Shown piece by piece: positions 1-64,000 of a DNA stretch of 64,000 nt. The position numbers were made by a program, and so were the translations under genes. Within the stretch, counting starts at the first letter, position 1. Every line of letters starts with the position of its first letter. Under the pieces are notes generated by a model. That model was given only the letters and a program-made list of their open reading frames with translations. It had not been told where the DNA came from and did no database searches. Source of the stretch: Candidatus Wolfebacteria bacterium RIFOXYB1_FULL_54_12 (GTDB taxonomy: Bacteria > Patescibacteriota > Minisyncoccia > UBA6257 > UBA9933); the NCBI GenBank assembly GCA_001793895.1, contig MGIT01000001.1:106508-170507 (forward strand), written 5' to 3'.

Positions 1-530
1 AAATGCCGCCACCGAATGCCCGACACCAATACGAACCCGAACCACACCGAAAACATGAGCAACACGGAACCAAGATCGGGCTGCAAATAGATAAGCGCCG
101 CGGGAATGACGAAATAAATGAACGACTTCGCAAGCGTGGAAAGCCGGGCGATGCTTCGATGGCTTTTTCTGAAAAAGCTCGCCAGCACCACGATGAGCGC
201 AAGGTTCGCAAACACCGATGCCTGAAATTGAAAAGGGCCAATGGGGATCCATGCCTTGTTTCCCCGGATCTCGGGGGCAATGACCAGCGTCAATGCCAAT
301 AATCCGATAGCCGCCGCATAAACACCGAAGATAACCCCGCGGTAGTTTGCGAACGAACGCCAATCGAAATAGGTCACAAACAGCATGAGCGCGAACCCCA
401 TACCGATAAACAACAGCTGCTTCCAAAACAAATCCAAGCTTATGCTCGCCAACTCAAGCAACCCTGCGAACGAAAGAAGCGCAACCGCGCCATTCAACTT
501 CCAATCAAAATGTCGCAAATAAGATAACAT
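1..530 (-). CDS. FtsW/RodA/SpoVE family cell-cycle membrane protein; the 3' end runs off the window start
   Basis: The reverse-complement frame reads MLSYLRHFDWKLNGAVALLSFAGLLELASISLDLFWKQLLFIGMGFALMLF..., a multi-TM pattern typical of SEDS proteins. It is absent from the ORF track because it runs off the window edge. Confidence 0.55.
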   Translation of the reverse strand, partial: MLSYLRHFDWKLNGAVALLSFAGLLELASISLDLFWKQLLFIGMGFALMLFVTYFDWRSFANYRGVIFGVYAAAIGLLALTLVIAPEIRGNKAWIPIGPFQFQASVFANLALIVVLASFFRKSHRSIARLSTLAKSFIYFVIPAALIYLQPDLGSVLLMFSVWFGFVLVSGIRWRH

Positions 531-558
531 GTCCTTTTAATCACCGACGCCCTCTCTT

Positions 559-628
559 TGTCATCCTGAACTCGTTTCAGGATCTTATTGTCCATAAACG
601 AGATTCCGGCTCGTAGGCCGGAATGACA
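559..628. repeat. TGTCATTCC nested-palindrome element (composite, 18 bp spacer)
   Basis: tgtcatcctgaactcgtttcaggatc ttattgtccataaacgag attccggctcgtaggccggaatgaca. Confidence 0.85.
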
Positions 629-812
629 GCTCCTAACTCAAATCCCTTATAGAATACCCGTTAAACGTACCTTTGTCATCTTTCTTGCAATGTATCGACG
701 TTCAACGTCGATACAATCAATATTTGCGTCTTGCAATAACGCAAATATTGCCATTATTTAGCCATTACTTGCTTAAATTCAATTGAGCGACATCGAATGT
801 CGCTCATATTCA

Positions 813-1958
813 TCATAAATTCAAATCCCCATTCGCCTCAATTTTATACTTCTTGCCACGCAAATAGTCGATATATCCCGAAACGGCAATCATCAACGCA
901 TTATCGGTAGAAAATTCGCTCACGATCAACAGTGGTCGATCTTTCTTTAGCGTGAACTTCTTTTCGATTGCTTCCGTAAACAAAGCACGCAAGGTGCGGT
1001 TGGCCGAAACTCCGCCCGAGATCATAATGGACTTCGCACCGAATTCTTCTACCGCGCGGAGCGTCTTTTTGATCAGTACATCCGCCGCCGCCTTTTGAAA
1101 ACTCGCGGCAATATCCGCTTTCGGAATACTTTTCCCCGCTTTCGTCAGATCGCGGATATAATACAGCACAGAGGTCTTCAGGCCGGAAAAACTGAAATTA
1201 TAATTTTTATGCCCGATCATCGGACGCGGGAAATCGATCGCCATCGGGTTGCCATCTTTCGCCAAGCGTTCGATTTCAGGCCCGCCCGGATACGGGAGGC
1301 CAATCAAACGCGCAACCTTGTCGAACGCCTCCCCCACCGCATCGTCAACCGTCTCGCCCAATTTTTTAAAATGGGTCAGGTCGTCCATTCTCAACAAAAT
1401 GGTATGACCCCCGCTGATGATCAACGCGATCGCGGGGAATATCCCCGCATTGTCATTCCCGCGGAGGCGGGAATCCACATCCTTACTTACCAAAAAACTA
1501 TATAAGTGCCCCTCCAAATGATTAGTGGGCACCAGCGGCTTGCCATATTTGGCCGCAAGCTCCTTTGCAAATTCAATGCCGGTCCACAATGCAGGTTCCA
1601 AACCAGGCCCAACGGTCACGGTAATGAAATCTACCCGATTCATAAAATCAGCCTCCCCCGCATTGTCATTCCCGCCCTTCTCTTTGTCATTCCCGCGGAG
1701 GCGGGAATCCACCACTATTTTATCAACAATCTCTTTAAATAATAGTGGCAAATTCTCCAAATGCGCGCGCTTTGCCAATCCCGGCACTACGCCGCCATAC
1801 GGCTGGTGCAGCTTGATCTGCGACGCGACCACATCGCCATGTACCTCAAACTTCGGCTTTTCCAAACCCCCGCTCGCCGTAACAAAAGAAAGGGCTGTTT
1901 CATCACAGCTCGTTTCAATCGACAAGATATACACCTTTTGTTTCTTCTCTAAAGACAT
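813..1958 (-). CDS. tsaD: tRNA N6-adenosine threonylcarbamoyltransferase TsaD (Kae1/Gcp family). It carries two in-frame repeat-element insertions.
   Basis: The 381 aa ORF reads MSLEKKQKVYILSIETSCDETALS...HLEGHLYS...GGVSANRTLR. It is longer than a typical TsaD of about 340 aa. The extra segments VDSRLRGNDNAG and VDSRLRGNDKEKGGNDNAG are exact translations of the palindromic repeat. Confidence 0.9.
   Translation of the reverse strand: MSLEKKQKVYILSIETSCDETALSFVTASGGLEKPKFEVHGDVVASQIKLHQPYGGVVPGLAKRAHLENLPLLFKEIVDKIVVDSRLRGNDKEKGGNDNAGEADFMNRVDFITVTVGPGLEPALWTGIEFAKELAAKYGKPLVPTNHLEGHLYSFLVSKDVDSRLRGNDNAGIFPAIALIISGGHTILLRMDDLTHFKKLGETVDDAVGEAFDKVARLIGLPYPGGPEIERLAKDGNPMAIDFPRPMIGHKNYNFSFSGLKTSVLYYIRDLTKAGKSIPKADIAASFQKAAADVLIKKTLRAVEEFGAKSIMISGGVSANRTLRALFTEAIEKKFTLKKDRPLLIVSEFSTDNALMIAVSGYIDYLRGKKYKIEANGDLNL
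1451..1475. repeat. TGTCATTCC-family A-module inserted in frame in tsaD
   Basis: tgtcattcccgcggaggcgggaatc, which encodes DSRLRGND on the coding strand. Confidence 0.85.
1664..1709. repeat. TGTCATTCC-family A-module with a partial tandem duplication, inserted in frame in tsaD
   Basis: tgtcattcccgcccttctctttgtcattcccgcggaggcgggaatc. Confidence 0.85.
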
Positions 1959-2079
1959 AGCGAAATATATTTTAGCTTATCGCACCTTGCAGAACAATGC
2001 AAAAATCCATTAGCCATAAAGAAGAGGGCTTTAGCCCTCTTCTTATCCATAAACTATGAACTGTTGGCTGTGAACTTTT

Positions 2080-2376
2080 TTATATCCCCCAATGTCGTAC
2101 TCCTTTCTTTTCATAGCGGATGATGCCGGAAAGCACCAGCCCTACGCCCAAAAAACCGAACAGGTTAATAACGATCAATGCAATGTTGTGCAACAAAACG
2201 CTGTACAGTAGCAACACAAAATATCCGAATGAAAGGATGCTGTAGGTCAACAACGAAACATCCTTTGCACTGCGCCGTTTATATATTTTTAACGCTTGCG
2301 GAATATTGGCCAAACCCATAACAATTCCCATGAGTCCCGCCAATGAAGCAAATAGTTGAGTAAAGTCGATCATCAA
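2080..2376 (-). CDS. small membrane protein with a PQ-loop, SemiSWEET-like
   Basis: 98 aa with three predicted TM segments. A PQ motif (IPQALKIYKRRSAKDVSL) sits after the first TM. Confidence 0.5.
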   Translation of the reverse strand: MMIDFTQLFASLAGLMGIVMGLANIPQALKIYKRRSAKDVSLLTYSILSFGYFVLLLYSVLLHNIALIVINLFGFLGVGLVLSGIIRYEKKGVRHWGI

Positions 2377-2380
2377 TTTC

Positions 2381-2456
2381 TGTCATTCCCGTCCGCCAGC
2401 CGGCGGAGGAATCTATTTATAGAGTACTGGATTCCGGCTCGGAGGCCGGAATGACA
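2381..2456. repeat. TGTCATTCC nested-palindrome element (composite)
   Basis: tgtcattcccgtccgccagccggcggaggaatc tatttatagagtactgg attccggctcggaggccggaatgaca. Confidence 0.85.
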
Positions 2457-2548
2457 ATGCGGTGCCTGCAATAAGCAAAATGCCCATGTGGTTGAAGGAG
2501 GATAAAAAGAGCCCTCCTCCTGATGCCACATGGGCATTTTGCGATCAG

Positions 2549-5014
2549 TTATTTTGCTTTCTTGGCAAGTGCCGCCTCCTTCTCCGCGATAGCCATCGTA
2601 GTTTTTACCACCGTGTCGGGATTAAGCGAAATGCTTTCAATACCCGCTTCTACGAGAAACTGGGCAAAGTCCGGGTAATCGCTTGGTGCCTGTCCGCAAA
2701 TGCCGATATATTTCTTGCGGGCGATACACTTAGCAATCACATCCTTGATGAGTGTGGTTACTGCTTCATCCTTTTCGTTGGTGATATATTTAATCTTTTC
2801 ATTGCCGTCACGATCGATACCCACTGTCAGCTGGGTCAGATCGTTCGATCCAATACTCATGCCATCAAACACATCAAGAAACTTATCTGCCAAGATGACA
2901 TTTGCCGGGATTTCGCACATGACATAGGTGCGAATGCCGGTCTTTTTGCCAAGGCCGTTCTTTTCCATAATGGCAAGATTCTTTTTGCCTTCCTCGACGG
3001 TACGGCAAAACGGGATCATGACATGCACATTGTCCAAGCCCATAGCCTCGCGCACCTTTTTGATTGCCTTCAGCTCAAGCACGAATGCATCGGCAAAATC
3101 CGGATGATAATACCGCGAAGCCCCGCGCCAGCCGATCATCGGGTTTTCCTCCTTCGGTTCATACAGCTCACCGCCGATCAACGTACGGTATTCATTCGTT
3201 TTAAAATCGGAGAAACGTACGATGACCTGCTTCGGATAAAATGCCGCGCCGATCTTCGCAATGCCATAAGCAAGCTTATCGATATAGAACTGCACCTTGT
3301 CGTCGTAACCGACGGTCTTTTTGTCGATCTCGCCGACGATCTTCTTGGCGACCTTGTCGCCTTTCTTTGCCTGCGCCTGCAATTTCTTGTAGTTCAGCAA
3401 TGCGTTCGGGTGGATGCCAATCGAAGATGCAATGATGAATTCTTCACGTGCCAAACCAACGCCGCCATTCGGAAGGAACGATTTTTCAAACGCCGTATCC
3501 GGAGTCGCAATGTTCATCGTAATCTTTGTCTTCGTCTGCGGGATCTTTTTTACGTCATGCTCGCGCACGCTAAACTTCTTTGCGCCATCATAGACATATC
3601 CTTCGGTCCCTGCCGTATCAACGGTGACCAGCTTGCCGGTCTTGAGCTTTTTAGTCGCGTCAAGGCTGCCGACAATACACGGAATGCCGAGCTCGCGCGA
3701 CACAATGGCCGCATGCGATGTGCGCCCGCCCTTGTCGGTCACGATCGCGGAAGCGATCTTCATGATAGGCTCCCAATCCGGATCGGTCATGTCGGTCACC
3801 AACACTTCGCCCTGCTTGAACTGGGTAATATTCTTTACATTCATGATCATATGCACCTTGCCAGTCGCGATCTTGCTGCCCACGGAAATGCCCGTGACGA
3901 TCGGAGTGACCTTTTCTTCGAGCACATATTCCTTGACCTTGGTGAGGTCGCGTTCCGCGTGGATGGTTTCCGGTCGCGCCTGCACGATGAACAATTCACC
4001 GGTCTTGCCGTCGCGCGCCCATTCCATATCCATCGGAGTCCAACGATTGTGTACCTTGGTGTAGTGATCTTCGATCAGCACACCCCACTTTGCCAACTGC
4101 AAAACTTCCTTGTCATTCAATACAAATGAATTGCGCTCCTTCGGGCTTGTTTTTACGATCTTGGTCGACTTGGCACCCACGGACGTCGAGGTCATATAAA
4201 CCATTTTCGCATCCTTCGGCGCAAGCTTCTTGTCGATCACCGGATCCATGCCTCCGTTTTTGCCCGCCATCATCTCCTTCAAGCGCGGCTTGAATACCAA
4301 AAACTCATCGGGGGTCACTTCGCCCTGCACGATCATTTCACCCAAGCCCCACACAGCGTTGACCACGACCACATCTTTGAAGCCGGATTCGGTATCGAGC
4401 GTGAACATGACACCCGAGCTGCCAATATCGGAACGGACCATTTTTTGAACGCCCACGGACAAGGCCACCTTAAAGTGGTCGAAGCCCTTGTCGACGCGGT
4501 AGCTGGTTGCACGATCGGTAAAAAGTGACGCCATGGCGGCGCGCACGGCAAAAGAAACATCCTTTGCTCCACGGATGTTCAAAAAGGTTTCGTGCTCGCC
4601 GGCAAACGAAGCACCCGGAAGATCTTCGGCGGTCGCCGAAGAACGAACGGCAACATCTACATTCTTGCCGTATTTCTTTTCCATTTCACGATAGGCGTCT
4701 TCGATCTGCTTGCGCATATCGGCCGGAAACTCGGCTTTTTTGATCGCCTCGCGAATGAACTTGCACTTTTTCTGCAGTTGCGGAATATTCTTCGAATTAA
4801 GGTCCTTTAATGTGTCCTTGATCAACTTCTTCAAACCGGTCTCTTCCAAAAAATCGCGATAGGCTGTTGCCGTTACGATAAAACCGCCCGGGATGTTTAC
4901 CCCCTGCGGAACCAAGTGTTGTAGCATTTCGCCAAGCGATGCGTTTTTACCTCCAACCTCGCCGACATCATTGATGCCGACTTTGTCCATTTTCAGTGTA
5001 TATGATTTCTGCAT
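2549..5014 (-). CDS. ppsA: phosphoenolpyruvate synthase (pyruvate, water dikinase)
   Basis: 821 aa with an N-terminal ATP-grasp, the PEP-utilizing phospho-His motif GGRTSHAAIVSRELGIPCIVG, and a C-terminal PEP-binding TIM domain. Confidence 0.8.
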   Translation of the reverse strand: MQKSYTLKMDKVGINDVGEVGGKNASLGEMLQHLVPQGVNIPGGFIVTATAYRDFLEETGLKKLIKDTLKDLNSKNIPQLQKKCKFIREAIKKAEFPADMRKQIEDAYREMEKKYGKNVDVAVRSSATAEDLPGASFAGEHETFLNIRGAKDVSFAVRAAMASLFTDRATSYRVDKGFDHFKVALSVGVQKMVRSDIGSSGVMFTLDTESGFKDVVVVNAVWGLGEMIVQGEVTPDEFLVFKPRLKEMMAGKNGGMDPVIDKKLAPKDAKMVYMTSTSVGAKSTKIVKTSPKERNSFVLNDKEVLQLAKWGVLIEDHYTKVHNRWTPMDMEWARDGKTGELFIVQARPETIHAERDLTKVKEYVLEEKVTPIVTGISVGSKIATGKVHMIMNVKNITQFKQGEVLVTDMTDPDWEPIMKIASAIVTDKGGRTSHAAIVSRELGIPCIVGSLDATKKLKTGKLVTVDTAGTEGYVYDGAKKFSVREHDVKKIPQTKTKITMNIATPDTAFEKSFLPNGGVGLAREEFIIASSIGIHPNALLNYKKLQAQAKKGDKVAKKIVGEIDKKTVGYDDKVQFYIDKLAYGIAKIGAAFYPKQVIVRFSDFKTNEYRTLIGGELYEPKEENPMIGWRGASRYYHPDFADAFVLELKAIKKVREAMGLDNVHVMIPFCRTVEEGKKNLAIMEKNGLGKKTGIRTYVMCEIPANVILADKFLDVFDGMSIGSNDLTQLTVGIDRDGNEKIKYITNEKDEAVTTLIKDVIAKCIARKKYIGICGQAPSDYPDFAQFLVEAGIESISLNPDTVVKTTMAIAEKEAALAKKAK

Positions 5015-5142
5015 ACGATAGGATTCTTAAAATGTAATTTCTTATTGGTGTATGCGCCCAGTATACTACAATCAAAACCAAAAAAATACCCCAAATCATG
5101 GGATATTTTTGTCGAATTTGGCGATCATATTCAAGGCAACGG

Positions 5143-5436
5143 TCATTCCGCAGAATTTCCATCCAGTTGGCCAAAATGTTCTTTTGTGGCTCCGCAACTT
5201 GCGCATTCGGCCGGCGATTCGTCGGAAAGCTCCACGCGACCGCACGCATCGCACTCCCAACGCTTCTTATGGCGCGGTATGTGCTCCTCGGATACATATA
5301 CGCTTCCCAAAGGCTCAAACTCGAGCTTATTGAATTCCTCGCGCAAAGCGCCACAGTTCGGACATTCCGCAGGCGGCACCATGCCGTTATAGACATGACC
5401 GCATTTCTGACATTCCCATCGTGCAAGAGTTTCCAT
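5143..5436 (-). CDS. rubredoxin-like double zinc-ribbon protein
   Basis: 97 aa with four CxxC pairs: CQKC...CPNC and CDAC...CASC. Confidence 0.5.
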   Translation of the reverse strand: METLARWECQKCGHVYNGMVPPAECPNCGALREEFNKLEFEPLGSVYVSEEHIPRHKKRWECDACGRVELSDESPAECASCGATKEHFGQLDGNSAE

Positions 5437-5543
5437 GAAAAGATAAAATTATCGATTAATACAAAGTGCGCTGCGAATATCGCATCCGCACGCATATACA
5501 GTGTACACCACGCCACGAATATCGCGCAAACGTCCGCACACGA

Positions 5544-6095
5544 TCAGCGGATATGTTTTATGGTCGATGAACGAAACCGCGGCGGCTTGCCATAAATGGC
5601 GATGCCGCGATGCGTAATGTGCGGCCCCTTCGGCCCGTTGCCCACATCATGCCAACGCTCCAGAAATTCGGCAAAGGTAAGGTAGCCGCGATTCATAAGC
5701 GAAGGATCTTCAAAAATAAACTGTTCGTCATCATACCCGATGACCACGACATAATGCCCGTCATCGTAATCGCCCTTATAGTTTTGATGCCGATGCCCGG
5801 ACCATGCCTGAATATCCACGATGACGGGTACGCTCTTATCGATGTAACCCTTGATATCCGCAATGTTCATAGCGCGCATGTCCACGGAAAATCCTTCCGC
5901 CTTGGCAAAATCCGCTATCGCTTCCGGGTCCGTTCCGTCATGCGTGGTGTGCAGGCGCTTGATGAGCTGATCTTCACGAAATTCAATGCCGTAATAATAC
6001 AAAACCGACTGCATGGCGGAATCGCCACAGGTATAATCGGTCCCCTGCCGCACCTCAGGGAAATCAAGCAACCGCGTGTTGGAATGATTGGTCAT
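5544..6095 (-). CDS. peptidase C39-like (papain-fold) domain protein
   Basis: 183 aa. The YTCGDSAMQSVLYYYG segment holds a candidate catalytic Cys, followed by conserved His and Asp further on. Confidence 0.5.
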   Translation of the reverse strand: MTNHSNTRLLDFPEVRQGTDYTCGDSAMQSVLYYYGIEFREDQLIKRLHTTHDGTDPEAIADFAKAEGFSVDMRAMNIADIKGYIDKSVPVIVDIQAWSGHRHQNYKGDYDDGHYVVVIGYDDEQFIFEDPSLMNRGYLTFAEFLERWHDVGNGPKGPHITHRGIAIYGKPPRFRSSTIKHIR

Positions 6096-6126
6096 GATAT
6101 ATCAATACGCCACAAACAAAACGCCG

Positions 6127-6549
6127 TCAGTTAAAACCGTGCTGGTTGAAGAAAGGGGTAAATTTCTTATCCATGCCAAGAATATGCTCCTGCAACCATG
6201 TCCCCGAATACATCGCCATCTCTTCGGCAAGTTTTTGCACATCCACGTCCGGCTTTTGTATTTCATTCATAAAACGATTCGCGATCATGTCACGATACGC
6301 ATCATGCGCGGCGACATGTGTCGCAGTGTCCTCATAGTTGAATCCCCTGAAAAAACTTTCTTCGGTACTCAAATGATACAATGCATAATCTCCAAGTTCG
6401 CCGAACAAATTGGACAAAGCTTCCCGATCCGGGCTTTTCTCCCGGGAAATCGACGCCAGTTTATTTGCAATGGCAAAAAAATGTTGATGCTGTTCATCCA
6501 CCAACTGCACACCGACGCTGTACTCCGAAGTCCAAATAAATGTATCCAT
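6127..6549 (-). CDS. hemerythrin-like (bacteriohemerythrin) metal-binding protein
   Basis: 140 aa with an HHE cation-binding pattern: the start is MDTFIWTSEYSVGVQLVDEQHQHFF, and several H..H / H...D ligand positions follow. Confidence 0.6.
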   Translation of the reverse strand: MDTFIWTSEYSVGVQLVDEQHQHFFAIANKLASISREKSPDREALSNLFGELGDYALYHLSTEESFFRGFNYEDTATHVAAHDAYRDMIANRFMNEIQKPDVDVQKLAEEMAMYSGTWLQEHILGMDKKFTPFFNQHGFN

Positions 6550-6625
6550 AAAAAAATGGGTTAATTATTAAATATTCGCCTACACTTAAGAATAGCATAA
6601 GTAATCGGAATGCTCCACACAAAAC

Positions 6626-6649
6626 AAAAAACTCCTTTCGGAGTTTTTT
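6626..6649 (-). terminator. rho-independent terminator hairpin (bidirectional shape) downstream of tRNA-His
   Basis: The hairpin aaaaaactcc-tttc-ggagtttttt is flanked by T/A runs. Confidence 0.5.
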
Positions 6650-6655
6650 GCATAG

Positions 6656-6732
6656 TGGGGGTGCCCAGAGGGTATCGAACCCTCGACCTTCGGTACCACA
6701 AACCGACGTTCTACCACTGAACTATGGGCACC
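6656..6732 (-). tRNA. tRNA-His (GTG)
   Basis: Cloverleaf read from the reverse complement: acceptor GGTGCCC/GGGCACC, anticodon loop ttGTGgt, T-loop GGTTCGATACC. CCA is encoded. Confidence 0.8.
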
Positions 6733-6834
6733 ATGTACAATGTGGTCATTATAATAACCCGTTTGTTCATAAAAAACAAGCAAGAAAAAGCCCGGCCAAT
6801 AAACAGCCGGGCGTGGGTACCACAGAAACGTCAG

Positions 6835-7599
6835 TCAGAAAAGTGCACGAAAGATCCGGTCGCGCATCTTCCTATCGTCAAGTGCGATGACTTCTTCATA
6901 CAGCGTTACCAGATCATAGACCAGCTTGGCCCGATCGGTATACAACCGAAGGTCTTCGATGCGCCCGGCAGATACCATGCATTGCCCGCTCGCGGTAAAC
7001 GATGCCCGTGCGGCACTTTTTACCATGGCCAAGGTTCCGCACTCGCCTTGCATGCACTCAAGTTCATGGACCTTGTACGGAAAGCACTCGGAATGAAAAT
7101 CGCTTGCCTGAAACGCACTTTGCCCCGGATCATGCCGGATGAACTTGAATGCCTTCCCGTTTCCGGTGTAAAGAAATTTGATGTTTCCCGCGGTATCGGC
7201 CGGCGAGCTGCTCAAAGCGCCGCCGGTAAACACCGTGATGGCGACGTTGGTCGCAATACACGCTTTACCCTGACGCTCGACCGTCATAACCGTGCGTATC
7301 ACATCCGTCCTGCTTGCCCACATGGATATGGGCGTGATCGCGGCACCATTACGCAACCGCTGTCCGATCGCACGGCGGGTAAGCATTTCGATACTGCTCA
7401 ATCGCTGGGGGCTGGGATTGCCCCGCGCAGTCGCGCGCAATATCCTGCACACTCCATCCAATAAACTCTGCATCGACGATTCCTCCTCTCTTTCGGATTC
7501 CGTGATACTGAATATGTAAACAGAACTGCACCTATTTAACCCCACAATTATGTAAAAGTCAATAATAATCGTTTTATAACAAAAAAAGGGTTCCCTCAC
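6835..7599 (-). CDS. hypothetical protein between the tRNA genes; the true start is probably the internal MQSLLDGV
   Basis: 254 aa ORF. Its composition is more protein-like than the overlapping plus-strand ORF 6724..7464. No recognizable motif. Confidence 0.35.
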   Translation of the reverse strand: MREPFFCYKTIIIDFYIIVGLNRCSSVYIFSITESEREEESSMQSLLDGVCRILRATARGNPSPQRLSSIEMLTRRAIGQRLRNGAAITPISMWASRTDVIRTVMTVERQGKACIATNVAITVFTGGALSSSPADTAGNIKFLYTGNGKAFKFIRHDPGQSAFQASDFHSECFPYKVHELECMQGECGTLAMVKSAARASFTASGQCMVSAGRIEDLRLYTDRAKLVYDLVTLYEEVIALDDRKMRDRIFRALF

Positions 7600-7606
7600 A
7601 GAATCC
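7578..7606 (-). terminator. hairpin plus T-run downstream (minus-strand sense) of the tRNA-Phe 3'-end paralog
   Basis: aaaaaggg ttccctcacagaatcc tttttt. The loop motif CCTCACA is shared with the tRNA-Phe terminator at 7801..7830. Confidence 0.35.
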
Positions 7607-7621
7607 TTTTTTGTTTATTCA

Positions 7622-7775
7622 AATCCCTTTCGGTGCCGCGGGAGGGAGTTGCCTACAAGTCTCGCTTCGCCGCCGCTCAGCGAGCTCGCAGGCCGCCCCT
7701 CGCGATGTGCCCTGCTGGGCCGCATATCGCTGCGGTCTTAAACTCCCCACGCGGGCAAAGCAGTTTGCCCGCTCC
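7622..7775 (-). ncRNA. candidate structured RNA or att-site remnant. It is a 154 nt GC-rich segment closed by a GGTGCCG/CGGCACC stem, and it reuses the 3' 20 nt of tRNA-Phe.
   Basis: The segment has internal palindromes (gcgagctcgc, and gcgggcaaa-ctgc-tttgcccgc). Its GC content is far above the surrounding sequence. It shares a 38 bp exact direct repeat with the tRNA-Phe 3' flank. Confidence 0.2.
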
Positions 7776-7800
7776 ACGGCACCAACCAGATAAAAATAAA

Positions 7801-7830
7801 AAACATACTCCTCACAAGTATGTCTTTTAT
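7801..7830 (-). terminator. rho-independent terminator downstream of tRNA-Phe
   Basis: acatact-cctcaca-agtatgt, followed by a T-run on the minus strand. Confidence 0.5.
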
Positions 7831-7848
7831 TTTATTCAAATCCCTTTC

Positions 7849-7922
7849 GGTGCCGCGGGAGGGAGTTGAACCCCCGACGCTTGCCTCTTCAGGGCAACGC
7901 TCTACCGCTGAGCTACCGCGGC
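7849..7922 (-). tRNA. tRNA-Phe (GAA)
   Basis: Reverse complement reads GCCGCGGTAGCTCAGCGGTAGAGCGTTGCCCTGAAGAGGCAAGCGTCGGGGGTTCAACTCCCTCCCGCGGCACC. The anticodon loop is cTGAAga. Confidence 0.85.
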
Positions 7923-7998
7923 TTATACACCTATTCAAGATGTGCAATCATTATACATGGTTGGAATTTTTTTTCAATCCCAATCCCCTGTTATTGGT

Positions 7999-8033
7999 TA
8001 TAGGTTATTAGTTATTGGTTATCTTAGTCGGAG
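7999..8033. repeat. degenerate heptamer tandem tract (GGTTATN)n
   Basis: gttattggttataggttattagttattggttat. Confidence 0.6.
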
Positions 8034-8037
8034 AGCC

Positions 8038-8108
8038 GGGAATCGAACCCGGACCATATGCTCCCAAAGCATACATACTACCACTATACTACTCTCCGTT
8101 TGACAACT
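8038..8108 (-). tRNA. tRNA-Pro (TGG)
   Basis: Reverse complement reads CGGAGAGTAGTATAGTGGTAGTATGTATGCTTTGGGAGCATATGGTCCGGGTTCGATTCCCGGCTCTCCGA. The anticodon loop is ttTGGga. Confidence 0.8.
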
Positions 8109-8168
8109 GTTGCAGTTTGTCGCTTTCTTAGTATACTGAAATAGTCACAAAAGTAAATGCATTTGCAC

Positions 8169-8240
8169 GCCCCTGTAGTTCAATGGATAGAACAGGAGAC
8201 TTCTAATCTCCCAATATAGGTCCGATTCCTATCGGGGGCA
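8169..8240 (+). tRNA. tRNA-Arg (TCT)
   Basis: GCCCCTGTAGTTCAATGGATAGAACAGGAGACTTCTAATCTCCCAATATAGGTCCGATTCCTATCGGGGGCA. The anticodon loop is ctTCTaa. Confidence 0.8.
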
Positions 8241-8256
8241 CAAACCAAACACACAA

Positions 8257-8292
8257 ACACCCCGATGTAAACTGAACTGCGGGGTGTTTTTT
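8257..8292 (+). terminator. rho-independent terminator after tRNA-Arg
   Basis: acaccccg ... cggggtg, followed by tttttt. Confidence 0.6.
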
Positions 8293-8299
8293 GTATTCA

Positions 8300-10006
8300 T
8301 TAAGGGCAAATTTTGGGGGCAATATCCCGGGCAACGCCGGTAGTGCCAAGCAGCTCACCTACTTCGTTGTAAGTCGGCGTCTTGATCGTCTCTACCAAAA
8401 TAACATTACCTTTCGAGTCCGGCATGCCCTCTTCGATTCGTTTCTGCATGCGACCCTGCATAACGATCTTATCGTCAGCCATATATTTATCGGCGTACTC
8501 TTCGGGCCAGACATCGTGATCAGTCTTGCCAATGATATCCTCACGCCGTTTCCCTGCACGCGAAAGAAATGCTTCGTTGACCTCAAGATACTCGCCTGCC
8601 GCATTTTTCATCCACACCAAATCGGGAATGTTATCCAAACAAACGCGTTGCTGTAGCTGATACAGCTTCATCTTTTCCTCGGCGATAACCTGCTTGCTTA
8701 GATTCCACCCGGTACCGATGATCCCGATGTCGTTGCCCTTCGCGTCGCGCAACGGAGCAGCCGACCAGCGATACGGGATCGTTGTGCCGTCTTTTTTGAC
8801 AAGATGCGACCGAACCTCGGTATATCCTTTCACGTACGCATCATTGACCATGCCGATCACCAACGGTCGGTCGCGATCCGGAAGCAATTCAAATATCAAT
8901 TTATGGGAAAGTTCCTCCGCTGAATATCCGCTGGCGGTCTCTGCCATTCGATTCCACTTGACGATATTGCGCTCGGTATCCAATACATATACGACGTCAG
9001 GAATCGCATCCATAAGATTGCTTAGCTCGTTCAAGGATCTGCTAAGATTTTTTTCACTTTCCTGCAGATTGCGGTATGCCAATAGGCTCGTCAACCCGTC
9101 GGCCAATCGCCGGCTGATTTCCTGGAAAAGTTCCTGTTCGTCGGCCGTCCATACCCGTGGATGGGAGCACTGGTGCATGCCAAATATCCAAGGCTTGTCC
9201 AATTTTGGATGGACGGCGATAAGCATTTGAGATTGAACACCAAAGCGCCCTGTGGTAGATTTGTCTACCGGGTTTTCCGTACCGACGGTGTAGATCACCG
9301 GCTTCTGAGACGCCAAAACTTCACGCATGGCTTGGACCATGTCCGGACTATCCATCGGCACATCAATATTCAAGGCCTTGGCACCTGCATATTCCGGCTT
9401 GGTAACTTCCATGGGTATGCGATACGAGGGCGCTTCAGGATCGCACGGATAAAGAAGCCACGCTCGATCACAATCAAAAATAGAAAGTACCTTGCTGAGA
9501 ACATTGGTCAATATCTGCTCAGGATCAGTAGCCCCCTGCATTGATTGATTGATCTGATCCATGCTCTCAAAAAAGAGGCGCTTGGTCCGATCCTTTTCCT
9601 CTACATTTTTACGATCGGTAATATTGTCGAATGCGGCGGTAAAAAATCCCCGCTCGGCGCTATATACGGAAACGACGAACCACAGCTTGAACGGACTCAG
9701 ATAGATCTCTATTTTTTCCGGATTGCCGGTATCGGAGACCCGGGCATATGTTTCAAATAACTCGGGGTTGGTATTCCGTATATTAGGAACGAGCTCCGTA
9801 GCCCGCCTGCCGACAACCTGTTGTAGGCCGGTTAGCCATTCAAAAGAAGGGTTGACTTCAAGATACACAAAATCGACAGGCTTGCCCGCCTCGTCAAAAA
9901 TTATTTCACAATGGGCAAACCCGGAAAGCATGCTGTTAAACAACATTTGGTAATGTTCTATACCATGCTTCTTCATGTGATTTTTTACCTTCTCCGAGTA
10001 TTCCAT
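8300..10006 (-). CDS. PAS-GAF-PAS-PAS sensor protein with no recognizable output domain
   Basis: 568 aa. PAS-like segments include DAIPDVVYVLDTERNIVKWNRMAETASGYSAEEL and NIPDLVWMKNAAGEYLEVNEAFLSRAG. A GAF-like core lies between them. No HisKA, HATPase or GGDEF/EAL domain is present. Confidence 0.6.
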   Translation of the reverse strand: MEYSEKVKNHMKKHGIEHYQMLFNSMLSGFAHCEIIFDEAGKPVDFVYLEVNPSFEWLTGLQQVVGRRATELVPNIRNTNPELFETYARVSDTGNPEKIEIYLSPFKLWFVVSVYSAERGFFTAAFDNITDRKNVEEKDRTKRLFFESMDQINQSMQGATDPEQILTNVLSKVLSIFDCDRAWLLYPCDPEAPSYRIPMEVTKPEYAGAKALNIDVPMDSPDMVQAMREVLASQKPVIYTVGTENPVDKSTTGRFGVQSQMLIAVHPKLDKPWIFGMHQCSHPRVWTADEQELFQEISRRLADGLTSLLAYRNLQESEKNLSRSLNELSNLMDAIPDVVYVLDTERNIVKWNRMAETASGYSAEELSHKLIFELLPDRDRPLVIGMVNDAYVKGYTEVRSHLVKKDGTTIPYRWSAAPLRDAKGNDIGIIGTGWNLSKQVIAEEKMKLYQLQQRVCLDNIPDLVWMKNAAGEYLEVNEAFLSRAGKRREDIIGKTDHDVWPEEYADKYMADDKIVMQGRMQKRIEEGMPDSKGNVILVETIKTPTYNEVGELLGTTGVARDIAPKICP

Positions 10007-10065
10007 GATACATTCAGTATACTAAAGCAAATACCATGGGGCAAGGTCCCTGTGTGGCGGAAGCG

Positions 10066-10677
10066 TCAGAACCCCCGGTCAAATGTTGTCATTTGCTCAT
10101 TGAATGTGTCATTCAATTCATTGACCATGATCGATTCATCGTTGATCTTTTTTACCAACGCAGATACATCCGCACCAACCGCTTCCGGATCGCCGGTGAT
10201 CTTGCCTTTGATGATTACCAGCAGCTGGTTCAGATAGTCGTTATAGGTAAGCAAATGCCCTATGAGGGTGACTTCCGTACTGACCGCGCCCAAGGCCGTT
10301 TCTGCCGAAGTCTTTGGTTCAATAGAAGAAACACCGAGTGTCATGGTCTGCAGATGTCCGGACAATGCGATGGCCTTATCGCGGATCTGTCGATTGCGTT
10401 CAAGTTCCTGCTTTACCAATTCGAGCGCTTCGGCGTATTTTTTATCATTGTTCAATGCGGAAATATCGCCGATATGCTTCGCGGAATCTTTGGACATGCC
10501 AACAATGTCATGCGCAATAAGCGAAGCCTCCTGTCGCGCCTGCATGAAATCATCGGGAACCGTCTTTGTTTGGGCAAGCAAAAAGCGCCCCACAAAATAG
10601 GCAAAAAATACCATGATCAAAAGGATCACAAACAAACGGATCTTTCGGGGAACTCTAAAATACAATTCACTCATCAT
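10066..10677 (-). CDS. hypothetical protein with an N-terminal membrane anchor
   Basis: 203 aa with an N-terminal TM (LFVILLIMVFFAYFVGRFLL) and a helical soluble domain. The overlapping plus ORF 10036..10680 is less protein-like. Confidence 0.4.
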   Translation of the reverse strand: MMSELYFRVPRKIRLFVILLIMVFFAYFVGRFLLAQTKTVPDDFMQARQEASLIAHDIVGMSKDSAKHIGDISALNNDKKYAEALELVKQELERNRQIRDKAIALSGHLQTMTLGVSSIEPKTSAETALGAVSTEVTLIGHLLTYNDYLNQLLVIIKGKITGDPEAVGADVSALVKKINDESIMVNELNDTFNEQMTTFDRGF

Positions 10678-10760
10678 TAGGGATATTTAATAGCATTCCA
10701 GACCAAAAAGCAACAACGATCAAAGCAACAAGAAGTGCCAAAACCAAGCTTGTCAAGTCA

Positions 10761-12167
10761 TTGCAAAACCGCCCCCCCTTGCCATACAATGGAAGTATTA
10801 TTGCCATGTCCAAAGGAACCACCAAAGGAAATCTTGACCCAAAACTGCCGCCACAGGACATTGACGCCGAAAAGTCGGTCCTCGGTGCGTTGATGCTCGA
10901 CAAAAATGCCGTATTAAAGGTTCTCGATTTTCTCGAAGACCGGGATTTTTATATCCCCGCGCATCAAAAGATCTATCAGGCGATCATTGAGCTATTCGAA
11001 AAAAACCAGCCCATCGATGTACTGACCGTTACGACGAAGCTAAAAGATAGAAATCAAATAGATACCGTCGGCGGCTCGACCTACCTTACCGAGCTCATCA
11101 ACTCGGTTCCTTCATCCGCTCACGTGGACCACTACGGGGGCATCGTAAAGCAAAAAAAGGTATTGCGTGAATTGTTGACCACGGCCGCACGCATCAGCGA
11201 AGATGTGTTCCAAAATCAGGAAAATCCCGATGAGATGCTCGATATGATCGAGCAAAAGATCTTCGCGATCAACCAAAAGTCAAAGACATACGCATTTACG
11301 CCGATTTCCGACCACCTCAAGGCCGCGTACGAACGCATGGAAAAGAACTTAGGCATGCAAGGCCTTTCGGGCACCAGCTCGGGCTTCAAGGGGCTTGATA
11401 CGCTGCTTTCAGGGTTTCAAAAATCAGACATGATCATTCTCGGCGCGCGCCCGTCCATGGGTAAAACCGCGGTAACGCTCGACATGGTGCGCGGCGCGGC
11501 AAAGGCCGGCGCTTCGATCGCAGTGTTCTCGCTCGAAATGTCCAAAGAACAGATAATCGACCGTCTTATCGCCACCGAATCGGGCGTTCCATTGTGGAAC
11601 CTGCGCTCGGGCCGCATCACCGACGAAATGGACTTCCAAATGATCCAGGCCGCGCTCGACCGCCTATCACGCATGAAGATCTATGTCGATGACACGCCGT
11701 CCCCGACCGTACTGCAGATCCGCTCCATGGCGCGCAAACTCAAAATGGAACACGAACTCGACCTGATCGTCATCGACTATGTCCAGCTCATCCAACCGAG
11801 CCGCCACAGCGAAAACAGCGTTCAACAATTTACCGAGATCAGCCATGGCATCAAAGGCTTGGCGCGTGAATTAAATGTTCCTGTGCTTGCCTTGTCACAG
11901 TTGAGCCGTGGCGTAGAAAGCCGCGACGATAAAACACCGCGTCTTTCCGACCTGCGGGAAACCGGCTCATGGGAACAGGACGCCGACATCGTCATGTTCA
12001 TCCACCGTTTCAACCGCGATGCAAAGGACCTTATGTCAGCCGAAGAGAAAAACAAGTCGGCCCTGATCGTCACCAAACACCGCAACGGCCCACTTGGCGA
12101 TGTTCCGCTTTTGTGGAACCCGGAAAAGGTTTCCTTCACCGAAGTGGATACCGTGCATACGATTTAA
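10761..12167 (+). CDS. dnaB: replicative DNA helicase DnaB
   Basis: N-terminal DnaB domain (DIDAEKSVLGALML), Walker A (GARPSMGKT), and a RecA-like core (VIDYVQLI, SQLSRGVESR). Confidence 0.9.
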   Translation: MQNRPPLPYNGSIIAMSKGTTKGNLDPKLPPQDIDAEKSVLGALMLDKNAVLKVLDFLEDRDFYIPAHQKIYQAIIELFEKNQPIDVLTVTTKLKDRNQIDTVGGSTYLTELINSVPSSAHVDHYGGIVKQKKVLRELLTTAARISEDVFQNQENPDEMLDMIEQKIFAINQKSKTYAFTPISDHLKAAYERMEKNLGMQGLSGTSSGFKGLDTLLSGFQKSDMIILGARPSMGKTAVTLDMVRGAAKAGASIAVFSLEMSKEQIIDRLIATESGVPLWNLRSGRITDEMDFQMIQAALDRLSRMKIYVDDTPSPTVLQIRSMARKLKMEHELDLIVIDYVQLIQPSRHSENSVQQFTEISHGIKGLARELNVPVLALSQLSRGVESRDDKTPRLSDLRETGSWEQDADIVMFIHRFNRDAKDLMSAEEKNKSALIVTKHRNGPLGDVPLLWNPEKVSFTEVDTVHTI

Positions 12168-12175
12168 CATTGGCA

Positions 12176-12226
12176 GTAGGTATACAGCAGCTCGTATACC
12201 GTATAATACGGCAGCTTATTTCTATT
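12176..12226. promoter_or_regulatory. cluster of short palindromes (GGTATAC-N8-GTATACC; CCGTATAATACGG) upstream of recR
   Basis: aggtatacagcagctcgtataccgtataatacgg. It contains a TATAAT-like box. Confidence 0.2.
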
Positions 12227-12271
12227 CCTTCTTATACCGAATACTGTATACCTAATACCCGCTACTCCCCC

Positions 12272-12871
12272 ATGCTTCCCAACCAGATCCGCAACTTCAT
12301 CGACGTATTTTCAAAGCTCCCCGGCATCGGCCCGCGCCAAGCGACGCGGCTCGCTTTTTTTATGATTGGCGGAGGCAAAAGCAAAATAAATGAAACCGCG
12401 CGTGCCATCGTCGATCTCGCATCTATCAAGGTCTGCACGAACTGCTTCTTTATCCACTCCAACCAAGAAGCCTTGTGCGACATTTGCCAAAATCCCGACA
12501 GGACCAAAGAAACGATCATGATCGTTGAAAAAGAAACAGACCTTATATCCATCGAACGCACGCGTAAGTTCAAGGGCAGATATCTTATCATCGGTGAGCT
12601 CACCAAAGGCGGCATCCTCGACGCCGTGCAACGATTGCGCCTGAACCACCTAAAAGACGTCATAAAGAACCAGCTCGACGGCCAAGCCGACGAAGTAATC
12701 ATAGCCACCAACCCCACAACCTACGGCGATATGAATGCCATGGTCATCAAAAACGAACTCGAAGGATACGCGAAAAAGTTTACCCGTCTCGGCCGGGGCA
12801 TCCCGACCGGCGGCGAAATAGAATTCGCCGACGAAGATACGCTTGAGCAGGCACTCGAACGACGCATATAA
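12272..12871 (+). CDS. recR: recombination protein RecR
   Basis: MLPNQIRNFIDVFSKLPGIGPRQATRLAFF (HhH), a C4 zinc finger (CTNC...CDIC), and a Toprim domain. The listed ORF 11969..12871 has a spurious N-terminal extension. Confidence 0.9.
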   Translation: MLPNQIRNFIDVFSKLPGIGPRQATRLAFFMIGGGKSKINETARAIVDLASIKVCTNCFFIHSNQEALCDICQNPDRTKETIMIVEKETDLISIERTRKFKGRYLIIGELTKGGILDAVQRLRLNHLKDVIKNQLDGQADEVIIATNPTTYGDMNAMVIKNELEGYAKKFTRLGRGIPTGGEIEFADEDTLEQALERRI

Positions 12872-12898
12872 TGCACTAATCATATTTGTAACACAAAA

Positions 12899-12927
12899 AA
12901 AGAGGCGGATCGCTCCGCCTCTTCAAC
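12899..12927 (-). terminator. rho-independent terminator (bidirectional shape)
   Basis: gaggcgg-atcgct-ccgcctc, with an A-run on one side and a T-run on the other. Confidence 0.5.
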
Positions 12928-12949
12928 ATAGGTAAACATGCTATACCCG

Positions 12950-13291
12950 CTAATGCCGGGCTTTTTCTAGCTCTCGCAGAAAATCTTCGGCCCGCCACTT
13001 GGGAAAATTAGGAATTGCCGAGAATTTATACTTGACCATGCCTTCAATAACAACATTTTTCGGAAGGCCTAACCTCTCGACGGCTTCAGATATTTCCTTG
13101 ATAATCCTTTTCACTAACGCAATAAAGCATATAGTGAACACTATCTCGTACACCGCAAAGATAGACCAAAAGCCTTCTGCAAAAGACACTTTAAAGAAGT
13201 AATGGATGAGCCAACCGAGAATTGTTGAAATGCCGCACGCCTTAATACTATCCGCAAATACCATCATCAAAAGCCGCCAGTACAAAATCAT
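12950..13291 (-). CDS. small hypothetical membrane protein
   Basis: 113 aa with three hydrophobic helices. Confidence 0.4.
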   Translation of the reverse strand: MILYWRLLMMVFADSIKACGISTILGWLIHYFFKVSFAEGFWSIFAVYEIVFTICFIALVKRIIKEISEAVERLGLPKNVVIEGMVKYKFSAIPNFPKWRAEDFLRELEKARH

Positions 13292-13472
13292 CGCGCATAC
13301 CTCCGTAAATAAATTAAAGTTGATAAAGTTTCTGAATATAGCATATGTTATATACTATATTTTGTCAATACCTTGTAATGGTTCAATGCCTTTGCAACAC
13401 CCTATAAACATACGAAGCAGCAAATTCGCTTCATCACAGGCTAAGCGTCCGAGGTTCTGCGCGAAAAGAATA

Positions 13473-13503
13473 AAAAACACGACGCCCGCGCGTCGTGTTT
13501 TTT
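13473..13503 (-). terminator. rho-independent terminator (bidirectional shape)
   Basis: aaaaaacacgacgc-ccg-gcgtcgtgtttttt. Confidence 0.6.
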
Positions 13504-13515
13504 AAACAACTATTT

Positions 13516-13947
13516 TTATTGGGTAATGGCCGCTTGCGCCTTCATACCCCTGCCCTGTCCGCGTCCATGCATGCCCTGGCCCACGCCTCCCTGCTCGCCC
13601 AAGCCAAGCTCCTGGCGAATGGCATCTGCCTGCCCCATCAGTTTATGCATTTCGACGAATCGCCCGAAGTTGGCCTCGGTAATGCCACTTGTCATGTCGG
13701 CTCCGCGTCCGTTGCCCGGGAGTAAACTCATGGCTTCTTTCCAAGCCGTATAGTCACCAGCCTGAATGGCCGCTTCCACCGCAGTACGATGGGCTTCCAT
13801 AGCCTCACGCTGTGCCGCAACCGCCGCAGTTGGCGCAACATTGCCACCCATCATTCCTCCGCGAGCATAGGTCGTGTTTGCCGCAATCCCTGCGACGCCT
13901 GCGACAATGGCCAACCCGGCTACCCCTACTGCAATTTTTTTGTTCAT
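13516..13947 (-). CDS. secreted hypothetical protein with a Gly/Met/His-rich C-terminus (possible periplasmic metal-binding or chaperone-like protein)
   Basis: 143 aa with a signal peptide (MNKKIAVGVAGLAIVAGVAGIAA), a GGMMGG motif, and a C-terminal MHGRGQGRGM. Confidence 0.45.
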   Translation of the reverse strand: MNKKIAVGVAGLAIVAGVAGIAANTTYARGGMMGGNVAPTAAVAAQREAMEAHRTAVEAAIQAGDYTAWKEAMSLLPGNGRGADMTSGITEANFGRFVEMHKLMGQADAIRQELGLGEQGGVGQGMHGRGQGRGMKAQAAITQ

Positions 13948-14037
13948 AATGATATGCGTTAGATTATTTCAGGCAAAGCTACGGAGCAAAACAATGTGCA
14001 CGATCGAAAAGCAATGCAGCAAAGCCTTCATTGATTA

Positions 14038-14811
14038 CTACGAACGCAACGGCATTTTTCTTTCACGCATAAGCATCCCCCTGCCGTCAAATCGTTCGGG
14101 GATCATCATCGCGCCCTGTTTCGTCCAAGGGAACAGCTCGGTCGCGTGGAATACGCCCGGGGCAACCACGGAACCAAAAACTCGGATCCGTTCACCCGGC
14201 ACAGCCTCGATCGTTCCGCGCGAGACAACGGCATCAGTCTCGACGATCCATCTCATTCCCGTAAAATCTTCTATCGTCAGCGTAGTGGTCGCAGAGCCGG
14301 AAACAATCCTGCCGGCAATCACGCCTTCCTGCGGATGCATCCATAAGTGCATCTTGCGTGCATCCAATCCGCGATACTGCGGGACCACTTCGGCAAATCG
14401 TCGATCCACCAGCCGTCCAGCCCCGGCAGCATGCAACAATCCGCCAAGCACAATGCTAGCCAAAAAACTTGCGCCCACAATGGTCGCCATTCGATAGCGA
14501 TACCCGGCTTTGGTATGCCGCGCCTCGACATATGCCAAGGCACCGAACGCGATCATGACCAGCACCCAAACATACGGCAAGTAGGTAAACAGGAACGGGC
14601 CCGGATGCATGCGCATCATGCGCCCCATGCCTGTTTCAACCGCATCGGACAATGAAAACAAAATGACTGAAACGGATATGCCTCCGACAAGTACCGAAAG
14701 CAAAAAGGCACCGATCAGCCCCGCCTGTTGCGCAAAAAATATCCACCGGGGCAAAGGCTGTATGTTTTTCCGTTCTATGGTTTGTAAAATATTTTTGGAA
14801 AAATCTTTCAT
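14038..14811 (-). CDS. membrane protein immediately downstream of the ECF sigma factor; putative anti-sigma factor
   Basis: Internal start MKDFSKNILQ, TM helices, and co-directional adjacency to the sigma gene. The listed ORF start at 14949 overlaps the sigma gene and is likely spurious. Confidence 0.4.
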   Translation of the reverse strand: MKDFSKNILQTIERKNIQPLPRWIFFAQQAGLIGAFLLSVLVGGISVSVILFSLSDAVETGMGRMMRMHPGPFLFTYLPYVWVLVMIAFGALAYVEARHTKAGYRYRMATIVGASFLASIVLGGLLHAAGAGRLVDRRFAEVVPQYRGLDARKMHLWMHPQEGVIAGRIVSGSATTTLTIEDFTGMRWIVETDAVVSRGTIEAVPGERIRVFGSVVAPGVFHATELFPWTKQGAMMIPERFDGRGMLMRERKMPLRS

Positions 14812-14815
14812 AGTA

Positions 14816-15439
14816 TTAGCGGATTGTTGATAACGGACCGTCTTCGACCTTGCCCTTGAATTGCTTCTTCGCCCGATTGATAAGCGTGGCAATAGTGCCC
14901 ATCGGTTTCTGCAAAATGTCCGATATTTCGCGATAATCCTTGTCTTCAAGATATTTCAGAACAAGCACTTCACGATATTTCGGATCCATGGCATCAAGCA
15001 CAGCTCGAATGCGCATTGCGGTCATAGCACGATCCGCATCCCGTGCTACATCGACCTCGGACGCAAGCAATTCAAACACATCGTCATTCTCTTCGACCGA
15101 AACGGTCTGCGGTCGGGCGCGCCGCTTGCGGTGCTGGGATATGGTTTCGTTATGCACGATCCGGTATAGCCACGAAGAAAACTTGAGCGATGGATCAAAC
15201 CCATTCAAATTGCGATACGCGCTAATGAACGCATTTTGTAATATATCGGCAATGTCGTCATCCGAATAGCCAGAAATACGCCACACATAGCGGGCAAGTG
15301 GAGCTTCATAGCGACGGATCAAACACGCATATAGTTCACGATCCTTGAGCGTCAATGTGACCAGCTCCTCATCGGTTTTTTCGGCGCACTGCCCGTGGTC
15401 GGTCATATAGTTACAGTATACTACGCTTTTCAGCAACAT
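14816..15439 (-). CDS. ECF-type RNA polymerase sigma-70 family factor
   Basis: Region 2 (NAFISAYRNLNGFDPSLKFSSWLYRIVHNETISQHRKRR) and region 4 (REVLVLKYLEDKDYREISDILQKPMGTIATLINRAKKQ). Confidence 0.85.
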   Translation of the reverse strand: MLLKSVVYCNYMTDHGQCAEKTDEELVTLTLKDRELYACLIRRYEAPLARYVWRISGYSDDDIADILQNAFISAYRNLNGFDPSLKFSSWLYRIVHNETISQHRKRRARPQTVSVEENDDVFELLASEVDVARDADRAMTAMRIRAVLDAMDPKYREVLVLKYLEDKDYREISDILQKPMGTIATLINRAKKQFKGKVEDGPLSTIR

Positions 15440-15470
15440 TTTCTTTCAGAGCTGTGCCATCCCCGCGCTC

Positions 15471-15533
15471 TGTCATTCCCGCGGAGGCGGGAATCTATTT
15501 AATACTGGATTCCCGCCTCCGCAGGGATGATAC
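15471..15533. repeat. TGTCATTCC nested-palindrome element: composite of two A-modules with a 13 bp spacer; the right end is degenerate
   Basis: tgtcattcccgcggaggcgggaatc tatttaatactgg attcccgcctccgcagggatga. Confidence 0.8.
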
Positions 15534-15563
15534 CGTCTCTAATTAATACATTACTCAGCGCAT

Positions 15564-15654
15564 TGTCATTCCGGCCTAAGCCTGTCCGCCAACTGGAGGA
15601 AGCCGGAATCTTGTTGAAAGAACTCGAGATCCCGTGTCGAGGCACGGGATGACA
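15564..15654. repeat. TGTCATTCC nested-palindrome element: composite with an 18 bp spacer ending cgag
   Basis: tgtcattccggcctaagcctgtccgccaactggaggaagccggaatc ttgttgaaagaactcgag atcccgtgtcgaggcacgggatgaca. Confidence 0.8.
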
Positions 15655-15749
15655 TCGGAGAGCGACACAGGAAGCAATCGGAATGAATTTATTAGGGATG
15701 GCATGGCAGCTACAAAAAATCGCCGAATATCATTCGACGATTTTTATCG

Positions 15750-16073
15750 TTAGGAAATTTTACCAATTTCTACTTCGGTATAATCCTGCCTATGCGTCTT
15801 GAACTTTCGATAGCGGTTCTTGTTGTGGTAGCGGAAGACGATCTTTTTGTCGTCCCGATCCTTGCTCAACACGGTCGCTTCGACTTTCGCATTGGCCACA
15901 TACGGAGCTCCGATGGTCGCATCGGCGCCATCTTTCTGCTCGTCGGCGACAAGCAAAACCTTATCAAAAACGAACTGCTCGCCAATGGCGGCCTCCAGTT
16001 TTTCTACTCTTAGCTTTTGTCCGGCGGAAACCTTGTACTGCTTTCCACCCGTTTCGATGACTGCAAATTTCAT
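15750..16073 (-). CDS. rplU: 50S ribosomal protein L21
   Basis: MKFAVIETGGKQYKVSAGQKLRVEKL. Confidence 0.9.
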   Translation of the reverse strand: MKFAVIETGGKQYKVSAGQKLRVEKLEAAIGEQFVFDKVLLVADEQKDGADATIGAPYVANAKVEATVLSKDRDDKKIVFRYHNKNRYRKFKTHRQDYTEVEIGKIS

Positions 16074-16117
16074 ATCACTTAAAGATACCTGAAGACCCTT
16101 AAAATGTCAACAGAATT

Positions 16118-16189
16118 GTCATTCCCGCGAAGGCGGGAATCCACTACGTTCATATAGATCCCTCCGCCAGTCGGCGGACGGGAATGACA
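16118..16189. repeat. TGTCATTCC nested-palindrome element (composite)
   Basis: tgtcattcccgcgaaggcgggaatc cactacgttcatatagatc cctccgccagtcggcggacgggaatgaca. Confidence 0.8.
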
Positions 16190-16321
16190 GAAATAACCTG
16201 CACCCTATCCGAAAAATTGGAAAAATGCCGTCCACGCCAAGTACTTCCGCAAGCTTCGGGACACCCTCCGTTGATGTTCAATGATTTTATTTCTACCAAG
16301 GTCAAATCGGAAACAGCCTAT

Positions 16322-16897
16322 TCATAAGATGAATTTTAAGATGCTGTCACGCACGATCGGAAGTTCATAAATGCCGGCAGCTTCGCTAAAATGCCCCATG
16401 TCATGCATAACCGTAACGAAACCGCCCAAACGATCCTCAAATAACCGCTTGTTTTCATCAAGTGCAACATATGGGTCATTGTCGGAAAGGATAACGCACA
16501 ACGGACGGCATCGCTCACGCACAAAGGCAAGATTAATCGCGGTATCCAACCACGGCCTTGCGATATCCTCCTCTTCGGCGTTTTCCAGACCTTGCAACGA
16601 AAACCAGCCGGCAACAAAAATGACCGGCACAGATACGCCGTCCCCGTACAATTCCAAATAGCGCAAAATAGTCTGACACCCGATACTATGGCCAACTAAA
16701 ATATCCGTAGACCGTAACTCACCGATCTCCGTATGGAGCGCGCCGACCCACTCATCGATTGTTGGACGCATCGTATCGGGCATCGCAGGAATATGCACCG
16801 CAAGGCCATACGGCTCAAGCTGGTCCGCGAGCCATGGAAACCATTCTCGATCCGGAGCTGCGCTCCACCCATGTACGATAAATATGCGCTGTTTCAT
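16322..16897 (-). CDS. alpha/beta hydrolase (YdeN/RBBP9-like serine hydrolase)
   Basis: MKQRIFIVHGW, nucleophile elbow GHSIGC, and a downstream Asp/His. Confidence 0.55.
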   Translation of the reverse strand: MKQRIFIVHGWSAAPDREWFPWLADQLEPYGLAVHIPAMPDTMRPTIDEWVGALHTEIGELRSTDILVGHSIGCQTILRYLELYGDGVSVPVIFVAGWFSLQGLENAEEEDIARPWLDTAINLAFVRERCRPLCVILSDNDPYVALDENKRLFEDRLGGFVTVMHDMGHFSEAAGIYELPIVRDSILKFIL

Positions 16898-16899
16898 GA

Positions 16900-17235
16900 T
16901 TAGAAATATAAATAATACACCACCGATCCGATGGCCAATAATGCAATGCATACCAAAACAGATAGGGCAATGATCACGCGTTCCTTTTTTGCATCTTCAG
17001 GCTTCAATTGCGCCTCTTGGGCAATGTCATTGAACACCTCATCGGCCTTTTTAAGAACATCCTCGCCGGAAACCTGGGCAGGTTTCGCATCGCCCGTCGC
17101 AAGCACCGCCTGCATGATAGCATCCACATCGGCCGGCTCGACGCCCCGATACACGAGCAGTTCACGAACCTGGTCCTGTCCGATGCCCCCCTTCAGCTGG
17201 TCTTTTGCGATTGTGATGAGTTTTTGTTTATCCAT
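16900..17235 (-). CDS. hypothetical protein with a C-terminal TM anchor; it shares an N-terminal domain of about 45 aa with the next gene
   Basis: MDKQKLITIAKDQLKGGIGQDQVRELLVYRG aligns with MIQQALIEVVKNQLGGGVSEAEVREFLRRRG from 17374..19170. Confidence 0.5.
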   Translation of the reverse strand: MDKQKLITIAKDQLKGGIGQDQVRELLVYRGVEPADVDAIMQAVLATGDAKPAQVSGEDVLKKADEVFNDIAQEAQLKPEDAKKERVIIALSVLVCIALLAIGSVVYYLYF

Positions 17236-17286
17236 GGCTAAAATCTATTTTTCTATCGTTTTATTATTATGCAAACTTCGCTTATT

Positions 17287-17356
17287 TGTCATTCCGGCCT
17301 CCGAGCCGGAATCTTACCGTTTAACCGCGAGATCCTGAATCAAGTTCAGGATGACA
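17287..17356. repeat. TGTCATTCC nested-palindrome element (composite, 18 bp spacer)
   Basis: tgtcattccggcctccgagccggaatc ttaccgtttaaccgcgag atcctgaatcaagttcaggatgaca. Confidence 0.85.
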
Positions 17357-17373
17357 GTCGTAGACGCATCATC

Positions 17374-19170
17374 CTATTTAGTTGCACTGATTTTAACCCC
17401 TAATTCCGCATACGGCGCCCGCACGGTTATCTTTCCAGTCTTTGGGTCGCGAAGCACGGAATAGCCACTCATTGTTGCCGTTCCCCTGCTCGGGTCCCGC
17501 GGCAATGCGCGCAGATACCACGGCGCAAGGCAAGACTCGATGGCATATCCGCTCGTACCCAGAACCTTTGCAGTCGTCGGCAACGGTCCGGCAGAACAAG
17601 TAAATGCGCCGTCGTTATCGGCTTCGTTTTTCTTGATGGCGTTGGTGATCGCTTCGACATCAAAACTCCTGCGGGCGTTGCGCTCCAGCGCGGTCTTCGG
17701 CGCGGGGATGCGCGCATCGCCGCCAAGCATCTGCGTGAACAACGATTGCAAAGCGCTATCGATCGATCGCGCATCTTCCGGAGGGAAAATGTCCACAGGC
17801 TTATCGAAGCTGTTACCGGTAAGCGTTACCAGAACGCTCGCACTGCGCGCGCTGTCTTGCGGATCAATCGCAATGTGCATCTGCACTTTGCGTGGCGCCC
17901 CGCCAAGTTTCCCGATCCACACGTGCAAATCATCAATGGCGACGTTGGATAGCATGTCTCGCGCTTCCGGTGAACCATTTTTTTCAAGCCAACGAATAAA
18001 AGCTTCCTTATCGAACGCAAGCACATAGTGCCGCGATGAAACACCGTCAATGACCTCGTCTGCCAATGTACTTTGCACGGTCAAAAATCGATGTTCTTTC
18101 CATGCGGCAATACTCGTACTGCGCTCCTGCTTTGAAAGCCACGGCACAAGCCCACTCGCAGGATCCGTAGGTGATCCAAACTGTTCATGCGCATCTTTGT
18201 CCGACACCATGAACCACTGTTGCTGCAATGCGCTCAAGTTGAGAAACCCAAGGCTGGGCATGGCCGTTATATTTACATAACTGACCCGGTCGATATTGTT
18301 ATAAATAAATCCAAGCGTCGCTTCGCCCACGGCCCACTTGTCCATGGTCGATACGGCGGTAAAGGCCAACCGAGGATCGCCTTCTTGCGTTCCGTCAAAA
18401 GAACCGACGATATTTGATGTAAGCGTCGCCGGCCCATCAGCGGCAAACATGCTCACGAACGGCCCTGCGGCTCCCGTCGTTGCGACCAAGCCGGTCTTTG
18501 CATTTGCCATTTCCACCACGATCTCGCTCGCGAACGTAAACGATTCCACGCTATGCAATCGCGACATAGCCCGATCGATATCCCGCTCGGGCGATATGAA
18601 ATAGGCGGCATAAGCAAACCAAATACCCAGCGCCAATACCGCAATGCCAACGATCGCAATGGCGGTAAATGTAATGATTTTTTTCTTGTTGCGAATTTCG
18701 GAAACAGGTTTTTCTGCAACAGCGGAAGCGGTTGCTTTAAAAACAGAGGCTAACGGAGGTTGCTGTATTCCATTGGCAACGGCAAACGGAACGGTAGGCT
18801 GCAAAGGTGGCACAGGGCGGACCACGCCATGCGCTTCCGTGCGTGCAGGCGCAGGCTCAGGCGACGGCACCGTCGGCTTTGTAATAGGAGCAACCGGGAC
18901 TGCTTCTTGTACCACAGGAACAATCGGTCCGGGAGCTGGCGCTGGTTTAGGTGCCGGAGTCGGCTCGGCAACGATCTCAGGGGTTGGGATGGGATCAGCA
19001 ACCACTTCCTTACGCGCCATGCCCGTAACTCCGGGCGATACCAGTTCAAATATCTCGCGTATTTCTGCTTCATCGGTTCCCCTCCTACGCAAAAACTCGC
19101 GGACTTCCGCTTCACTCACCCCTCCACCCAATTGGTTTTTCACCACTTCAATAAGCGCCTGTTGTATCAT
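17374..19170 (-). CDS. hypothetical membrane-anchored protein: paralogous N-terminal domain, Pro-rich linker, one TM, and a large extracytoplasmic domain
   Basis: 598 aa with TM IITFTAIAIVGIAVLALGIWFAYAAYFI and a Pro/Ala-rich segment. Confidence 0.5.
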   Translation of the reverse strand: MIQQALIEVVKNQLGGGVSEAEVREFLRRRGTDEAEIREIFELVSPGVTGMARKEVVADPIPTPEIVAEPTPAPKPAPAPGPIVPVVQEAVPVAPITKPTVPSPEPAPARTEAHGVVRPVPPLQPTVPFAVANGIQQPPLASVFKATASAVAEKPVSEIRNKKKIITFTAIAIVGIAVLALGIWFAYAAYFISPERDIDRAMSRLHSVESFTFASEIVVEMANAKTGLVATTGAAGPFVSMFAADGPATLTSNIVGSFDGTQEGDPRLAFTAVSTMDKWAVGEATLGFIYNNIDRVSYVNITAMPSLGFLNLSALQQQWFMVSDKDAHEQFGSPTDPASGLVPWLSKQERSTSIAAWKEHRFLTVQSTLADEVIDGVSSRHYVLAFDKEAFIRWLEKNGSPEARDMLSNVAIDDLHVWIGKLGGAPRKVQMHIAIDPQDSARSASVLVTLTGNSFDKPVDIFPPEDARSIDSALQSLFTQMLGGDARIPAPKTALERNARRSFDVEAITNAIKKNEADNDGAFTCSAGPLPTTAKVLGTSGYAIESCLAPWYLRALPRDPSRGTATMSGYSVLRDPKTGKITVRAPYAELGVKISATK

Positions 19171-19223
19171 GCCTGCTCAAAAAATAACTATACACTAAGT
19201 ATATCCGACAACGCCCAACAAAA

Positions 19224-19264
19224 CAAAAACCATGCATTAAAATGCATGGTTTTTGTTTTTGTGG
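19224..19264 (-). terminator. rho-independent terminator, copy 1 of a duplicated hairpin
   Basis: aaaaaccatgcatt-aaa-atgcatggttttt gtttttgtgg. Confidence 0.6.
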
Positions 19265-19408
19265 TGTTTGTTTGAAAAAGTCAGAACCCATTTTGAGAAA
19301 GATCCCTAACCGCTCCGCTCGGGGTGCGGCGGAAAAAGAAAAAAAAAATTAGGGAGGCGGGAAGAATCCCGCGCCGTCCGAGTTAAAAAATTGGCACTGG
19401 GCGAATTT

Positions 19409-21829
19409 CTAATAAGTCGAATAGGCGTAGTCAAACACGGCATGAGCTACTGTCTCTAAACTTTTAGCACTACATTTATCGAGCGTATCGCCAGTCGTAT
19501 GATATGGCGGGTATTCAAAATCAATCAACAGGAAACTCGGAATTCCAGCTCGATTGAGCGGGGTGTGATCATCTTGGACACTTTGCCCAACCTTATCTTG
19601 AAAAACGTGGCTGTCCACTTTTTGCGCAATACTCCAAAATGCGTCCGCTTGAGACTGGGCATTTTGCACGGATGATTGCTCCTTGTAAATTCTCAAGTCT
19701 TTATCGCACACCATATCAAGAACAAGTGCGGATACCGGTATATTATTCCCATAAAGTTCGCTCAAATGTTCGGAAAAATAAGTAGAACCGAGAGGTCTCC
19801 AATTGCTATAATCACTGCCTTGATTTATATCTCCCTCTTCTCCATCAAAGAAAACGATGTCCACGCCAACACTCGGTATCACATGAGAATTGCCGAGTAT
19901 CCGCGCTAATTCCACAAGGACGGCAACACCCGAAGCAGAGTCGTTGCCCCCTGGCACTGGTTGATCTTTGTATACGTGATCCTTATCCGCAAGTTTTTTA
20001 CTGTCATAATGTGTCGCTAAAATAATGCGCCGTTCTTGGGTTGGGTATAGACGGCCTATGATATTCGATAATTTATGGATTTTACCGTCTGTCCCTTTGT
20101 AATCCCACGATTGTGTAATTACTTCGTTGGTTTGTTCTTTCATCTCCGCAATTAGAAATTTCTGCACGTTTTCATGCCCGGGTGCGCTCATGTGGCGCGG
20201 CCCATACCTTAGTTGTTGGTTTATCACGGCAAGCATTTCGTTGCCATCAATAAACGGTTTTTCCTTAAAAGTACGCCGGAGAACTTCGGACGTTAAGTAC
20301 TCAACCGGAGAAAAATTGTCGGTGAGAATTGGGTATGGAGACAAATTAAATCTGTCCAAGTTGATAACTTTATTTCGAAGCGAGCTAATGATTGAGTTCT
20401 CATTTTGCAGAATTGAAGCCGCGCTCAAATCAATTTTTTTATTACCATTCCATCCAACCAAAATAATATTTTGGGAATCTGTTTTTCCGGGAGTTTCAAC
20501 CGCAAAAAAATAACTATTTGGAAAAACACTTTGAAAAGTTTTTATCTCCGCAAAAATAAGAGATGGCTCTTGTCTTGATAAATCTCCGATTAAATTAGCG
20601 ATAAACAATCCATCGTCAGATAATTTCTCTTTTGCGATGGTAAAAAATTCCTGCGTTGTAAAGTGAGCAGGAATGGAAAAAAGAGAATGGTACGCATCGC
20701 TAAATATAAAATCATATTTTTTATTCGAATCCCAAAGCAGGCGACGACCATCTTCAGTATAATTGTATAGATTTGAATTGTCTTCTACGGCAAAATATTC
20801 TTTTGCTAATGCCAATAACGATGGTTCAATTTCTGAAACATCGAGTGTCGCGTTTGGCAACTCCGCTAAAAGGGCCTTCGGTATAGAATATGCGCCACCG
20901 CCTATAACTAAAGCATTTCGTACGTCCGGCTTGAAAACTTTGTAGAGAGAATAGTATTTCGTGTATTCATAAACGAGATCGGCCGGGTTATCCGAATCGA
21001 GAAACATCGCACCGGAACCACTCCGATCCTGTTGAAAAAATCTTGTCGGCCTGCTTTCAAACATACCATCGTAGATGGTGATTTTTTCGTAAATACCATC
21101 TTTGCTGTACAATACATCGCCTTTTGTTTGCTGAACCGCAACAATGGTAATAAGGGCTAAAGTGACAACGGCAACCAAAGACTGGGTTAGGCGTTTTTTG
21201 TCAAAACCAAATACCGTAAGTGGGATAAATCCGAGAAGGAAGAGAACAACTCCTGTGGCAATAAAAATATGGTCTATGCCAAAATTAGGTATAAGCACAA
21301 AACCCGCAAGTAGACTGCCAATGATACTCCCCAGAGTAGACCAAAAAAATATTTTACCCGAAACACTTCCCACTCCCTGCTCTGGTGCTTGAAGACTCTG
21401 TAATTTTATAGCATAGGGCGACAAAGTGCCGAGCAATAACGCAGGAACAAGGAACAGCAGCAAAGAAGAGATCAGTGGTCCGCTTGTAAGTGAAAGATTT
21501 TTGCTTAAAATTGGAAGAATTATCAAACCAAAAAAATGAAATACAAGGACAAGAAGACCGCTTACGAGAATTATCCCGAAGAACCACCGTAACGATGGGT
21601 GACGATCTGCAAATTTTCCGCCCACATAATATCCTATGCTAAGAGCTGCGAGTATAACACTTATTATACTTGATACAGTAAAAATTGTGTTTCCATAGTG
21701 AGGCGAAAGGACACGGACGGCAACGACTTCAATAATCAAAACACACGCCCCAGTGATAAATACTGAGATTGGCAGCAAATTTTGCTTTAAAAATTTGTTC
21801 ATGTATTTAATCATGGTAGCAGTTTGCAT
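19409..21829 (-). CDS. fusion protein: polytopic membrane domain plus spermidine/spermine synthase-like methyltransferase fold plus C-terminal M28 zinc peptidase domain
   Basis: 806 aa. The N-terminus has about 8 TM segments. The ALVIGGGAYSIPKALLAELPNATLDVSEIEPSLLALAKEYF segment is spermidine-synthase-like. The C-terminus has GGNDSASGVAVLVELARIL and VFFDGEE (M28 metal ligands). Confidence 0.55.
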   Translation of the reverse strand: MQTATMIKYMNKFLKQNLLPISVFITGACVLIIEVVAVRVLSPHYGNTIFTVSSIISVILAALSIGYYVGGKFADRHPSLRWFFGIILVSGLLVLVFHFFGLIILPILSKNLSLTSGPLISSLLLFLVPALLLGTLSPYAIKLQSLQAPEQGVGSVSGKIFFWSTLGSIIGSLLAGFVLIPNFGIDHIFIATGVVLFLLGFIPLTVFGFDKKRLTQSLVAVVTLALITIVAVQQTKGDVLYSKDGIYEKITIYDGMFESRPTRFFQQDRSGSGAMFLDSDNPADLVYEYTKYYSLYKVFKPDVRNALVIGGGAYSIPKALLAELPNATLDVSEIEPSLLALAKEYFAVEDNSNLYNYTEDGRRLLWDSNKKYDFIFSDAYHSLFSIPAHFTTQEFFTIAKEKLSDDGLFIANLIGDLSRQEPSLIFAEIKTFQSVFPNSYFFAVETPGKTDSQNIILVGWNGNKKIDLSAASILQNENSIISSLRNKVINLDRFNLSPYPILTDNFSPVEYLTSEVLRRTFKEKPFIDGNEMLAVINQQLRYGPRHMSAPGHENVQKFLIAEMKEQTNEVITQSWDYKGTDGKIHKLSNIIGRLYPTQERRIILATHYDSKKLADKDHVYKDQPVPGGNDSASGVAVLVELARILGNSHVIPSVGVDIVFFDGEEGDINQGSDYSNWRPLGSTYFSEHLSELYGNNIPVSALVLDMVCDKDLRIYKEQSSVQNAQSQADAFWSIAQKVDSHVFQDKVGQSVQDDHTPLNRAGIPSFLLIDFEYPPYHTTGDTLDKCSAKSLETVAHAVFDYAYSTY

Positions 21830-21887
21830 ATGATTAGTCTATCCGCCATTGTATTTTTTAAGCGAGGACTATTTTCAAAATATTTCA

Positions 21888-21934
21888 CAAAAACAAAGAC
21901 CACGCATTTTAATGCATGGTTTTTGTTTTTGTGG
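21888..21934 (-). terminator. rho-independent terminator, copy 2 of the duplicated hairpin; it abuts the tRNA-Ala 3' end
   Basis: aaaaacaaagaccacgcatt-ttaa-tgcatggtttttgtttttgtgg. Confidence 0.55.
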
Positions 21935-22002
21935 ACCTAGGCGGAATCGGACCGCCGTCTCAGCAATGCGAATGCCGTGTTCTACCACTAGACTATAGGC
22001 CC
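21932..22002 (-). tRNA. tRNA-Ala (CGC)
   Basis: Reverse complement reads GGGCCTATAGTCTAGTGGTAGAACACGGCATTCGCATTGCTGAGACGGCGGTCCGATTCCGCCTAGGTCCA. G3:U70 is present. The anticodon loop is ttCGCat. Confidence 0.8.
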
Positions 22003-22052
22003 TTTTATTAGCCTTTTTATTATAGGGATATTGGGGTAAAAATCAACCGGAT

Positions 22053-22173
22053 TGTCATATACCGGCGTCCGCCCGCAACGATGTAGCAACTTCTGGCGGG
22101 GAGGCCGGAATCCGGTAGTATATTTCCACAAAGACACTTAGTACTCTGGATCCCGATTTTCATCGGGATGACA
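22053..22173. repeat. TGTCATTCC-family element, degenerate composite
   Basis: tgtcatataccggcgtccgccc...ggcggggaggccggaatc ... tagtactctgg atcccgattttcatcgggatgaca. Confidence 0.6.
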
Positions 22174-22188
22174 ATACAAAAACTTGGT

Positions 22189-23457
22189 TTATTCGGGAAT
22201 TTCAACAAAATGGTAATTCTTCTTACCGCGCTTCACGATGATATATGTATTAAACAGGATATCGTCGTTACTCAATAGGGCGTCAACATCGGATATTTTC
22301 TTTCCGCTTATTTCAATCGCTCCGGATTCGATATCTTCCCGTGCCTGTCGCTTCGACAGCGGCGTCTTCCATGCAAGCGACGCGAGAAAATCGACGACGG
22401 TCATATCTTTGATGCTTGCGGCATCAATCTTTTGTACGGCAACATTCCCGACGAACAATGCTTCGCATTTCTTTTTGTCCGTCACAATCTCCGAAATATC
22501 TCCGCCAAACAGCGCCTCGGAAATATTCTGTGCCTGCTTCAGCGCTTCTTTCCCATGCACGAATTCCGTCACCGCTTCCGCAAGCGCCTTGTGTGCTTCG
22601 CGCTTCTCGGGTGCGGCCTGCAACGATCGTTCCAGTTCTGCAATTTCTTCAAGCGTCAAAAATGTATAGTATTTCAAAAATTTCACCACATCGGCGTCGT
22701 CAACATTCAACCAAAATTGGTAAAAATGATAGGGCGAGGTCAATGTCGCGTCGAGCCAAACAGCTCCCCCTTCGCTCTTGCCCATCTTCTTTCCGTCTGC
22801 CTTTGTGACGAGCGGCATGGTCAAGCCATACACTTCTTTGTGCAACGCCTTGCGAACCAACTCGATGCCCGCGGTAATATTTCCCCACTGGTCGGAACCG
22901 CCGATCTGCAATGCCACTTCGCGCGATTCATGCAGTTTCAAAAAATCATACGCCTGCAACAACATGTAGCTGAACTCGGTGAACGAGATGCCCGTTTCCA
23001 ATCGGCTCTTTACCGATTCCTTGGCAAGCATTTCATTGACGGTAAAATATTTTCCCGCATCGCGCAAAAAATCAACAAGCGGCATTTGCCCGAGCCAATC
23101 GTAATTGTTCACATATTGCGCATGTTTGAAATTAAATTGTCCGATTTGCTTTTCCAACCCGGCAGTCATCGATTCCACAACATCGCTTGTGTTAAGCGTA
23201 CGCTCCTGTGCCTTTCCGCTCGGGTCGCCGATCAGGCCCGTGGCCCCGCCCACCAGCATCACCGGCACCATGCCGGCATCCTCAAGCCGCTTGGCAAATA
23301 CGATACCCAAAAGACTGCCCACATGCAGGCTCGCCGCCGTCGGGTCGAAACCCATGTAAAACAGCCCGCCTTTGCGGTCTACGAGCGCCCGGAGCGCTTC
23401 TTCGTTGGATACCTGATAGATCAGTCCTCGTTCCTTTAATTCATCCAAAATATGCAT
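22189..23457 (-). CDS. tyrS: tyrosine--tRNA ligase
   Basis: HIGH-like HVGSL, KMSKS-like KMGKS, and a C-terminal S4 domain. Confidence 0.9.
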   Translation of the reverse strand: MHILDELKERGLIYQVSNEEALRALVDRKGGLFYMGFDPTAASLHVGSLLGIVFAKRLEDAGMVPVMLVGGATGLIGDPSGKAQERTLNTSDVVESMTAGLEKQIGQFNFKHAQYVNNYDWLGQMPLVDFLRDAGKYFTVNEMLAKESVKSRLETGISFTEFSYMLLQAYDFLKLHESREVALQIGGSDQWGNITAGIELVRKALHKEVYGLTMPLVTKADGKKMGKSEGGAVWLDATLTSPYHFYQFWLNVDDADVVKFLKYYTFLTLEEIAELERSLQAAPEKREAHKALAEAVTEFVHGKEALKQAQNISEALFGGDISEIVTDKKKCEALFVGNVAVQKIDAASIKDMTVVDFLASLAWKTPLSKRQAREDIESGAIEISGKKISDVDALLSNDDILFNTYIIVKRGKKNYHFVEIPE

Positions 23458-23498
23458 ATGTGTGTATTGTATCGCAAAAGGCCGGCCTTATGAAAGGG

Positions 23499-24440
23499 TT
23501 ACGGCACGATGCGGATTTCCTCCTCCAAAACGATCCCATACCGCCCAAGAGCCTTCTTTTTGGCGAGCTTGATCAAGCCGATAACATCGGCAAAGGTGGC
23601 CCGGTTTCGGTTGATGAAAAAATTGGGATGCTTTTCCGATATTTCGGCGCCGCCAATGCGCGACCCCTTCAGATCAAGCCGGTCAAGCACCGCGGCAACG
23701 GGAATCACAGGAAACGGATCCACCTTGACCACGCTGGCGAATTCTTTTCGCACCTGCGGGGTGACGGATGCGACGGGAATATTTTTGAATGTGCTTCCTG
23801 CGCTCGGATATTCGAGGGGCTGAAACCGTTCACGGTATGCGATGCATCGTTCCACTTCCGCACAAACCGCTTGCTTGTCTCCCGGCGTGGCACGCACCAC
23901 GACGCTCGCAATGATCTCGTTGCCGTTGCGCTTGAATACGCTATCGCGGTAACCAAACGCACATTCTGCGGCACTGCGAACACGGCGCTCTACCATTCCC
24001 GCTGCGCGATCATAAAAAATACTTTCCACCGAAACAACGCAGTCTTTCATTTCCCCGCCAAAGCACCCCGCATTCCCAAACACCGCACCGCCGACCGTAC
24101 CGGGCAACCCGCCTGCCCATGCAAGATCGTCGAGCCCCTGCGCCAAATGATAACGGACCGCATCCTGCATGGATGTCCCGGCGGAAATGCGCACGCCTCC
24201 CGCCTCTTTACGAATGTGCTTGTTTACATATTGCATGATCAATCCATCGTAACCCCGTTCGGAAAAAAGCATGTTCGTACCGGCTCCCAAAAAAAGAAAC
24301 GGGATACGACGCGCAAACGCCCATCGCACGGCACCGACGATATCGTGCGCGTTCTGCGGCTCGCAAAAATACCGGGCCTTTCCGCCGATCCGGTAATGCA
24401 TGCGCCGTGCAAGTGAAATGTTTCTTCGAATGGCTATCAT
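23499..24440 (-). CDS. murB: UDP-N-acetylenolpyruvoylglucosamine reductase
   Basis: 313 aa with an N-terminal FAD-binding PCMH domain (FLGAGTNML) and a MurB C-terminal domain. Confidence 0.8.
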   Translation of the reverse strand: MIAIRRNISLARRMHYRIGGKARYFCEPQNAHDIVGAVRWAFARRIPFLFLGAGTNMLFSERGYDGLIMQYVNKHIRKEAGGVRISAGTSMQDAVRYHLAQGLDDLAWAGGLPGTVGGAVFGNAGCFGGEMKDCVVSVESIFYDRAAGMVERRVRSAAECAFGYRDSVFKRNGNEIIASVVVRATPGDKQAVCAEVERCIAYRERFQPLEYPSAGSTFKNIPVASVTPQVRKEFASVVKVDPFPVIPVAAVLDRLDLKGSRIGGAEISEKHPNFFINRNRATFADVIGLIKLAKKKALGRYGIVLEEEIRIVP

Positions 24441-26632
24441 GAGAGTTTCTTTCCGCTCCAGCGCAACAACAGCGCGTTAGCCGCAACGACCACCGTACTC
24501 AACGACATGAGCGCCGCAGAAAGGGCAGGCGAAAGCACGATCCCCTGCGAATGCAGTACGCCCGCGGCAAGTGGAATGGCAATCACATTATATCCGGTCG
24601 CCCAAAACAGGTTCTGCAACATCTTGCGATAGGTCAATCGGGACAGTTCAAATATCTTTGCCACATCGCGCGGATCGCTCTTGGCCAAAATGATCCCCGC
24701 GGATTCGATGGCCACGTTCGTACCGGCACCGATGGCGACCCCGACGTTCGCCTGCATCAATGCAGGCGCATCGTTGATGCCGTCACCGACCATGGCAACG
24801 CGATAGCCCTGTTCCTGATACTTTTTAACCTTCTCGACTTTTTCATGTGGCGATATGCGGAAAAAATATTCCTCAATGCCGAGATCTTGCGCGACCCACT
24901 CGGCAACCTCCTCGGAGTCACCCGTCATCATGATCGGCTTGATGCCGAGGCGCTTTAATGTTTCGATCGCTTCTTTTGATTCCGGGCGGATGACATCGGC
25001 AAGCGCAATGACACCGATCGGCGCGTCATCCACTACGACGTACACGATGGTCTGCCCTTTGCCCGCGAGCAATGCAACTTCTTGGCGCACTTCTTGTGGC
25101 ATTTGGTCGACGATCTTTGCCCCTACAAGCGCTTCTCCGCCCACTTCCACACGAAGCCCGCGCAATGTACCCCGCACACCCTTGCCGGGCAATCGCTCGA
25201 AGCCGGTCACCAGAAACAGTTCAATCTCGCGTTGCCGCGCTTCCGCCACGATCGCGCGGGAAACGGGATGTTCCGAAGCGGTATCAACCGAAGCGGCAAG
25301 CCGCAATATGTTTTCTTCGACACGAGATTCCACTACACCCTGCGCATCACCCTCAACAGTTTCTTTTTCAAACGGAATGATCTTGTGGACTCCATATGCA
25401 CCGGCGGTCAATGTGCCGGTCTTATCAAACAGCACCATGTCGATGGTTCGCGCGGCCTCAAGTGCAAGCCGATCTTTGACAAACAACCCGTTGCGCGAAG
25501 CAAGTGAAGTCGATATGGCGACCACCAACGGCACGGCAAGCCCAAGTGCGTGCGGACACGCCACCACCAACACTGCGACGACCCGACCCAATACGAACGA
25601 AGGGTCGGCGCCCAATGTACTCCAAACAATCGCAGTGGCCAACGCGGCAGTAATGGCGATTCCGGTCAAATAAGAAGCGGCCCTGTCGGCGAGAATCTGC
25701 ATATGCGATTTTGACATCTGCGCCTTGACGACCAAACGCATGACACCCGCCAAAAAAGTATTCCCTCCGATTTGGGTAATGCGTATGACCAACCGGCCAT
25801 CTGCATTGATGGTGCCTGCAACGACCCCGCCGTCTATCCGCTTCGCAATAGGAGCCGACTCGCCCGTGATCATGGCCTCGTTGACCTGCGATTCCCCTTC
25901 GACGACAATTCCATCTGCCGGTATTTTCCCGCCCGGCTTCACCACGACCATGTCGCCTAAGTTCAGTTCATCCAACGTCACGGTCTTGGTCTCTTTTCCT
26001 GCGACGACCTCGGCGGTATCGGGCAGCAGCGCGGCAAGCGTCTGCAACGCACGTTGCGCGGTATCGATGGAACGCATTTCTATATAATGTCCAAGCAACA
26101 TGATGGTGATCAATGTTGCAAGCTCCCAAAACAAACCATGCGGATCGCCGGTGGCAAACACATACACGCTATAGGCATACGCATTAATGATCGCAAGTGA
26201 AATGAGCGTCATCATTCCCGGAACCTTTGCGCGCAATTCACGCACGGCGCCGACAAGAAAGATCCACCCGGCATAAACAAACACAATGGACCCAAGCGCG
26301 GGCGCAAGATAACGCACGCCACGAAACACAGGCACAGAAAACCCAAATAACGTCTCAGGGAGTTCGGAATACAATACGATCGGAATGGTCAATGCAAGCG
26401 AAATCCAGAATTTTTTCAAAAATGAACCGGCGGTATGGCCGGCATGTGCATCATGCACCGGAGCCTGTTCGCCCGGCAGCGCGTGGTCAACAAACCCGCG
26501 AACGGTCAATACCATGCCGCACTTCGGACAATTGCCCGCGCGCTCGGAAGAAACATCGGGATGCATGGGGCAAGTATATTCGACTACCGGATCATTCAGG
26601 AGATCGTGGACCATATTACAGCAGTATACCAT
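24437..26632 (-). CDS. heavy-metal translocating P1B-type ATPase (CPH membrane motif; CopB-like)
   Basis: N-terminal CPMHPDV...CPKCGM metal-binding domain, TM CPH (VVACPHALGLA), DKTGTLT, and GDGINDAP. Confidence 0.85.
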   Translation of the reverse strand: MVYCCNMVHDLLNDPVVEYTCPMHPDVSSERAGNCPKCGMVLTVRGFVDHALPGEQAPVHDAHAGHTAGSFLKKFWISLALTIPIVLYSELPETLFGFSVPVFRGVRYLAPALGSIVFVYAGWIFLVGAVRELRAKVPGMMTLISLAIINAYAYSVYVFATGDPHGLFWELATLITIMLLGHYIEMRSIDTAQRALQTLAALLPDTAEVVAGKETKTVTLDELNLGDMVVVKPGGKIPADGIVVEGESQVNEAMITGESAPIAKRIDGGVVAGTINADGRLVIRITQIGGNTFLAGVMRLVVKAQMSKSHMQILADRAASYLTGIAITAALATAIVWSTLGADPSFVLGRVVAVLVVACPHALGLAVPLVVAISTSLASRNGLFVKDRLALEAARTIDMVLFDKTGTLTAGAYGVHKIIPFEKETVEGDAQGVVESRVEENILRLAASVDTASEHPVSRAIVAEARQREIELFLVTGFERLPGKGVRGTLRGLRVEVGGEALVGAKIVDQMPQEVRQEVALLAGKGQTIVYVVVDDAPIGVIALADVIRPESKEAIETLKRLGIKPIMMTGDSEEVAEWVAQDLGIEEYFFRISPHEKVEKVKKYQEQGYRVAMVGDGINDAPALMQANVGVAIGAGTNVAIESAGIILAKSDPRDVAKIFELSRLTYRKMLQNLFWATGYNVIAIPLAAGVLHSQGIVLSPALSAALMSLSTVVVAANALLLRWSGKKLS

Positions 26633-26665
26633 ACCGAATAAGCCCTTAAAACCGTCCCTTGTGGC

Positions 26666-27760
26666 TCAACGCATAACCCCACCTCCGATGACAACTCCAT
26701 CGGCATCGTAAAATACGGCAGATTGTCCCACGGCAACAAACCGTTGCGGTTCATCGAATTGCAACCGATAGGCCTCACCATCGGCGACCAATGTCGCCGC
26801 AAACAACGGCTGGCGATAGCGGATGCGCACCATGACCGGAATGGACTTCGGGGGGGCTATGGCGCACATGCCCATGAAATTAAGTTCAACAAGGCCAATA
26901 TCCGCACATGCCTGCTCAAGCAAATGATCATCATGCGAAACCGTGATGACATTGCTTGCGACATCTTTTTTGACCACAAAATACGCCGGTCCGCCCCCGA
27001 CATGCAATCCGTGCCGTTGCCCGATGGTATAAAACCACACACCCTCGTGCTCGCCCACCTTCACTCCGTCGACGGTAACAATGTCGCCCTTCCGTTTCGG
27101 CAGATACTGTTCCAAAAATTCACGCAACGATATCTTCCCCAAAAAACAAATACCTTGGGAATCTTTTTTCTGCGCCGTCGGAAGTCCCGCGGCCGCCGCA
27201 ATCTCCCTGATCTTCGGCTTTTCATAGGCACCGATCGGAAACAAACAATGCCGCAGTTGCTCCTGCGTAAGCGTCCACAAAAAATAACTCTGATCTTTAT
27301 TCCCATCAATCCCTTTCTGTAATGAGTAAGTAGTTTCCTGTTTTTTGTTATCGGTTATAGGTTGTAGGTTATAGGTTGCGCTTCGCGCATAATGCCCCGT
27401 CGCCACATAATCAGCCCCCAACGCAAGCGCCTTTTGCAAAAACACGCCAAACTTGATTTCCTTGTTGCACATCACATCCGGGTTCGGGGTAATGCCGTTG
27501 CGATACCCGTTGACCAAATATTCCACCACGAATTGTTTGTATTCTTCTTCAAGATCGATGACATAAAACGGGATGCCCAAATGTTCGGCAACGCGCCGCG
27601 CATCTTCCGCTTCGCGGTCTTGGCATCCGTCCATGTTATATCCTTTAATGAACGCGCCGATCACATCATAAGTCCCCTGCTCGCGCAACAAAAAAGCGGC
27701 GACACTCGAATCGACGCCGCCCGACATCATGACAAATACTTTTGGCTTTAAACCATTCAT
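26666..27760 (-). CDS. mnmA: tRNA-specific 2-thiouridylase MnmA; an in-frame heptamer-repeat insertion encodes SATYNLQPITDN
   Basis: PP-loop MMSGGVDSSV, catalytic Cys residues, and a C-terminal beta-barrel. The insertion maps to 27347..27380. Confidence 0.9.
   Translation of the reverse strand: MNGLKPKVFVMMSGGVDSSVAAFLLREQGTYDVIGAFIKGYNMDGCQDREAEDARRVAEHLGIPFYVIDLEEEYKQFVVEYLVNGYRNGITPNPDVMCNKEIKFGVFLQKALALGADYVATGHYARSATYNLQPITDNKKQETTYSLQKGIDGNKDQSYFLWTLTQEQLRHCLFPIGAYEKPKIREIAAAAGLPTAQKKDSQGICFLGKISLREFLEQYLPKRKGDIVTVDGVKVGEHEGVWFYTIGQRHGLHVGGGPAYFVVKKDVASNVITVSHDDHLLEQACADIGLVELNFMGMCAIAPPKSIPVMVRIRYRQPLFAATLVADGEAYRLQFDEPQRFVAVGQSAVFYDADGVVIGGGVMR
27347..27380. repeat. degenerate heptamer tract (GGTTATN)n, intragenic and in frame in mnmA
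   Basis: gttatcggttataggttgtaggttataggttgcg. Confidence 0.7.
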
Positions 27761-27817
27761 ACTATCGGAAGCCTACCAAAAAAGACATAAAAGTAAACCC
27801 CCGCCGGTAAGGTGGGT

Positions 27818-28432
27818 TTATATGATGATGCTTGTCAGGCTTAATGCGGCAATAATGTATCCGGTCGATACAAGCGCGATTGCATACCCGATAAAAAACG
27901 GCAGGCCGAGCGCCGTATATGCTTCGCGCAAAAAAATGTCACGAATGAGGCTGATGACGACCACAGACAAAAACACGGCCGGCACGAACACCACAAAATG
28001 CGGCCACCCGACAACAAGTGCCAGCAACGCCCCAAGTTCCACTTCGCCTTCTTCAAAATAACGCGGATTATGCGCTCGCAACGCGCGCAGTACCGCAAAA
28101 AACAGCAAGGCCGCACCGATGGACACGATCGCGTTGAGCCAAAAATGGGTCCAACTGTAGTGCAACAGAACGGCAACGCTTTGATGTGGCGGCAGAAAAA
28201 ATCGCGTAAGTTCGGTTCGCATCCATGCATAATATTGCAATGCCGTTCGCACCCCCGCGAACAATAATCGAAAGACCGCGACGCCGAATGCAAATCGCAA
28301 GAATATGCGCCGTCTATCCGCCATTGGCCTGTAATACATAACGCATACCGCAATGGCAACCGCAAAAAGAGCGCCGGTGCGCACCCAATCGATCGAAGAA
28401 GAGAATAGAAACTGTAAAAATGATTCGCGCAT
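27818..28432 (-). CDS. polytopic membrane protein, possibly prepilin-peptidase (A24)-like
   Basis: 204 aa with multiple TM segments. The GEVELGALLALVVGW segment resembles the A24 motif GDVKLLAALGAWLGW, with D replaced by E. Confidence 0.35.
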   Translation of the reverse strand: MRESFLQFLFSSSIDWVRTGALFAVAIAVCVMYYRPMADRRRIFLRFAFGVAVFRLLFAGVRTALQYYAWMRTELTRFFLPPHQSVAVLLHYSWTHFWLNAIVSIGAALLFFAVLRALRAHNPRYFEEGEVELGALLALVVGWPHFVVFVPAVFLSVVVISLIRDIFLREAYTALGLPFFIGYAIALVSTGYIIAALSLTSIII

Positions 28433-28439
28433 GCGATCG

Positions 28440-29009
28440 TTACGCTTTTTCCACGCGCTCGGCGTACTCGCCAGTCTGCGTATTTACACGAATGATGTCG
28501 TTTTCGTTGATGAACATGGGTACATTCACCTTTGCGCCTGATTCAAGGACCACGACCTTAGTGCCGCCTTGTGCGGTATTGCCCTTGATGGCCGGAGGAG
28601 CTTCCGCAACCCGGTATTCCATTTTGACCGGCAACCGCACGGCGAATATCTTTTCGTTAAAAATAAGGGCGACCACTTCCATATCCGCCTTTAGAAAATC
28701 TTTTTGATCGCCGACAGTTTCTTCGGTCAAGCTGAACCGCTTGCCCGGATTTGCCGATTCGCAAAACCAAAACTCGCCTTTACTTGCATACAGATATTTC
28801 GATTTCAATTCTTCCACTTCGGCTTCTTCAAATTCGTCGGCCGGCTTAAAGTTGCGCGACAGCACCTGGCCGGTGCGCAGATTCTTCAATTTCGTCTGCA
28901 CGGAAGAACCTCCCCGTCCGACGTGCTGATGCGATATCTCGATCACGGTGAACGGATCTCCGTCCATAATGATAGAACTTCCTTTTTCCAAGTCGTTGAT
29001 GTCAAGCAT
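28440..29009 (-). CDS. efp: elongation factor P
   Basis: MLDINDLEKGSSIIMDGDPFTVIEISHQHVGRGGSSVQTKLKNLRTGQ. Confidence 0.9.
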   Translation of the reverse strand: MLDINDLEKGSSIIMDGDPFTVIEISHQHVGRGGSSVQTKLKNLRTGQVLSRNFKPADEFEEAEVEELKSKYLYASKGEFWFCESANPGKRFSLTEETVGDQKDFLKADMEVVALIFNEKIFAVRLPVKMEYRVAEAPPAIKGNTAQGGTKVVVLESGAKVNVPMFINENDIIRVNTQTGEYAERVEKA

Positions 29010-29026
29010 GTATTGTTTATAATCTC

Positions 29027-29088
29027 TGTCATTCCCGCGGAGGCGGGAATCTATTTAATACTGGATTCCCGCCTCCGCGGGAATGACA
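29027..29088. repeat. TGTCATTCC nested-palindrome element: canonical perfect composite
   Basis: tgtcattcccgcggaggcgggaatc tatttaatactgg attcccgcctccgcgggaatgaca. The terminal inverted repeats are perfect. Confidence 0.9.
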
Positions 29089-29106
29089 ACCTTTCTGATT
29101 CACTTA

Positions 29107-30843
29107 TTACAAATCCCCCTTCTCGCTCTTGTGTGGTTGCTTTGGTCGTTCTTCGGGGGTAGCTTCTTTTCTTTTTTGTAATGATTCTTCGATTGCCTTT
29201 TTCAGGTCATCAATATTGACCGCCTTTTTCTCGAACACATGTTTTGGCCTATCCTGCGGCATACTGCGAAGTCTATCGTCCATCGCTGGGCGATGCGGCA
29301 CAGGGCTGGCGCCACGATCTCCGCTAAATGGCCGCACGCTCGTCGGCCTATCGGTCAACGGCCCGTCCTGGGATGCCCGCGCAAACGACGGTCTGTCCTG
29401 CCTGCCCGCCGTAGTGTTAGCGGAGGAGGAATCCGCCGGCTGGCGGACGAAGGGTTTACGCTCGAAAGAAGGCTTCGGCGCTTGCGCACGAGGGGTTAGA
29501 GTCGAGCTCAACGACCGCTCGTCACGGCGCATAACCTTATCTGCCATGGATGTCTTACCCGACCCCATATATTCCTTGGCGATCATTTCATCCACCAACG
29601 CCTTAGGCATGGAATAATTTCTGCGGGAGTTTTCAATAATGACATCCTCGTAATTCGGCTGCGGGATTGGATACGGCGGCAAGGTCTCTGCCGAAAATGG
29701 TCTCGATGCCTGGCCGTCAACCAACAATTTAAGGTAAATATGCCGGTTTGACAAGCCGATCATATCTTGCGGCGTAAACTCGGGTTCGAATTCCTTTTCA
29801 AAAAATACGGCGTCGATGGCGCCAACGCGAAACATAGCCAAGGTGCCAATGTTGCCGACGATTGCCTCTGCAAGCCCTTCTTCTTTTTTAAGCTGATCGA
29901 CATACTGGTGGGCCAGCGTCAAGCCAAGTCCGTATTTGCGCGCCTCGGCGAAGATCTTCGTAAATGAACCGGTAGAAAAGTTTTGAAACTCGTCGATGTA
30001 CAAAAAGAACGGCCTGCGTTCGCTCTCGGGAATATCGATGCGGCTCATGGCGGCAAGCTGGATTTTGGTAATGATCATGGCGCCGAGCAATGCGGAATTG
30101 TCTTCGCCGAGACGGCCCTGCGAAAGATTGCAGATCAATATCTTGCCTTCATCCATTGCCTTGCGCATGTCGATGGTCGACTTCGGCTGGCCGATGATGT
30201 TACGGATGACCGGATTGGAACTGAACTGCCCTACCTTGTTCTGCAACGGTGCAATGGCCTCGGTCATGAACTTGTCGGTATATTTTGCAAATTCGTTTTC
30301 CCAGAACGACTTAATGACCGGGTCCTTTAAATTGGAAACGACCTTCAGGCGGTACTCTTTCTCCGCAAGCATGCGCATAATACTCAGTAAGGTCGTTCCC
30401 GGATATTCCAAAAGCGCCAACAGGGTATTGTTCAAAATATATTCCATGCGCGCAGACCATGCGTCCACCCAGATTTTTTGAAACACACCCATCACCGCCG
30501 ACGCGACAAGGTGCGCATGTTCGTCACCGACGCGTTCAAGCGGATTAAATCCGACCGGATTTTCGATATCGGCCGGATTGACATAAATGACATCCTTGAT
30601 GCGGTCTTCTGGCACATGCTTAAGCAACTCTTCGACGAATTCGCCATGCGGGTCGAGCACGGCAACACCAAATCCGTTCTTGATGTCGTTGATCATCAAG
30701 TTTTTCATCATGGTGGTCTTACCCGTGCCGCTCTTCCCGACGATGTACATATGCCGCAGGCGGTCGTTCATTTTGATGCCAAAATTAACGCTTTGATTGC
30801 GAAAATTCGTCTTTGCAAAAATTGAAATTTCTTTGTTGCTCAT
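29107..30843 (-). CDS. TraG/TraD/VirD4-family (type IV secretion coupling-protein-like) P-loop ATPase with a low-complexity C-terminal tail
   Basis: Walker A (IVGKSGTGKTT), Walker B-like (FLYIDEFQNF), and a C-terminal Pro/Ser/Arg-rich tail of about 150 aa. The alternative start at 30858 (MTNSPM) lies inside the repeat TIR. Confidence 0.6.
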   Translation of the reverse strand: MSNKEISIFAKTNFRNQSVNFGIKMNDRLRHMYIVGKSGTGKTTMMKNLMINDIKNGFGVAVLDPHGEFVEELLKHVPEDRIKDVIYVNPADIENPVGFNPLERVGDEHAHLVASAVMGVFQKIWVDAWSARMEYILNNTLLALLEYPGTTLLSIMRMLAEKEYRLKVVSNLKDPVIKSFWENEFAKYTDKFMTEAIAPLQNKVGQFSSNPVIRNIIGQPKSTIDMRKAMDEGKILICNLSQGRLGEDNSALLGAMIITKIQLAAMSRIDIPESERRPFFLYIDEFQNFSTGSFTKIFAEARKYGLGLTLAHQYVDQLKKEEGLAEAIVGNIGTLAMFRVGAIDAVFFEKEFEPEFTPQDMIGLSNRHIYLKLLVDGQASRPFSAETLPPYPIPQPNYEDVIIENSRRNYSMPKALVDEMIAKEYMGSGKTSMADKVMRRDERSLSSTLTPRAQAPKPSFERKPFVRQPADSSSANTTAGRQDRPSFARASQDGPLTDRPTSVRPFSGDRGASPVPHRPAMDDRLRSMPQDRPKHVFEKKAVNIDDLKKAIEESLQKRKEATPEERPKQPHKSEKGDL

Positions 30844-30852
30844 AGGGCTATT

Positions 30853-30990
30853 TGTCATTCCGAATTTATTTCGGAATCTCGTGGTAAAATGCCAAGATCC
30901 TGTATCCGTCAGCCGACGAACGGAAGGATCTGTTTTGCATTGTCATACCGGCGGGTGAGGGCCTGTCCTCGACCTGATCGGGGACCTGTC
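30853..30990. repeat. TGTCATTCC-family elements, degenerate cluster
   Basis: tgtcattccgaatttatttcggaatc ... atcctgtatccgtcagccgacgaacggaaggatc ... tgtcataccggcgggtgagggcc... Confidence 0.6.
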
Positions 30991-31030
30991 AATTTCGTGC
31001 GATACGCACACCATAATAATGCATTCTAAT

Positions 31031-31123
31031 TCCGTTATCCGTTATCGGTCATCCGTTTTCGTTTTCGGTTATAGGTTATTAGTTGTAGGTTTTAGGTTAT
31101 TGGTTATCAGTCATTGGTTATTC
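31031..31123. repeat. degenerate heptamer tract (GGTTATN)n, about 13 units
   Basis: ccgttatccgttatcggtcatccgttttcgttttcggttataggttattagttgtaggttttaggttattggttatcagtcattggttat. Confidence 0.7.
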
Positions 31124-32461
31124 TATCGGCAAATTCTCCGGAGGCTCGCCTTTCTTTGCCTCGATACGGCGCATACTCGGCGCGGTAACCAACGATGACG
31201 GAACATGGTAAAGCGTAGCCAACTCTTCTATGGAAAAGACGGGAGCCTTCTTTATCATGATCCGCTGGCGGTATGCAAAGAACATTGCCCTCTTTTTCAA
31301 AAATTCCTGATGCTTTTTCCACGCCGGAAACAGCCATGCCTTGAAACCTTTCGGCGGGTTTACCGACGTATCCCTGTTTGGCTTGAACGAATTGATATGC
31401 TGGGAACCGAATTGCTTGAATGAGCCGATGATCCCCCCTATATAGGACTTATGAAACGTTTCCTGCCGATCGATAAACACTGCACGCACGCTCACTTCAT
31501 AGCACAGTTTGGATATTTTTCCTTCAATGCCTTCAAGTACTTCCTTTTCAGAAAAGCTCAAAGACGCAATCGTCTTGGGTGGAGCGTCGGATTTTTTCGG
31601 CGGCTCGGGCCATTCCGGAGTGCTTATGAATACAAGAAAAAAATTCTTGATCCACATGACAAGATGATCAAATATGCTCAATTTAGGAGCGACCTTCACC
31701 TCACGGCCTAACATTTTATCGACGATCGCCTGTCCCTTCTTTTTGTAGTCGCTCGTTTTTTCGCCGGTCGGCTTGGATATATATTGCACGAAGATCATTT
31801 CATTCTCGCGGAGCTTCGACATGGTTTCCAAAATGACCGTAAGCGGATCAAGTCGTTGCTCTTCCTCTTTCTCTTCAAAATAGGCGTATGTCTTAATCGG
31901 ATATGCGCTGTCTTTGTCGAGAACCATATCGACGCCCCATACATCATAAACATCGTTGGGCAACATCATCGGCAAGAAGCTGAGATAGTCTTCGACAAGG
32001 GCTATTTCCGCGGCGGGATATTGCGCAAACAATGCGGACTCCACCAAATTGCGGTGCTCGGCAGGTACGCGCACATAAAAATATACACCGCCGCTTCGCC
32101 CGACCATTTCAAACGAAAGGGCGTTTTGAACCTTCCCTTTGATATTTTCATCCCACCATTTGATCTCGCCGGCATAGGTGCCATGTACCGTGGCAAACAC
32201 CTGTTCCATGGATTTCGGACTGCGCAAATTTTCCTTGGGGATGCGCAATTCAAGCACGACCCACTTTTGCGCCTTCTTTGCCGCTTTTTTGTTCGAGTCG
32301 ATGTACAGGTCCCAAAGATAGAACGCCAAAACAACCGGAACGACGGCCCACCATACGTACGAAAAGACCTCGCCAATGCTTTGCGCAATGCCAAGGATGA
32401 TATTCTGCACGACCGGTGTGATCGAAAAATAGTCCAGTAGAAAGTCTGAAATGTTTGCCAT
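31118..32461 (-). CDS. hypothetical membrane-anchored protein encoded directly upstream of the TraG-like ATPase
   Basis: 447 aa with an N-terminal TM (VVQNIILGIAQSIGEVFSYVWWAVVPVVLAFYLW). The soluble domain has no recognizable motif. Confidence 0.45.
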   Translation of the reverse strand: MANISDFLLDYFSITPVVQNIILGIAQSIGEVFSYVWWAVVPVVLAFYLWDLYIDSNKKAAKKAQKWVVLELRIPKENLRSPKSMEQVFATVHGTYAGEIKWWDENIKGKVQNALSFEMVGRSGGVYFYVRVPAEHRNLVESALFAQYPAAEIALVEDYLSFLPMMLPNDVYDVWGVDMVLDKDSAYPIKTYAYFEEKEEEQRLDPLTVILETMSKLRENEMIFVQYISKPTGEKTSDYKKKGQAIVDKMLGREVKVAPKLSIFDHLVMWIKNFFLVFISTPEWPEPPKKSDAPPKTIASLSFSEKEVLEGIEGKISKLCYEVSVRAVFIDRQETFHKSYIGGIIGSFKQFGSQHINSFKPNRDTSVNPPKGFKAWLFPAWKKHQEFLKKRAMFFAYRQRIMIKKAPVFSIEELATLYHVPSSLVTAPSMRRIEAKKGEPPENLPIE

Positions 32462-32524
32462 GTATCTCTTTTAGTATATCGCAAAATGGTCCAACAAAAA
32501 AGAGACACTCGTCTCTTTTTTGCA

Positions 32525-32575
32525 TTCCGTTATCCGTTATCCGTTTTCGGTTATTGGTTATTGGTTATCCGTTAT
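32525..32575. repeat. degenerate heptamer tract (GGTTATN)n
   Basis: tccgttatccgttatccgttttcggttattggttattggttatccgttatt. Confidence 0.7.
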
Positions 32576-33619
32576 TTACGCAACATGATATGTTCCGTTG
32601 TCCAATCGTTTGAAATATTTTTTGTTCTGCAAGTTAAGCAGAATGGTGTTTTCCTTCAAGAATCGCTGAGAGGAAACCAACTGCACGACCTCATGCTGGG
32701 CAAGCGGGCCATTGTCAACAAGCACCTGCTTGATGACGTCCTTTGCCGTACCCGGGAAAAATCCATGCTCGGTCAAACCATACATACCGCGACCTACAAG
32801 GACAAATCGTCCATCCTTGATCAATTCATTATGGATCGTCTGTGCATACACCGGCTTTTTATCGAACCCGACCGAATTGATCGTAGTGGCGATATCGCGG
32901 AAGTGCATCGGCTTGCCATGCTTGCGCAAGATAAGATATGCCTTTGCGCGCGCGGTCTTCGGCGTGATCTCTTCCCAATGGGAAAGACCAAAGTCGGAAT
33001 ACGGATTCACGGAAAACTGTTTCGAGATGCCGAGGTAGTTCATGCCGACGGCGCGGTCGACGTTCGAAGCGGTCGCAACCTGCTTGAAGTGCGGATCGAA
33101 TTGACCCTTGAAGACTATTTCTTCTTTCTTGCCGCCAAAGAACTTGACCGCCTTTTCAATGAAAGTCTCTGCCTTTTTGACGACAGCCTTGTCCGAAGCC
33201 CAAAACCCATAGGAATGATCGCTTTCAGCATGGTACATCGGCTCGCCGGCAATGCGGAAAAGGAAGCGGAACTGATACTTGTTCACGGTCGCATCTTTCA
33301 ACACCGTGCGCATGTCTTCGACAAAATCATCTTCCTTGCGAACGCCGCCCAAGGCAACGAGTTGCTCCTTGGCGATTTGCACCAGGCGATCGCCGCCTGC
33401 ATCGCTAAAACGTTCCCGCGCCAAACGAAGCCCTTCTGCCTCTATCTGGCGCACGCGCTCACGGGTAATGCCGTTGCGTTCGCCGAGTTCCTGCAGGGTC
33501 TTTTCCTGTCCATCGCGAAGTCCAAAACGTTCCTCGACTATTTCTCGCTGTCGAGCGGACAATGCGTGCGTTACCTGTTCGATGATATTGCCTGTGTTCT
33601 TCATAAGAGTTGAATCCAA
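32576..33619 (-). CDS. hypothetical protein with an N-terminal sigma-70 region-4-like HTH
   Basis: LSARQREIVEERFGL...TLQELGERNGITRERVRQIEAEGLRLAR, followed by a domain of about 270 aa with no known motif. Confidence 0.45.
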   Translation of the reverse strand: MDSTLMKNTGNIIEQVTHALSARQREIVEERFGLRDGQEKTLQELGERNGITRERVRQIEAEGLRLARERFSDAGGDRLVQIAKEQLVALGGVRKEDDFVEDMRTVLKDATVNKYQFRFLFRIAGEPMYHAESDHSYGFWASDKAVVKKAETFIEKAVKFFGGKKEEIVFKGQFDPHFKQVATASNVDRAVGMNYLGISKQFSVNPYSDFGLSHWEEITPKTARAKAYLILRKHGKPMHFRDIATTINSVGFDKKPVYAQTIHNELIKDGRFVLVGRGMYGLTEHGFFPGTAKDVIKQVLVDNGPLAQHEVVQLVSSQRFLKENTILLNLQNKKYFKRLDNGTYHVA

Positions 33620-33634
33620 TCTACCGATTAGTGA

Positions 33635-34534
33635 TTAAACTTTACTTAATTTACGGGATAATGTCAAGAGGGGGCTCGCCACGAAGATCGAGGAGTAAGT
33701 TCCCATGGCAATGCCGATCAATAGGGTCAAAACAAAGTACTGCAAGGTAGCGGGCCCGTAAAAATACATAGCCACCAAAACAATCAAAACGGTCAATGAC
33801 GTGTTAATGGAACGGGCGATCGTTTGGTTGACGCTCTTATTTACGACGTCGGAAAACGAAGTATTCCCGCTGTGGTTAAGCACGTTTTCACGGATCCGAT
33901 CAAACACCACAATGGTGTCGTGAACGGAAAAGCCCATGACCACAAGCAACGCGACGATGAAATTCGTGTCGATCTCGACGCCAAACTTCCAACCCAAAAA
34001 GGCAAAGAAGCCTGCGGGTACGATCACGTCATGCAACAAGGTGATCAGCGTGATGATGCCGTACTTCCATGATTTCACCGGATAGGAAACCTTACGGAAC
34101 GCATAGGTCACGTACAGTGAGATGCCCAAAACGACATACAGCATTGCCCACAATGCCTTGTTGCGCAATTCCTGCCCCACGGTCGCACCGATGGACTGAA
34201 ACTGTCCTTCTTCGATGATTCCAAAGCGGGTGCGCATATCCTGCAAGTGCTGTTGATGTACGACCTCGGAAATGGCCGGCATGCGGATCAAATAGCTTCC
34301 ATCTTCGACGGGAAACATGGTGAAATTTTTATCTTCGAGCGTGGTGCCCAAAAAATCTTTCAGTGCGGTTTCGTTCATGACGACCTCGCCGGAAACCTGC
34401 CTTACCTGCCACATCGTTCCCCCGCGGAAATCAATGCCGGTCTTCAGACCGAATATGGCGAGCGCGGCGATGCTCACGATAATCAAGATCGTCGAGAAGC
34501 CGAGAAACCATGCTTTGTGTTTTATGATATTCAT
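33635..34534 (-). CDS. secF: protein translocase subunit SecF
   Basis: 299 aa with the SecD/SecF C-terminal 6-TM domain. Confidence 0.85.
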   Translation of the reverse strand: MNIIKHKAWFLGFSTILIIVSIAALAIFGLKTGIDFRGGTMWQVRQVSGEVVMNETALKDFLGTTLEDKNFTMFPVEDGSYLIRMPAISEVVHQQHLQDMRTRFGIIEEGQFQSIGATVGQELRNKALWAMLYVVLGISLYVTYAFRKVSYPVKSWKYGIITLITLLHDVIVPAGFFAFLGWKFGVEIDTNFIVALLVVMGFSVHDTIVVFDRIRENVLNHSGNTSFSDVVNKSVNQTIARSINTSLTVLIVLVAMYFYGPATLQYFVLTLLIGIAMGTYSSIFVASPLLTLSRKLSKV

Positions 34535-34555
34535 AGACCGATTAAATGATGACGA

Positions 34556-35800
34556 TTAGTGCTTCTTTGTTTTTAGCGAAAACACATGCATGAGCAACCG
34601 GGTCACGGTAATGGCCGAGAACATGCTGACCAATACGCCGATGCCGAGTGTCAACGCAAATCCTTTCACAAAGCTGGATGTGGTAAAGAACAGAATCAAG
34701 CAGGTAATGCCCGTTGAAACGTTCGAATCGCGAATGGAAGACCACGCACGACGAAACCCTTCTTCAACCGCGGCCGATTTGGAAAGCCCGCGCTTCAGCT
34801 CTTCTTTGGTGCGCTCGAAAATAAGGATGTTCGCGTCCACGGCCATGCCGATGGAAAGTATGTAGCCCGCAATACCCGCAAGGGTCATGGTAATGCCCAA
34901 TTTGAAGATCGCGGCGGACAGTGCGATGTAAATGACCAATGCAACGGACGAATAGAGACCAAACCCGCGATAGTACGCGAGCATAAACAATATGATGGCG
35001 ATGGTGCCAAGATACCCGGCCTTGATCGCGTTCTTCAGCGATTCCTGGCCAAGGCTTGCGCCGACGGTCTGCTGGCTGATGAGCGACATCGGAGCGGACA
35101 ATGCGCCCGCGTTAAAACGCTCCACCATTTTGCGCGCTTCATCGGAAGTGAATTTGCCCGTGATCTGTGCGGTTCCGCCGGAGATCTTTTCCCGTACGGT
35201 CGGCACTTCGATAGGCTCTCCATCCAAAAAGATCGCAATCGGTTTGCCGATGTTGCGGGCGGTCAATTCTTCAAACAACGCGGCGCCTTCGTCATTGAAT
35301 TCAAGGCTTACGCTCGGCGTGCCAAGCGTTTGATCGAACGTCATCTGCGCATTTTTCAAATAACGGCCGGTGAGGCTGGTCGGCAAAAATGCGGTCGATG
35401 TGCCGACCTCATACACCTCACGAAAATCAAGCATCGGAGTTTCGCCGATCTGCTTGATGGCCTCCTCTACGGGAATGCCCGCGAGCTCCACGATCAATCG
35501 ATGCGACTCGCCTTCTTTCGCGGTAACGACCTGCGGCTCGCTGACGCCGAACATATTCACGCGACGTTCGATGACATCCTTGAGTCCGTTCATGACGGAA
35601 TCGCGATCTTTTACTTCGACGCTGGACATGTCGACCTCGTATACCAAATGGGAACCACCTACCAGATCAAGCCCCAGCCTCCATGGAGCGATCCTTGAAC
35701 CAAAATCAAACGGTTTTTTCGATATTGGGAGAACAAACACTGCGGCCAACACGGCCACAACGGCAATACCGGTTAAGATAAGTTTTGCGTATGTTTTCAC
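34556..35800 (-). CDS. secD: protein translocase subunit SecD
   Basis: 414 aa with an N-terminal TM, a periplasmic domain, and a C-terminal 6-TM domain. Confidence 0.85.
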   Translation of the reverse strand: MKTYAKLILTGIAVVAVLAAVFVLPISKKPFDFGSRIAPWRLGLDLVGGSHLVYEVDMSSVEVKDRDSVMNGLKDVIERRVNMFGVSEPQVVTAKEGESHRLIVELAGIPVEEAIKQIGETPMLDFREVYEVGTSTAFLPTSLTGRYLKNAQMTFDQTLGTPSVSLEFNDEGAALFEELTARNIGKPIAIFLDGEPIEVPTVREKISGGTAQITGKFTSDEARKMVERFNAGALSAPMSLISQQTVGASLGQESLKNAIKAGYLGTIAIILFMLAYYRGFGLYSSVALVIYIALSAAIFKLGITMTLAGIAGYILSIGMAVDANILIFERTKEELKRGLSKSAAVEEGFRRAWSSIRDSNVSTGITCLILFFTTSSFVKGFALTLGIGVLVSMFSAITVTRLLMHVFSLKTKKH

Positions 35801-35899
35801 GATGAAAAGAATATATCACAAAAAATAAAAGGGTGCAAGAAACGGCGCAAAAAAAGAGGGGCCGAAGCCCCTCCATATGGTTTTACCGGTAGACCGGTG

Positions 35900-36940
35900 T
35901 TACGCCGCCGTAGCGCGGCGCCCCGCGACCACAGCCGCACTAAGAACGCGAATGAATTTGTCGGAAAATACCAACAGTTCGCCCGCAAGGTTCTTGTCGC
36001 TTGCGTCGCGACGGAACGATGAGAGGGAAATCCACGTCCCCTTGTGTTCGTTCATCCACGCCAACGTGCCGGCGCCCTTGCCGATCTTGATGATCGTCAT
36101 CTCGCCACCCTTGCCGATCTTTTTCTGTTCGACAGCGACGAGCGCCGCTCCGGCGCGGAAGACCTTTCCCTTGACCTCCCGATGGGGGAGGTTGAGGACG
36201 TAGGTTCCGACAATGCCTTTCCGCATATTGCCAAGATCGGCCTCTCCACTTTGCAGGATGTGGTCGATCTCGGCCTGCTCGGCCTTGCCGTCGTTTTTCT
36301 TGACAGCGCCGATGAACTTGCGCAACTCCGCTTCGAGCGCGCGTTGCGGGGCACCGGTGTGGACCGACAGATATGCCTTCTTGGCATAGAACAAGGTCCC
36401 CGAGGGGTACTTGTTGTCGGCAACACGGAAAGCCTGCTTCTCGGCATCGGTCGGTTCGCGGAACCGTCCGATCTCCACGGCACGCGCCAGAAAAGCGAGC
36501 GCGTTTTCTGCGCTGGCCACGCCAGAGCGGATCTCTTCAATGAAGAGCGCGAACCGCAAAGACTTCTGCAGCTCTTCATCGCCCGCGCCGAGGATCTTTT
36601 CCTCCTCGGCCTTGAGCTTCTTAAGCTCGGCGACATCACTGGAAGTCAGCATGCCACCACGCTCCTTGACCAGATTGATCTGGAGCTGGCGGGCGCGGAT
36701 CATAATGATCTTCTGCGCCGCCTTTTGGGCATACGCGCTACGCCCGCGCGCTTCCTTGATCTGCTCCTCAATGTCGTCATCACTGACGACCGCCACCTGA
36801 ATGGCGTCGAGGTCGGGCAGAACGGGTTTTACTTTTTCCTTGCTCCTCTTTGCGAGGGCAAGTTCAAACTGCTGGGCAAGCGGGGCGGTAAGTTTCTTGG
36901 TGGGGCCTTGGGGATCGGTTGATGCGGTTGATGCGTTCAT
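35900..36940 (-). CDS. hypothetical protein
   Basis: 346 aa, Lys/Glu/Ala-rich and helical. The antisense ORF 36044..36922 is judged spurious. Confidence 0.4.
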   Translation of the reverse strand: MNASTASTDPQGPTKKLTAPLAQQFELALAKRSKEKVKPVLPDLDAIQVAVVSDDDIEEQIKEARGRSAYAQKAAQKIIMIRARQLQINLVKERGGMLTSSDVAELKKLKAEEEKILGAGDEELQKSLRFALFIEEIRSGVASAENALAFLARAVEIGRFREPTDAEKQAFRVADNKYPSGTLFYAKKAYLSVHTGAPQRALEAELRKFIGAVKKNDGKAEQAEIDHILQSGEADLGNMRKGIVGTYVLNLPHREVKGKVFRAGAALVAVEQKKIGKGGEMTIIKIGKGAGTLAWMNEHKGTWISLSSFRRDASDKNLAGELLVFSDKFIRVLSAAVVAGRRATAA

Positions 36941-37115
36941 CGTTCTTCCTCCGTTGTTTTTCTTCCAAACTTCCTTGGTTTCTTCCTGTAAACAACATTC
37001 CGATAATTAGCACTCTCCGATAATTCACCTCCTTGGTATATGGTTTTGTAAACGAACTGCGTATATTTAAATTAAAGCATATTTGTGGCAATAAGTCAAT
37101 ACCGCCAAAAAACGC

Positions 37116-37658
37116 TTAGAATGGCCCAAAATTGAAGGTCGCCCGTTCCGGCTCGTCGCTCCCCCACTGCGGAACCAACAAATAGCCCTGCGCGCGGGCA
37201 AGCTCATATAGATCTTTTGTTATGCGCACATCGTGCAAACAATAATCGGCAAGCTCCTCCAGCCTGCCCTCGCGATACATCACCGGAGCCTCAAGGCTAT
37301 GGTGCGTTTTTTGCGTTCCCAAATTTATTTTTGCCAAAAGATCCAAGCTGATCCGTCTTCCTAATTGCATTTCAATGTCATCGAGCAGATCGATGCGCGG
37401 CACGCCGAACAGGTTGAACTTGCAGTGCTTATTCAATACGGGAATGTCGAATCGGGTAATACTGAACCCGATGATGCATTCGGCATCGCGTAACAGTTCA
37501 CTGCATTCGATCATGTGGTGCTCGTCGAACGAAATATATTTGTCTTGCGCGTAGGAAAAAAGACCCACCACGGAAACCTGCAGGTCGTTGAAATTATCCC
37601 GCCCCACCTCGGCGAGCGTATTTTTTGTCTCGATGTCGAAAACGATAAAGTCGCGCAT
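37116..37658 (-). CDS. DEDDh 3'-5' exonuclease (DnaQ/RNase T-like)
   Basis: Exo I (VFDIETKN), Exo II (IGFSITRFDIPVL), and Exo III (YCLHDVRITKDLY). The listed start at 37736 translates a heptamer repeat. Confidence 0.65.
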   Translation of the reverse strand: MRDFIVFDIETKNTLAEVGRDNFNDLQVSVVGLFSYAQDKYISFDEHHMIECSELLRDAECIIGFSITRFDIPVLNKHCKFNLFGVPRIDLLDDIEMQLGRRISLDLLAKINLGTQKTHHSLEAPVMYREGRLEELADYCLHDVRITKDLYELARAQGYLLVPQWGSDEPERATFNFGPF

Positions 37659-37665
37659 ACATAAA

Positions 37666-37700
37666 AATAACCTATGACCCATAACCAACAACCCATAACA
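37666..37700. repeat. degenerate heptamer tract (reverse orientation)
   Basis: aataacctatgacccataaccaacaacccataac. Confidence 0.6.
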
Positions 37701-37741
37701 AAAGAAATCGGGATGCAAGGGTGAAACAGAAAGCAAACATA

Positions 37742-37847
37742 TGTCATCCTGATCCGTCAGCCGACGGATTCAGGATCTCCCCGCAAAAACACGAGATTCC
37801 GGCTCCCCGTATCGTGGTACGGGGCAGGCTCCGGGCCAGAATGACAA
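37742..37847. repeat. TGTCATTCC nested-palindrome element: composite with extra nested hairpins in both loops
   Basis: tgtcatcctgatccgtcagccgacggattcaggatc tccccgcaaaaacacgag attccggctccccgtatcgtggtacggggcaggctccgggccagaatgaca. Confidence 0.8.
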
Positions 37848-37865
37848 CACATAAGAGTCGATACC

Positions 37866-38825
37866 TTACTTAATACCCCTCTTAAGCACTGTTGTCAATT
37901 TTTTCAATTGCGCATCATAGGTGGCCTTGTCGCGCGCTTCCACATTTAACCGAACTAACGATTCGGTATTGGAAAGCCGCACGTTGAACCACCAATCGGG
38001 ATCGGCAAAGTCCATGGCAATGCCATCGATCTTCGATATAGCCTTTGCGTCTTTTTTATATGTCCGTTCTATGTGCGCAAACAATCCGGCGGGCGCAATG
38101 GAAGACGAAACAGGGACATTGATCTCCGGCGACCGATACGTTTCCGGCAAGAGGTCTACGAATTCCGACAGCGCATACGGCAATCGCGCAAGCGCGTTCA
38201 GCACCGCGACGGCCGCCATGATGCCCGAATCGCAATAAAAAAAGTTTTTAAAATAATAGTGCCCCGATCGCTCGCACCCGAATTCGGCGCCATTTTTCCG
38301 CATGGCGTGTTTCATGGCGTAATGCCCTGTCTTGCCCGCAATGCGTTTTGCGCCAAGCAGCGACTCGTCCCGAGTGAAATCGAGGGATTGCCGACGCACA
38401 AGCCATCCGTCTTTTGCATCGGTCACAAATCGATTCGGACGCAAGGACCACAGCAACAGATACGCCACGACATCCGGGTCCACAAAACGACCCTTGTCGT
38501 CGACGAAGAAAACACGGTCTCCATCCGCATCAAAGATGACACCTATATCGGCACCATTGGAAACAACGCTCTTTTGTAACGCGCGCAACGAACCGGCATG
38601 CAACGGATCCGGCGCATGATTCGGGAAGTTCCCATCAGGCTGACCATTCAAAATAGCCCATTCCCTTTTTTCCTTTTTCCTTTTTCCTTTTTCCCTGAGT
38701 GCCTCCATGATCGGCCCTGTAGCCCCGCTGGAACAATCAAAAACAACATCAAGCGTTTTTGCATCGTCGCGCAAAAACCCGTTCAAAAACGAAACATATT
38801 CATCGACAAAGGGTGAGGTATTCAT
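37866..38825 (-). pseudogene. phosphohexomutase (PMM/PGM family) lacking the N-terminal catalytic domain I; it contains an in-frame (TTTTCC)4 tract
   Basis: 319 aa covering only domains II-IV (GVIFDADGDRVFFVDDKGRF). No active-site Ser loop is encoded upstream. The insertion encodes GKRKKEKRE. Confidence 0.5.
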
Positions 38826-38874
38826 GCTTAAATATTGACTAATCCAGGAAAGTAGCCTACGATTACTTATATCA

Positions 38875-39471
38875 CTACGAAAAAGACCCTTGCAAGGTTC
38901 CGTCCTTGCCGGGGGCTTTTTTATTTAGTTCTATTTTATGCCGCACATCATGGCAATACACGATCGGCGCATCCGTTCGCTTCAACAGGATCGAGCACTT
39001 CTCGACCTTGCTCGGAGAAATAACCACTTCTAACTTTTCTTTCGTCTGCAAAAATTTTACCAGCCCGGCGTAATCACCATCGCTCGTGACAAGGACTTGT
39101 TTGTCGCAATTATTCTCAAATGCATCTACTGACGATTGCAATACGAGATCGGCATCGCAATTTCCCTTAGCCTCGCCCGAGCCATTATAAACGACCTCCT
39201 TGAATATCAATGTAAAGCCTGCCTTTTGCAAAGCGGTATAAAGATCTTTTTGCTTGGGAACAAGCCCTATAAAATAATACGCACAAACAACGCCATACTT
39301 ATCCGAAAGCCACCTTCTTAAGCGATACATGTCAACGCTCCAGCCGTCATTGCCCGTTCCGCGATACAAATTATTCCCGTCAATATACGCAAAATTTTTC
39401 TTGTAGCGATTCATGCCATACTCAGTATACCAAAAATAAAACCAAAGCCCCATGTCAAACTCAAAAACCAA
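38875..39471 (-). CDS. NYN-domain (LabA-like) protein
   Basis: NFAYIDGNNLY...VLVTSDGDYAGLV. Confidence 0.6.
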   Translation of the reverse strand: MVFEFDMGLWFYFWYTEYGMNRYKKNFAYIDGNNLYRGTGNDGWSVDMYRLRRWLSDKYGVVCAYYFIGLVPKQKDLYTALQKAGFTLIFKEVVYNGSGEAKGNCDADLVLQSSVDAFENNCDKQVLVTSDGDYAGLVKFLQTKEKLEVVISPSKVEKCSILLKRTDAPIVYCHDVRHKIELNKKAPGKDGTLQGSFS

Positions 39472-39500
39472 TCGTAAAAAATAGCACCCCCACGCTCATC

Positions 39501-39536
39501 TGGTGTCCAAAATGACGATCGTCATTTTGGACACCA
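39501..39536. promoter_or_regulatory. perfect 36 bp palindrome (candidate operator) upstream of the NYN gene
   Basis: tggtgtccaaaatgacgatcgtcattttggacacca. Confidence 0.35.
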
Positions 39537-39567
39537 AATTGAATTGTAGGTCTCGATACTATGCAAT

Positions 39568-39597
39568 AAAAAAAGCCACGGGATGTCCGTGGCTTTT
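39568..39597 (-). terminator. rho-independent terminator
   Basis: gccacggg-atgt-cccgtggc, with a T7 run on the minus strand. Confidence 0.65.
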
Positions 39598-39618
39598 GCG
39601 CAATGGAACGTCGACACC

Positions 39619-39957
39619 TTATTCATGCATGTCGGATAAAAACCCTTCTGAGTAATTAGCAGGCTTAGGCATCATTTTGGTCGCCTCCGCCATAAGCTCC
39701 TCGATCAACTGCCCAAGAAACAAATAGCACGCGTTCATATCGGTCCCGTCGGAAGGCATGGCGGTGCGAATCTCTGACAAATGACGCGCCGCGACGACAA
39801 GATATTCCGCCGACTGCCATTCCGACATGCGCAGCAGATTCCCAAGCTCGAAAAGTTCTTTTTCATGCGCCTGCGATACACGCACCCGCTGTGCCTTCGC
39901 TTTCATCAGCTTGATAACCCCGAGATACAACGGCAACTTCCCTTCGATTGTATGCAT
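39619..39957 (-). CDS. hypothetical small helical protein
   Basis: 112 aa with no recognizable motif. Confidence 0.4.
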   Translation of the reverse strand: MHTIEGKLPLYLGVIKLMKAKAQRVRVSQAHEKELFELGNLLRMSEWQSAEYLVVAARHLSEIRTAMPSDGTDMNACYLFLGQLIEELMAEATKMMPKPANYSEGFLSDMHE

Positions 39958-40211
39958 ACCGGCTCCTCCTTTCTGCGCTAATGATGAATAATGGAATAGT
40001 ACTAAGCCCAGTAAAGCGCATAGTGGAAGAACTTGTCAAATCCCGTAACCTACAAAAAATCGGAACATCTGTCCCGATTTTTAACATTATACAACCCTCC
40101 TATATCTTATGAAGCGCCAAACGGGGACATGGTCCGGAAACCCAAACGGAAGCGCAGCGCGAAGCGCGTGAGCGGGTTGACGGGCATGTCCTCGTTTGGG
40201 CGCCCCCACAC

Positions 40212-41219
40212 TTAACGCTTATTCAACAGCGTCCGCTTGTACACATCCAAATGGGTCAATATAAGCCCAGCGCCTTTTGCCACACAGAACAGCGGCTCTT
40301 CGGCGACATAGGCATTCACGCCCAACATGCGCTTCAGGAAGTCGGCCAAATACGGGATTTGCGCTCCGCCACCGGAAATGATAATACCTTTTTCCATGAC
40401 ATCAGCGACCAGTTCGGGCGGCGTTTCATTGAACACGTTCTGTACTTCACTTGCAATGTCGAGCAGGTACGGATGGATCGCTTCTGCGACCTCGTTCGAT
40501 GTGACCATGATATCTTTCGGCAATCCGGTAATAAGGTCGCGCCCGCGCACTTCCATAGTGCGCTTGTCTTTGGTCGTCAATGCGGAACCGATCTGGATCT
40601 TGATCGCTTCGGATGTTTGCTGTCCTATGGAAAGCGAATATTTTTTCTTGATGTAGTCGACGATGGCCATATCGAACTTGTTTCCCGCCACGCGCAAGCT
40701 CGCCCATGACACGATGCCGCCCAGCGAAACAACCGCAGTTTCGGTAGTACCGCCGCCGATATTGATGATCATGTTGCCCGCATGGGAATTGATCGGAATG
40801 CCCGCGCCCAATGCGGCGAGCATCGGTTCACGCACGATATAGGCTTCGCGTGCGCCCGCTTCCTTTGCGGCATTGATCACCGCGCGGCGTTCCGTTTGCG
40901 TAATGCCGGCCGGGACGGAAATGACGATGTCCGGCTTAAACACGTTAAATGACCCGATGGCCTTGTTGATGAAATATTTCAACATCGCCTTGGTAATATA
41001 GTAGTCGGCGATGACACCATCACGTAACGGCTGATAGGCCACAATGTCGCTCGGCGTTCTGCCGATCATTTCCTTTGCCTCCCTGCCGACGGCAAGCACC
41101 GTATTGTCGGGCGCGCTCAACGCAACGATGGTCGGTTCGTTAATGACAAATCCCTTCCCTTCCACAAATACGATGGTATTTGCGGTTCCCAAATCGATTC
41201 CAATTTTTCGTGTAAACAT
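40212..41219 (-). CDS. mreB: rod shape-determining protein MreB
   Basis: IGIDLGTANT...actin-fold phosphate loops. Confidence 0.9.
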   Translation of the reverse strand: MFTRKIGIDLGTANTIVFVEGKGFVINEPTIVALSAPDNTVLAVGREAKEMIGRTPSDIVAYQPLRDGVIADYYITKAMLKYFINKAIGSFNVFKPDIVISVPAGITQTERRAVINAAKEAGAREAYIVREPMLAALGAGIPINSHAGNMIINIGGGTTETAVVSLGGIVSWASLRVAGNKFDMAIVDYIKKKYSLSIGQQTSEAIKIQIGSALTTKDKRTMEVRGRDLITGLPKDIMVTSNEVAEAIHPYLLDIASEVQNVFNETPPELVADVMEKGIIISGGGAQIPYLADFLKRMLGVNAYVAEEPLFCVAKGAGLILTHLDVYKRTLLNKR

Positions 41220-41354
41220 GCGATTATTTCTTAAAAACGGGCTGATGCATAACGCAAAATCACCCGCGATATACTTGGTTATACTACTCGATACTACCCT
41301 TTTTTCCCCGATTGCACAAATCGCTCCCTCCTGCGCAGAAATTAAAAACGATCG

Positions 41355-42653
41355 TCAATCAACCCGCCGTATATCCGCCCCGATAGCACGCAATCGGGTA
41401 TCAAGATCTTCGTATCCCCGATCGATCTCTTCAATCCCCTCGATAGTCGATTCACCTTCGGCAACCAATGCGGCGATCATGTGCGCCATGCCGGCACGCA
41501 AATCGCGCACCTTGAGCGTGATGCCGGTAAGCGGCGTAGGCCCGGAAACAATGGCGCTATGCGGATGTCCTTGCCCATTATAACGACACGGCAGTTCGCC
41601 TAAACATTTGGAGAAGACTGCGATGTTCGCCCCCATAGCCCTCAATTCTTCAGCATAGCCAAATCGATCCTCATAGACGGTCTCGTGTATGACGGACGTA
41701 CCCACTGCTTGCGTCAACAAAATCAAAAATGGCTGTTGCCAATCGGTCATGAATCCGGGGTGCGTATCGGTTTCCACTTCGCTTGCCACCAGTCCATCTT
41801 TACGGAAAAAGGTAATGCCGTCGTCTTCGATACGGTACTCCCCGCCGATCTTGCGGACCGCATTCAAAAATGTGATCAGATCTTTTTGCACGGCGTTCTT
41901 TACTGTTACCTCGTTGCCCGGAAACGCCAGCCCAAGACAGGCGAACGAAACCGCCTCGTTGCGGTCGGGAAGAATGCGATGGCGCGCGCCATGCATTTTT
42001 TTGACGCCTTCAATATAAATCGTACGGTCGGAACCAAGTCCGATGATCGCGCCCATTTTTTGCAAAAGCAAAATAATGTCCATGATCTCGGGCTCGACGG
42101 CCGCGTTATGAATGACCGTGCGCCCCTTCGCCAACACGGATGCCAGTATAATATTTTCCGTGGCACCGACACTCGGATAACGCAGCGTGATCGTCGCGCC
42201 TGTCAATCCGTTCGGAGCGCTGGCGTAGAAAAATTTGTCGTCATGCGTGATCTCGGCGCCGAGCTGCTTCAATCCGTCGAGATGAATGTCGACCGGCCGG
42301 GCGCCGATCTTGTCGCCGCCCAACACGGGAACCTCCGCCTTGCCGACGCGGTTCAACAGCGGCCCAAGCGCAAGGATCGGAATGCGATTTCTGCGGGTCA
42401 ATTGCGTTACCCGATGACTTTTTATATTCGGAGTGCACAGACGCGCAGTGGAGCCGTCAATGGTCACGGTTGCCCCGATATGCTCGCACAGCTCTTTTGT
42501 GATCTCCGTATCTCCTATCGACGGAAAGTTTTCCAGCACGCATTCTTCGTCGGTAAGAAGCGACGCGATCATCATTTTCGTCGTGGCATTTTTCGAACCT
42601 TTGACCTCGATAGTCCCCCGCAATGGCTTCCCTCCGTTGATAATAAACCGCAT
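41355..42653 (-). CDS. murA: UDP-N-acetylglucosamine 1-carboxyvinyltransferase
   Basis: MRFIINGGKPLRGTIEVKGSKNA, EPT fold. The listed start at 42737 adds 28 spurious residues. Confidence 0.9.
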   Translation of the reverse strand: MRFIINGGKPLRGTIEVKGSKNATTKMMIASLLTDEECVLENFPSIGDTEITKELCEHIGATVTIDGSTARLCTPNIKSHRVTQLTRRNRIPILALGPLLNRVGKAEVPVLGGDKIGARPVDIHLDGLKQLGAEITHDDKFFYASAPNGLTGATITLRYPSVGATENIILASVLAKGRTVIHNAAVEPEIMDIILLLQKMGAIIGLGSDRTIYIEGVKKMHGARHRILPDRNEAVSFACLGLAFPGNEVTVKNAVQKDLITFLNAVRKIGGEYRIEDDGITFFRKDGLVASEVETDTHPGFMTDWQQPFLILLTQAVGTSVIHETVYEDRFGYAEELRAMGANIAVFSKCLGELPCRYNGQGHPHSAIVSGPTPLTGITLKVRDLRAGMAHMIAALVAEGESTIEGIEEIDRGYEDLDTRLRAIGADIRRVD

Positions 42654-42728
42654 GGATTGTTGCTTAATTAGTGTTTTTATACTATAACATATATATTGCA
42701 AACGCAAAAAATTGCACAATAAGACACC

Positions 42729-44015
42729 ATGCCCCATAAGACACGCTTAATCCTTTTCTATCTGTTCGTAGCCGCTTTTCTCATGGGAGGAACCGGGGTG
42801 CTCCTCTACTCATACGGATGGCGATTTTCCACCGAAACAAGGATGTTTCAAAAAATCGGTGCGATCTATATCAAAACGAATGTCCGCGATGCCGCCATTA
42901 CGATAAATGGAAAACCGTACAAGGATGCGTCGGGCATCCTGCAAAGCGGCACGCTCATATCAAATTTACTACCCAAAACATATCGGGTGGAAATTACAAA
43001 AGATGGTTACCATACCTACCGCAAAACCCTTACGGTAAAACCATCGCAGGTAGAGGAGCTGTTGAACGTCCAACTTATTCCAAAAACCCCTGAGTCGGCA
43101 TTCGTGGCGCCAACCAAAGGAACGCGCTTTATCGACGCAACCCGATCGGCGGATAAAATGATCCTGCAAGATGCCGCGACCGGAATCTATTATTTGTACG
43201 ATAAGGCAAACGCGTCCAGCACGCTCAACCTAAGCCTTGCCGCTGCCAATGCACAACGGGGACTAAAGATCAAAAAGGTCATGTTCGTTCCGTTCAAGCC
43301 GACCCAGTTCATCATCGAAGACGCAACCGGCCTCAAGTTGTTCGATTCCGAAAAAAAGACGGTCGAGGTCTTGCTCAAAGGATCGCTCGCCACATGGGGC
43401 ATGCAAGATTCGACGATCGTCGGAGTTGAGCTGGTTGGCACCGGCGCACGACCGCGCACGCAAAAGGCATTCACGCTCAATCTGATCTTCAAGTCAAAGG
43501 CCTTGCTCGATGAATTGAACGCGCGCATGGCAACCACGACCGTCATTACGGCACTGTCCACGACCGGAAGCGGATCAATGGCGTTTTCCGACACGGCATA
43601 TGCGTTGTCTCTATTCGACCCAAAAACAAAGACGATCCGACGCGTTTCAAGCAATGTAACCTCGTTTACATTCTCTCCGGATGGAAAAAAGTTGGCCTTT
43701 GTCGAAGCAACCGGCGAAGCAGGTGTGCTGTTCATCGAAGATTTCAATGGCGACATCCGCAAAAAGGCGGGCGAACTCATTCCTATTACACTGCCACAAG
43801 AAAAACCGGTACAAACCGTTCGCTGGCATAGGGATTCCTATCACCTGTTGATCGAATGGACCGGCGAACTTGCGATCACGGAATTAGACGACCGAAAACC
43901 CCTAAATACATTTCCCCTCATAAGCGGGTTCACCGACTATCGCTATATTGCTGAAAACGATTTTGTTTATTTCATCGACAATAAAGGTATCCATACAATA
44001 CGCATAGAGCGTTAA
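42729..44015 (+). CDS. membrane-anchored PEGA-domain / beta-propeller protein
   Basis: N-terminal TM, a PEGA-like segment (IKTNVRDAAITINGKPY...YRVEITKDGYHTYRKTLTV), and a C-terminal repetitive beta-rich domain. Confidence 0.5.
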   Translation: MPHKTRLILFYLFVAAFLMGGTGVLLYSYGWRFSTETRMFQKIGAIYIKTNVRDAAITINGKPYKDASGILQSGTLISNLLPKTYRVEITKDGYHTYRKTLTVKPSQVEELLNVQLIPKTPESAFVAPTKGTRFIDATRSADKMILQDAATGIYYLYDKANASSTLNLSLAAANAQRGLKIKKVMFVPFKPTQFIIEDATGLKLFDSEKKTVEVLLKGSLATWGMQDSTIVGVELVGTGARPRTQKAFTLNLIFKSKALLDELNARMATTTVITALSTTGSGSMAFSDTAYALSLFDPKTKTIRRVSSNVTSFTFSPDGKKLAFVEATGEAGVLFIEDFNGDIRKKAGELIPITLPQEKPVQTVRWHRDSYHLLIEWTGELAITELDDRKPLNTFPLISGFTDYRYIAENDFVYFIDNKGIHTIRIER

Positions 44016-45317
44016 ATGCGTACGACAATCCGTCTTCACTGCGCAATAACGCCCACCCCCATCATGCAAACCATCCGAACAACGACCGGCATCCTTATCG
44101 CAGCCCCGCTTCTTTTTTGGGGTGGATGGAACATCGGCAAAGCGGTCTATCCGGAACCCGCACAACAACTGGCGGCACAGTCGCAAGTGGCGACACTTTC
44201 ACGCCGGCTGATCGCCATGTCGCAAGAAGAAACACAAAAGAACATTTGCGCAGAAACGCTGCAATTGGCAGACGAAGCCGACCGGCATTACTGTTTTGAA
44301 GCCCCAAAATTGACCGAACAAAAAGGAGCGCAGATCGATCTTACGACGCAAAAGATTATTTTGTTTGAAAACGGAAAGATCGTCGACATACTGCCCGTCG
44401 CCTATCAATCGCCGGAAAACGTATGGTTTCAAACGCCGACGGGTTACTTCCGCGTGGGGTTTATGAACGAAAAGCACCGGTCTTCATTGTTTCCGGTCAA
44501 TATGCCCTATGCGATCCAGATAACCGAAGACTTTTTCATGCATGAGATCCCATTTTATGACGATGGCACAAAAGTGACATCGAAGTTCAGCGGCGGATGC
44601 CTGCGCTTCGAAACGGATATCGCAAAACGCTTGTTCGCTTTTTTGGATCGCGGCGACCAGCTTGTCATTTATAAGACCTTCGGAGACCGAACGATCAAAC
44701 CGACCTTACATGCGCCTGTAGCCATGGATCAATTCTGGATTCGTCAGCGGTTCTATAGCCCATTGCGATCCTTGTGGAATTACTCGGGTAACCTCGACAA
44801 ACTCATGCTCGATTACGATGAACACGCGGGCGTAGACCTTGCTCCGAACCGCGATGCGACGAACCTTAGCGCATATGCGATAACTGACGGAACGGTCATG
44901 CGAGTACAACCGAACGATGGAACGGATCATGGCATGGGAGCAACGGTCATCGTCGAACACACTATTGACGGGAAAACGCTTTACGGCGTCTATGCGCATC
45001 TTGCCTCGATAGCCGCATCGATCACGGAAGGCTGCACGGTACACGCCGGCGACACACTCGGAACGGTCGGTAACAGCGCCTATGACTGCCAAAACAACTG
45101 GAAAGTCGGTACCGATGGATGCGACAGCACCAACCCTGATGACATTCATTTGCATTTTGAATTGAAGACGAAGCCGGTATTGGAAAATCCCGAAGGCGAC
45201 GAAGCATGCAAACTGAAGACGACAGGCGAACCGCACGCGTGTTATGGCTACACGCCGGGCGATCCGCGCGATTACGGCTACCTCGATCCGATCAAGGAGC
45301 TATTCGATAAACAATGA
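44016..45317 (+). CDS. L,D-transpeptidase (YkuD) plus M23 (LytM) peptidase fusion protein
   Basis: YkuD core (HEIPFYDD...SGGCLRF), then an M23 domain (HAGVDLAP...HLHFEL). Confidence 0.65.
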   Translation: MRTTIRLHCAITPTPIMQTIRTTTGILIAAPLLFWGGWNIGKAVYPEPAQQLAAQSQVATLSRRLIAMSQEETQKNICAETLQLADEADRHYCFEAPKLTEQKGAQIDLTTQKIILFENGKIVDILPVAYQSPENVWFQTPTGYFRVGFMNEKHRSSLFPVNMPYAIQITEDFFMHEIPFYDDGTKVTSKFSGGCLRFETDIAKRLFAFLDRGDQLVIYKTFGDRTIKPTLHAPVAMDQFWIRQRFYSPLRSLWNYSGNLDKLMLDYDEHAGVDLAPNRDATNLSAYAITDGTVMRVQPNDGTDHGMGATVIVEHTIDGKTLYGVYAHLASIAASITEGCTVHAGDTLGTVGNSAYDCQNNWKVGTDGCDSTNPDDIHLHFELKTKPVLENPEGDEACKLKTTGEPHACYGYTPGDPRDYGYLDPIKELFDKQ

Positions 45318-45326
45318 GTTTCAATT

Positions 45327-45412
45327 TGTCATTCCGAGCCTGCTGTCATCCTGAACTCGTTTCAGGATCTCGCGTACAAACAGTGAGCTTCTGAAATAAA
45401 TTCAGAATGACA
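45327..45412. repeat. TGTCATTCC nested-palindrome element: composite with an extra truncated left end
   Basis: tgtcattccgagcc tgctgtcatcctgaactcgtttcaggatc tcgcgtacaaacagtgag cttctgaaataaattcagaatgaca. Confidence 0.8.
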
Positions 45413-45425
45413 CTTTAAAAAATAT

Positions 45426-45458
45426 TGTCATTCCCGTCCGCCCACCAGCAGAGGAATC
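45426..45458. repeat. TGTCATTCC-family half element (left module, degenerate)
   Basis: tgtcattcccgtccgcccaccagcagaggaatc. Confidence 0.6.
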
Positions 45459-45471
45459 CAGTACCCCGCAT

Positions 45472-45496
45472 TGTCATTCCCGCGAAAGCGGGAATC
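45472..45496. repeat. TGTCATTCC-family solo A-module
   Basis: tgtcattcccgcgaaagcgggaatc. Confidence 0.8.
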
Positions 45497-45513
45497 TAGT
45501 ACACTAAAAAAGG

Positions 45514-46236
45514 ATGTACCAAATAAACACCGCACAATTCACCGGCCCCATAGAAACACTGCTCGAAATGATCGAGGCGCGCAAATTGGAGATCACACAA
45601 GTGAGTCTTGCTTTGGTGACCGATGATTTTCTTAAATTCGTACAGGAAATGAATCTGTCGGGCAAGGAGCGCAACGAAGCGGAAATTCGGTTTCTTTCGG
45701 ACTTTGTCGCAATCGCATCGCGCCTATTATTGATCAAATCAAAAGCACTTCTTCCCTCGCTTGAATTATCGACTGAAGATCAGGAAGATATCAAAGATCT
45801 CGAACATCGCTTGAAGTTCTACCAACAATTCAAACCTGCCATGGTACATGTAAAAACGCTCTATGAACAAGAATCGGTGGCGGTCGCGCGTCCGCTTTTG
45901 CTCGGCCGGCCGACCATTTTCTACCCATCACCCGAAATAACACCGTCAACAATGCACGCGGCGATGGCAACCCTATTCGAAACCCTTAAAGCCGCGGCAC
46001 TTGAGTTCAAAAAGGTTGAGAACACGGTAGTAAGGCTCGAAGAAAAGATCGAGGAAATACTCATGAAGGTTACTGCGGGCATAAAAAGCTTCGGCAACCT
46101 GATCAATGAAAAATCAAAGAAGGAGGTCGTGGTCCTCTTTCTTGCGCTGCTTCACCTGCTACGCGACCAACATATTCACGTGGAACAACCCGACCGCTTC
46201 GGCGACATCGCCATCAAAAAATCCCCCCACGAATGA
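45514..46236 (+). CDS. scpA: segregation and condensation protein A
   Basis: MYQINTAQFTGPIETLLEMIEARKLEITQVSLALVTDDFL. Confidence 0.8.
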   Translation: MYQINTAQFTGPIETLLEMIEARKLEITQVSLALVTDDFLKFVQEMNLSGKERNEAEIRFLSDFVAIASRLLLIKSKALLPSLELSTEDQEDIKDLEHRLKFYQQFKPAMVHVKTLYEQESVAVARPLLLGRPTIFYPSPEITPSTMHAAMATLFETLKAAALEFKKVENTVVRLEEKIEEILMKVTAGIKSFGNLINEKSKKEVVVLFLALLHLLRDQHIHVEQPDRFGDIAIKKSPHE

Positions 46237-46244
46237 TGCGGATA

Positions 46245-46291
46245 AAAAACGCTTAATAATATTGCTATAGCAATATTATTAAGCGTTTTTT
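46245..46291 (+). terminator. rho-independent terminator (perfect palindrome) after scpA
   Basis: aaaaaacgcttaataatattgctatagcaatattattaagcgtttttt. Confidence 0.7.
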
Positions 46292-46339
46292 ATTTCAGAA
46301 TTTCTCTGACTCTTGTCGCAGTCATCCATGTCACCGCCC

Positions 46340-46393
46340 TTATACCCTTTGGTGATAGAATATATCCACGATCAGGCGGTTATCGGGTTTCAT
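46340..46393 (-). pseudogene. duplicated 3' terminal fragment (17 codons plus stop) of the SDR gene; left direct repeat of the HEPN insert
   Basis: Reverse complement encodes MKPDNRLIVDIFYHQRV*. The SDR C-terminus is MKPDNRLIVDTFYHQRV*. 50 of 54 nt are identical to 47039..47092. Confidence 0.7.
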
Positions 46394-46394
46394 A

Positions 46395-47030
46395 TTACAT
46401 CGGTATTAGTTTAGCGCCCTCACTTTGTATCTTCTTATATATTCTTTCTATTCCATCAATATGTCTCACCCCTCTTTCATTATTACCCGCTTGCGCTTCA
46501 TGAATATTTTTTATCCAATCTTTTAACATTAGGATGCCTCCTTGCTTAATCAACTCATAAAGATCCTTTGGTTTCACCATAATTACAAGAGACTCTCCTA
46601 ATTTATTAATTCCACTCTCATACTCATCAACTTCTTTATCAGAAAATTTATTCGACGCCAGCGCCATATAAATACCATCACTTTCATTAGATAACCCGAA
46701 GAAATGGACTAAGGAATTTCTAAGATGCCAAAGACGTTCACTGCTTAATTTATGCCACCGTGTATTTTTAACATATTCCACATTTTGGCCTATTAAACAA
46801 AATGTACGGAGCCAAGAAGTAAACCGCTTGCTTTGTGTTTCGCATTTTCCATCATATTCATACCAGTAACTTGCAAGAATATCTAACAAGCTAAAAACAA
46901 TTATCGCTTGAATTCTAGGAGAAGAAGGATAATCACATAAAAAAATACTGTTGATATCTCTTATCACATCGTTAATGAAATCAACCACCTCCTTCTTCCG
47001 CTCATTATGCTTTTCAATCATTTGAACCAA
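46395..47030 (-). CDS. HEPN-like protein (Rx4-6H motif) on an AT-rich insert; possible toxin or abortive-infection-type nuclease
   Basis: 211 aa. The LWHLRNSLVHF segment carries an R-x4-H motif. The gene is visibly AT-rich compared with its flanks. Confidence 0.5.
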   Translation of the reverse strand: MVQMIEKHNERKKEVVDFINDVIRDINSIFLCDYPSSPRIQAIIVFSLLDILASYWYEYDGKCETQSKRFTSWLRTFCLIGQNVEYVKNTRWHKLSSERLWHLRNSLVHFFGLSNESDGIYMALASNKFSDKEVDEYESGINKLGESLVIMVKPKDLYELIKQGGILMLKDWIKNIHEAQAGNNERGVRHIDGIERIYKKIQSEGAKLIPM

Positions 47031-47038
47031 ATATAATA

Positions 47039-47770
47039 TTATACCCTTTGATGATAGAATGTATCCACGATTAGGCGGTTATCGGGTTTCATTTCTCCGA
47101 TGACCGTCTTGTAAATGACCTCCGCGACATCTGCGGGCGTATGGTGCGCCTCTGTGCCTTTGAACAGTTCTTTGAACATGTTCGTCCCTACTGACCCGGG
47201 GGTAATGGTGATCACATCGATCCCCGACTGCACCAGCTCGGCCGACAACGCCTGCGTAAACGCGATCACGCCGGCCTTGGTCGCCGAATAGACGGCAAGC
47301 TCGGGAATGCCACAGAGTCCCGCTCCCGATGAAATATTAATGATGCATTTTCGTTTCACGGTACAACCGTCATGATCGGTTTCCGCAACGCCGGTATCCA
47401 TGCTCTTCAAAGCCTCCTGCGTAACAATAAACATGCCGCCCAGGTTCACATTGACCATGCTTTGCCACTCGGCTTCCGTCGTATCCGCAAATCGCTTGCG
47501 CTGGGCAACGCCCGCATTGTTGATAAGCACATCGATGCCGCCAAAACGCTTCTTCGCTTCCGCAATGGCAAGGGCGACCTGCGCCCGATCGCACACATCC
47601 CCTTCTATGACCAATGTGCGATCAATAGGAAGCGTCATCGCTTCCGAGCTTGTCGCACCATGGGAATAAATGACAACATTCGCACCTTCGGCAATGAACT
47701 TTTTCGCGGTTTCCAATCCGATGCCCGTCGCCCCACCGGTAATGAATACTGTCTTTCCTTTGATATCCAT
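47039..47770 (-). CDS. short-chain dehydrogenase/reductase (SDR) family oxidoreductase
   Basis: MDIKGKTVFITGGATGIGLETAKKF (TGxxxGxG), NNAG, and a YxxxK-like motif. The listed start at 47842 lies inside the repeat TIR. Confidence 0.8.
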   Translation of the reverse strand: MDIKGKTVFITGGATGIGLETAKKFIAEGANVVIYSHGATSSEAMTLPIDRTLVIEGDVCDRAQVALAIAEAKKRFGGIDVLINNAGVAQRKRFADTTEAEWQSMVNVNLGGMFIVTQEALKSMDTGVAETDHDGCTVKRKCIINISSGAGLCGIPELAVYSATKAGVIAFTQALSAELVQSGIDVITITPGSVGTNMFKELFKGTEAHHTPADVAEVIYKTVIGEMKPDNRLIVDTFYHQRV

Positions 47771-47796
47771 AATGGTATTAGTATAGCATAACTTTT

Positions 47797-47824
47797 TGTC
47801 ATTCCGGCGGAGGCCGGAATGACA
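47797..47824. repeat. TGTCATTCC-family minimal single-module element
   Basis: tgtcattccggcggaggccggaatgaca. Confidence 0.85.
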
Positions 47825-47836
47825 ACATAAGAAGTT

Positions 47837-47904
47837 TGTCATCCTGAACTCGTTTCAGGATCTCATGGTAGTGCGATGAGATTCCGGCCTCCGCCGGAAT
47901 GACA
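47837..47904. repeat. TGTCATTCC nested-palindrome element (composite, 18 bp spacer)
   Basis: tgtcatcctgaactcgtttcaggatc tcatggtagtgcgatgag attccggcctccgccggaatgaca. Confidence 0.85.
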
Positions 47905-47937
47905 AATGCGCGGTTCTATTAATAGAACCGCGCATTC
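47904..47937. promoter_or_regulatory. perfect 34 bp palindrome abutting the repeat element
   Basis: aatgcgcggttctattaatagaaccgcgcatt. Confidence 0.3.
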
Positions 47938-48012
47938 ACCACCCTCCCACAAAAACAAAGAATCCGCTCGTCCATCAAATGGCGGACGAACAGATCCGGT
48001 AGAATTTCGCAT

Positions 48013-48046
48013 CCCTGTTATTAGTTATAGGTTGCTGGTTGTTAGC
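48013..48046. repeat. degenerate heptamer tract
   Basis: cctgttattagttataggttgctggttgttagcc. Confidence 0.5.
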
Positions 48047-48051
48047 CTGAA

Positions 48052-48088
48052 GTCAAATAAAAAACGCCTATGGCGTTTTTTATTTGAC
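48052..48088 (-). terminator. rho-independent terminator (37 bp perfect palindrome) overlapping the rplK stop codon
   Basis: gtcaaataaaaaacgcc-tat-ggcgttttttatttgac. Confidence 0.65.
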
Positions 48089-48502
48089 TTCGATTCCCAT
48101 CGATCGGGCTGCGCCCTTGATGATCTTTGCGGCCTGCTCGACGTCTTCAGTGTTAAGATCCACCATTTTCTTTTCGGCGATCTCACGCACCTGCGCCTCG
48201 GTAACGGTTCCCACCTTGATCTTCAGCGGATTCGCCGATCCCTTGGCGACGCCTGCCGCTTTGCGCAACAGATCGGATGCCGGGGAGGTCTTCAGCTTGA
48301 AGTCGAAGGTTCGATCTTCATAGATGTTGATCTCTGCGGGAATGATGCTTCCGACCATATCTTTGGTCGCTTCGTTGAACTGCTGGCAGAACTGCGCGAT
48401 ATTCACGCCGTGCTGACCCAATGCCGGACCAATCGGAGGAGCAGGGTTTGCCGCGCCACCCGGGATCTGAAGCTTAATGATAGTTTTGATTGCTTTTGCC
48501 AT
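48080..48502 (-). CDS. rplK: 50S ribosomal protein L11
   Basis: [35 protein letters not shown]. Confidence 0.9.
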
Positions 48503-48504
48503 AC

Positions 48505-48608
48505 TGTATATGAATTATGAATACTAAATAATGGATTATGGTAAGGAATATGTCAAGAATCTCATCTGCATTCATTCATTATTCATGATTCATGCTTCTT
48601 GATTCACG
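48505..48608. promoter_or_regulatory. long imperfect inverted repeat (ATGAAT/ATTCAT-rich) in the nusG-rplK intergenic region; candidate rplK leader or promoter region
   Basis: atgaattatgaatactaaataatggattatgg ... gcattcattcattattcatgattcatgcttcttgattcac. Confidence 0.25.
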
Positions 48609-48609
48609 C

Positions 48610-49206
48610 TTATATTTTTTGCAACTGCAACGAGTCCAACTCGACCGCAGTCTCTCGCCCGAAGATCGGCACAAGTACCTTGATCTTTGCGTGCTCCTGA
48701 TCGATATCGGATATCTTTCCTTCGTAGTCTTTGAACGGTCCGTCGGTGATCTTTACGATATCGCCAACGACATAATCCAAGGTAATTTTCTTCTCGCCAC
48801 CTTCCATGCGGGCGAGCAGAAAATCAACCTCTTCCTTCGACAACGGCGTCGGCTCGGTAGAATCCGATCCGACAAAACCGGTAACGCGCGGCGTATTGCG
48901 CACGACATACCATGAGTCTTCGCCCATGATCATGTCAACAAGCACATACCCGGGATAGATCTTTTCCTCGACTTCCTTGCGCTTTCCGTTCTTGATCTTG
49001 ATGCTCTTTTCCTTGGGAACGACGACGTTAAAGATCTTGTCATCCATTTCCAAAGAATCGACGCGCTGTTTCAAATAGCGCGCGACGGCATCTTCGTAGC
49101 CGGAATAGGTGTGCACGGCATACCAATGCCGCTCCCCTTTTTGGGAAAGTTCCTTTTTCTTCTCGGCCTTCTTTTCCGAAGTCGGTTGTGATGTTGTTTC
49201 AGTCAT
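48610..49206 (-). CDS. nusG: transcription termination/antitermination factor NusG
   Basis: NGN domain (WYAVHTYSGYEDAV) and KOW (GDIVKITDGPFKDYEGKI). The N-terminus has a Lys-rich extension. Confidence 0.85.
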   Translation of the reverse strand: MTETTSQPTSEKKAEKKKELSQKGERHWYAVHTYSGYEDAVARYLKQRVDSLEMDDKIFNVVVPKEKSIKIKNGKRKEVEEKIYPGYVLVDMIMGEDSWYVVRNTPRVTGFVGSDSTEPTPLSKEEVDFLLARMEGGEKKITLDYVVGDIVKITDGPFKDYEGKISDIDQEHAKIKVLVPIFGRETAVELDSLQLQKI

Positions 49207-49243
49207 GAATAATGTGCATTAATGCGCCACGCGCAATTCTTTG

Positions 49244-49465
49244 TTATATGAAGTACTGGACAAGCGCATAATTAAATACCATGTCCAATACACCCAAAAA
49301 GACGGCGAATATGAGCGAAAGTCCAATAACCATGCCGGTTAATCGAATGGTCTCCTGCCGGGTTGGCCAATTGACCCGCTTGAATTCGAGCTGCGACTCC
49401 TGAAAATACGAGGTAAGACGTGAAAACATAAGAATATAATAAGTTAGACAGTAATTACCATACAC
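49244..49465 (-). CDS. secE: preprotein translocase subunit SecE
   Basis: 73 aa, single TM, immediately upstream of nusG. Confidence 0.7.
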   Translation of the reverse strand: MYGNYCLTYYILMFSRLTSYFQESQLEFKRVNWPTRQETIRLTGMVIGLSLIFAVFLGVLDMVFNYALVQYFI

Positions 49466-49490
49466 TAAACCTTGAGAAAATGCAAGCCAT

Positions 49491-51494
49491 TTAAGTTATA
49501 TCCAAGTTGCGCACCAATGTTGCATTTGACTGGATGAACTGCTTGCGTGGCGCGACTTCGTCGCCCATCAATATCTCAAACAATCGATCGGCTTCCTGAG
49601 CGTCATCGATCTCAACCTGAAGCAACGTACGGAACTCCGGATTCATAGTCGTTTCCCAAAGCTGGTCGGGGTTCATTTCACCAAGACCCTTATAGCGCTG
49701 CACATTTACGTTCGACTCGCTCTTTTTACCGGCGGTCATTTCCGAAACGGCCTTGTCTTTTTGCTCGGGCGTGTACACATAGCGCACATCCTTACCAAGC
49801 TGGAGGCGGAACAATGGCGGCTGTGCAATGTACAAGAAACCTCCATCGATCACCGGGCGGAAGAAACGATAGAACAAGGTCAATAACAATGTTCGAATGT
49901 GCGCTCCATCAGTATCGGCGTCGGTCATGATGACAACTTTATGGTACCGCAACTTCTCGATATCAAAGCTATCGGAAATGGCAGTGCCGAGCGCAATGAC
50001 CAATGACTTGATTTCGTTATTGACAAGCATCTTGTCGAGCCGCGCGCGCTCGACGTTCAAGATCTTTCCCTTAAGCGGAAGAATGGCCTGGAACCGGCGA
50101 TCACGACCCTGCTTGGCCGAGCCTCCGGCAGAATCGCCTTCGACTATGTACAGCTCGGAATCAGCAGCTTTGCGACTGGAACAATCGGCAAGCTTCCCCG
50201 GCAGAGTCATACCCTCGAGCATGCCTTTGCGCAACACGGTATCCTTTGCGGCTTTTGCGGCCTTACGGGCCTTTTGGGCCAAGATACATTTTTCGATGAT
50301 CGCTTTGCCATCACCCGAATATTTTTCAAAGTATTCCTTTAGCGCTTCAGAGAGCACGGACTCCACTGCTCCGCGCGCTGCCGGCGTTCCTAAGCGGGCC
50401 TTGGTCTGCCCCTCGAATTGCGGATCGCGCAGCTTCACGGAGATGATCGCCGTAATACCCTCGCGCACATCATCGCCGGTCAAGTTATCTTCCGTTCCTT
50501 TTAATGCATTTATGTTGCGCGCGAATTCATTCAACGCGCGCGTCAGGGCCGTGCGAAAACCGGTCACATGCATACCGCCATCCGATGTATAGATATTGTT
50601 TGCAAAACTCAACTCACGAGCATCAGGGTCGTCGTTATAAATAAATGCCGCCTCAACATCAATACTCTCGTAACTTTTATGCGCATAGAAAGTCTCCTTG
50701 TGCACTGGGGTATGATTGCGATTTACATAACGGACGAACGAAATAAGTCCCCCTTCAAAATAGAAGGAGTAATAGAATGGAAGATCCTCTCGATCATCAA
50801 CGATCTCGATGCGGATCCCTTTGGTCAAAAACGCCTGTTGGCGCAAATGGCTTACGATTTCTTTGCGGTCGAATTCGAGCGTGGAGAAAATGGACCCGTC
50901 CGGCTTAAATAAGACCTTTGTTCCGTTGGCCGTGCACTTACCCGCTTTCTTTACATCGTATTGCGGTTTGCCGATCTTATATTCCTGCACATACATCGTG
51001 CCTTCTTTGCACACTTCGATCTTCATCCATGTCGAAAGTGCGTTTACGACCGAAAGGCCCACGCCGTGCAGACCGCCGGAAACCTTGTACGAATCGCCGT
51101 CAAACTTACCGCCGGCATGTAATGTAGTAGCCGCGGTTTCGAGTGCGGATTTTTTTGTCTTCGGGTGAATGTCTACGGGGATACCGCGCCCATCGTCGGC
51201 AACCGTAACCGTGCCGTCTTTCAACAGCTCTACCTTAATGCTCTTGGCATACCCAGCCATGGCTTCATCGAGCGAGTTGTCAAACACCTCCCAGATCAAA
51301 TGATGCAATCCCTGTTCGCCGGTCGAACCGATATACATACCGGGGCGCTTGCGCACCGGCTCCAATCCTTCGAGTACCTGAATATCCTTCGCGCTATACG
51401 AAGCATTCCCCCTGTTGTCGGTCGGTTCGTCCAACTTTTTGGCAGCCGCTTTCCGAGGCTTTTCTTCTTCTATGTTTTCTGCTTTTTTCGCCAT
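49491..51494 (-). CDS. gyrB: DNA gyrase subunit B (short form of 667 aa)
   Basis: GHKL ATPase (LHHLIWEVFDNSLDEAMAGY), Toprim (EGDSAGGSAKQGRDRRFQAILPLKGKILNVE), and a C-terminal QFIQSNA. Confidence 0.85.
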   Translation of the reverse strand: MAKKAENIEEEKPRKAAAKKLDEPTDNRGNASYSAKDIQVLEGLEPVRKRPGMYIGSTGEQGLHHLIWEVFDNSLDEAMAGYAKSIKVELLKDGTVTVADDGRGIPVDIHPKTKKSALETAATTLHAGGKFDGDSYKVSGGLHGVGLSVVNALSTWMKIEVCKEGTMYVQEYKIGKPQYDVKKAGKCTANGTKVLFKPDGSIFSTLEFDRKEIVSHLRQQAFLTKGIRIEIVDDREDLPFYYSFYFEGGLISFVRYVNRNHTPVHKETFYAHKSYESIDVEAAFIYNDDPDARELSFANNIYTSDGGMHVTGFRTALTRALNEFARNINALKGTEDNLTGDDVREGITAIISVKLRDPQFEGQTKARLGTPAARGAVESVLSEALKEYFEKYSGDGKAIIEKCILAQKARKAAKAAKDTVLRKGMLEGMTLPGKLADCSSRKAADSELYIVEGDSAGGSAKQGRDRRFQAILPLKGKILNVERARLDKMLVNNEIKSLVIALGTAISDSFDIEKLRYHKVVIMTDADTDGAHIRTLLLTLFYRFFRPVIDGGFLYIAQPPLFRLQLGKDVRYVYTPEQKDKAVSEMTAGKKSESNVNVQRYKGLGEMNPDQLWETTMNPEFRTLLQVEIDDAQEADRLFEILMGDEVAPRKQFIQSNATLVRNLDIT

Positions 51495-51538
51495 GTCTTA
51501 GAAAATAAAAGGCCATTGTCTGGCGCTTATGTAAATTC

Positions 51539-51563
51539 TGTCATTCCCGCGGAGGCGGGAATC
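51539..51563. repeat. TGTCATTCC-family solo A-module upstream of gyrB
   Basis: tgtcattcccgcggaggcgggaatc. Confidence 0.8.
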
Positions 51564-51656
51564 CATTACCATTATGATAGCAAAAACGAGCCAAAAAAGC
51601 CAGCGGCCAGAGGAGTAAAGCCCCTTCAAAACAACCGGGACGCTACAACAAAAAAA

Positions 51657-51692
51657 GCCCGATGGCACACCCTATAAAGGTGCCCACCGGGC
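51657..51692 (-). terminator. candidate rho-independent terminator
   Basis: An imperfect hairpin, gcccgatggcacc...ggtgcccaccgggc, with a T7 run on the minus strand. Confidence 0.35.
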
Positions 51693-51714
51693 TTTGCCCT
51701 AAAAAGAAAGGGGG

Positions 51715-52329
51715 CTATTCCAATGCCAACGGGATGCAGGAAGGGACGTCTATTTCACAACCCTCCCGATCCAAACAGATCGTGGTCCAATTGACCTCCG
51801 GCGAATATGATTTTCCAATGATCAAGCAACCCGTCGCCAGCACATTGCCCTCAGTCAGCTCATTCGGAAACTTGGACCGTTTATTACTTCGCAGGGCAAT
51901 CGGAAGTCGAGGAGCCAACTCCACCCAGCCGGTTTTATCAAGACGGATAAGAACCGAGCTATTAAACCCCCTGCGCGGAGCTTCAACGACGATCTCACCA
52001 CTACCTGTTAAAATATCTCCCGGCATAAGCGCCCGCGGCTGGGAAATTGTCGGCGTGCGCAACATGCTTGAACCGTTGCTCTTTTGCCTCTCGTAATATT
52101 CGCGAAGATCGTATGAACGCTCGTGGATCTCGTCGGGCCAACCGGGAGTTTCCAGCTCGGCCAGTCTTCCCGCTCTCATAAGGATCATTGTATTGCTTTT
52201 GCTATCAGCAAAAACGATCCCGACATGATCGCAGGCCTTGTTAGTCCGGATGACGCAATGCTTTCCTTTGTGCTCGCCCGAAATAATACGAAATACCTTA
52301 CTGTCCGGCCTAATGATAGACATGCCCAC
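51715..52329 (-). CDS. hypothetical protein
   Basis: 204 aa with no confident motif. Confidence 0.35.
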   Translation of the reverse strand: MGMSIIRPDSKVFRIISGEHKGKHCVIRTNKACDHVGIVFADSKSNTMILMRAGRLAELETPGWPDEIHERSYDLREYYERQKSNGSSMLRTPTISQPRALMPGDILTGSGEIVVEAPRRGFNSSVLIRLDKTGWVELAPRLPIALRSNKRSKFPNELTEGNVLATGCLIIGKSYSPEVNWTTICLDREGCEIDVPSCIPLALE

Positions 52330-52426
52330 ACCCTCCTCTTTCTATGGATATATATGTAAAATAAGAGCTAACTCAAACTAACACCTGCGTTGCGCACTGT
52401 CAAACGATATTTAAAAAAATATTTTG

Positions 52427-52497
52427 AGCGGGTAAAGGGAATCGAACCCTCGCTTCAACCTTGGGAAGGTTGCGCACTACCACTATGCAATACCCGC
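52427..52497 (-). tRNA. tRNA-Gly (CCC)
   Basis: Reverse complement reads GCGGGTATTGCATAGTGGTAGTGCGCAACCTTCCCAAGGTTGAAGCGAGGGTTCGATTCCCTTTACCCGCT. The anticodon loop is ttCCCaa. Confidence 0.75.
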
Positions 52498-52880
52498 AAA
52501 AACGATACAGGCATTATAAAGAACAACCGGACAAAAGTGAAGTCATGGAAATAAAAAAACGACCTCTATGGTCGACGCGAATAAAGAAAACAAACCCGGT
52601 TGATGGCGATCGAACGAACCCAGTATTCCACGCAAGAAGAATGTAAGAATTCCCATATGAAATTGTCTGCCCATGCGCACAATAAAATACTGTATTTAGT
52701 ATAGGGCAACCAAATAAGATATACAACACCCGCACACCTTTTCTGTAACCCCGGCGGAGCTCGCCACGTGGAAAGTAGAAACTTTCTTTACGTGGGCCGG
52801 AGGAGTCCAGCGTTTTCCGCGATAGCGGTAGCTGGACATTCAGACCCTAACAATGCCGGGAATGACGATGCGAGATTGGG

Positions 52881-52987
52881 TGTCATCCCCGTCCGTCCGC
52901 CAGCCGGCGGACGGAGGGATCCATGGTTTTTGCAGTAGTAGGGCTGGGATACCCAGACTCTGGATTCCCGTTTTCACGGGAATGACA
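52881..52987. repeat. TGTCATTCC nested-palindrome element (composite, long spacer)
   Basis: tgtcatccccgtccgtccgccagccggcggacggagggatc ... gactctgg attcccgttttcacgggaatgaca. Confidence 0.75.
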
Positions 52988-53054
52988 ATACCGAGGTGAC
53001 AAAGCAAGAAAATACTCATACAAAAAGGTTGTGACCCCGGCGGAGCTCGCCACG

Positions 53055-53084
53055 TGGTCCGCCAATGGCGGATCGGAATGACAC
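53055..53084. repeat. TGTCATTCC-family right-end fragment
   Basis: tccgccaatggcggatcggaatgaca. Confidence 0.5.
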
Positions 53085-53151
53085 CATCCACGCATTGTCA
53101 TGTCGACGCCTACCCGCCTTGGTCGGGAAGGCCGGTATCCGGTGTCTTGCA

Positions 53152-53289
53152 TTGTCATTCCGAGAGTAGCGGAGCGGAGCCAAGGAATCTGTTTTTAGTA
53201 CGGATCCCTGCTCCACCTCCGCCAGCTGGCGGATATGGCGGCACGCGGTCGATTTAATTCCGCTTCGCTATATTGCACTCGGGATGACA
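53152..53289. repeat. TGTCATTCC-family element, degenerate long composite
   Basis: tgtcattccgagagtagcggagcggagccaaggaatc ... ctccgccagctggcggatatggcgg ... cgggatgaca. Confidence 0.55.
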
Positions 53290-53476
53290 GAAAGAACTGC
53301 TATCGAATTAGTAAACAATTTGCCGTGTTTATTACCACCGCTTGAATTCGTTTGGTATGCGCGTTAGCTAAGCAATAATTGACTACAGCCAATAAGTGTT
53401 CTATACTTGTTCTATATTAGAATAAATACATTGAATACTGCTCACGTTTTATTGTTCTATCTACGTTCTAACATAT

Positions 53477-53938
53477 ATGTCCATAACAAAAACACAAAAA
53501 CAAATATTGGATATCTTTGAAAAAAATGGCGGGGCACTTCCTTCGTTTCGCGAAATAGCCCGTCAGATTGGAGTGTCGTCGACAAACACTGTCTCCTATC
53601 ATATAGAGCGCCTGCGAAAGAATGGCTACCTCGATATCGGACACTCCCCCCAAGGGATGGCAAACCTGTCACTTAAAACGATTCTTGCCTTGGATGCGAA
53701 GCCGGGAGTCTACGTGGTTCTCTGCGCGAACAAACCATTTTATATTGGGTCGTCCACGAACATCCGAAAGGACATTCTTGAAACGGTCATTGGCATAGAC
53801 CGGTCCCCGTTTCCACAGATCGTCGGCAAGCCGGAAGAACTGTCCATTGCCTACCACATCATCGAAAGCGAACCCGAACGGGCCGACCTCAAACAATACC
53901 TGCTCGAATTTTACCAAGCCAAGGGCATCGACATATGA
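53477..53938 (+). CDS. LexA-like winged-HTH DNA-binding domain fused to a GIY-YIG nuclease domain
   Basis: The N-terminus LTKTQKQILDIFEKNGGALPSFREIARQIGVSSTNTVSYHIERLRKNGYL resembles the LexA N-domain. The C-terminus carries GVYVVLCANKPFYIGSSTNIRKDI (GIY-YIG). Confidence 0.55.
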   Translation: MSITKTQKQILDIFEKNGGALPSFREIARQIGVSSTNTVSYHIERLRKNGYLDIGHSPQGMANLSLKTILALDAKPGVYVVLCANKPFYIGSSTNIRKDILETVIGIDRSPFPQIVGKPEELSIAYHIIESEPERADLKQYLLEFYQAKGIDI

Positions 53939-53980
53939 ACAATAAAACGGTCCGCCAACATGGCGGACCGTTTTATTGTT
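53939..53980 (+). terminator. rho-independent terminator (bidirectional palindrome)
   Basis: aacaataaaacggtccgcc-aacat-ggcggaccgttttattgtt, followed by ttttatt. Confidence 0.7.
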
Positions 53981-53984
53981 TTTA

Positions 53985-55064
53985 TTAATACAGGAACTTG
54001 CTCAAGAAATACAGAATCAGACCAAGCCCGGAGAAAATCGATGACAACAACCAGAAGCGCATCGTGATCTGGCTCTCGCTCCACCCCAACGCTTCGAAGT
54101 GATGGTGGATCGGAGCGGCGAGAAACACTTTTTTCCCGTGACGCAACTTTTTTGAGGTCAGCTGTATGATGACCGACAACGATTCGATAACGAGCACAAT
54201 GCCGATGATCGGAAGCAGTACGACCGAGTTGGTCAGGAACGCGATCACGGCAAGCACCGCCGTAAGCCCAAGGATGCCCGTCTCGCCCATATAAAACTTT
54301 GCGGGCGGTACATTGTACCACAGGTAGGTCAACATCGCCCCGACAATGATCACGATCAAGGTAACCAGGTCATACAATCCGCGCGAATATGCAATGACGC
54401 CAAAGGATATGAAGATGGGGGTCAACACGCCCGCCGACAATCCATCAAGTCCATCCACGACGCCGCTCGAAAACGTGGCGAGCATCGTCAACACGAACAG
54501 CACCATGTACAATCCGTCGATCTCGATATTGCCATGAAACGGAATGTAAATGCTGCTCCAGCCGAGCTTGAAATGAAACCACCACGCGCCCACGAATGCG
54601 ATCAGACAAACGATGGCCAATCGCCACTTAAAACGAAGGCCTCCGCTGATATAGTTTCCGCTGTTGCGTACCGTCATAATATCGTCGACCAACCCAAGTA
54701 GCGAGGCGGCGATCAACGTGAACAACGGAAGCCATGTCTGCGAACGGCTTAGAAAATTGACTTGTTCGGAAAGCGGGTATGGAAGCACCTGCACCAAAAT
54801 AAGATCGAGTATGGCGATCGCCAATACGGTTCCCCATATCAAAATGCCACCCATGCGCGGCGTGGTAACTTCTTTCTTTGCATGAAACTTCTGAAATATC
54901 GGCGTGGCATAACCGCCGATGGATAATTCCTTTGGCTTCTTTTTCCACGCCTTGTATTTATAAAGAAAATGGATCAGTACCGGGGCAAACAAAATGGCGA
55001 CAAGAAATGATGCCATAAAAAAACTGAGGAACTTTACGATAAGGAATGCGTGTGTCAGATACAT
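53985..55064 (-). CDS. mraY: phospho-N-acetylmuramoyl-pentapeptide transferase
   Basis: LVDDI, VVDGLDGLSAG, and PIHHHFEALGW. Confidence 0.85.
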   Translation of the reverse strand: MYLTHAFLIVKFLSFFMASFLVAILFAPVLIHFLYKYKAWKKKPKELSIGGYATPIFQKFHAKKEVTTPRMGGILIWGTVLAIAILDLILVQVLPYPLSEQVNFLSRSQTWLPLFTLIAASLLGLVDDIMTVRNSGNYISGGLRFKWRLAIVCLIAFVGAWWFHFKLGWSSIYIPFHGNIEIDGLYMVLFVLTMLATFSSGVVDGLDGLSAGVLTPIFISFGVIAYSRGLYDLVTLIVIIVGAMLTYLWYNVPPAKFYMGETGILGLTAVLAVIAFLTNSVVLLPIIGIVLVIESLSVIIQLTSKKLRHGKKVFLAAPIHHHFEALGWSESQITMRFWLLSSIFSGLGLILYFLSKFLY

Positions 55065-56008
55065 TTGAGCAGTGTTTTTGTTTCGCCAAATCGATCGGGG
55101 CTCCCCAGGACGATGATCGTGAACGGTTGGCCATTATGCGTAAATACGGAAAGCAGATTTCCATTTCCCTCAGCTTCGACGATGTAGCCTGTCTTTCCTC
55201 CAAGAAATGCAGCCTGTCCGGCAAAATCATTAATGGTGGTAATGACGCGCTTACGATTCGTATTCAGATCGACGATCGTCGCCTTGCGCTGGCTGGAGAT
55301 TTTCAAAATGTCCGGGTGGATCGCATGCAGATACCCCGCCAATTTATACAGATCGCTCGGAGTTGATTGGTTCAAAGGAGACAAGCCCGATGGGTCGACG
55401 TAATGCGTGCTCAGCATACGCAGCTCCTGTGCCTTTACGTTCATGCGCCGAATAAATGCGTCCCTGCCATATGACTGGGCAAACACCTCTGCGGCATCAT
55501 TACTTGAAGACAACAGCATGGCCGCAAGCAGGTCATCTCCCGCAAACGATTCCCCTGTTTTAAAACCGCCGGCATCTCCCTCGGTCTTGACCGCTGCTTC
55601 CGTAACGGTAAAATCCTGATCGTTCATGCCGAGATCGGTTGCAACGATGGCGGTCATCAACTTGGTGATCGATGCGATGGGCCATCGACCTTCCGCTTTC
55701 CGCTCAAAAAAAACTTCGTCACTATTAAGATAGCTCGCCAACCCTTCCCGCATGCCCACGCCAGCCCCGCACTGTTGATCCGAGTCTACCGCAGGAGGAG
55801 GCACAAAAGCACCCTGTGCGGCAAGCTCGGGAGCAACACCTTCGGTAACAATGATTGGCGACCAGTCGGACTCCGAATCGGAAATGCTATCTTTCACGAC
55901 GGCGGTTTGGTCGATAATGTAATGGTTTCCTTCTTCTCCCATTGCCTTGAACACCACTAACGAAAGTGATGCGAAAAGGATAAGGAGTATGATTCGGCTC
56001 TTTCTCAT
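55055..56008 (-). CDS. D-alanyl-D-alanine carboxypeptidase (S11, PBP5/DacA-like)
   Basis: SxxK (SITKLM), SxN (SSSND), KTG (GKTGYI), and an N-terminal signal/TM. Confidence 0.8.
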   Translation of the reverse strand: MRKSRIILLILFASLSLVVFKAMGEEGNHYIIDQTAVVKDSISDSESDWSPIIVTEGVAPELAAQGAFVPPPAVDSDQQCGAGVGMREGLASYLNSDEVFFERKAEGRWPIASITKLMTAIVATDLGMNDQDFTVTEAAVKTEGDAGGFKTGESFAGDDLLAAMLLSSSNDAAEVFAQSYGRDAFIRRMNVKAQELRMLSTHYVDPSGLSPLNQSTPSDLYKLAGYLHAIHPDILKISSQRKATIVDLNTNRKRVITTINDFAGQAAFLGGKTGYIVEAEGNGNLLSVFTHNGQPFTIIVLGSPDRFGETKTLLKCI

Positions 56009-56137
56009 GAAGATTATTTCGGTTCAGGGGAACAAAATGACGCACATTTCACGCTATATTCATTCTACCAAAAGTACCGGGGATAATCAAAAGGCCGCAA
56101 AAGTGGCCTTTTCTGAGTTCATAGACAAACAAACACG

Positions 56138-56773
56138 TTATGCTTCGACTTCCGAAGAGATGGCCTTATATTTTTGATAATCAGGGAGATCTTCGATGGA
56201 AGAAACGCCCAGATGCTTAAGCAGGTCGAAGCTGACACGATATGCGACGACATGCGGACTTTGCGGATCGGAGGTCTTTTCAACCAATCCACGCATCAAT
56301 AAATTGCGAACCGAATAAGAAGAATTGACTCCACGCAGATAATCCACCCGCGCACGGGAAATGGGCCCCAAATATGCGATCAACGAAAGTGTTTCAAGTG
56401 CGGCAGGCGTAAGCTTTTCTTCGAACTCATCCTTTACCAAATGCTCCACCATAGAAGCAAACGTCGGCTTGGTGGCCAACTGCACCCGCGATTCTTGACG
56501 CACAAGCATCAAGCCGCGTTCTGCGTGTTCCAAATGTCCGGCAAGCGTGGCAATCGCCTGTTCGACATCCTGCTTTTCCGCCTTAAGCACCGATGATATC
56601 TTTTTGACATCCAACGGATCTCCATGCACGAACAAAAGCGCCTCAAGGGCGGCGACAAGCCCTTCGGCAGGCTCAGGGTAGGACCGCTCGCTTTTGCTCG
56701 AGGCGGACGGATTGGACTGTTCGGGATCAATAGACATAAGATAATTTCCTCCTTTATGACGATTATAGTACAA
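56138..56773 (-). CDS. scpB: segregation and condensation protein B
   Basis: VAALEALLFVHGDPLDVKKIS...LETLSLIAYLGPISRARVDYLRGVNSSYSVRNLLMRGLV (tandem wHTH). Confidence 0.8.
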   Translation of the reverse strand: MYYNRHKGGNYLMSIDPEQSNPSASSKSERSYPEPAEGLVAALEALLFVHGDPLDVKKISSVLKAEKQDVEQAIATLAGHLEHAERGLMLVRQESRVQLATKPTFASMVEHLVKDEFEEKLTPAALETLSLIAYLGPISRARVDYLRGVNSSYSVRNLLMRGLVEKTSDPQSPHVVAYRVSFDLLKHLGVSSIEDLPDYQKYKAISSEVEA

Positions 56774-56804
56774 TTAACGCAAAGAAAAAAGACTTCTCTG
56801 CTCT

Positions 56805-57374
56805 ATGCACGCTCCGCTCACATCTGATTTTTTCAATAGGCCAACTCCCCTTGTCGCCGAAGCGCTCATAGGCAAATTTTTAATCCGTGAATACGACGGG
56901 CATCTTTGGACGCTCATGATAACCGAGGTCGAGGCATATGACGGCCCCGACGACAAGGCATCACATGCACACAAGGGACGCACACCACGTACCGAACCCA
57001 TGTTCGCCCATGCGGGTTCGCTCTATGTCTACCTCGTCTATGGCATGCACTGGATGCTGAACATCGTAACCGGCCCAAAAGATTATCCCGCCGCGATATT
57101 GATCCGGAGCGCACTCATCATGCTTCCGACCGGAGAAATTGAACACATTGACGGCCCGGCAAAACTCACAAAGTTTTTAAGAATAGGAAAGAAATATGAT
57201 GCACTTGAAGCAACGGAACAAAACGGCATTTGGTTCGAAGACCGGGGCATTACCATCCCGCCGGAGCATATCATCCGCAAAAAACGCATCGGCGTAGACT
57301 ATGCCGCAGAATGGAAAGATGCGCTCTACAACTTTAGCATTGCGGTCGTAAAGAATAGGCACCCCGCAGACTGA
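56805..57374 (+). CDS. mpg: DNA-3-methyladenine glycosylase (Mpg/AAG family)
   Basis: TEVEAYDGPDDKASHAHKGRTPRTEPMFAHAGSLYVYLVYGMHWMLNIV. Confidence 0.85.
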   Translation: MHAPLTSDFFNRPTPLVAEALIGKFLIREYDGHLWTLMITEVEAYDGPDDKASHAHKGRTPRTEPMFAHAGSLYVYLVYGMHWMLNIVTGPKDYPAAILIRSALIMLPTGEIEHIDGPAKLTKFLRIGKKYDALEATEQNGIWFEDRGITIPPEHIIRKKRIGVDYAAEWKDALYNFSIAVVKNRHPAD

Positions 57375-57383
57375 CCGCCACGA

Positions 57384-59093
57384 TCACGCAAACCGCCTTG
57401 CATCGCCAAGTGCATGCTCCTGTTCTCTCTGCTCCTTCTTAAGATCAGAGAATGTCTTTGCGGTCCAACGCTTTGTCTTTACTACGTCGGCTATCCAATT
57501 GCCGCCCAAAAGATGGGGCATCATGACATAATCGGCACCGGCCCGATACAGGATATCCATATCCGGATATTGCGCCGCATTGGCGACGATCAGGGTCGTT
57601 CCGCCCGATTTACGGATGTGGTTGATCAAGCTGATCTGGTCATCGGTTGATGGCAAGGTCATGACCAGAAGCTTGCCGTTCGCCAATGGAAGATCCTGCA
57701 CAAACTCAATATCGCCGATATCACCAAAAAAAGAAGGGATCTTTTGGCGCCGCAAATGCTTTATGGCGGACGGATCAAAATCCACTACTGCAAATTTCAC
57801 GCGCATATCCTGCAATGCTTCGCAGACCCTGCGCCCGATGCGATGATAGCCGACGACCCATGCGTCGTACATGACAGGAACTTGATTGTCCTGCCGATGC
57901 TTATCTTTTCCGAACAAATTAAATACCGGCAATAGGACGTTATAGATCCGCTCGCTGTAGGTAATAAGATAGGAAGAAATGAAGATGGTCGAAAGCGCCA
58001 CGATTGTAAAAATAGGCAGCTCCGTGCCGGAAAGATGCCCCATTTGTTCGCCCGTAAACAAAATGACAAATCCGAATTCACTGACCTGAGCGGCCGTCAC
58101 CCCTGCCAAAAAACTATTTCGCCGGGTAAACTTAAGGCTTCTAAAAAGCAGGTAGAGCACAAGTGGATTGCCGATCAAAATAAATAGGGAAAGAATTACG
58201 CCGGGGAACCAAATCGAAGCAACGCTTGCAAATGCCATTTTACTGCCCAATACCACAAAGAACAGTACAAGGAAAAAATCCCGCAACGGCTTGATGCGAC
58301 TCCCTATTTCCGGCTGATACGGCGACGATCCAAGCGAAAGGCCGGCGGCTATCGCCCCAAGCTCGACGGAAAATCCGGAAAGGTAAATGAGGCTCGAAAT
58401 GCCAAAACACCACGTGATCGTAAATATGAAAAGCAATTCGCTCGAATAGGATACCTTGTCCAATATTCTTGGCAGGAGATATTTTGAGGCAGCCACGACA
58501 AGGGTGATTATCAGGAAAATCTTTACGATAAGCATTCCCAATGAATCCATGATCGCTCCTTCATATTTTAAAATGCCTATTGCGACCAAAATGAGTACCG
58601 CAATGATATCTTGGACCAGCATGAGTCCGATCGTATATTTTCCATAAATGGTCTCCGTATCTTTTTTGTCCGTCAAAAACTTCATGATGATAATGGTGCT
58701 GGAAAATGTCATCGCCGCCGCCAAATAGATCGATGCCGTTACGGACATGCCCATTGCCAACAAAATAAGGGCGCCAATGACACCCGTAAATACGACTTGC
58801 CCCGCACCGGTAATAAAAGAGACTCTGCCGATGCTCTTTAGATGGTTGAAGTTCAGGTTGAGTCCGATGACAAAAAGTAGCAGCACCACGCCAAACTGGG
58901 CGAACACCTCATACAGATCCTTCCCGCCATGCAGCAGGTTAAAGAACATCGGCCCCGCTATGATGCCGGCTACGATATATGCAATGATCAACGGCTGTTT
59001 TAATAACCGCACCAAAAAAGCGATGGACACGGTCAGCGCAAGCAACGTGCTTAGTTGTAAGAAAATATTTCCTTCCATACCATTAAAACTCAC
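57384..59093 (-). CDS. monovalent cation:proton antiporter (CPA2/Kef-type) with a C-terminal RCK/TrkA-N domain
   Basis: 12-13 TM Na+/H+ exchanger domain, then a Rossmann segment (VVGYHRIGRRVCEAL). Confidence 0.8.
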   Translation of the reverse strand: MSFNGMEGNIFLQLSTLLALTVSIAFLVRLLKQPLIIAYIVAGIIAGPMFFNLLHGGKDLYEVFAQFGVVLLLFVIGLNLNFNHLKSIGRVSFITGAGQVVFTGVIGALILLAMGMSVTASIYLAAAMTFSSTIIIMKFLTDKKDTETIYGKYTIGLMLVQDIIAVLILVAIGILKYEGAIMDSLGMLIVKIFLIITLVVAASKYLLPRILDKVSYSSELLFIFTITWCFGISSLIYLSGFSVELGAIAAGLSLGSSPYQPEIGSRIKPLRDFFLVLFFVVLGSKMAFASVASIWFPGVILSLFILIGNPLVLYLLFRSLKFTRRNSFLAGVTAAQVSEFGFVILFTGEQMGHLSGTELPIFTIVALSTIFISSYLITYSERIYNVLLPVFNLFGKDKHRQDNQVPVMYDAWVVGYHRIGRRVCEALQDMRVKFAVVDFDPSAIKHLRRQKIPSFFGDIGDIEFVQDLPLANGKLLVMTLPSTDDQISLINHIRKSGGTTLIVANAAQYPDMDILYRAGADYVMMPHLLGGNWIADVVKTKRWTAKTFSDLKKEQREQEHALGDARRFA

Positions 59094-59154
59094 TCCATTC
59101 TATCATACCTAACACCCTTTTAAAAACAGGCTCGCACGTGCTTCAGGAGGATTC

Positions 59155-60123
59155 TTATCGGTAATATGCCCTGTTTTCCGACCGCAGATCGACATATCCG
59201 AGCTTGCTCCAACTGCCCGATCGTTTTATGGCCTCAATGGCACTCAGCGCAAAATCAGGGTCTGTGTGGAGCGAGAAATAAAGCGTGGGGTCCGAAACGG
59301 AATCGGCAGACGCCTCCTCGAGCGCAAGATCGCGAATGGATACTGTTTTCGTATTGATGTCGGCAGCTTCCAAAAGAGCAAAGATCTTGACCAAATTGAC
59401 GAACAGGCGATCGGAAAGTATCTTATCGCGCAATTCAAGCGCGCGCCCCGTAGAATCATGCACCCGATTGAACAACTCGCTTTGTACATGCGGCGCCTTG
59501 GCAAACAAAACGCCATCGCGATCAAACCAATAACATTCATCTGCATGGTCATTGGCGGCAATACCGCTATCGATCGCGGTCGCACCGCCATCATCCTCGA
59601 TCGGCTGAGTAACGCCCTCGCTTCCCGCTCCGCACCATACGCCAAATTTTTCACGCACATCAATGGTGATTCTTATCGCGCGACGTACGGGGTCCTTTTG
59701 CAAGCGCAATGTCTTGAATTGCGGATTCGCAGCAAGAAACTCCTCCATATCGGAACTCCACGCAAGCATGTTATCCGCTCCCAAAAATCGGAATGCCAAC
59801 GAATGCGCACGGGAAAACACTTCCATGTCGCGAAGCACCTGCTCGCCGTAAATAGCCGGTACACCGGAAACCTCCTTGGCACGAACCGTAAAAAGTCCCG
59901 ATTGCTTTACGGCAAGCAGCGCCAATCCGACCAATAACAAAAAAACAACACCGGCAACGGCGATGAAATATTTTTTACGTGCATCCCGTTTGTCGCGCTT
60001 TTTGCGCAGATCGGTAGGCCGCCGAATGTTCATACGATACAGTATAGCATGCATTGTTATTCCAGTGAACGCATGAATGACACGCTCACATGCTTCATGG
60101 TACAATAGAATCATATGGAACAT
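59155..60123 (-). CDS. FtsQ/DivIB-like cell division protein (single TM plus POTRA-like domain)
   Basis: Basic cytoplasmic N-terminus (RRPTDLRKKRDKRDARKK), TM (YFIAVAGVVFLLLVGLALLAV), and an extracytoplasmic domain. Confidence 0.45.
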   Translation of the reverse strand: MFHMILLYHEACERVIHAFTGITMHAILYRMNIRRPTDLRKKRDKRDARKKYFIAVAGVVFLLLVGLALLAVKQSGLFTVRAKEVSGVPAIYGEQVLRDMEVFSRAHSLAFRFLGADNMLAWSSDMEEFLAANPQFKTLRLQKDPVRRAIRITIDVREKFGVWCGAGSEGVTQPIEDDGGATAIDSGIAANDHADECYWFDRDGVLFAKAPHVQSELFNRVHDSTGRALELRDKILSDRLFVNLVKIFALLEAADINTKTVSIRDLALEEASADSVSDPTLYFSLHTDPDFALSAIEAIKRSGSWSKLGYVDLRSENRAYYR

Positions 60124-61170
60124 ACGGATAGCTTTGTATCGGTCGTCAGAAAGGCACTACCCGCCACGGTAACGATCGTCGTATCGAAAAAATTTGGTGA
60201 AATAGAAAAAGAGGCAACGGAACAGTACCCGGATATCCCGTTGTGGCTCAAGCGACGCGAGCTCGGATTTTTGAAGCAGCAAACGGATAAGCGCGGCATG
60301 TTGAAGGTCGGGAATGGATCGGGGTTCATCATCGATCCGTCGGGAATCGTGGTCAGTAATCGGCACATCGTAAGCGATGTGAAAAACGCCTACACCGTCA
60401 TCACCAATGACGGACAAAAATATCAGGCAAAAATACTTGCACGCGACCCGTTGAGTGATATCGCCATCTTGAAGATCGACAATGGGGCTACATTCCCCTT
60501 TCTCTCCTTGGGCGACTCGGCACACCTTGAGCTGGGCGAACCCGTCATAACCGTAGGCAATGCGCTTGGCATGTTCCAAAACACCGTTTCCAAAGGAATC
60601 ATTTCCGGCCTCTCCCGGGCGATCACTGCGCAAATAGACGCACGTTCCCCCATTCAAGAGATCCACGGACTCATTCAAACCGATGCGGCGATCAACCCGG
60701 GTAACTCGGGAGGTCCGCTGATAAACAGCGCCGGAAAGGTCATCGGCATCAACGTAGCCATCATACAAGGCGCGCAAAACATCGGTTTTGCATTACCGAT
60801 CAACACGCTCAAAAGGGATCTTATCGATCTACAGCACTATGGCCGCATTCGCCAACCGTTTCTCGGAGTGCACTACGTTACGGTCACGGAAAACATGCAA
60901 GATAAATTAAAACTCCCCGCCGATCATGGCGCGCTTGTAGTAAGTCCGAGCCCCTACATGAAGAGCGTCATCGATAAAAGCCCCGCGGCCATTGCCGGAC
61001 TCAAAGAACACGACCTAATCGTAGAGTGCAATAAGGAGCTGATCAGCGGCGAAAAACCACTCGGCGAGCTGCTCGAGAAATACGAGGTGGGAGACACCAT
61101 TCATCTCACGGTATTGCGCAAAAACCGCACGCTTTCCCTGTCCGCAAAATTGACGGAGAAAAATGGCTGA
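60115..61170 (+). CDS. htrA: HtrA/DegP-family serine protease with a PDZ domain
   Basis: GSGFIIDPSGIVVSNRHIV (His), GNSGGPL (Ser), and a C-terminal PDZ. Confidence 0.85.
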   Translation: MEHTDSFVSVVRKALPATVTIVVSKKFGEIEKEATEQYPDIPLWLKRRELGFLKQQTDKRGMLKVGNGSGFIIDPSGIVVSNRHIVSDVKNAYTVITNDGQKYQAKILARDPLSDIAILKIDNGATFPFLSLGDSAHLELGEPVITVGNALGMFQNTVSKGIISGLSRAITAQIDARSPIQEIHGLIQTDAAINPGNSGGPLINSAGKVIGINVAIIQGAQNIGFALPINTLKRDLIDLQHYGRIRQPFLGVHYVTVTENMQDKLKLPADHGALVVSPSPYMKSVIDKSPAAIAGLKEHDLIVECNKELISGEKPLGELLEKYEVGDTIHLTVLRKNRTLSLSAKLTEKNG

Positions 61171-61215
61171 CGCAAAAAACAGCGACGAGAGTCGCTGTTT
61201 TTTTATGCAAAGGCG

Positions 61216-61339
61216 ATCATTCAAACAATCCCCGCACCACAGGGACGACGCCCGCAAGCTCGGCGAAATGCCGGACAACATACAGCGCGACACCCGCAAT
61301 GATGATCCACGCGATGATCGTACCAAGATATTTCGTCAT
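61216..61339 (-). CDS. candidate 40 aa single-TM micro-protein translationally coupled (ATGA overlap) to the leuS stop
   Basis: MTKYLGTIIAWIIIAGVALYVVRHFAELAGVVPVVRGLFE. It is below the ORF-track length cutoff. Confidence 0.3.
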
Positions 61340-64000
61340 GACTCAATAACAAGATTAATGAGACGGTCGGGCACAAAAATGACCTTTTTGATTTGCATGC
61401 CGGGAGCGGCATCGAACACCTTTTTCGAAGCAAGCGCAAGTTCACGCGCACGCTCCTGCGTGATTCCCTTCGATACGCGCACGGTATCGCGCGTCTTTCC
61501 GTTGATCTGCACTACCAATTCAAATTCGTCTTCAGCCACCAGCCGGGTATTGTATTTAGGCCATGCCGCAATGTGAACGGACGTCTTTTTTCCCAGCACG
61601 CTCCGATATAGCTCTTCGGAAAAATGCGGGGCAAAAGGGGCAAGCATGATCAGAAATTGCTCCAGCGTTTCGGCATCGATCGCATCGCGTCGGTCTTCCA
61701 TGGCGTTGAGCAGTATCATCAACGCACTGACTGCCGTATTAAACCGAAACTCGCCGACATCTTCCCCTACCTTTTTAATGGTCTGATGCAATATCTTTTT
61801 CAATGAGGCACTCGCAGCAACCTGCCTTGCGGAAGATGCGTGCTTCCTATGCGCGTCAAACAGCCGCTCGACGCGTTGCAAAAACCGGGCAATGCCGACC
61901 ATTCCTCCGGGTTGCCATGGCCCGCCCTGATCATACGGCCCCATAAAACACAGGTACATGCGCACGGCATCGGCACCAAACGTATCCACCAGATCATCAG
62001 GATCGATGACATTGCCTTTCGACTTGGACATTTTCTGTCCATCGGGACCGAGAATCGTGCCTTGGTGCCGCAGCGCAGTAAACGGCTCTTTAAACTTAAA
62101 AAGCTTAAGGTCATGCAATACCTTGGTAAAGAAACGTGCGTAGAGCAAATGCATTACGGAATGCTCGGCTCCGCCGACATACATATCGGCCGGCAACCAC
62201 GCCGCAAGCTTCTTTTCATCGGCAAACCGCTTCGCATTATGCGGGTCGGGATAGCGCAGATAATACCACGACGAACACATGAACGTGTCCATGGTATCGG
62301 TCTCGCGCGCACCCTTTCCTTTGCATCGCGGGCAGGGAGCATTCACGAATGCTTTCGAATGCGCCAAGGGTGATTTTCCTTCTTCGGTCGGCAAATAGTT
62401 TTTTACCGTCGGCAACAACACCGGAAGCGCTTTTTCGGTAACACCGATCCAGCCGGGGTTTGCGAGTTCGCCTTTGGTAAACTCGCCCTTTTTATATTCA
62501 CCTGATTCGATGCGCGCCTTGCAATGTGCGCAAAATACAAGCGGAATGGGAGAGCCCCAATAGCGCTGGCGCGATATGAGCCAATCACGGAGCTTATAAT
62601 TTACCTTCCCCGTTCCGCGCCGCTCATGCTCAAGCCACGCCGTCATATGCGTGCGGGCCGCGGCCGAATCCATGCCGGTAAACGATTCGGAATCGACAAG
62701 TACGCCGTCTTCGGCCATGCACCCGTCGGCTGGCGCGGCATCTTTTGCGACAACAGAGGTCTTGATAGGCAGCTTGAACTGCTTCGCAAATGCAAGATCA
62801 CGCTCGTCATGCGCGGGAACGGCCATAACGGCACCCGTACCATAGCCACCCAAAACATAGTCGGCAACAAATACCGGCACGCGCTCGCCCGTAAATGGAT
62901 TGATCGCCTTGATCCCTTGCAACTCGACGCCGGTCTTTTTCTTTTCTTCGATCATGCGCTCGCGCTCCAACTTTTTACGCGCCTTTGCGACATATGCGGA
63001 AACCTCCTTGCCATTCGTTATTTGTTTTTGCAATGCGCCGATAAGCCGGTGTTCGGGAGCGACCACAACGTACGTACAGCCAAAAATGGTATCCACACGC
63101 GTAGTGAACACGTCGATGGAATCATCGACGACCGCCATATGATACATCCACATATCGGTATCATCGGCAACCTTCCTGTCGTAGTACCTGGAATATGTAT
63201 CATAGAACTCCTTTCGACTTTTAAATTTCTCGTGCCCTTCATGCGTTTCGGACACCTGTTTCATCGTTGTCTTTACCACCTTGGTGATGCGCGCCAACGC
63301 AAAGCGTTCTTTGCTTGCGTGGTTGACGAGCTGCACGATATCACCGACTTTTACCTTTTTCGGCTCAAGCCGATACGTGATGTTTTTTTCACCGGACAAC
63401 ACTAATGGAATAAGATGCGGCATGAACTTGAATGTTTCCTTGGAAATAGCCGCGTCAATCCCGTCGATCATGAACTTGACTGTCGTACCTTCGGATTTGC
63501 CGATCCAATTGCGCTGCATGGCCTTGGTCTTTTCCGGCCAATCAAGTCCGTCCAGATCCTGCAATAAACGCTCCGCATAATCGGTGATCTTCAAAAGCCA
63601 CTGGTCGATGTCGCGTTGAACGACCTCCGCTCCGCACCGGTCGCACTTGCCGTCGATGACCTGTTCATTTGCAAGAACGGTCCGATCCTTCGGACACCAG
63701 TTCGCTTTCGCCTTTGTGCGGTACGCAAGTCCTGCATGGAACAACTGCAGAAACATCCATTGCGTCCATTTGTAATATTCCGGGTCGGCGGTAATGACAC
63801 GCCGATCCCAATCGTACATCGTGCCCATGTTCTCCAGCTGGGCCGTCATGGTCTTGATATTCTTGTACGTCCACGTCTTCGGATGAATGCCTCGTTTGAT
63901 GGCCGCATTTTCTGCGGGCAGACCAAACGCATCAAACCCGATTGGAGAGAGTACATTGAAACCGCTCATGCGCTTGAACCGCGTAAAAACATCCGCAGGA
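61336..64000 (-). CDS. leuS: leucine--tRNA ligase; the 5' end runs off the window end
   Basis: The PIGFDAFGLPAE segment, the CP1 editing domain, KMSKS, and the anticodon-binding domain are present. The reading frame stays open to position 64000 (...PADVFTRFKRMSGF). Confidence 0.9.
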   Translation of the reverse strand, partial: PADVFTRFKRMSGFNVLSPIGFDAFGLPAENAAIKRGIHPKTWTYKNIKTMTAQLENMGTMYDWDRRVITADPEYYKWTQWMFLQLFHAGLAYRTKAKANWCPKDRTVLANEQVIDGKCDRCGAEVVQRDIDQWLLKITDYAERLLQDLDGLDWPEKTKAMQRNWIGKSEGTTVKFMIDGIDAAISKETFKFMPHLIPLVLSGEKNITYRLEPKKVKVGDIVQLVNHASKERFALARITKVVKTTMKQVSETHEGHEKFKSRKEFYDTYSRYYDRKVADDTDMWMYHMAVVDDSIDVFTTRVDTIFGCTYVVVAPEHRLIGALQKQITNGKEVSAYVAKARKKLERERMIEEKKKTGVELQGIKAINPFTGERVPVFVADYVLGGYGTGAVMAVPAHDERDLAFAKQFKLPIKTSVVAKDAAPADGCMAEDGVLVDSESFTGMDSAAARTHMTAWLEHERRGTGKVNYKLRDWLISRQRYWGSPIPLVFCAHCKARIESGEYKKGEFTKGELANPGWIGVTEKALPVLLPTVKNYLPTEEGKSPLAHSKAFVNAPCPRCKGKGARETDTMDTFMCSSWYYLRYPDPHNAKRFADEKKLAAWLPADMYVGGAEHSVMHLLYARFFTKVLHDLKLFKFKEPFTALRHQGTILGPDGQKMSKSKGNVIDPDDLVDTFGADAVRMYLCFMGPYDQGGPWQPGGMVGIARFLQRVERLFDAHRKHASSARQVAASASLKKILHQTIKKVGEDVGEFRFNTAVSALMILLNAMEDRRDAIDAETLEQFLIMLAPFAPHFSEELYRSVLGKKTSVHIAAWPKYNTRLVAEDEFELVVQINGKTRDTVRVSKGITQERARELALASKKVFDAAPGMQIKKVIFVPDRLINLVIES

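Follow-up and report, generated by a model that had tools for sequence, protein, structure and literature searches.

Does a protein that carries a LexA-type DNA-binding head on a GIY-YIG tail cut DNA, or does it control transcription? The question is raised by a two-domain gene in the window (the whole stretch of DNA analyzed here, 64 kb in length), which comes from a Wolfebacteria-like genome of the candidate phyla radiation. In LexA, the textbook example, a repressor combines a head that binds DNA with a tail that cleaves itself; in the present case, a LexA-type head and a LexA-type box appear to be coupled to a tail from a disarmed DNA-repair nuclease fold. The reading that we consider probable is that of a LexA-derived, autoregulated DNA-binding repressor and not of a nuclease. 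The parts of the locus are as follows.

53477..53938, plus strand: coding sequence of the two-domain protein, 153 amino acids plus stop (open reading frame list, homologues)
53483..53638, plus strand: N-terminal LexA-type winged helix-turn-helix, residues 3 to 54 (PF01726, structural matches, dN/dS)
53666..53935, plus strand: C-terminal UvrC/Cho-like GIY-YIG fold, residues ~64 to 153, read as a pseudo-nuclease domain
53379..53407, plus strand: predicted sigma-70-like promoter, TTGACT-17 nt-TATACT (consensus scan, 10/12 matches)
53398..53414, plus strand: predicted operator O1, GTTCTA-TACTT-GTTCTA, overlapping the −10 box (GTTCTATACTTGTTCTA), conserved upstream of orthologues
53454..53470, plus strand: predicted operator O2, GTTCTA-TCTAC-GTTCTA (GTTCTATCTACGTTCTA), conserved upstream of orthologues
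53937..53981, no strand assigned: GC-rich hairpin with a 20-bp stem, probable bidirectional terminator (terminator-like scan)
53985..55064, minus strand: Glycos_transf_4 (MraY-like) open reading frame, convergent with the two-domain gene (domain match)

RESULTS

A LexA-type winged helix is fused to a UvrC-like GIY-YIG fold

The open reading frame picked out in the initial annotation is real; it encodes 153 amino acids on the plus strand, and both peptides quoted from it are present in the translation. Because the hairpin at its 3′ end is a probable bidirectional terminator, the gene is probably monocistronic. The N-terminal half had been read as a LexA winged helix-turn-helix, and the Pfam search proposed as a check on this assignment supported it, with a score for LexA_DNA_bind (PF01726) of 40.3 bits against a cut-off of 23.7 over residues 3 to 54. 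The same profile was matched by 18 of 18 proteins of family alignment A1, and the LexA DNA-binding domain structures 1leb, 3jso, and 1jhf matched the domain in a structure search. Its recognition helix reads SSTNTVSYH, and its dN/dS against an orthologue of 91% identity was 0.046. No Peptidase_S24 domain was found in the 153-amino-acid protein by Pfam, the Ala-Gly cleavage region was absent in profile searches, and the score of the lexA equivalog TIGR00498 was 34 bits (cut-off, 110.95), its alignment spanning residues 3 to 55 only. When the DNA-binding domain alone was searched against an index of 5.8 billion proteins, one candidate and no significant match was returned.

The other half of the proposed Pfam check came out differently, since the GIY-YIG profile (PF01541) scored 17.6 bits, below its threshold of 22.6, and aligned at profile positions 2 to 25 only, of 78. 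Any match to PF01541 at E values up to 1 was limited to 6 of the 18 family members, and the homing-type profile TIGR01453 gave 20.8 bits (cut-off, 56.05) across residues 75 to 98 only. AlphaFold2, run on an 18-sequence alignment, returned a mean pLDDT of 88 for the 153-amino-acid protein, with block means mostly around 90 past about residue 70, and predicted strands at residues 77 to 83 and 86 to 93, helices at 96 to 105 and 113 to 117, a strand at 122 to 128, and a helix at 132 to 148; the beta-beta-alpha-beta-alpha core of the GIY-YIG fold is present. The best Foldseek matches were UvrC domains (probability, 1.00; target-normalized TM, 0.64), and a profile built from the C-terminal domain alone matched the UvrC N-domain over its full length (E = 0.002). 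Its alignment to canonical GIY-YIG domains by hhalign reached 99.5%, a figure that is not fully independent because the same profile had partly recruited the canonical set. The protein thus consists of a LexA-type winged helix-turn-helix and, after it, a GIY-YIG fold that resembles UvrC, and it lacks S24. The description of the C terminus as a GIY-YIG-type domain without S24 was borne out, by structure and profile matches to UvrC.

Paired GTTCTA repeats lie in the promoter of the gene

Four copies of GTTCTA within 100 nt upstream of the gene form two pairs of direct repeats, O1 and O2, each with an 11-bp register and of the type GTTCTA-N5-GTTCTA, which is equivalent to GTTC-N7-GTTC. The start of O1 and the start of O2 are 56 bp apart, O2 ends 6 nt 5′ of the ATG, and the −10 hexamer TATACT (53402 to 53407) falls within O1. 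Exact matches to GTTCTA-N5-GTTCTA and to GTTC-N7-GTTC in the 64-kb window were O1 and O2 only. In Wolfebacteria orthologues of 62 to 91% identity, the 56-bp spacing and the distances to the start codon were kept, and O1 and O2 were the only invariant islands in an upstream alignment whose DNA was otherwise unalignable. The TTGACY-17-TATACT arrangement was also present in two further loci (L001 and L009).

The motif was also scanned for in the window and in 22 loci that carry the gene, some of them redundant, which together amount to 309 kb. GTTC-N7-GTTC was matched 32 times, of which 28 matches were located on the strand of the gene and no more than 120 nt upstream of it, 1 was at −146, and 3 were elsewhere. 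Of the 17 independent loci, 13 had at least one full site, and the proteins of these loci range down to 39% identity; the site in L012 has a 12-bp register, and a full site was missing in 3 of the 17 (L014, L029, and L031). In the clade of 39 to 47% identity, the site is typically GTTC-TATAAT-T-GTTCTATG. Since this form encloses the −10 box and its second repeat runs into the ATG, we infer from the sequence that the mRNA of this divergent clade is leaderless.

In Alphaproteobacteria, direct repeats of GTTC-N7-GTTC are established as a type of motif to which LexA binds (PMC8565304). Here, the site has stayed with the gene despite such divergence and overlaps its core promoter, which points to the footprint of an autorepressor. 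That the protein binds O1 and O2 and represses its own promoter is suggested by the position of the repeats and by their co-occurrence with the gene; weighing against it are the overlap of part of the repeat with promoter elements, the three loci without a full site together with the deviating register of L012, and the confinement of targets in the sampled DNA to the gene's own promoter.

A wider role for the protein would be that of an SOS-type master regulator that has replaced LexA, with GTTC-N7-GTTC boxes at repair genes and a dead UvrC-like domain that senses lesions or single-stranded DNA. Both a LexA-type DNA-binding domain and a LexA-type direct-repeat box are indeed present, the resemblance of the C-terminal domain is to UvrC/Cho in particular and extends to the helix ahead of the PGVY strand, lexA genes typically regulate themselves, and the automatic NCBI name of one family member (P0008) is "LexA repressor." We nevertheless consider this role unlikely, as GTTC-N7-GTTC was not found upstream of other genes in either the 64-kb window or the related loci (~300 kb), and the neighbors in the divergent clade are genes for a surface protein and for response-regulator-like, ABC, and FtsX proteins and not repair genes. 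Nor did the analysis turn up any sign of damage sensing. Looser motif searches of the same DNA likewise gave no regulon above chance beyond the gene's own promoter. A regular-expression search of the six-frame translation of the window found no RecA Walker-A, S24 GDSM, or canonical GIY-YIG motif, so the window is uninformative on a canonical SOS system. A RecA-independent and cleavage-independent SOS-like switch in some Patescibacteria, in which a dead UvrC-type lesion module would have replaced the S24 autoprotease and in which engagement of damaged or single-stranded DNA would free the repressor from GTTC-N7-GTTC, is a conjecture to which we assign a low probability.

The GTTC repeats might instead be promoter architecture or the site of another factor, in which case the protein would act elsewhere or nontranscriptionally. 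The overlap of the repeats with the −10-like sequences TATACT and TATAAT would fit such an origin. However, the repeats occur essentially only upstream of the two-domain gene and not at other promoters of the same loci, they persist with the −10 box either inside or beside them, and their half-site matches known LexA half-sites (PMC8565304). The same hexamer also recurs on an Elusimicrobia contig (L011), where a canonical lexA encodes an S24 LexA with an identical recognition helix, STNTVSYH, and has two TAGAAC hexamers and one GTTCTA hexamer in its promoter; as a single case, L011 is only suggestive support for a pairing of hexamer and helix. On these grounds, assignment of the repeats to the core promoter or to another factor is improbable, and autorepression through O1 and O2 is the reading that we carry forward.

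The GIY-YIG active site is lost while the domain is kept under selection

[quoted passage not shown] Residues at the catalytic columns were counted in 31 family members of 25 to 93% identity. The register relative to canonical domains agreed in three independent alignments (HMMER with UvrC, MAFFT, and hhalign) and was anchored on PGVY, xIG, N-[IL]-x-x-[R], and E-R-x-x-L-[E]. The columns read as follows.

UvrC Y19, Tyr of GIY: Y79 in the window protein; Y26, F4, and C1 among the 31 members
UvrC Y29, Tyr of YIG: Y89 in the window protein; Y12 among the 31 members, the rest F, H, L, T, or R
UvrC G31, Gly of YIG: G91 in the window protein; G24 among the 31 members
UvrC R39 or I-TevI R27, catalytic Arg: D100 in the window protein; H13, D11, S5, Y1, and F1 among the 31 members, no Arg
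UvrC Y43 (His in most canonical domains compared), conserved Tyr/His: T104 in the window protein; not conserved in the family
UvrC E76 or I-TevI E75, metal-binding Glu: K139 in the window protein; K23, E3, A2, R1, H1, and L1 among the 31 members
UvrC N88, conserved Asn: absent from the window protein and from the family

The window protein keeps both motif tyrosines (GVY and YIG), and in the family alignment the pair E134-R135 is nearly invariant and the basic residues at positions 98, 99, and 139 are conserved. Against the orthologue of 91% identity, the dN/dS of the C-terminal domain was 0.10 to 0.11, at an unsaturated dS of about 0.55, and the domain is therefore maintained by purifying selection. 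Retention of the fold under purifying selection, together with the consistent replacement of its catalytic residues, points to a pseudo-enzyme domain with a new, noncatalytic role. Because the catalytic Arg and Glu, and also the His/Tyr and the Asn, have been lost, the C-terminal domain is almost certainly a pseudo-nuclease without nuclease activity.

The initial annotation had interpreted the protein as a sequence-directed nuclease or nickase. For it to be active, the protein would have to use a noncanonical site composed of Y79, E134/R135, and K98/K99/K139. The protein does have the GIY-YIG fold, 26 of the 31 members retain the GIY Tyr, and this Tyr, the E134-R135 pair, and the basic residues 98, 99, and 139 could support residual chemistry, or else DNA contact, in a domain that we read as dead; moreover, endonucleases that are fusions of a winged helix and GIY-YIG are known, namely, Ahi29725I and Apa233I (PMC11037411). 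An Arg in 0 of 31 and a Glu in 3 of 31 members, the change of the GIY Tyr to Phe in 4, the erosion of the Gly and Tyr of YIG, and the subthreshold Pfam score nonetheless make an active enzyme very unlikely, and there is no evident logic by which a syntenic gene present in one copy would encode a nuclease directed at that gene's promoter. What survives of the original interpretation is the first part, as the protein is very probably sequence directed; the second part, a nuclease, is contradicted by the catalytic columns.

The gene belongs to a small, vertically inherited family

A word-indexed search of 5.8 billion proteins yielded 17 full-length homologues of 151 to 160 amino acids, of which those with a named source come from Candidatus Wolfebacteria and other Patescibacteria. 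When 1.84 billion representative proteins were searched exhaustively with HMMER, the profile of the C-terminal domain found only 18 proteins at E values up to 0.001; 16 of the 18 were retrieved and comprised 5 two-domain proteins, 2 short fragments, and otherwise mostly canonical GIY-YIG proteins, one of which is UvrC-like. About a dozen more distinct members, of 37 to 48% identity, came from scans of contigs from genomes and metagenomes. Automatic database names for members are "LexA repressor" (NCBI, P0008), "HTH domain-containing protein," and "biotin operon repressor." A census of GIY-YIG architectures from 2006 lists a fusion to a LuxR-type winged helix-turn-helix but not one to LexA (PMC1564403), and no description of the family was found in the literature searched, which did not cover the study of the Patescibacteria SOS network by Sanchez-Osuna et al. 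(2017). The BFVD viral library gave separate matches to GIY-YIG endonucleases and to LexA DNA-binding domains only and no convincing full-length match. The family is undescribed, small, and narrowly distributed, in Patescibacteria.

In Wolfebacteria-like genomes, the gene order is secE-nusG-rplK ... gyrB, a variable spacer, the two-domain gene, the gene for the GT4 (MraY-like) protein, the gene for an S11 carboxypeptidase, and scpB, and this synteny, which includes a PBP among the neighbors, was held across 48 to 91% identity. In the divergent clade, the gene has a giant surface-protein gene on one side and response-regulator-like, ABC ATPase, and FtsX genes on the other. Every locus carries one copy of the two-domain gene. 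Because it is single copy and in conserved synteny, the gene is a vertically inherited chromosomal gene and not a mobile one; the suggestion of a homing-type endonuclease is contradicted by this synteny in Wolfebacteria (gyrB ... gene ... GT4/MraY-like, PBP). Small canonical GIY-YIG genes do occur next to the family gene in two loci, as an 87-amino-acid stand-alone GIY-YIG gene 12 bp downstream of it in L012 and as a GIY-YIG remnant upstream of it in L001. Searches of PHROGs and PADLOC gave generic HTH-level matches only, and readings of the protein as a phage repressor or a defense component were rejected.

The repeat-rich noncoding stretch described beside the gene was confirmed. It extends over positions 52498 to 53476 and has several hairpin elements ending in TGTCATTCC/GGAATGACA plus one 28-nt direct repeat; a search of positions 51400 to 54100 with Rfam found tRNA-Gly only, with no known RNA in the repeat-rich spacer. 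With up to 1 mismatch, the TGTCATTCC 9-mer occurs 52 times in the window, where 16 occurrences would be expected; it is spread over many intergenic spacers and is absent from 13 of the 17 independent gene-bearing loci (up to 20 kb each). As the repeats are window-wide and absent from most gene-bearing loci, their adjacency to the gene is incidental. These counts speak against the idea of an enzyme that acts on the palindromic elements, and the co-variation of gene and repeat abundance that had been put forward as a check was rejected on the same 13 loci. The DNA feature that does travel with the gene is GTTC-N7-GTTC in its own promoter and not the palindromic repeats. A mobile or defense element (a homing endonuclease, a type IV enzyme of the winged helix-GIY-YIG type, or a mobilizer of the TGTCATTCC repeats) could claim the domain order of such type IV enzymes, the adjoining repeat-rich spacer, and the GIY-YIG genes and remnants in L012 and L001, but it is hardly credible given one copy per locus in synteny across 48 to 91% identity, a lost active site, the distribution of the repeat, and the lack of any intron, intein, or defense-island context.

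DISCUSSION

In the autorepressor reading, the LexA-type winged helix would recognize GTTC(TA) half-sites repeated in the same orientation at a distance of 11 bp, with one winged helix-turn-helix presumably placed on each GTTC half-site, on the same face of the helix. Because O1 spans the −10 box and O2 is located just upstream of the start codon, protein bound at O1 and O2 would block RNA polymerase and so shut off its own synthesis. The GIY-YIG fold would occupy the place of the S24 self-cleaving and dimerization domain of LexA. Its likely contribution would be oligomerization, by which at least two DNA-binding heads are held together, although GIY-YIG domains are usually monomeric, which counts against a role in dimerization. 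The domain may also sense a signal or the DNA backbone; more speculatively, the Lys/Arg residues at positions 98, 99, 135, and 139 of the former active site would suit contact with the phosphate backbone without cleavage. RecA-stimulated self-cleavage could not be the switch, as there is no S24 domain.

Patescibacteria are uncultivated and have reduced genomes, and to our knowledge almost none of their regulators have known sites. If the autorepressor reading is true, the two-domain protein and GTTCTA-N5-GTTCTA would be a defined protein-operator pair for studies of regulation in this group. The protein would also be a clear example of how a pseudo-nuclease has been co-opted for the control of transcription, and it would illustrate one way in which regulators of the LexA family can acquire a different switch. 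The database names "LexA repressor" and "biotin operon repressor" are corrected by the architecture, and a reading based on domains would wrongly predict a nuclease.

Comparison with known systems

With LexA, the two-domain protein shares an N-terminal winged helix-turn-helix of the LexA family and predicted operators in its own promoter, and the predicted box is the GTTC-N7-GTTC direct repeat of LexA from Alphaproteobacteria (PMC8565304). Unlike LexA, it has neither the S24 Ser-Lys peptidase/dimerization domain nor the Ala-Gly region but has a GIY-YIG C terminus instead, and an SOS-type regulon was not seen around the gene in the sampled DNA.

The N-domain of UvrC/Cho (PDB 1ycz and 1yd6) is the best structural and profile match; the match extends over the entire domain, the helix that precedes PGVY included, and the motifs PGVY...IG and ER..L are common to both. 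Whereas UvrC has R39, Y43, E76, and N88, these catalytic residues are replaced in the two-domain family, and Y29 is variable; the UvrB-binding, EndoV-like, and HhH domains of UvrC are missing, and a winged helix-turn-helix is fused.

Ahi29725I and Apa233I are active, 6mA-dependent type IV enzymes in which the winged helix is the 6mA sensor, a role first described for DpnI (PMC11037411). Like them, the two-domain protein is a small single chain with an N-terminal winged helix and a C-terminal GIY-YIG domain; it differs from them in its LexA-type winged helix, its lost active site, its synteny, and the predicted operators in its own promoter. From homing endonucleases of the I-TevI type it is set apart by a DNA-binding domain that is N-terminal and LexA type, not C-terminal and NUMOD type, and by the location of its gene in conserved chromosomal synteny.

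Small stand-alone GIY-YIG proteins are common in CPR genomes. These proteins (PF01541) share their fold and the IGS(T)xNLxxR motif with the two-domain family, but they keep the canonical Arg (NLKRRIEEH in L012 and NDLKRRGYKH in L001) and pass Pfam, whereas the fused domain of the two-domain family fails Pfam and is closer to UvrC than to the stand-alone proteins.

Repeats and noncoding DNA in the window

Many intergenic spacers throughout the window are occupied by short hairpin repeats, the ends of which (TGTCATTCC ... GGAATGACA / GGAATC) are conserved, and a scan allowing at most 1 mismatch found 52 matches versus 16 expected. The clusters, and a perfect hairpin that exemplifies the repeats, are located as follows:

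1451-2456, hairpin-repeat cluster
15471-17295, hairpin-repeat cluster
29027-30949, hairpin-repeat cluster
45327-45480, hairpin-repeat cluster
47797-47904, hairpin-repeat cluster
52859-53289, hairpin-repeat cluster
47797-47824, perfect hairpin TGTCATTCCGGCGGAGGCCGGAATGACA

Among the loci of relatives that bear the family gene (which encodes the LexA/GIY-YIG fusion), L001, L008, L009, and L014 also hold such repeats, and most of the others are without them. The repeats appear to be a family of REP/MITE-like elements belonging to the lineage from which this Wolfebacteria window comes.

The spacer between tRNA-Gly and the family gene (52498-53476) spans about 980 nt, which looks long for intergenic DNA of a small, compact genome, as the source genome probably is. 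No convincing ORF was present in this spacer in the ORF list, and no match to it was found in Rfam. Its counterpart in relatives is likewise long and differs in content. In the window, the spacer carries a direct repeat, the copies of which are 96% identical and 286 bp apart:

52744-52771 and 53030-53057, 28-nt direct repeat TGTRACCCCGGCGGAGCTCGCCACGTGG, noncoding, 5' of the family gene

A further element lies between a short-chain dehydrogenase gene and rplK:

47905-47936, perfect 32-bp palindrome AATGCGCGGTTCTATTAATAGAACCGCGCATT

Within this palindrome, the heptamer GTTCTAT of the predicted operators occurs in inverted orientation; the element may be a terminator-like hairpin or else an additional putative binding site of different arrangement.

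Neighboring genes in the window and in relatives

One ORF in the window, located between gyrB and tRNA-Gly, had no match in a Pfam search, and in relatives this interval contains other, unannotated ORFs:

51715-52329 (-), 204-aa ORF

In the divergent clade, the proteins of which are 39 to 47% identical to the window protein (L004/L005, L025, L028, L031, and L024), the family gene is flanked on one side by a divergently transcribed gene for a giant surface protein (1,270 to nearly 3,000 aa; N-terminus AATYTF.Q..W.GG; fn3/RCC1 domains) and on the other, downstream, by response-regulator-like, ABC ATPase, and FtsX permease genes.

Small canonical GIY-YIG genes adjoin the family gene in two relatives:

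L012 5465-5728 (+), intact, 87 aa, 12 bp 3' of the family gene
L001 5439-5663 (-), remnant, 74 aa, beginning past the GIY-YIG strands, upstream of the family gene

This proximity may be a clue to the origin of the fusion, or it may be a coincidence, given that CPR genomes often carry genes of this kind.

Canonical LexA of an Elusimicrobia contig

An Elusimicrobia contig (L011) encodes a canonical LexA:

L011 9956-10609, S24-containing LexA ORF

The promoter of this lexA gene contains two TAGAAC hexamers, 12 bp apart, and one GTTCTA (L011 9936-9971), and the recognition helix STNTVSYH is common to this canonical LexA and the LexA/GIY-YIG fusion family.
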